32,000 bases of DNA. Source: Candidatus Thorarchaeota archaeon (GTDB taxonomy: Archaea > Asgardarchaeota > Heimdallarchaeia > Hodarchaeales > Hodarchaeaceae). A program made the translations under genes and the position numbers. Of the stretch, positions 1-32,000 are shown one piece after another. The notes beneath the pieces were generated by a model. That model saw nothing but the letters and a program-made list of their open reading frames with translations, was not told the origin of the DNA and did not search any database. Location: assembly GCA_048882505.1 (NCBI GenBank), contig JBHLRO010000010.1, positions 30,001 through 62,000 on the forward strand, in the 5' to 3' direction. Each line of letters starts with the position of its first letter. The first letter of the stretch is position 1.

Positions 1-1292
1 TGTTCACGACCCACAAGTGATTCTGCAAATTTGTGCAGTTTTCGGCTTACATAAGCTTCGGGCGAACCTCCGCCTGTTACGATCTTTCGATCCTCTAATG
101 CATTCCGCACAACGCAGATTGCGTCATGGATGGATCTTTCAGCTTCGTCTACAACGAGTTCAGTACCGCCACGGACCAAAATTGTCACAGCTTTGGCTTC
201 AGGACAATCTTCTACGAAAACCATGTCGTCATCACCGACACTAGTCTCATATACTTTTCCTGCGGTTCCAAGATCATCGGCTGAGAGGTCCTTGATACTA
301 TTAACAATTTTAGCGCCAGTTGCCTTACCAAGTTTTTCCATATCGGACTTTTTAACCCGTCGTACAGCCATGATCCCTTTTTTGGCCAGAAGATGTTGAG
401 CAATGTCATCGATTCCCTTCTGGGCGAGTACTACTTGAGCACCCGATTCGTCAACCTTATCTACCATTTTTGCCAGCATGCCAGCTTCGCGGTCGAGAAA
501 CTCTTGGATTTTTTCTGGATCTGTGATAGAGAGTTCTGAATCAAACTCAGTTTTTGATACCTCAAATGCTTCGGCAATTAGAGCGATTTTTGGATTTGTT
601 AGGCTCTTGGGCATTCCTGCATGGACAACTTCTTTGTCTAACACAATTCCCTTGACCAACAGCGTAGATTCAAGATCTTCCCCTTCTTTTTTCTCCACTT
701 TTATGTTTTCTATATCAATTTTGCCTGTTCCTTCGTCTACACTTTTCACTGCGTCTATAACCAACTTACCTAACATACCACTAGATCGAGACACTATTTT
801 TGATCCCATGGTGGTTGTCACGATTTTGGAAAGTGAAGCATTGTCCTCTGGGGATATTTCCGTGGCAATCTCATTAAGAAGTTCTACTGCTTTCTCTGTG
901 GCTAAACGATAACCTTCCACCAAGATCGTAGGATGGATTTTATCGCTTGTGATTAGATCGGAAGCTTTTTGGAGCAATTCGCCTGCAAGAATTACTACGG
1001 TTGTCGTTCCATCCCCAGCTTCTTGATCCTGCATTTTAGAAAGCTCAACCATCATTTTTCCGATCGGATGTGCTATATCGATCTCTTTCAGAATCGTAGC
1101 TCCATCGTTGGTTATTACCACGTCTCCGAAGTTGTCTAAAAGCATTTTGTCCATGCCTTTAGGCCCCAAGGCTGATCTGATTGCCTCAGAGATAATACGT
1201 GCGGCTGCAATATTGCTAGTGAGCGCGTCTCGTCCAGTAGTCCGAGAAGTATCTTCTTTTAGTATTAATACTGGTGTACCTTGAAAAGACAT
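1..1292 (-). CDS. ths: Thermosome (group II chaperonin) subunit, 3'-truncated by the window edge
   Basis: Not in the ORF track because it runs off the edge. Manual translation from ATG 1292: MSFQGTPVLILKEDTSRTTGRDA...LGPKGMDKML...[11 protein letters not shown]...GDGTTTVVILAGELL...QKGIDDIAQH...[11 protein letters not shown]...GGGSPE. GGAGG at 1304-1300, 7 nt upstream of the ATG. Confidence 0.97.
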   Translation of the reverse strand, partial: MSFQGTPVLILKEDTSRTTGRDALTSNIAAARIISEAIRSALGPKGMDKMLLDNFGDVVITNDGATILKEIDIAHPIGKMMVELSKMQDQEAGDGTTTVVILAGELLQKASDLITSDKIHPTILVEGYRLATEKAVELLNEIATEISPEDNASLSKIVTTTMGSKIVSRSSGMLGKLVIDAVKSVDEGTGKIDIENIKVEKKEGEDLESTLLVKGIVLDKEVVHAGMPKSLTNPKIALIAEAFEVSKTEFDSELSITDPEKIQEFLDREAGMLAKMVDKVDESGAQVVLAQKGIDDIAQHLLAKKGIMAVRRVKKSDMEKLGKATGAKIVNSIKDLSADDLGTAGKVYETSVGDDDMVFVEDCPEAKAVTILVRGGTELVVDEAERSIHDAICVVRNALEDRKIVTGGGSPEAYVSRKLHKFAESLVGRE

Positions 1293-1306
1293 TTTTGTTC
1301 CTCCGT

Positions 1307-2962
1307 CTACATCATTGGTGGCATGCCACCCATGCCACCCATACCGCCCATTCCGCCTGGGGGCATTCCTCCAGGGCCACCTGGGGGGCCTTCCATACTT
1401 TTACTCTGAATCACATCGTCAATTCGTAGTATTAGCTCTGCCGCTTCTCGGGCCGAGAATAGAGCTTGTCTCTTTACTCTTAGTGGTTCAATGATTCCCG
1501 CAGTATAGGCGTCCACATTCTTTCCTGTTTGCACATCGATTCCAGTATTCTTTTCACCTTTTTCATGAGCTGCTCGCAACTCAACTAGGACATCGATTGG
1601 ATCAAGACCTGCGTTTTCCGCAAGGGTACGGGGAATAATCTCAAGGGCGTCTGCAAATGCATCTACTGCCATCTGCTCACGGCCTTTGACCGATCCTGCA
1701 AACTCTTTCAGTCCGCGATACAATTCAACCTCAGGAGCGCCTGCGCCTGCTACGGCCCAGCCATCTTCAAGACAATCTCTTACTACACACAGAGCATCAT
1801 GGAGAGCGCGATCAGCTTCGTCAGTGACGTACTTTGTTCCTCCGCGGATCATAATCGAGACAGATTTGGGATTGGGACAATCACGTACGTATATGAGCTT
1901 ATCATCGCCAATCTGAACTTCTTCTATAAGTCCAGCAGATCCGAGATCATTAGCTGACAAGTCCTTAAGGTTTGTGACGATTCTTCCACCTGTTGCTTTG
2001 CTTAGTCGTTCCATATCGCTTTTCTTGACCCTTCGAACTGCAGCAATCCCTTCTTTAGCGAGGAAGTGCTGAGCCAGATCATCGATTCCTTTTTGGCAAA
2101 GAACAACATTTGCTCCTGCATTTTTGACTGTATCAACCATTTCACGGATCATTGACTGTTCTTGATCGAGGAAGGCATCCATCATAGCGGCGTCAGTAAT
2201 CCTGATCTTGGCGTCGAACTCCGTCTTTTTGATCTCCAAAGCTAGATCGATAAGGGCAATTTTAGCATCTGTAACGGTACGAGGCATTCGTTGATTCACT
2301 ATTTCCTTGTCCAGGACTATTCCATGGATTAATTCCGAGTCGGTTAATCCCTTGCCCTGTTTTTGAATGACTGAAATCATGTCAAGGTCAACGGTGTTTT
2401 CTTCGTCAAGCACTGCTTTAGCAGCTTCCACTGCGATGGTTGCCAAAATATCCTTGGCTCCACCTGTAGATTTAGAGTTAAGACTGGTTCGAGCGACATT
2501 CTTAAGAACCTCCTCATCATTTGGATCGATCTTATTGGCGATCGCCTTGAGGATCTCACTGCTTTTGTCACTTGCCAGCTTATATCCCCCTAAAATCACA
2601 GTAGGGTGAATCTTCTGATCCAACAGTTTCTCAGCGCGTTTGAGGAGTTCGCCGGCAATAATCACGCTTGTAGTTGTCCCATCACCAACTTCCTGATCTT
2701 GGGTTTTGGCGACTTGAACAAGCATTTTAGCAGCGGGATGCTGGACATCGATCTCATCTAATATTGTGGCGCCATCATTGGTGATTACAACATCACCCAG
2801 CGAATCTACGAGAAGTTTGTCCATTCCACGTGGCCCTAAGGCGCTGCGAACTGCATCAGCGACAGCAATTGCGGCCTGAATGTTGTTTCGTTGAGCATCT
2901 CGGCCGCGGGAGCGCTCAGTTCCTTCTTTTAGGATAATAACTGGTTGTCCACCTAGTTGCAT
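1307..2962 (-). CDS. ths: Thermosome (group II chaperonin) subunit, about 551 aa
   Basis: [30 protein letters not shown] and a GGM-repeat C-tail ([16 protein letters not shown]). Start moved to ATG 2962 ([14 protein letters not shown]), which has GAGGT upstream; the track start is 2977. Confidence 0.98.
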
Positions 2963-3296
2963 GGTAGTTAACCTCATCTTTTAATATTCAAAAAAAATAA
3001 ACTCTTTACAATGGTTTACTCGATGTTCTCCCAATAGACGGAGAACTAAAGAGGTATTACCCTCACGACTGTCGATTTTAATAGAGGGTTATAAACAATA
3101 TCCGGAAGCAGTTAGCGCCGAATGGATTCTAAAACCTTGTATGATAGAGGCCCAACCTACCGGAGATTTGAACGATTTTCTGGCGTATAATAACGAAACC
3201 TGCTCTGATTGGGAATAGATCAAAGAATTTGCGTTTAATTGGTAGAAAATTCTAAGACTCGGACTTATTTCGAACAAGAGGACTAATAAGGGAGCT

Positions 3297-3333
3297 TTTT
3301 CCCGAACAAAGGGAAAATCACCACTTTTCCCTT
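3297..3333. repeat. Alternating inverted repeat TTTTCCC-N7-GGGAAAA-N7-TTTTCCC in the thermosome/histone intergenic region
   Basis: TTTTCCC 3297-3303, GGGAAAA 3311-3317, TTTTCCC 3325-3331. The right stem extends to 9 bp (AAGGGAAAA 3309-3317 / TTTTCCCTT 3325-3333). Confidence 0.8.
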
Positions 3334-3467
3334 ACATAAAGTAACCCCTCGCTCGTTCGCCTCACAGGTTGACCGAGTGGAATCATCGAAGATGTCTTCC
3401 CCGACACACTCTCTAGGGTTAACCTCTTCCCTAGTACGACTAGTACATCAACCATAATAAGATAATC

Positions 3468-3475
3468 TTTATAAA
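3468..3475 (+). promoter_or_regulatory. Candidate TATA box (TTTATAAA) upstream of the histone gene
   Basis: Palindromic TTTATAAA in an AT-rich stretch about 95 nt before the histone ATG; matches the archaeal TATA consensus. Confidence 0.5.
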
Positions 3476-3569
3476 GAATAAGAAATCCGAGACATTTGTT
3501 CTGCTATCAGATCTATGATAGCCGGACAAACTACCCATAATCAGATAAACGGAGAAAAGGTGAAAGCAT

Positions 3570-3776
3570 ATGGCTGGAGGCTTTGCTTCTGCTCGGATTG
3601 AGAAGATCATTCGTAACGCTGGCGCACGACGTGTGTCTGCTGATGCGATCGATCGGTTGAACGAAATCATTACCGACTTCGGCACCAACATTGCCAAGTA
3701 CGCGGTTGAAATTGCTCGACACTCTGGGCGGAAAACTGTTAAAGAATCAGACATTAAACTGGCAGCAACCAAGTAA
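3570..3776 (+). CDS. Archaeal histone (HMfA/HMfB-type, single fold, no tail), 68 aa
   Basis: ARIEKIIRNAGARRVSADA...YAVEIARHSGRKTVKESDIKLA matches the histone fold with the conserved R-V-S and H-x-G-R-K-T-V-x-x-x-D motifs. Confidence 0.97.
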   Translation: MAGGFASARIEKIIRNAGARRVSADAIDRLNEIITDFGTNIAKYAVEIARHSGRKTVKESDIKLAATK

Positions 3777-3820
3777 TCAGGGCAATCTCAACCCCTTATG
3801 CACTTGTGACCCAGTTAAGT

Positions 3821-6013
3821 CTATTCCCCCCCTCTTTTTTTCTTGTTCTGATGTTTTTTTGGCTTTTTCCTTGCATTCCGAGATCTGGCGATGTTTGCAA
3901 GCATTTCTCGGAGAAGCTCCATGTCATTATAGCTTGATTCCAGGATTTCTTCAAAAATAATCTTATCTAACATCAGCCGATCAGGTTGTTCCATCTCGTC
4001 CCAAATAGGCAGAATTTTTCTGGTACTCATCCGTTGCAAAATTCTACGGATTTTATTCTTCTGTTCTAGTAGGATCCTATTCGGATTAAGCATTGGTAAG
4101 CTTTTAAGTTCATATACGCGAGTTTGATTTGATATGGTGCCATCACGATTCTCTATGTATCGCCCTCCAAATTCAATCATCATCATTCCGAAGGTCGAAT
4201 TAAGGATCCCCAAAATGATTGGTATTTCGTCTGGATTCTGGGGAAAGACATTATAAAATCCGTAATTACTCATAAAACACTTGTTTAAAATGAGATCTTT
4301 TTGGGAAGGATGATATTGAAAGGTGATTTCACGGTTGGTTTGAATTTCAAAATGAAGTAAGGGTGCTGCAATACCATAATCAATATTGTACCATTCTTTG
4401 CCTGATTTTGTTATTCTGTTTTGACACGTTGGCCGAGTACTATACGGTTTGTTTGGTGGAAATCCCTCCCCAAATTCAATGTACTTTAGAACTTTCTTGT
4501 TCTCCTTCTTTAGCTCCTCCTTGGATTTTGATACTGTTAGGCAGTATCCATCATTTGTGCTAATCCTGATTTTGGACTGGAATTTGAATTTCCAAAGAAT
4601 GGGACTAATAAATTCACTCTCTATTTCGAACTTGAGTGACCGTAAATCCTTTTTACCTTGGATTATCATTTTTTGAGCATTTAATTCTTTTACCTCGAAA
4701 TTAATGTTCGGAAAATAAAAGAACTCATTGGCTCCACTCTTTAGGCCTGTGGTTATACTAGCGATATCTCCTAGGTTAACAATGAGGCCCTTTGTTTTAT
4801 TAGACTCCAGAACATGGTAGAAGGATTTTGGAGCAGTTAAAAACTTACCCCATTTTTCTTCTGGTAACAATTCTTTTTGATTAATTGATAGAATGCGCAT
4901 TGTTTCTGTTTCTTCGATATTAATTCGGCCGAGATTTACAGAATCTCGATTGCGGCCCGCGTTCCTATTTGAATTTTCGACTTTGCGTACAAACTCATCA
5001 ATCTGGGGCCACCTCTTCTTGAGATCTCTAACCTTTTTTTGGCCAATTGAAGGGAAAATTTCTTCTAGGTTTGATTTTATCTGTACAAAGCTTACTTGAT
5101 GCTTTTCCCTCTCGGAACGTCTAGTTTCTGTCTCTAAAATTAGAATACACGGGATCATTTGTGCATCAGTGAACCATTTTTCGTTTAAAGATTCAATCAA
5201 AGCAATCAGTTTAAAATTCCTCAATAGAAAACGCTTTAGTTCAATACCGAAGGAGACATCTAAAAAAGAACGCAACATGACATAGCCAATACGATTTCCA
5301 TTATTGCCATCAATGAAACTGGCACCGTGCACAAGGAAATGCGCATAAATGCCCGTTCGAGAATTTAAGGAAACGTCATAATCCCTTGATGTAACTTCGT
5401 TTAACTTGACCTTATATTCTTCATCTAGAAGTTCTTGACGAGAATAGGGTGGATTTCCGATTACGACATCAATGGTTGGTAATTGAGAAGATTCTGAGGA
5501 AGAGACATCAAAAAAATCCGCTGTGATTATTTGTGCTAGATTTCTATTGAAATCCGGCACACGTGATATTAGATTGATATGGGCAAGCTGACTAGCAGGC
5601 TCTGAGCGTTCTATGCCCCAAATTTGGGTTAGTATTTTCTGATTTAGTCCTTGAGGGTCAAGATATTTCAGACGATAGAAAGTTCGGACGAGAAAGCTAC
5701 CCGTTCCACATGAGGGGTCTAATACTGTGACATTAGAGTTTTTTACACAAAAACCTAGGATTAGATCTACAATATCTGATCGAGTATAATGCTGACCGAA
5801 ACAATATCGCTCCCGATCAGGGATTAGGCGAACGAGGATTTCTCCCAAAATATCAATGGGTACCTTGTATAAAATCTTCGAGGTTCTTTCAGTCAAGCCT
5901 TTTCTCTGATTTTCAATGATTTGGAAGACAAGATCCCGTAAAGTGGCATATTCTTCTGCATTAATCGAGAGGGAGCCTGTTCCGAGTTCGTAATCGTAAT
6001 GACCCTGATTCAA
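3821..6013 (-). CDS. N6-adenine DNA methyltransferase (gamma class, TaqI/Eco57I-like) with C-terminal target-recognition region and no evident nuclease domain
   Basis: GQHYT, motif I VLDPSCGTGSFL, motif IV IGNPPY, later FTDAQMIPCIL and ITTGLKSGANEFF. TTG start. Only about 70 aa precede GQHYT. Confidence 0.9.
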   Translation of the reverse strand: MNQGHYDYELGTGSLSINAEEYATLRDLVFQIIENQRKGLTERTSKILYKVPIDILGEILVRLIPDRERYCFGQHYTRSDIVDLILGFCVKNSNVTVLDPSCGTGSFLVRTFYRLKYLDPQGLNQKILTQIWGIERSEPASQLAHINLISRVPDFNRNLAQIITADFFDVSSSESSQLPTIDVVIGNPPYSRQELLDEEYKVKLNEVTSRDYDVSLNSRTGIYAHFLVHGASFIDGNNGNRIGYVMLRSFLDVSFGIELKRFLLRNFKLIALIESLNEKWFTDAQMIPCILILETETRRSEREKHQVSFVQIKSNLEEIFPSIGQKKVRDLKKRWPQIDEFVRKVENSNRNAGRNRDSVNLGRINIEETETMRILSINQKELLPEEKWGKFLTAPKSFYHVLESNKTKGLIVNLGDIASITTGLKSGANEFFYFPNINFEVKELNAQKMIIQGKKDLRSLKFEIESEFISPILWKFKFQSKIRISTNDGYCLTVSKSKEELKKENKKVLKYIEFGEGFPPNKPYSTRPTCQNRITKSGKEWYNIDYGIAAPLLHFEIQTNREITFQYHPSQKDLILNKCFMSNYGFYNVFPQNPDEIPIILGILNSTFGMMMIEFGGRYIENRDGTISNQTRVYELKSLPMLNPNRILLEQKNKIRRILQRMSTRKILPIWDEMEQPDRLMLDKIIFEEILESSYNDMELLREMLANIARSRNARKKPKKHQNKKKRGGE

Positions 6014-6068
6014 TTGAGAGAAATCCGCCCCTTCATTGTTTCGATGGTTACTTGAGTCCCAAGACTGT

Positions 6069-6311
6069 TTAATGCATCGTATGGCGGAGTTTTACCTCCT
6101 CGATAAGGGAGGAAAAAGCCTCGTTTCGCAGTTTGCATGTGATAAGTGCGAATCCACGATCATCGGGGAAGCAATGAACTTCGAGATTGTTATGAAGGAT
6201 AACCTGGGTCGCATCCCTGACTTCAATGGGGGCCTCCAATTCCTTGGCGAGGTCCTTCATAAATTCTCTCCCCTTTTCCCACGTAGAAATCCTGAATTTC
6301 AGACGTTTTAT
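6069..6311 (-). CDS. Hypothetical protein, about 80 aa (probable ATA start at 6311; first in-frame ATG outside the PLD overlap is 6260)
   Basis: Protein-like frame KRLKFRISTWEKGREFMKDLAKELEAPIEVRDATQVILHNNLEVHCFPDDRGFALITCKLRNEAFSSLIEEVKLRHTMH fills the PLD-MTase gap. GGAGG (6324-6320) is 8 nt before an in-frame ATA overlapping the PLD stop. Confidence 0.7.
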   Translation of the reverse strand: MKRLKFRISTWEKGREFMKDLAKELEAPIEVRDATQVILHNNLEVHCFPDDRGFALITCKLRNEAFSSLIEEVKLRHTMH

Positions 6312-8461
6312 TTTGTTCGCCTCCGGGAGCGTATGAGGGGTAGCCAAACCAGGGCCACCAATATGATTTCCCATTGCCAAGGTGTATCTTCCGATGAGAC
6401 CATAGTGGATATGAAACCCGGGTCAGGTGTCCCGACTGTAAAATCGGAAGCTGAGTTTGTATCCCTATCCGCAGGTACACGAAGTAATGCTTCCCCTTCG
6501 TTAGGAGTAGATAACACTTCAGAACCATCGGGGGCGGAAGCTGAACCATAAGCCACCACATCTACATATTGTCCTAGGACATCGAGGAGTTGTACAAAAT
6601 CTCCTGATTGCACCAGTGTGAACGGGAGTTCGATGTCAGCTGTGAATCCATAAGCACCCTGGAATCCAGTTTCGTTTCGCGCTATGATCATCACTTGCCC
6701 TGCGGTAATCCTAGTACCGATCGGAAAAGTGTGTAGGTGATCCTCGTCTCCCACCTGCCACCCCTCAATTAACAAGGAGAAGGAGTAGCTATTCGCTATC
6801 TCGAAATACTCGCCCTCCGAGTCTAATACAGGACTAGCAGGATTTGGCAAGAGTTCAGTGATCAAAAATTTCCAGCTTTCACCAGCTGGTTGATTCACAA
6901 CATTCACAGTTGCTGAATCTGTAAATGTTCCCAAGGAAACTGAGATTGCGCGGACCTCAAAGGCATGTATTCCATTTGAAAGAGAAACAGTATCATAAGA
7001 TATAGTGAACGAGTCGTTATCAAGAGTTACGCTGGTGAAACTGCCAGTATCCCATCGGTAGGAAACAGTTGAATCGTTTAGACCAGAAATCTGTCCACCA
7101 AGGGTAACACTTCCCATAACCACCTCTGCCTGAGAAAAACTGGTTTGTTTTATACCTATCGGGAGTTCCCAAGGCGAAGCTGCCGCTATGTCTTTATCCC
7201 AGACCTCTGTTTTAAAAAATGAGGCGATATCGGTTGCATCGTGGATCGCAATACCCATGTCACGATTGGTACTGGAGCTCCCATAGCTAGTTGCATTGGG
7301 AGTGACGGATCGTGGGGACCAGTTACCACTGTAAACAAACGTATGCTTTCCATCTATAATCCAATACTTGTTATGATAGTAATTTAATCCTGTTGTGGAG
7401 TTGTAAACGGGTATTAAATTATCCACAAGAGATTGAGCGGCCTGTTTCGTATCTAAATTCTCATCTGATCCGACTCTTCGATTGGAAATTAGGACATGGA
7501 TGTCCATATTTGGATTGGCCTTTTTAAGATCGATAAGGGTCTTATTAAACTCAGGGCGGCTTATCGTGTACATGGAGACATAGACAGAGGTTGTCGCGGC
7601 CTTTAGGTAGCGGAAAATTACATCATCCGCATTATCTGGATTGGTAAAGAGGGTTACGTTATAAGTGCCAGTAAAGTTGGTACGAGGGATGTTTGTATGG
7701 CTGGCAAATCCACTTAGAATCTTTGCATTATTACCTGATGTGTAAATCTTAGCGGGTGGAGCACGCGTAATGGGGGCTGGGATGGGGATTTCGCCATCTG
7801 CCCAATCTTCTTCAAAAATCGATTTGTAGTAGTTCGTCACCGTGGCACTCTGAATGACTATCCCCGCTTCGCGATTATATTTAAACGCATTTTCTCCAAA
7901 ATTAATAGAACTAAGGAGAGTCACCTTGTCATCAATTAGGACCAGCTTATTGTGGGTGGAGGAAAGCCAACTGTTGTCTTTTGTACTACTCTGAGTCCCC
8001 ATCCACCGTACCTCTATCCCCTTACTTAGCAAATAGTCTGTAACATTATCCGAATCGGCATCATCCCTGACTTGGATCCGAACATTTACCCCTCGACTCT
8101 GATTGGCATCCACAATTGCCCGGACTATAGGATTCGCATCAGTATCCCATTCGGTATACCAGGTGCTGTTAAATTGGGTGATATATTGGTTTTGAATCTC
8201 TATTGAGGTGTTGGCTCGGCTAAGCCACCAGACATGAATATCCAATGCGTTATCAGGAGTAAACATTGGACTTAGGGTCATTGATTCTTTGGTGTTGAGA
8301 GCGGGAAAAGTTGAAGTATAGGTAGTCGGACTTTGGATTCTTGACCGACTCATTGTAGGTTGGGGTGATGTAGATTCCCCATTGATTAAATTAAATGCAA
8401 TGAGTAACAAACCTATAATGCAAAAAACTCCTAAGAGGGAGGGGGTTCCTTTTTTCATCAT
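6308..8461 (-). CDS. Secreted/surface-anchored phospholipase D-like protein (2 HKD motifs) + Ig-like domain + lamin-tail domain + C-terminal TM/basic anchor
   Basis: N-terminal signal (MMKKG-hydrophobic). HNKLVLIDDK...SSINF...NREAG and YHNKYWIIDGK...SGNW...NRDMG. LTD signature FLITELLPNP...EGEYFEIAN...IEGWQV. Ends WEIILVALVWLPLIRSRRRTK. Confidence 0.9.
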   Translation of the reverse strand: MMKKGTPSLLGVFCIIGLLLIAFNLINGESTSPQPTMSRSRIQSPTTYTSTFPALNTKESMTLSPMFTPDNALDIHVWWLSRANTSIEIQNQYITQFNSTWYTEWDTDANPIVRAIVDANQSRGVNVRIQVRDDADSDNVTDYLLSKGIEVRWMGTQSSTKDNSWLSSTHNKLVLIDDKVTLLSSINFGENAFKYNREAGIVIQSATVTNYYKSIFEEDWADGEIPIPAPITRAPPAKIYTSGNNAKILSGFASHTNIPRTNFTGTYNVTLFTNPDNADDVIFRYLKAATTSVYVSMYTISRPEFNKTLIDLKKANPNMDIHVLISNRRVGSDENLDTKQAAQSLVDNLIPVYNSTTGLNYYHNKYWIIDGKHTFVYSGNWSPRSVTPNATSYGSSSTNRDMGIAIHDATDIASFFKTEVWDKDIAAASPWELPIGIKQTSFSQAEVVMGSVTLGGQISGLNDSTVSYRWDTGSFTSVTLDNDSFTISYDTVSLSNGIHAFEVRAISVSLGTFTDSATVNVVNQPAGESWKFLITELLPNPASPVLDSEGEYFEIANSYSFSLLIEGWQVGDEDHLHTFPIGTRITAGQVMIIARNETGFQGAYGFTADIELPFTLVQSGDFVQLLDVLGQYVDVVAYGSASAPDGSEVLSTPNEGEALLRVPADRDTNSASDFTVGTPDPGFISTMVSSEDTPWQWEIILVALVWLPLIRSRRRTK

Positions 8462-8510
8462 TATTCCTCGTTTTGGCTTAGCTAGTTACTATGCCTCCCT
8501 CAATGACATT

Positions 8511-9008
8511 TTAATGATCCTTGCTACCCTTCAAGGCTTCTAACGCCTCAAAGATTTTCTTTTCGTCAGGGGTAACGCCAAGTTCTGGCGTAACATCAAT
8601 GTAGCGTATTATTCCCTTTTTATCAACTATAAAAATTGCTCGTTTGGCGAATCCAAGCTGAGGAATGAAGACACCGTATTTCTTGGTAACCTCTGCGTAA
8701 GGCGCCCAATCTGCGAGCAAGGGATAATCTATCCCTCCGAGATGCTCTATCCACGCCACGTGGACCGGGATTGATGCTATCCCAATTGCGAGTACTTGGG
8801 TATCCAAGGCATCAAATTTGTTTAGCTTTTCTGAATATGAAGGTATCTGATGAGAACATACTGCGGTAAAATCCTGAGGATAAAATACCAACATTACATT
8901 TTTTTTTCCACGATAGTCAGATAGAGTAACCTTTTTACCATCTTGAGCTTTTAATGTAAAATCAGGAGCTTGTTCACCTATTTGGAGTTTCGTTCCTTCC
9001 TGTTCCAT
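8511..9008 (-). CDS. 1-Cys peroxiredoxin (AhpC/TSA family, AhpE/BCP-like)
   Basis: APDFTL...FYPQDFTAVC (PxxxTxxC)...YPLLAD...KRAIFIVDKKGIIRY. Start set at ATG 9008 (GGTGA upstream) rather than the track start 9095. Only one Cys in the mature frame. Confidence 0.93.
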   Translation of the reverse strand: MEQEGTKLQIGEQAPDFTLKAQDGKKVTLSDYRGKKNVMLVFYPQDFTAVCSHQIPSYSEKLNKFDALDTQVLAIGIASIPVHVAWIEHLGGIDYPLLADWAPYAEVTKKYGVFIPQLGFAKRAIFIVDKKGIIRYIDVTPELGVTPDEKKIFEALEALKGSKDH

Positions 9009-9061
9009 TTGATTCACCGTAAATAGACAAAAGACCTGCAATATTAAAAACATTAATCCCA

Positions 9062-9084
9062 ATTTACTCCAAAATCGAGTAAAT
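9062..9084. promoter_or_regulatory. Perfect 8-bp inverted repeat ATTTACTC-N7-GAGTAAAT, candidate operator
   Basis: Read directly. Lies just upstream of a TTTTAATA-like box (about 9041-9048, minus strand) of the peroxiredoxin gene, in the divergent prx/tldD spacer. Confidence 0.45.
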
Positions 9085-9313
9085 AGTCTAGACATTGGCT
9101 AGGATCAGGACATTAAAACGTCCTTTCGTCTGAGACAAGAGTAGGTTCCGAACTTGGCAAACCTGCATCTCTGATAGTATCATTCAGGGAGTTATCGATC
9201 CTCTAATAGTCACCTAGGAATTGATGTTTCTACAAAGATCCCCCAACGACCATACCCCGAACAATATGAATTTATGCAACTGAGAAAATAGGGGATTGGG
9301 TGGTAAATCTTCT

Positions 9314-10735
9314 ATGCAAGAACGCTTATCTGAAGTAATTTCGTATGGTATGGAGCTCGGGGCGACCTTTGTTGATGTTCGCCTACAAAAAATCGAACGA
9401 ACCACAATTAATCTGATTGATGGCAAAGGTCAGGCTATTTCTGGTTCAGATGGAGGTACAGCCATCCGTATTTTGGCTGATGGTGCCTGGGGTTTTGCTT
9501 CAATTGTTTCAATGGAGTTAGACGTCCTGAAGTCTGGCGTAAGGGACGCGTATCATTTGGCAAAGTTAGGCGCAAATCACATTCGAGATCCCATCGACCT
9601 CTACCCGGTTGAACCAAAGACCGATGATGTGCAAATTAAGTTGCAAGTTGATCCACGAGAAATCCCCACAGAAGAGAAAAAACAGAAGTTGGTGGATTTA
9701 CATCGCTCAATGAAAAATCCTAACAAACAAATCATCAGTTCCACAATATCATATGCAGATATCGTGGGGAAACAATATTACCAGAGTTCAGATGGAAGAC
9801 AAATCACTCTGGATAAGTGTATTACTTGGGCCCGTATTTTGGTGAACGGTAAAGACGGAACCATTCGTGCAGGCGGTCGTGAGGAGCTCGCAAGCCCTTA
9901 TGGATATTGGGTCTTCAACGATAATCATCTAAACGAGATTGGCGAACGTCTAGTAACGCGAGTGAAGCGAAATTTGGAAGCGGGCCAAGCCAAGGGCGGA
10001 TCGTTTCCTGCGATCCTCGGACCACCTGTAACAGGCGTTTTAGCTCATGAAGCGTGTGGCCATCTTTTTGAAGCCGATTTAACTCAAAATGGAGTTATCG
10101 GTACCGCTCTTGGCCAGACCATTGGGTCCCCTTATGCAACCATCATAGATTCGGGGGTACATCCAGATGGAATTGGAGCTTTCGCCTATGATGATGAAGG
10201 CATTGAGGCACAGGAGACCAAGATCTTAGATAAGGGACGAGTGAACGCCCTCTTAACTGACAGAGAATATGCCCAAAAATTCGCATCTATTAGTGCAAGA
10301 CTCTCTGAAGAACAACAGATCGTTCATACGCCGTCGGGGAATGCCCGAGCGTTTGATTTCCGTGTTCGTCCCCTTATTAGGATGAGAAACACTTATTTTG
10401 CTCCAGGCGATATGACTTGGGAAGAACTTCTAGAACCCATCAAATACGGGTATTACTGTACCGATTTCAGAGGTGGACAGGCATCTTTAGAAGGAACATT
10501 TACCATTGGTGTTCAGGAGGCCTATGAAATCGTTGATGGTGAACTTGGAAAACCAGTGAGAGGTGTTTCGCTAAGTGGAAACACTTTGGAGACGCTGCAT
10601 GGGATTTCAGGCATAGCCAAGGGGGATGTGAAATTAAATCCAGGCCGATGTGGCAAAATTCAGGCTGCATTCACTGGCGACGGAGGTCCTTTAGGACTTC
10701 GGGTGGATTCCATTAATGTCTCCGCCGAAAAATGA
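9314..10735 (+). CDS. tldD: TldD-family zinc metalloprotease
   Basis: HEACGHLFEAD (HExxxH), DDEG, GNAR, PLIRMRNTY, GGQ, and GRCGK Cys ligand. Start ATG 9314 with GGGTGGT upstream. Confidence 0.95.
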   Translation: MQERLSEVISYGMELGATFVDVRLQKIERTTINLIDGKGQAISGSDGGTAIRILADGAWGFASIVSMELDVLKSGVRDAYHLAKLGANHIRDPIDLYPVEPKTDDVQIKLQVDPREIPTEEKKQKLVDLHRSMKNPNKQIISSTISYADIVGKQYYQSSDGRQITLDKCITWARILVNGKDGTIRAGGREELASPYGYWVFNDNHLNEIGERLVTRVKRNLEAGQAKGGSFPAILGPPVTGVLAHEACGHLFEADLTQNGVIGTALGQTIGSPYATIIDSGVHPDGIGAFAYDDEGIEAQETKILDKGRVNALLTDREYAQKFASISARLSEEQQIVHTPSGNARAFDFRVRPLIRMRNTYFAPGDMTWEELLEPIKYGYYCTDFRGGQASLEGTFTIGVQEAYEIVDGELGKPVRGVSLSGNTLETLHGISGIAKGDVKLNPGRCGKIQAAFTGDGGPLGLRVDSINVSAEK

Positions 10736-10752
10736 AAGGTGGTCGTTTTCTC

Positions 10753-12138
10753 ATGGATCTAGAAGAACTTAAGCGGATTGCGAATATGGCGATGGAACTC
10801 GGGCAAAGACAGGAACCAGACGAAATAGAGGTTTTTCTCACTTCTGGAAAGGAGATTTCCCTTCCAGTACAAAACGGGCAATTGGCGGGTACTCAACAAC
10901 AGATTGACCGCGGGATAGGAGTCCGACTTGCCTTTGGAAAAAAGATATCGATGGGGTTTACTACTGAGCTTTCTAAAGAAGCTATAGCCAAAATCATTCT
11001 GCGAACTTCTGACTCAGCCAAAAAGGCACAGCCAAATGCGGATTGGCCCGGCTTTCCCACAAAATCCGAGATCCCTCCCAATCAACAGTTTTACTACAAA
11101 AAACTCGCAGAAACAGGGACAGAGGAGCTGGCTGAGATCAGTTCGAATCTTATGAGTAGTTGTAAGGTTGAAGGAATCCACGATCCTATTGTTCCCGTTT
11201 GGGGGACAACTTCTCTGGGAGTAGGAAGTTCAGTTCTATTAAATTCCCACGGAATTGAAGCTGTAAACCAATCGAGTTTCTTTTTAGCATATCTCGGCGT
11301 GTTGGCCTTACGAGAAGGGAAACCTGGTCCTATGGCGTTGGATTTTTTCTTGGCGAGGGACAAGCTTCTCGAGGATCCAAGCGTTTTCGCTGGCAAGCTT
11401 GCTAAAGAAGCCTATGACCTTTCATTTGCCAAGAAAGTCGAATTACCTCCCAAGATTCCCGCAATTCTACATCCCATCGCTTTGGATTCAATCGCTCAAA
11501 ATGTGTTTCTTCCAGCGGTACGGGCCGATAAAAAACAACAAGGTGACTCATTCTTGGCAGATCGGATTGGGGATAAAGTTGTCCCTGAGGAGTTCGAGAT
11601 TTTTGATGATGGAACCCTTCCGCAATGTACCGAGTCTGATTATTTTGATGCAGAAGGAATAGCCAAGAGACGTACTCCCATCTTTCAAAACGGGATTTTC
11701 CAGAACTTCCTTTATGATCACTCCACAGCAATGAAAGATGGAACCTCTAGTACGGGTAACGCTCAACGAAACGATGATACTGGAGTTAACCCTGGATCCT
11801 ATGCCAATTCCCCTTCTGTTGGAAAGAACAATTGGGTTATTTCTCCAGGATCTGAAGATCTGGACGCTTTGATGGCTGATATCCGGCTTGGCGTTTTTAT
11901 TCTCTTTATACAGGGCGCCCATCAAGGTAGCCCAGAATCTGGCGATTATACTGGGGTAGTGAACCCTGGGTACGTCATTCGGAACGGAGAACGAGCTGAA
12001 CCCTTAGTTGGATATGGAATTGCAGGAAATACCCTAGATCTCTTTTCGAAGTTTGATGGTGCAAGTTCTCAAACCTTATCTGTGGGAGACGGTCTCCTTC
12101 CCTACGTTAAATTCAGTGAATTCAGGATAGTGAGCTAG
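10753..12138 (+). CDS. pmbA: TldE/PmbA-family protein
   Basis: GIGVRLAFG, FDAEGIAKR, FLYDHST, TGNA, SGDYTG; no HExxH. Directly follows tldD. ATG 10753 has GGTGGT upstream; ATG 10732 overlapping the tldD stop is an alternative start. Confidence 0.93.
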   Translation: MDLEELKRIANMAMELGQRQEPDEIEVFLTSGKEISLPVQNGQLAGTQQQIDRGIGVRLAFGKKISMGFTTELSKEAIAKIILRTSDSAKKAQPNADWPGFPTKSEIPPNQQFYYKKLAETGTEELAEISSNLMSSCKVEGIHDPIVPVWGTTSLGVGSSVLLNSHGIEAVNQSSFFLAYLGVLALREGKPGPMALDFFLARDKLLEDPSVFAGKLAKEAYDLSFAKKVELPPKIPAILHPIALDSIAQNVFLPAVRADKKQQGDSFLADRIGDKVVPEEFEIFDDGTLPQCTESDYFDAEGIAKRRTPIFQNGIFQNFLYDHSTAMKDGTSSTGNAQRNDDTGVNPGSYANSPSVGKNNWVISPGSEDLDALMADIRLGVFILFIQGAHQGSPESGDYTGVVNPGYVIRNGERAEPLVGYGIAGNTLDLFSKFDGASSQTLSVGDGLLPYVKFSEFRIVS

Positions 12139-12515
12139 TGACATCTTCTGAACCTTTCCCTTTTGATACCTAGCCAGTTCTTTAATTCTGATACCAAAAG
12201 GGAGTTAAAGCCCAAATTCAATAAAATCCACGAGGAGATATCCGAAGAATTTCTTAACCATGGCCCTATCCTAATTAGAGGTAATGCCGATTTTTACTCT
12301 ACAACTATGGCAGAAAGTTGGCATGGGAACGGAACCGCTACACATGCATATTTGGTTTCAGGTCACTTGATTATCGGATCCTCAGATTGGGGGTTGTAGA
12401 CACAACTTAGGAGCCCATGGTATTCTTCTTCAAGATGTTGAGCATGGGGTTATCTTTGAGAACACTCTTTGTTTCTTGACGGGCCACACGAGCCAGATCT
12501 TGGGCCTACTTTGTT

Positions 12516-12614
12516 TTAATCCTTATGATCCTGATAATGATAAGGAATACCTGGTGGAAACATCGGTCGAAAACCCAGGAAAGACAATAAGCTTTTTACT
12601 AAAGTTAGCGCCAT
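12516..12614 (-). CDS. Small ORF, 32 aa (MALTLVKSLLSFLGFRPMFPPGIPYHYQDHKD), or 5' fragment of a decayed gene
   Basis: ATG 12614 with GGTGA 9 nt upstream (12628-12624) and TTTAAAAG at 12656-12649, the same spacing as the arsM promoter. Below the ORF-track cutoff. Confidence 0.4.
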   Translation of the reverse strand: MALTLVKSLLSFLGFRPMFPPGIPYHYQDHKD

Positions 12615-12702
12615 TATAACTATTCACCAAAGGGCCTGGTTGATTTTTCTTTTAAATCCAGGAATATTGTTAAATAACGTCAAAAGGCTAGGAAAAAGCC
12701 CC

Positions 12703-13446
12703 CTAGGGGCCCTTTGTTGCTTCAATCAGGCCGTTTTGGAACTCAAGGCCCATATTGGAAAATTTTCCATACGTGGTGACCTTGATATTACTGAATCCAG
12801 CCTCTTCGATTTTGATACGATATCCTGATTCAGTTAATGCCCCACCAAGACAGCTACACCAGGCACTGGGATTTTCGGTAAATTGTGCCGGTAATTCATC
12901 AACAGCAATGATATCTGCATCTACCAAGCGGCCTCCGGGCTTGAGAATACGATAGGCTTCTTTGAAAACCGCACTTTTATCTAAAGTGAGGTTAATAACA
13001 CAATTGCTGATAACTACGTCCGCGAAGTTATCGGGTACAGCTTCGATATTCTCGATGTCTCCCATACGAAAATCCACGTTGGTGATGCCCCGTTCCGTTG
13101 CAAGATTTCTAGCGGTTGTAAGCATTTCAGGGGTAAAATCAATCCCTATCACTTGCCCGGTTGGTCCCACGAGTTTTGCTGCTTCAAATACATCATGTCC
13201 CGCACCAGATCCCATGTCTACTACAATGTCGCCTGAGCGAATTTGAGCTTTTTGAGAAAGTCCGACGACACAACCGAAACTTGGCGTGGGTTCGGAAATT
13301 TTTTCCGCAGTATCAGTTGTTCCTGTTTCAGGCGGACAACATTCGCTCTGTACTTCTACGGACCCACAACAACTAGCTTCCTGCTGCATTCGTCTGGTTA
13401 TCGCTGAACCATAACTCTTTTTTACGTTCTCCTTTATTTTACTCAT
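12703..13446 (-). CDS. arsM: Arsenite S-adenosylmethionine methyltransferase
   Basis: N-terminal SCC...ECC, SFGC, VVDMGSGAGHD, GIDFTPEML, VVISNCVINL, LKPGGRL, WCSCLGGAL: the Cys positions conserved in ArsM/AS3MT. Confidence 0.92.
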   Translation of the reverse strand: MSKIKENVKKSYGSAITRRMQQEASCCGSVEVQSECCPPETGTTDTAEKISEPTPSFGCVVGLSQKAQIRSGDIVVDMGSGAGHDVFEAAKLVGPTGQVIGIDFTPEMLTTARNLATERGITNVDFRMGDIENIEAVPDNFADVVISNCVINLTLDKSAVFKEAYRILKPGGRLVDADIIAVDELPAQFTENPSAWCSCLGGALTESGYRIKIEEAGFSNIKVTTYGKFSNMGLEFQNGLIEATKGP

Positions 13447-13479
13447 TGAATTTCCTCCAATATTATGAGAACAATAGAC

Positions 13480-13528
13480 TTTTTAAATGCATTCCACCTG
13501 GGGGTAGGTAGAAAGAAGTAGTGGAATG
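13480..13528. promoter_or_regulatory. arsM TATA box (TTTAAAAA, minus, 13487-13480) flanked by an 8-bp inverted repeat CATTCCAC-N23-GTGGAATG
   Basis: TATA is 34-41 nt upstream of the arsM ATG and GGAGG precedes the ATG. Arms at 13490-13497 (BRE side of the arsM TATA) and 13521-13528 (just before the trmB start). Confidence 0.55.
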
Positions 13529-13536
13529 GTGATTTT

Positions 13537-14322
13537 TTGGATACTTCCTTAATCATCGATAAGACAACTTTGAACAATCAAGGAGAGGAGCTAATATTGA
13601 AGGATCTAGAGGCGCTAGGACTTACTACAAACGAAGCACGCGTATATTATACAATTTTGCCTCTGGGATCTACCACTGCAAGCAATTTGGTCAATAAAAC
13701 GGGAATTCCTGATAGCAAGATCTATAGGTTTTTATCAAAATTGGAAGAAAAAGGACTAATCAGAATTCAAGATGGCAAACCCAAGGAATACGTTCCTCTA
13801 TCGCCATCTGAGGGTTTAAAGCACTTAGAAAATAGAATCAGCGAGCAGTATAACGAGAAACTATTAACAATCGAACGTCTAAATGTGACATTAAGTTCGA
13901 GATGTGTGGAGGTGGAAGATGCTCCAAAACTCGCATACATTATCAAGGGCGAAGCAAATATAATCAACCAGGCCAGAGAATTGATTATGAAAGCTAAAAA
14001 GAGCATTATGCTTATGGTTCCCACTTTGGAAATTTATTCCCGCATCAAAAATTCGATAGAGGATCTGCCAGGCAATGTTCCCAGGACTTTGGGAATGTAC
14101 CACTCAAATATTCAGCCATCGGAAGATTCAACTCCATTTATGCCCCTTAATTGCCTCTGTTTTTTTCTAATCGTAGATGATGCTATTCTCCTCACTGTTT
14201 CACATTGGAAAGCCAACAACTGGCATGCGATCTTATCAAATGAAACATCACTCGTAGAAGTATCCAGTGGCTATTTTTCCTCCTCTGCATGCTGCAAAGT
14301 TGAAGATAAAACATGTCCGTAA
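13537..14322 (+). CDS. TrmB-family transcriptional regulator with Cys-rich C-terminus
   Basis: LEALGLTTNEARVY...ASNLVNKTGIPDSKIYRFLSKLEEKGLI...PKEYVPLSP (TrmB wHTH), IIKGEANI, then NCLC and terminal SSACCKVEDKTCP. TTG start after GGTGA. Confidence 0.9.
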   Translation: MDTSLIIDKTTLNNQGEELILKDLEALGLTTNEARVYYTILPLGSTTASNLVNKTGIPDSKIYRFLSKLEEKGLIRIQDGKPKEYVPLSPSEGLKHLENRISEQYNEKLLTIERLNVTLSSRCVEVEDAPKLAYIIKGEANIINQARELIMKAKKSIMLMVPTLEIYSRIKNSIEDLPGNVPRTLGMYHSNIQPSEDSTPFMPLNCLCFFLIVDDAILLTVSHWKANNWHAILSNETSLVEVSSGYFSSSACCKVEDKTCP

Positions 14323-14396
14323 TCTGGACTTGAGAACGGGGAATGTTCTCCTTAAGATGGGAAAAAAGGGTTCGTTTTTTCAAGTTCGGTTGAAAA

Positions 14397-15356
14397 TCAA
14401 GGAACAATCGTGGTTCCAGCTTTCCCTCTTAAAGCTTCAATCAGGAGCTCCGGTCGCGAAACAATTACCCTTCTCCCTCCACTGATGAGGAATCGTCGTG
14501 CCGCTTCTAGTTTAGGCCCCATGCTGCCTTTTAGCTTGGTACCGAAGGCCTTTTGTTTTATTTGGTCTATTAAATCTGTTAATCTAATGATGTCAATACC
14601 TTCAGCATCTCTGGTCCCAAAATGCCGATAAATTCGATCCGTATCGGTTAAGATTGCGAGGGTTTTTGCATCTATGGCACTCGCTAGACGTTCGCTCGCC
14701 AAATCTTTGTCAATGACCGCTTCAACCCCTTGAAAACCCATTTCGGTTTTAATAATAGGGATCCCTCCACCACCAGCGGCAACCACTATAAATCCAGCAT
14801 CCAACAACTTTGAGATACAATCCTCTTCGTGCACCCTAATTGGATCAGGGGAGGGTACGATTCGACGGAATCCACGCCCTGCATCTTCGATGAAATCCCA
14901 GTTCGGATGTTGTAATCGGATGCTATCCATCTGCTTGCTCTGATAGAATGGACCGACAGGTTTACTGGGAGATTGAAAGGCAAAATCATCTGCTGATACA
15001 ATTACCTGGGTGACGATCGTAACAACTTGAGTAGATAGATTCTGCTTTAGAAGTAGATTTCCAAGGATGTTTTGGATAAGATACCCGATCTGGCCTTGGG
15101 TCATGGCTCCACTGACATCAAACGGCATAATAGGTATGTTTGTAGGAGATTGAGAGCCTGCTTCTTGCTGAAGCATCAAATTTCCTATTTGTGGACCATT
15201 TCCGTGCGTTATAACAATCTTATGATCCTTTGCAAGAGGTATGATTTGTTCAGCGGTATTTGTAACGTTTTGCCTTTGCTCGTTGATTGTTCCTCTCTGT
15301 CCCCTAGGGATAACGGCATTACCACCAAGAGCAATACATATCCGGGATTTTGCCAC
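14397..15356 (-). CDS. arcC: Carbamate kinase
   Basis: IALGGNA, THGNGPQIG, GRGFRRIVPSPDP, GGGGIP, GVEAVIDKD, GSMGPK. GTG start. Confidence 0.96.
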   Translation of the reverse strand: MAKSRICIALGGNAVIPRGQRGTINEQRQNVTNTAEQIIPLAKDHKIVITHGNGPQIGNLMLQQEAGSQSPTNIPIMPFDVSGAMTQGQIGYLIQNILGNLLLKQNLSTQVVTIVTQVIVSADDFAFQSPSKPVGPFYQSKQMDSIRLQHPNWDFIEDAGRGFRRIVPSPDPIRVHEEDCISKLLDAGFIVVAAGGGGIPIIKTEMGFQGVEAVIDKDLASERLASAIDAKTLAILTDTDRIYRHFGTRDAEGIDIIRLTDLIDQIKQKAFGTKLKGSMGPKLEAARRFLISGGRRVIVSRPELLIEALRGKAGTTIVP

Positions 15357-15484
15357 GTTTTTTCACTCCTGAACCTGTATAATGGAAGGGAGCTAACTAT
15401 TGAGATCAGTAAATAAAGGGTTGACAATGAAGGAATTTCCCTCCTCACAAATATTGGGAGAAAAAAGAAGGGTTGGTGGTTTGG

Positions 15485-16153
15485 TTAGCTTCGAAGTAGT
15501 TCCTTGATTTCTCGAATCTCTGCCAACATTTGGCGATGAAAATCGTGTTTGGGTTCCCTCACCGAAGGTAAAACAGGTTCTAGCTCAGTTGCGGTGGCGT
15601 ACTGGCCACGATACTCTCTCAGTTTGATAAGAATCAAATCTCTTACTTCTAAAAAGTTCGGAATCCCTTCTATCTTAGCTTCTGGGCCAGTTTGTTGTCC
15701 CGATTTCCCTGCCGTCTCGATCTGCACCGTTCCAATTCTAAAAAGACGGTCGTATAGGCCATATCGGGAACTGACATTGGTTACTGTTCGGAAAGGCACG
15801 TGCTTCTCCTCTTTGTTTAGGATGCCTTTGCGTACGATAATTTCTTTGTCCAACACTTGAAATTCCATGGTTCGTGTGTAATAATCTGCTAGGACAATTG
15901 TTACTACGATGGCAATCAGACTCAAGCCAAAATACCAGATCCAGAAGATCTCCGATGTGATAATAAACGGAAAATCACTGGCCGACTGATCGCTATCGAA
16001 CTGCGAGAAGAATCCTATCATTGTGAACAATCCAATTATGCCGATACCGATGATCACTAACCCAGTAATTGTCCACAAAACTAACTTGCTTTTGAAACTA
16101 CCCAAAGGATGAAAGGGGACACCTTCTAAGATTTCATTATACACTTCATTCAC
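15485..16153 (-). CDS. Membrane protein with bacterial PH domain (bPH_2, YdbS/YdbT-like)
   Basis: Two TM helices then IIVRKGILNKEEKHVPFRTVTNVSSRYGLYDRLFRIGTVQIETAG. The GTG start overlaps the upstream TGA (GTGA). Confidence 0.9.
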   Translation of the reverse strand: MNEVYNEILEGVPFHPLGSFKSKLVLWTITGLVIIGIGIIGLFTMIGFFSQFDSDQSASDFPFIITSEIFWIWYFGLSLIAIVVTIVLADYYTRTMEFQVLDKEIIVRKGILNKEEKHVPFRTVTNVSSRYGLYDRLFRIGTVQIETAGKSGQQTGPEAKIEGIPNFLEVRDLILIKLREYRGQYATATELEPVLPSVREPKHDFHRQMLAEIREIKELLRS

Positions 16154-16824
16154 CTCTTTTTTGTTCTGATTATTTCTTTTAATTCTCGGATTTCGTTCAG
16201 ATATTCTTTATAAATGACGTCTTGGTCTTCTGATATTGTGGGCTCCAGTTTTCCACTCTTGGAGCTCGCGTCATAGGCCCTTAGTTCCTTGATTATATAA
16301 TCACGAATCTCTCGATAGAGAGGAAGACCTTCCAGCTTCTCCTCGGGGCCACCCTGGGCTCCGCTTTTGCCTGCAGTCTGTACATGGATGTTTCCAATGC
16401 CAAAGATCCTATCCAAGGGACCTGCTCTGCTACTGATATTCGTAACAGTCCGAAAGGGACAATATTTGATAGTTCGATTGAAGATCCCCTTAGCCACAAT
16501 TATCTCGTCTCCATGTACGATGAATTCCATTGTCTGCACATAGAAGTATGAAAGAATTAAAGCTGGTACGAAGACAACCAGTCCGACCACCCAAAAGATT
16601 CCCCACCAAACTTCGGCAAAATCCTGTGGAATTGTTGTATCTAGACCAATCAGGAAACTAAAAAATGCAAAAACGGCTCCTAAGACGCCCCATATCAACA
16701 GGGTACTTACGGCATACTTTATATAAAGTATATTCGACGGATAAATCTTTTTTATTTGATGGGGGATGGTACCTTCCCCGTGAATAATTTTAACCCCAGG
16801 AATGCTGTATTCATTTGTTTTCAT
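16150..16824 (-). CDS. Membrane protein with bacterial PH domain (bPH_2), paralog of the downstream gene
   Basis: Two TM helices then IIVAKGIFNRTIKYCPFRTVTNISSRAGPLDRIFGIGNIHVQTAGKSG. Confidence 0.9.
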   Translation of the reverse strand: MKTNEYSIPGVKIIHGEGTIPHQIKKIYPSNILYIKYAVSTLLIWGVLGAVFAFFSFLIGLDTTIPQDFAEVWWGIFWVVGLVVFVPALILSYFYVQTMEFIVHGDEIIVAKGIFNRTIKYCPFRTVTNISSRAGPLDRIFGIGNIHVQTAGKSGAQGGPEEKLEGLPLYREIRDYIIKELRAYDASSKSGKLEPTISEDQDVIYKEYLNEIRELKEIIRTKKR

Positions 16825-16827
16825 CTT

Positions 16828-17292
16828 TTAGGCTCCTTCGTTTAATATTTGTGCAATTGTTTCTTTAAATTCCTGCAATATAGATCGGCTTTCGTTACCT
16901 TTCTTCTCTATACGTACACCATAGTCGGTTTGGATCTGATTCAGGGTAGTCCGACATTCCGTTTCGCATTTTGGTGAGCAATCATGGACATACCATACTA
17001 CAATGTCCCCACCTGCTAATATAATGTACACTAAGGTGTTATGAATCCAATCAAACCCTGTTAAAATCCCTGTTCCTGTATGGATTGTTCTGGTACTCGT
17101 ATCCAATCTTAAAAGATTGGCAATTTTTTCTAATTCTCGTTTAATCTTTTTGCTAACAATAGTTTTAGTTTTTCGTATGTTGCTTTCGGATTTATCCAAA
17201 TCCTTTGCAATTTGACCGTTTGACATGCCCGCATTGACCCGTCTGAACACCTCAAACTCGTGTGGTGACAGGAATTTTGGTCGTTGCTCCAT
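16828..17292 (-). CDS. LuxR/sigma70-r4-like HTH regulator with C-terminal H-x-C-x3-C-x3-C cluster
   Basis: LSPHEFEVFRRVNAGMSNGQIAKDLDKSESNIRKT (HTH) and VVWYVHDCSPKCETEC. 3 nt upstream of the first PH gene. Confidence 0.75.
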   Translation of the reverse strand: MEQRPKFLSPHEFEVFRRVNAGMSNGQIAKDLDKSESNIRKTKTIVSKKIKRELEKIANLLRLDTSTRTIHTGTGILTGFDWIHNTLVYIILAGGDIVVWYVHDCSPKCETECRTTLNQIQTDYGVRIEKKGNESRSILQEFKETIAQILNEGA

Positions 17293-17513
17293 TTCGGCTT
17301 TCTCACGTCATTTGTGCTTTACCGCGCTACCGCTTGATAGTAACAAGCTACCATTTTTTAAAGCTCGCTATTGCGGATGAATTTCTGAAGAAGGTAAAAA
17401 AGGCCAAAGATGGTTCTGTTCGGCGTTTAAAGTTTAAATTGCGATTAAATCGTCCGTCATATTGTATTTACAACTTCCAATGAAATAAGCGAGGATAAAG
17501 GAGGAAACCAAGG

Positions 17514-18038
17514 ATGAGGCATAAAATACCTTCCGTGATAACAATTATTCTCTTCCTAATCATTGGTTTTACGACCGTTGCGACGAGAGTAACTTCATAT
17601 CATGTTCCACCTTTAAAGGACGAGGTTAATGCGGTGATTGCGACCGCTGATGGAGGTTATCTCCTGGCTGGATCTACAGACTCACTTGGGACTAGCAACA
17701 GAGACATGTGGCTGGTCAAGACCGATGGCCAGGGCACCGAGCAATGGAACCAGACCTTTGGCGGACCAGAAGAGGATTGGGCTAAAGCGGTGATTGCGAC
17801 CGCTGATGGAGGCTATCTCCTGGCTGGATCTACAGACTCACTTGGGACTAGCAACAGAGACATGTGGCTGGTCAAGACCGATGGCCAGGGAACTGAGCAA
17901 TGGAATCGAACCTTTGGCGGACCAAGCGAGACCACAACAACTGGAGCTTCAACTTCATTTCCGGACTTGTCAGTTATGATCATCTCCATTGTCACGCTCG
18001 CATTATTCAGGCCTAAACGTCACCGTCTACGGGATTGA
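17514..18038 (+). CDS. Secreted protein with two beta-propeller-type repeats and a C-terminal T-rich/TM/basic anchor
   Basis: Signal peptide; 2x AVIATADGGYLLAGSTDSLGTSNRDMWLVKTDGQGTEQWNxTFGGP; ends TTTTGASTSFPDLSVMIISIVTLALFRPKRHRLRD. GGAGG upstream. Confidence 0.85.
   Translation: MRHKIPSVITIILFLIIGFTTVATRVTSYHVPPLKDEVNAVIATADGGYLLAGSTDSLGTSNRDMWLVKTDGQGTEQWNQTFGGPEEDWAKAVIATADGGYLLAGSTDSLGTSNRDMWLVKTDGQGTEQWNRTFGGPSETTTTGASTSFPDLSVMIISIVTLALFRPKRHRLRD
17631..17924 (+). repeat. Near-identical direct repeat, 138-bp units (17631-17768 and 17787-17924), 156-bp period
   Basis: Both units read GCGGTGATTGCGACCGCTGATGGAGG...TTTGGCGGACCA, with only a few differences (ggttat/ggctat, ggcacc/ggaact, aaccag/aatcga). 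Confidence 0.95.
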
Positions 18039-18117
18039 CCGAGTATTTGATGTCAAAGAAGTATCGGATGAAAATGGTGTCTATAAGATGGTGTATGTGA
18101 TATTAAAAGCGAAATTT

Positions 18118-26658: not shown

Positions 26659-27084
26659 CTATGAGATTCGTTTTTCGATTTCTTTAGCAATATCAGCGAG
26701 ATTAAAGGTTGATATAAGAGTAGAATAGCAACCACGAAGACCCGAAGCTAGTTTTGGGGATAACGGGTGTGTGAAATCGCATCACCACTCGGATCAATAG
26801 ACCATACCAAATTTACCGTTAACATGAACCCTCAAAGGGCGTTTTCCATTCGTATTGCATGTTTTCCAAAGAATTTATTCATCTGGCCAAAATATCGCAT
26901 TAGGTACATACAAAACGTACATAATGATAAAAAGGAGTAGGGGAATTGTTGTTGAATACATGCCGATCAATATCAGAATGTGTAGTCCGTCGGCAAAAGC
27001 TAATGAGCATTTCTCATCATATTTATCGTATAACAACAGCATAATTGCTGATAAAGACCTTTCATTGGATCTCCAGGGCCCCAC
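26659..27084 (-). pseudogene. Possible decayed membrane-protein gene
   Basis: GTG 27084 ORF with a hydrophobic segment stops at 26875. The same frame continues through two TGA codons to a protein-like tail (SPKLASGLRGCYSTLISTFNLADIAKEIEKRIS, TAG 26659). No family recognised. Confidence 0.25.
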
Positions 27085-27239
27085 TTACCAACACCTGGAT
27101 TCAGAAGGTTGAAAGACCTTTTCTGGTGCTATTTGTATATCCTGAATCAATATGACGGGATTTTAAATAGAGCATGTATCGCAATGATAGCCCGAACTGG
27201 GGAAGAGCGAATAAGAAGTCCAGAAACAACCAGACCCTT

Positions 27240-28691
27240 ATGAAGTTACTCTTGGTAGAAAGTCCCAAAACCTTTTGGTTTATTATGCAGGACTATTTAC
27301 CGCCGCCATACAACATTTTACTATTGGCAGCTGTCGTTGAACAGCGGCTTCCAGATGTGGATGTCAAGGTTATTGATTGTCAAGCGGAGGGATTGGATTG
27401 GTTTGGATTAGAAGAACGCATCAGAGCAGAAAGGCCCGATATAGTAGGAACTGGGAGCCATGCTACCACCAATGTCTACAAGACCGTTCGTACCTGCGAT
27501 CTCGCAAAAAGGATTGATCCCAATATCATTACAATTGCAGGTGGCTCCCATTTTACCGCTCTAGATGAAAGTACTCTCCGAGAATATCCGGTTATTGATG
27601 TGATCATACGTTATGAGGGGGAACGAGCTCTTATAGAGTTATTACGGCATTTTATGCAGTATGGACTTTCTAAACAGGGACTAAACCAAATCCGCGGTAT
27701 TTCTTTCCTTGATGATGGAGTATTTAAACGCACTGCAGATTGGCCTCCAATGATAGGGGAAGAGCTTGACCGCTTGCCCTACCCTGCTTATCACCTAGTT
27801 CCAGATATGTCTAAATACCATTTCCAAATGATGAGCGATAATCCTTATGTCATTTTGGAAGGCTCCCGAGGCTGCAACCAGCAATGTACCTTCTGCTCCC
27901 AGAATGTGTTTTATCGCCACCAATGGCATACTAAATCTCCCCAACGTGTTGTAGATGAGATGGAGTGGCTTTATGACACGTTTAACAGTCGGTTCTTTTG
28001 GTTTACAGATGATAATTTCTGTATGGGTCGTCCCAAATTAATAAATGCTTTGTGCAAGGAATTGATGGAGAGAGGTCTCACAGGCGACACGATCGAGTGG
28101 TTTGCCCAGTTACGTGTAGATAGCATACTAAGACTGAATTCAGGTTTACAAGCCATGAATCGAGCGGGTAACTATTGGCAACTCGTTGGCGCAGAATCTC
28201 CCTTCAAAGAGGTACTCGATTATTACAAAAAAGGGATTGATGGGCAGCAGACGGTTGAAGCAATCCGTTTTCTAAAGAAATACAATATTTTGGCTCAGTT
28301 GATGCTGATCATTGGCCACGAAAGGGAGACACGTAAGACTATTCGCCAGACAATGCGTTGGGCTACCGATGTAGTTAAACCAGATTTTATTATCACCATG
28401 ATACTAACACCTTATCCAGGAACCCCTTTGTATGAAGAGTTGTTGATCAAAGGACGTATTATTGACAGGAATTGGACTAATTACGATATGATTCATGCTG
28501 TCGCAGATATGGAATATCTTAGCGCCAAAGATTTGCAGGAAGAGCTATACAAGGCCTATCGTCATGTATACGACAGCTGGAGAAGAAGATTGACTGGGAT
28601 CTTTGCCAGAAATAAGTACAAGCGGCGGATCTATTGGCGTTATATGCAGGCTGGTGTTGTGGGTCAGTTACGCCGACTAATCCCTTATTAG
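27240..28691 (+). CDS. Cobalamin-binding radical SAM protein (class B methylase / BchE-like)
   Basis: N-terminal B12 domain (PPPYNILLLAA, PDIVG, IAGGSHFT, YEGE), GSRGCNQQCTFC (CxxxCxxC), FTDDNF, GAES, LTPYPGTPLY. Start ATG 27240 (MKLLLVE); the track start is 27174. Confidence 0.93.
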   Translation: MKLLLVESPKTFWFIMQDYLPPPYNILLLAAVVEQRLPDVDVKVIDCQAEGLDWFGLEERIRAERPDIVGTGSHATTNVYKTVRTCDLAKRIDPNIITIAGGSHFTALDESTLREYPVIDVIIRYEGERALIELLRHFMQYGLSKQGLNQIRGISFLDDGVFKRTADWPPMIGEELDRLPYPAYHLVPDMSKYHFQMMSDNPYVILEGSRGCNQQCTFCSQNVFYRHQWHTKSPQRVVDEMEWLYDTFNSRFFWFTDDNFCMGRPKLINALCKELMERGLTGDTIEWFAQLRVDSILRLNSGLQAMNRAGNYWQLVGAESPFKEVLDYYKKGIDGQQTVEAIRFLKKYNILAQLMLIIGHERETRKTIRQTMRWATDVVKPDFIITMILTPYPGTPLYEELLIKGRIIDRNWTNYDMIHAVADMEYLSAKDLQEELYKAYRHVYDSWRRRLTGIFARNKYKRRIYWRYMQAGVVGQLRRLIPY

Positions 28692-28844
28692 AAGCTGTCG
28701 ATTTATTTAGGATTACTTTGCGGCCTTTTGTTGAATATAGAGTGAGATGATCGAAATCACGAGAAACAGCTGTAAATCGGTCATAAAATTATTGAAAAAT
28801 CACACTGATTCCATAAGAATTGAGTAACTAATTGAGGTTTAGGC

Positions 28845-29645
28845 ATGCAGATCCGCAATCACGAATATGATATTGAGAAACAGGCCAGTATTGAAACCAT
28901 TTTTGCCCATCGGACGATACGTCGGTTTCGGAGTGGTGCCACCATACCCTTTGACCATCAGGAGACGATTGAACGTGCAGCTCAACGAGCAGCAAGCAGC
29001 TGTTCGGGACAGATGTATTCTTTCGTTGAAATCACTGAGATTAAACTACGAACCGCGTTATACGAGGTTTGCGGAAATCAGACCATGATCCGTGATGCTT
29101 CAATATTTTATGTGGTTGCAGCCGATCTAAAACGATTGGATACATTAGTAGCGGCGGCGGGGGGGCAGTGCCACCTCGGGCCAATTAGTGGATCATTGAT
29201 CGCTGCTTGTGACGCCTCATTTGCAGCTCAGAACTTGGTTCTTGCAGCTGAGGCCTTAGGATATGGAACCGCGTATATAGGGACGTGCGGAGATAGATGT
29301 CGAGAGGTTAGTGGCCTTCTTGAGCTTCCTGAGCGAGTGATCCCTCTTTATGGATTGGCCATAGGTGTTCCCGAAGAAAATCCACCTCTTAGGCCCAGAT
29401 TGAGTAATGCTGCGGTTTTCCATCGAAATAAGTATGAATTACTCTCTAATCAACAATTGGAATCAGAAATCCGGCATATGTCAACCGAATTGGAGAATGA
29501 AGGGTACTATCGAAAGTACACGCGTAGAGAACCTAATTATACCTGGAAAGATCATCTTCGCCAGAAATTCGGAGGGATATGGCTGCAAGACGTCGAAAAA
29601 CAGAGAGCTGAAGTCGTGAAATACCGGATGCAAAATATAGATTAG
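28845..29645 (+). CDS. NfsA/Frp-type FMN-dependent nitroreductase
   Basis: IFAHRTIRRF, AAQRAASS..GQ.YSF, ADLKR, AAQNLVLAAEALGYGTAYIG, PLYGLAIGVP, RPRL....FHRNKY. Confidence 0.9.
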   Translation: MQIRNHEYDIEKQASIETIFAHRTIRRFRSGATIPFDHQETIERAAQRAASSCSGQMYSFVEITEIKLRTALYEVCGNQTMIRDASIFYVVAADLKRLDTLVAAAGGQCHLGPISGSLIAACDASFAAQNLVLAAEALGYGTAYIGTCGDRCREVSGLLELPERVIPLYGLAIGVPEENPPLRPRLSNAAVFHRNKYELLSNQQLESEIRHMSTELENEGYYRKYTRREPNYTWKDHLRQKFGGIWLQDVEKQRAEVVKYRMQNID

Positions 29646-29706
29646 GTCTGGTTTCGAAATCGGGATTTAAATCGAGAGTTTATCCTTGATGAAAAGATGA
29701 TTTGCC

Positions 29707-30084
29707 CTGCCTAATCACAGATTATCTGGCCAAATTCTACCATCTGGGTCCGCTGAGATTTTTGTAATTATTGCAGCTATTTTAGTTGTGATTTTCGTCC
29801 TCAGTGGATTAAGGGTTGTTAAGGAATGGGAGCGTGCTCCTGTGTTTCGGTTTGGACGATTTATTGGGCTCAAAGGGCCAGGAATATTCTGGATTTTGCC
29901 AGGAATTGACAAAATCCTAGATACGATCACATTACCAGAGAACTGTCCTGAATGCAAAACTTCACTTCATTATACGTCTGTTCCTGGGAGAGAGAACAGA
30001 ATCGAGATAGGATGCCCATCAGGACATCATTATATTGCTAATTACGAGATCCAGGATGGATCAGTTAGTATTGAACCGCTATAA
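29707..30084 (+). CDS. Membrane protein: SPFH/stomatin N-terminal fragment fused to a CxxC-x19-C-x3-H domain; start uncertain
   Basis: Frame is open from 29701: ...SAEIFVIIAAILVVIFVLSGLRVVKEWERAPVFRFGRFIGLKGPGIFWILPGIDK (stomatin-like), then ENCPECKTSLH...IEIGCPSGHH. The track GTG 29788 falls inside the TM; CTG 29707 is used provisionally. Confidence 0.65.
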   Translation: MPNHRLSGQILPSGSAEIFVIIAAILVVIFVLSGLRVVKEWERAPVFRFGRFIGLKGPGIFWILPGIDKILDTITLPENCPECKTSLHYTSVPGRENRIEIGCPSGHHYIANYEIQDGSVSIEPL

Positions 30085-30113
30085 CCGAATCAGATGACAA
30101 AAGAGGTTTTTAC

Positions 30114-32000
30114 ATGAAAATTGGAGATAAAGAAGTAGTCCTTCAAGGGATAAAAGGATCGATCCGAGTCAAGCGAATAAAGGGCGGAATCCCCCACATT
30201 GATGCTGACCACGAGCTTGATCTTCACTACGGACTTGGGTATCTTCATGGAACAGATCGTCAACTGTATATGTGGCTTCTAAAGCTAATCGGTACAGGAA
30301 CTGCCTCCGAAAAGCTGCGCGCAGATGAGGATTTAATTGAGGCAGACAAGTTTCTCCGCTGGATTAATCTTGCTGGGGGACTTGAAAAAGAAAGCTCGCA
30401 GCTTTCACCTGGTGATACTGCCGCCCTAGAGGCTTATTGTAAAGGAATCAATGATGCAACGGAGGGAAGAAGGCCGTTTGAGTTTAGGTTGGTGAGATAT
30501 AAACCTGATGCTTGGACAGTCCAGGATTCAATGCTGCTGGGCCGAATGGTGGGCTATATCGGACTAACACAGTCACAGGGAGAGGTTGGTAAGTTTATCA
30601 TCCAAATGATACAAAACGAGATCGATTCTGATAAGATAAAGGAATTATTTCCGGCTATTTCAGAAGAAATCTCGCCTGATCTTATTTCAATCCTCAAAAA
30701 GACCAATATTGCCTATCCGATGATAAATCAGAGTCTCAAAACCTTCTCTATGCTTCCATCTGCCGCTTCTAGTAACAATTGGGCCCTTTCCCCATCCAAA
30801 TCCGCTTCTGGAAAGGCCATATTATGCGGAGATCCCCATCTTGAGCTTAGATTACCCTCTGTTTGGTATACTACTATTTTAAAGTCGAAGGATTACTTTG
30901 CGATGGGAGCAAGTTTACCTGGTGTACCGGGCATTATTTGCGGCCGAAATCCTTGGGTTGCATGGTCACCAACCTATGCTCCCATGAACATGATTGACTA
31001 TTTCATAGAGGAAGTTAAAGAGGGAAAATATCGTCGAGGAAATACCTGGGTTCCTTTCACCATCCGTGAGGAGACAATTCGCCCAAAGAAGAAATCACCT
31101 ATTACCCTAAAGATATATGAGAATGACCAAGGGATTATTGAGGGCGAACCAACTGGGGATGGCTATTATCTTAACTATGCCTGGGCGAGTCGAGCAGGAA
31201 CTATCGTAGAGTCCATTACAAACCTCCTTAAGATCCAAAAAGCCCAGAATGTAAAAGAAGCAATGGATTGCTTCGCTGGCTTTAAATTCTCACCGTTTTA
31301 TTGGGTAATGGCCGACCGGGGGAATATCGGGTTTCAAACAAGCGGGTTATTTCCACAAAAGGCTGAAAACTCCTCAGGACTACTTCCATATTATGGGTGG
31401 GACGAACATCACCATTGGAGGGGGATGATCGATCCACGGAAATATCCCCAGGCATATAATCCTGAAGAAGGATTTTTCACAACAGCCAATCAATCCTTAA
31501 ATCATCTAGGAGTACCAATTACAACTAACTCCCAATCAAGTTATCGCGCTGATCGAATTACTTCCCTATTATCTCAGGACAAAAAATTCACCGTTGCTGA
31601 TATGAAAAAAATGCACTACGATTATTACTCCCTCCAAGCTGAAAAATTCATGGAAATAATTCGACCTCTTCTTCCTGCAACCGCAAATGGAGATATTTTA
31701 AGGGAGTGGGATTTATGTTATGACCCTGCTTCTCTAGGAGCAACCTTGTTTGAACAAATTTACCACGAATTGCTTATGCTCGTGTTTGGAGATAACGGGT
31801 TGGGAAGGGACACTGTACAATCGATTATTGACGAAGTTCTACTTGCAGAATTCCATGGACACTTTGATGCGGTTCTACTGAAAAAAGAGTCAACATGGTT
31901 CGGTGGAAGGAGCCAAGAGAATATTTACAGAGCAGCGATTGAACGAGGGTTACAAGGAGAGGCGAAACCTTATGGAAAAACGCATAAGATCGTAGCCACC
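30114..32000 (+). CDS. Penicillin acylase family (Ntn-hydrolase) protein, 3'-truncated by the window edge
   Basis: Not in the ORF track. From ATG 30114 (GAGGT upstream): GIPHIDA...GLGYLHGTDR...SNNW (nucleophile Ser at 30771)...GDPHLELRLPSVWY...GASLPGVP...GNIGFQ...NPEEGFFTTANQ...YRADRI. No signal peptide. Confidence 0.95.
   Translation, partial: MKIGDKEVVLQGIKGSIRVKRIKGGIPHIDADHELDLHYGLGYLHGTDRQLYMWLLKLIGTGTASEKLRADEDLIEADKFLRWINLAGGLEKESSQLSPGDTAALEAYCKGINDATEGRRPFEFRLVRYKPDAWTVQDSMLLGRMVGYIGLTQSQGEVGKFIIQMIQNEIDSDKIKELFPAISEEISPDLISILKKTNIAYPMINQSLKTFSMLPSAASSNNWALSPSKSASGKAILCGDPHLELRLPSVWYTTILKSKDYFAMGASLPGVPGIICGRNPWVAWSPTYAPMNMIDYFIEEVKEGKYRRGNTWVPFTIREETIRPKKKSPITLKIYENDQGIIEGEPTGDGYYLNYAWASRAGTIVESITNLLKIQKAQNVKEAMDCFAGFKFSPFYWVMADRGNIGFQTSGLFPQKAENSSGLLPYYGWDEHHHWRGMIDPRKYPQAYNPEEGFFTTANQSLNHLGVPITTNSQSSYRADRITSLLSQDKKFTVADMKKMHYDYYSLQAEKFMEIIRPLLPATANGDILREWDLCYDPASLGATLFEQIYHELLMLVFGDNGLGRDTVQSIIDEVLLAEFHGHFDAVLLKKESTWFGGRSQENIYRAAIERGLQGEAKPYGKTHKIVAT

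Follow-up and report, generated by a model that had tools for sequence, protein, structure and literature searches.

The window, the whole 32,000-nucleotide stretch of a Hodarchaeales genome analysed here, carries on its minus strand two co-directed genes that overlap by four nucleotides. The upstream gene (8461..6308, minus strand; 717 aa in the list of open reading frames; Pfam PLDc_2, PLDc and LTD) specifies a PLD-like, membrane-anchored protein that carries a lamin-tail domain (LTD), has a TM helix at the C-terminus and reads RSRRRTK* in its cytoplasmic tail; the gene ends at the TAA stop at 6308..6310. The downstream gene, a small conserved gene at 6069..6311 (minus strand), was delineated by its translation, an ortholog alignment and an AF2 model, and comprises 80 codons plus a TAA stop (6071-6069). 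At its head stands an ATA codon (6309..6311, minus strand), the proposed (re)initiation codon, which shares two bases with the PLD stop and thus yields a 4-nt stop/start overlap, ATAA, at 6311-6308. Within the PLD tail, in the codons CGG AGG, lies a GGAGG Shine-Dalgarno (SD) motif (6320..6324, minus strand) that is complementary to the 3′ end of the 16S rRNA, ...GGAUCACCUCC, and separated from the ATA by a spacer of 8 nt (cgaacaaa, 6319-6312, minus strand). An earlier note on this DNA had described this same layout, with GGAGG, 8 nt and an ATA overlapping the PLD TAA at the head of an 80-codon frame, and the sequence agrees; it had also placed an ATG track start at 6380, where the codon is in fact TTG, the in-frame ATG being at 6374.

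The motif occupies the position expected of a functional SD in this genome, where the consensus GGAGGTGA lies between -14 and -7 relative to confident ATG starts and marks close operon junctions 2-4 times as often as leading genes. Only 3.8% of the Arg-Arg dicodons in this genome are spelled xGG-AGG, so the presence of GGAGG in the PLD tail is not explained by Arg-Arg coding. A canonical restart codon (ATG, GTG or TTG, giving NTGA) is absent: ATA stands here, and ATA or GTA in 17 relatives.

The AF2 model of the small protein (pLDDT 88.6) displays a beta-alpha-beta4-alpha fold, in which beta-1 spans residues 2-8 and alpha-1 residues 11-25. Fold searches with this model returned matches that span residues 1-80 as a whole domain, and these were to the generic beta-alpha-beta4-alpha fold only (KA1 / TBP-like / spermine-synthase N-domain, Z up to 8.9), so that no function can be assigned to the small protein. 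A PLD-family gene lies upstream in 9/9 related loci checked, with the LTD present or absent. The comparative data indicate that the small gene is a real conserved gene, encoding a partner of the upstream membrane PLD.

Start codon of the small gene

The gene callers' start is the ATG of Met18 (codon 18; 6258..6260, minus strand), which gives the annotated 63-aa product. A second canonical option is offered by the in-frame TTG (6380) and ATG (6374) farther upstream (6372..6380, minus strand), which would yield 101-103 aa. Translation from either of these canonical starts could draw on several features: a weak SD-like GGGGAG lies 7-8 nt upstream of ATG 6260, most orthologs keep Met18, and in-frame TTG and ATG/GTG codons occur upstream in this genome and its closest relative. 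Selection nevertheless argues strongly against it. Among pairs of non-ATG orthologs, codons 2-17 yielded pS 0.53 and pN 0.10, i.e., a dN/dS of 0.12, comparable with the 0.16 of the rest of the gene (codons 19-60), and codon 3, which encodes Arg, is written with five different codons among seven GTA species. These values indicate that purifying selection acts at the protein level on codons 2-17. This segment holds the four residues that are invariant in the ortholog alignment (K5, W11, G14 and F17), and in the confident model it supplies strand beta-1 and half of helix alpha-1, leaving Met18 internal, in the middle of that helix. Furthermore, four orthologs carry I or L in place of Met18, and two lack Met altogether.

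The upstream option fares no better. Set against the closest relative, the 37 codons ahead of the ATA carry 14 nonsynonymous and 0 synonymous differences when read in the small-gene frame, but 5 nonsynonymous and 7 synonymous ones when read in the PLD frame; past the ATA, the small-gene frame shows 3 synonymous and 0 nonsynonymous differences. Selection thus changes frame at the PLD/small-gene junction, and the stretch that holds TTG 6380 and ATG 6374, which codes for the PLD TM helix, is without selection in the small-gene frame. In most orthologs, this extension is closed by an in-frame stop 0-7 codons ahead of the junction (a TAG 4 codons upstream in seven loci, a TAA directly before the ATA in L112, and a TAA one codon before the GTA in L115). 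Eight loci (L003, L004, L006, L007, L011, L111, L112 and L115) have no canonical start in the interval that runs from the in-frame stop upstream to the conserved N-terminus, and in L011 and L014 there is no ATG, GTG or TTG anywhere in frame from the junction. We accordingly rejected the upstream codons as starts and regard a canonical start at either place as highly improbable.

Together, the comparisons place the N-terminus of the small protein exactly at the ATA codon 6311-6309. The alignment of residues 1-17, which the earlier note had proposed as a check, revealed that the orthologs do not start at the MKDL Met, and the 17 protein-like codons that it had noticed before ATG 6260 appear to be translated. 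Its suspicion that gene callers misplace such starts was likewise borne out, as database entries of 55-67 aa, the window's product included, begin at Met18. We judge the ATA junction to be functional because of this comparative evidence and not because of motif frequency.

Variation of the junction among orthologs

Our comparison covered 33 distinct orthologous loci, drawn from genomes and metagenomes of Hodarchaeales and the Heimdall group; scans of sequence collections gave six new loci, of which five were used. The homologous first codon is ATG in 7 of the 33 loci, GTG in 1, ATA in 11 (window included) and GTA in 7, while in the remaining 7 an ATG stands one codon upstream (5 loci) or three codons downstream (2 loci). 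The window's ATA is thus a near-cognate codon at a position where eight orthologs have a canonical ATG or GTG. All 18 ATA/GTA junctions carry (A)GGAGG, with a spacer of 8 nt (7 nt in one), and in all 18 the start codon and the PLD stop form the 4-nt RTA|R overlap. Among the 15 junctions with canonical starts, by comparison, the SD varies between AGG and AGGAGG, spacers measure 3-17 nt, and the arrangement relative to the PLD stop goes from an 8-nt overlap to a 22-nt gap. The series indicates that SD, spacer and stop overlap turn invariant exactly where the start codon is weak.

In the two loci with the ATG three codons downstream (L010 and L012), the PLD stop has shifted along with the start, re-creating ATGA, and the GGAGG lies 15-17 nt from that start, so that the PLD tail could account for part of the GGAGG conservation. 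The ortholog series amounts to a natural mutagenesis in which ATGA gives way to ATAA/ATAG and then to GTAA, before returning to a new ATGA, now three codons farther downstream. At five of the seven GTA loci, an in-frame ATY precedes the GTA by two codons and lies just 2 nt past the SD, so that the exact restart codon in those loci is ambiguous.

The tree (PLD tail plus small protein) was distorted by the two PLD architectures, with and without LTD, and we used only its well-supported sister pairs. The ATA/GTA junction cases all stem from one genus and are not fully independent.

A probable restart at the stop codon

We consider it probable, with moderate confidence, that the small gene is translated by an SD-anchored restart, at the AUA or GUA, of ribosomes that have just terminated on PLD. 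Here, a ribosome would complete PLD and terminate at the UAA, whereupon its small subunit would remain on the mRNA, tethered through base pairing between the 16S rRNA 3′ end and the GGAGG 8 nt upstream, and initiator tRNA would be set on the overlapping AUA (GUA in sister species). Overall, this would be translational coupling of the termination-reinitiation kind, with less stringent demands on the start codon. We infer that the restart is performed by the terminating ribosome, as opposed to one that the SD recruits de novo, and that the small protein begins with Met.

A first rival is de novo initiation directed by the SD, where free small subunits would bind the GGAGG and start at the near-cognate AUA regardless of PLD termination, the overlap being inherited from an ancestral ATGA. 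Several observations speak for such a route: SD and spacer are at the genome optimum, and this genome has near-cognate starts behind SDs without a stop overlap, namely gpmA (ATC/ATT), menG (ATA behind AGGTGAG) and C3:65548, whose ATC start is found in two genomes. A further one comes from a companion junction within the window (25553..25569, minus strand), where GGAGG (25569-25565) is followed after 9 nt by an ATA (25555-25553) that overlaps a TAG and starts a saccharopine-dehydrogenase-like Rossmann gene. This second instance of the GGAGG-N8/9-ATA(stop) layout had been pointed out by the earlier note and is indeed present; its orthologs have ATG at the ATA position in 7/7 cases and GGAGG in 0/7, so that at this junction GGAGG occurs only in the ATA-bearing genome. 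De novo initiation, however, does not sit well with the exact 4-nt overlap in 18/18 non-canonical junctions, given that the canonical ones range from a 22-nt gap to an 8-nt overlap, nor with the PLD stop having moved with the start in L010 and L012. We hold it to be rather unlikely. Termination coupling and de novo SD-led initiation are inseparable from sequence alone.

A programmed -1 ribosomal frameshift at the final sense codon of PLD (A_AAA_UAA) would instead produce a fusion of PLD and the small domain, with ATA/GTA read as Ile/Val by elongator tRNAs. The small gene does lie in the -1 frame with respect to PLD; that final PLD codon reads AAA or AAG in 16/18 loci, with perfect re-pairing of tRNA-Lys possible in the window; and I/V/M at the first codon resembles an ordinary conservative substitution. 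An upstream SD can, moreover, stimulate frameshifting in bacteria. Yet re-pairing in the P site is 3/3 in only 4/18 junctions, i.e., there is no conserved slippery site, and it drops to 0/3 in L004 (CGA to ACG) and L009 (AGA to GAG), whose genes are equally conserved. A conserved downstream structure is also lacking, as RNAalifold on the 18 junctions (-45 to +90) gave 0 pairs and single-sequence folds had z-scores of -1.8 to +1.4. In the ATG orthologs, the small gene is set apart from PLD by 1-16 nt, hence the small protein works as a free polypeptide. A search of the longer database entries found no fused PLD-small-domain proteins, which is weak evidence against a frameshift. Taken together, we deem frameshifting very improbable.

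A restart independent of initiator tRNA could also be envisaged, where the SD-tethered ribosome slips by one base after peptide release and takes up translation again with Ile- or Val-tRNA in the A site, leaving an N-terminal Ile or Val. It would account for the fact that the purine-U-A pattern alone is kept, and for GUA, whose match to the initiator anticodon is limited to the middle base and a wobble pair; Lys as the last PLD codon in 16/18 loci would fit as well. Such a restart is, however, without known precedent in cellular translation and superfluous for explaining the data, and the A/G alternation is also expected from transition-biased mutation of a weak start. We give it hardly any credence. 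The more sweeping proposition, that in Hodarchaeales an SD-tethered post-termination ribosome restarts on the overlapping codon almost whatever its identity (AUA/GUA), perhaps without initiator tRNA, as a cellular counterpart of viral TURBS reinitiation, strikes us as quite improbable, if conceivable. An ARAGORN check for tRNAs found one initiator-like tRNA-Met (CAT) and could establish nothing unusual from the only 19-39 tRNAs recovered, Asgard tRNAs being rich in introns.

Rarity, known counterparts and meaning

The junction type is rare. The earlier note had supposed that this lineage may use AUA reinitiation routinely; our counts do not support this general claim, in contrast to the specific one about the small gene, which the orthologs strongly favour. 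Throughout the 4.3-Mb genome, an SD-N8/9-ATA-stop-overlap junction followed by a real gene occurs only twice, each time in the window, and the genome-wide motif count that the note had proposed as a check revealed a layout no commoner than chance in this genome. Where a downstream gene follows in the overlap frame, an A precedes the TAA/TAG of the junction in 31% of cases, against a background of 32-34%, i.e., there is no excess. A census of SD-preceded codons ahead of the first canonical starts likewise gave no signal for ATA (18 observed versus 15.6 expected), with ACG, CTG, ATT and ATC slightly but nonsignificantly up. The trinucleotide profile behind 8,681 GGAGG sites had hardly any ATG peak; since most of these sites are coding, this test is underpowered. 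A pattern scan (SD 5-mer, N2-15, codon overlapping a stop) returned GTA/ATA matches at 7 nt that were mostly ordinary TAATG or TAGTG one-base overlaps. A GGAGG-N8-GTAA match on contig 2 (188143) was false, lying inside a 798-aa ORF, and two other matches had downstream frames that are non-coding-like. About 1-2% of the genes sampled against one relative seem to be without a canonical start.

Prokaryotic near-cognate starts behind an SD are the AUU, AUA, AUC and CUG codons of translation table 11, an example being the AUU of E. coli infC. The junction resembles these in having a single-mismatch codon at the orthologs' ATG position, a strong SD and an optimal spacing; it differs in that the codon is kept across many species, interconverts with GUA (no table-11 start), and is always locked to a stop overlap. 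GUA is two positions off AUG and not a recognised start codon.

Termination-reinitiation at 4-nt overlaps, aided by intragenic SDs, is experimentally established in an archaeon (PMC6728339): in Haloferax volcanii, downstream translation depends on upstream translation, and an SD often helps (Huber et al. 2019, PMC6728339; 2023, PMC10666635). Our gene pair shares with such ATGA/TGATG coupled pairs the co-directed genes, the 4-nt overlap and the intragenic SD at start-codon distance (PMC6728339, PMC10666635). Unlike them, it has AUA (GUA in relatives) as restart codon and ATAA, ATAG or GTAA in place of NTGA as overlap. These overlaps fall outside the sets counted by Huber et al. (PMC6728339, PMC10666635), and the coupling proposed here is putative. 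For GUA, as far as the account in PMC2268962 goes, a parallel is provided by an initiation-codon mutant of E. coli recJ for which IF3 mutations act as suppressors (Haggerty & Lovett 1997, as cited in PMC2268962); there too, the GUA start belongs to a gene apparently coupled by reinitiation to an upstream ORF, but that laboratory mutant needs a mutated fidelity factor, whereas GUA is natural here in at least seven sequences. A mechanistic analogy, without homology, may further be drawn to the TURBS termination-reinitiation of caliciviruses and of influenza B BM2, which involves pairing with helix 26 of 18S rRNA and eIF3 (PMC3035654). In both, a motif just upstream of a stop/start overlap pairs with the rRNA of the small subunit and keeps that subunit tethered after termination (PMC3035654; proposed here), but TURBS is eukaryotic and viral, while our case is a cellular archaeal operon with an ordinary SD/anti-SD pair.

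Prokaryotic gene callers all assume ATG, GTG or TTG starts, and wherever the start is ATA or GTA, the small gene loses 17 residues, a beta-strand and half a helix, in annotation. By the same token, ~1-2% of Hodarchaeales proteins may carry wrong N-termini in the databases used for eukaryogenesis studies. The junction suggests that start-codon selection becomes less strict under termination-reinitiation, here in an archaeon whose initiation factors are eukaryote-like. If true, GUA would join the list of natural start codons, and a restart on almost any codon, should that improbable reading hold, would operate in the archaeal lineage closest to eukaryotes.

The N-terminus of the small protein

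The PLD gene of the window (8461..6308, minus strand; 717 aa by ORF and domain search) encodes a membrane-anchored phospholipase-D-like protein with an N-terminal signal or transmembrane (TM) segment, two PLD-type domains, a lamin-tail domain (LTD), a C-terminal TM helix, and the tail RSRRRTK, and its final codons are CGG AGG CGA ACA AAA TAA, ending at 6308. One base ahead of this TAA, on the same strand, opens an ATA (6311-6309) that is the first codon of an 80-codon frame running to a stop at 6071-6069, and a GGAGG (6324-6320) lies 8 nt ahead of the ATA. The product of this small gene had no match in a Pfam search. The first in-frame ATG past the ATA is codon 18 (ATG 6260), and TTG 6380 and ATG 6374 lie upstream in the same frame, inside the PLD gene; the earlier note had read an ATG at 6380, where the codon is TTG. 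A gene for an Eco57I/MmeI-type N6-adenine DNA methylase (3821-6013, minus strand; 730 aa, apparent TTG start) follows the small gene at a distance of 56 nt.

When related genomes were searched in six frames, 20 of the 40 relatives proved to carry the small gene, with all matches starting at query residues 1-3. Species-representative genomes and metagenomes yielded 33 distinct loci for comparison: at the position homologous to the ATA, 11 had ATA, 7 GTA, 7 ATG, and 1 GTG, while an ATG stood one codon upstream of this position in 5 and three codons downstream in 2. All ATA and GTA cases came from one genus; the more distant families had ATG or GTG without exception, and the N-terminus of the family is therefore fixed at the ATA-homologous position. 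In an alignment of the orthologs, K5, W11, G14, and F17, all N-terminal to Met18, were invariant, and Met18 itself was replaced by I or L in four sequences. Two loci (L011 and L014) contained no ATG, GTG, or TTG at all between junction and stop. In-frame stops also closely preceded the junction: a TAA directly before the ATA in locus L112, a TAA one codon ahead of the GTA in locus L115, and a TAG four codons upstream in seven loci. In the GTA species, we infer the exact restart codon.

Substitution patterns gave the same picture. Across nine ortholog pairs, all without ATG, codons 2-17 showed pS 0.53 and pN 0.10 (dN/dS about 0.12), with a dN/dS of 0.16 for codons 19-60, and Arg codon 3 was spelled AGG, CGG, CGA, CGC, CGT, or AGA among the seven GTA loci; in those genes, translation must therefore start no later than codon 2. 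In a comparison with the closest relative, the stretch of 37 codons ahead of the ATA differed at 14 codons in the small-gene frame, 14 of 14 nonsynonymously, whereas the PLD frame of the same stretch carried 7 synonymous and 5 nonsynonymous differences, and the small frame just downstream of the ATA carried 3 synonymous and none nonsynonymous. Selection thus changes frame exactly at the junction, which rules out TTG 6380 and ATG 6374 as starts. In an AlphaFold model built on the alignment (pLDDT 88.6), strand beta-1 spans residues 2-8 and helix alpha-1 residues 11-25, so that Met18 would fall mid-helix, and structural neighbors with a common beta-alpha-beta4-alpha fold align across residues 1-80.

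The proposal that the protein begins at the ATA and not at Met18 is thus upheld by the 33-locus comparison, the invariant residues, and the low dN/dS. So is the suspicion that gene callers misplace the start: database homologs comprise full-length entries of 71-81 aa from ATG-type genes, plus one of 91 aa from an upstream ATG, and entries of 55-67 aa that start at Met18 or later, the window's own product among them.

Anatomy of the junction and mode of restart

In all 18 ATA/GTA junctions, (A)GGAGG stood 8 nt ahead of the start (7 nt where a longer match, GGAGGT, shortens the spacer), and the start codon overlapped the PLD stop by 4 nt, as ATAA, ATAG, or GTAA. The 15 canonical junctions ranged from AGG to AGGAGG in their Shine-Dalgarno (SD) match, from 3 to 17 nt in spacer, and in geometry between the extremes of a 22-nt gap and an 8-nt overlap; in two species, a new ATG three codons further downstream had become the start and the PLD stop had shifted along, restoring ATGA. 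The GGAGG is encoded by Arg codons of the PLD tail. Since AGG makes up only 14% of Arg codons in this genome and xGG-AGG only 3.8% of Arg-Arg dicodons, while synonymous change between these lineages is close to saturation, the GGAGG is selected as nucleotides. Genome-wide (4.32 Mb, 41% GC, the window lying on contig 10; 16S rRNA 3′ end ...GGAUCACCUCC), the SD consensus GGAGGTGA, centered between -14 and -7 relative to confident ATG starts, occurred in 9% of leading genes, against 23% of starts that follow another gene by 0-15 nt and 43% of one-base overlaps; close junctions carried it 2-4 times more commonly.

The simplest account is that the SD anchors a restart where stop and start overlap, with less stringent demands on the restart codon. 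Termination-reinitiation has been demonstrated at ATGA pairs of Haloferax volcanii and E. coli (PMC6728339), which the present junction would resemble in process but not in its relaxed codon. Reinitiation at viral TURBS persists with a mutated AUG, possibly at an adjacent AUA (PMC3035654), and IF3 mutations suppress a GUA start mutant of E. coli recJ, a gene apparently translated through re-initiation (as cited in PMC2268962); by analogy, these cases lend support to relaxed codon choice in reinitiation. The strong SD may instead direct de novo initiation at AUA. A -1 frameshift yielding a PLD-small-domain fusion is unlikely: the tRNA could re-pair perfectly at just 4 of the 18 junctions and not at all at two of them, the ATG-type orthologs are physically apart from PLD, and searches for conserved RNA structure and, among longer database proteins, for fused forms found none.

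Evolution of the start codon and the gene pair

L112 and L115, a well-supported sister pair, have ATA and GTA, respectively, and both codons occur within the group of locus L003; with ATA and GTA intermixed in the tree, the A/G change occurred more than once. The rest of the tree is weak, since two architectures occur in the PLD partner, PLD-PLD-TM lacking LTD and PLD-(Ig)-LTD-TM (compared in L003 and L017 versus L014, L016, and L043-L048), with the small gene downstream in both. Three families of the class keep this gene order. Probably, the small protein is cytoplasmic and partners the PLD tail or the membrane; in fold searches with its model, the fold proved too generic for further functional assignment.

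Non-canonical starts across the genome

The second junction singled out earlier (25553-25569, minus strand), at a saccharopine-dehydrogenase-like gene, is genuine, seven orthologs having ATG exactly at the ATA position. Its GGAGG occurs only in this genome and is lacking in all seven, which looks as though a strong SD was gained in compensation when the ATG was lost. The broader suggestion of routine AUA reinitiation in the lineage did not hold. At junctions whose overlap frame held a scored gene, A preceded TAA/TAG in 31% versus a background of 32-34%, whereas it preceded TGA in 45% versus 28%, as expected for ATGA; SD-preceded ATA showed no enrichment ahead of the first canonical starts. A direct genome scan for SD-N8/9-ATA-stop overlaps returned only two credible junctions, both in the window, a third match being rejected as internal to a 798-aa ORF. 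Canonical 4-nt overlaps numbered 64 unambiguous cases, 9 with an SD.

Non-canonical starts also appeared away from stop overlaps. Comparing stop-to-stop ORFs of this genome with 1.2 Mb of the complete relative CP070695.1 gave about 440 ortholog pairs. In some 6-9 of these, the conserved N-terminus in this genome lay upstream of any ATG, GTG, or TTG and was unconnected with a stop overlap, which by rough hand curation would put non-canonical starts at 1-2% of sampled genes. Among these, a gpmA-like phosphoglycerate mutase gene (...YKIVLLRHGES...; contig C9, ORF 16834-17644, plus strand, outside the window) has ATC/ATT opposite the relative's ATG, behind GGAGAGGAG, and about 79 aligned residues without ATG, GTG, or TTG; menG has ATA behind AGGTGAG, and another gene has CTG opposite the relative's TTG. 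Separately, a zinc-ribbon protein (CxxC...CPHCG; contig C1, minus strand, ORF 373284-373845) aligns with its relative over >100 residues before any canonical start. An ORF on contig C51 (minus strand, 1489-3151) and its counterpart in the relative genome G009 (751692-753321) share a conserved N-terminal KRAxxLEE right after an in-frame TGA, which could be a selenocysteine codon, a read-through codon, or the mark of a split gene; a tRNA-SeC is among the ARAGORN predictions for the genome. Last, and again one of the 6-9 cases, a longin/roadblock-like gene (N-terminus IVYAVY...; contig C3, ORF 65548-66217, plus strand; counterpart G009 931413-932076) seems to have an ATC start preceded by GGAGAGG in both genomes; if so, a non-canonical start would be conserved between species.
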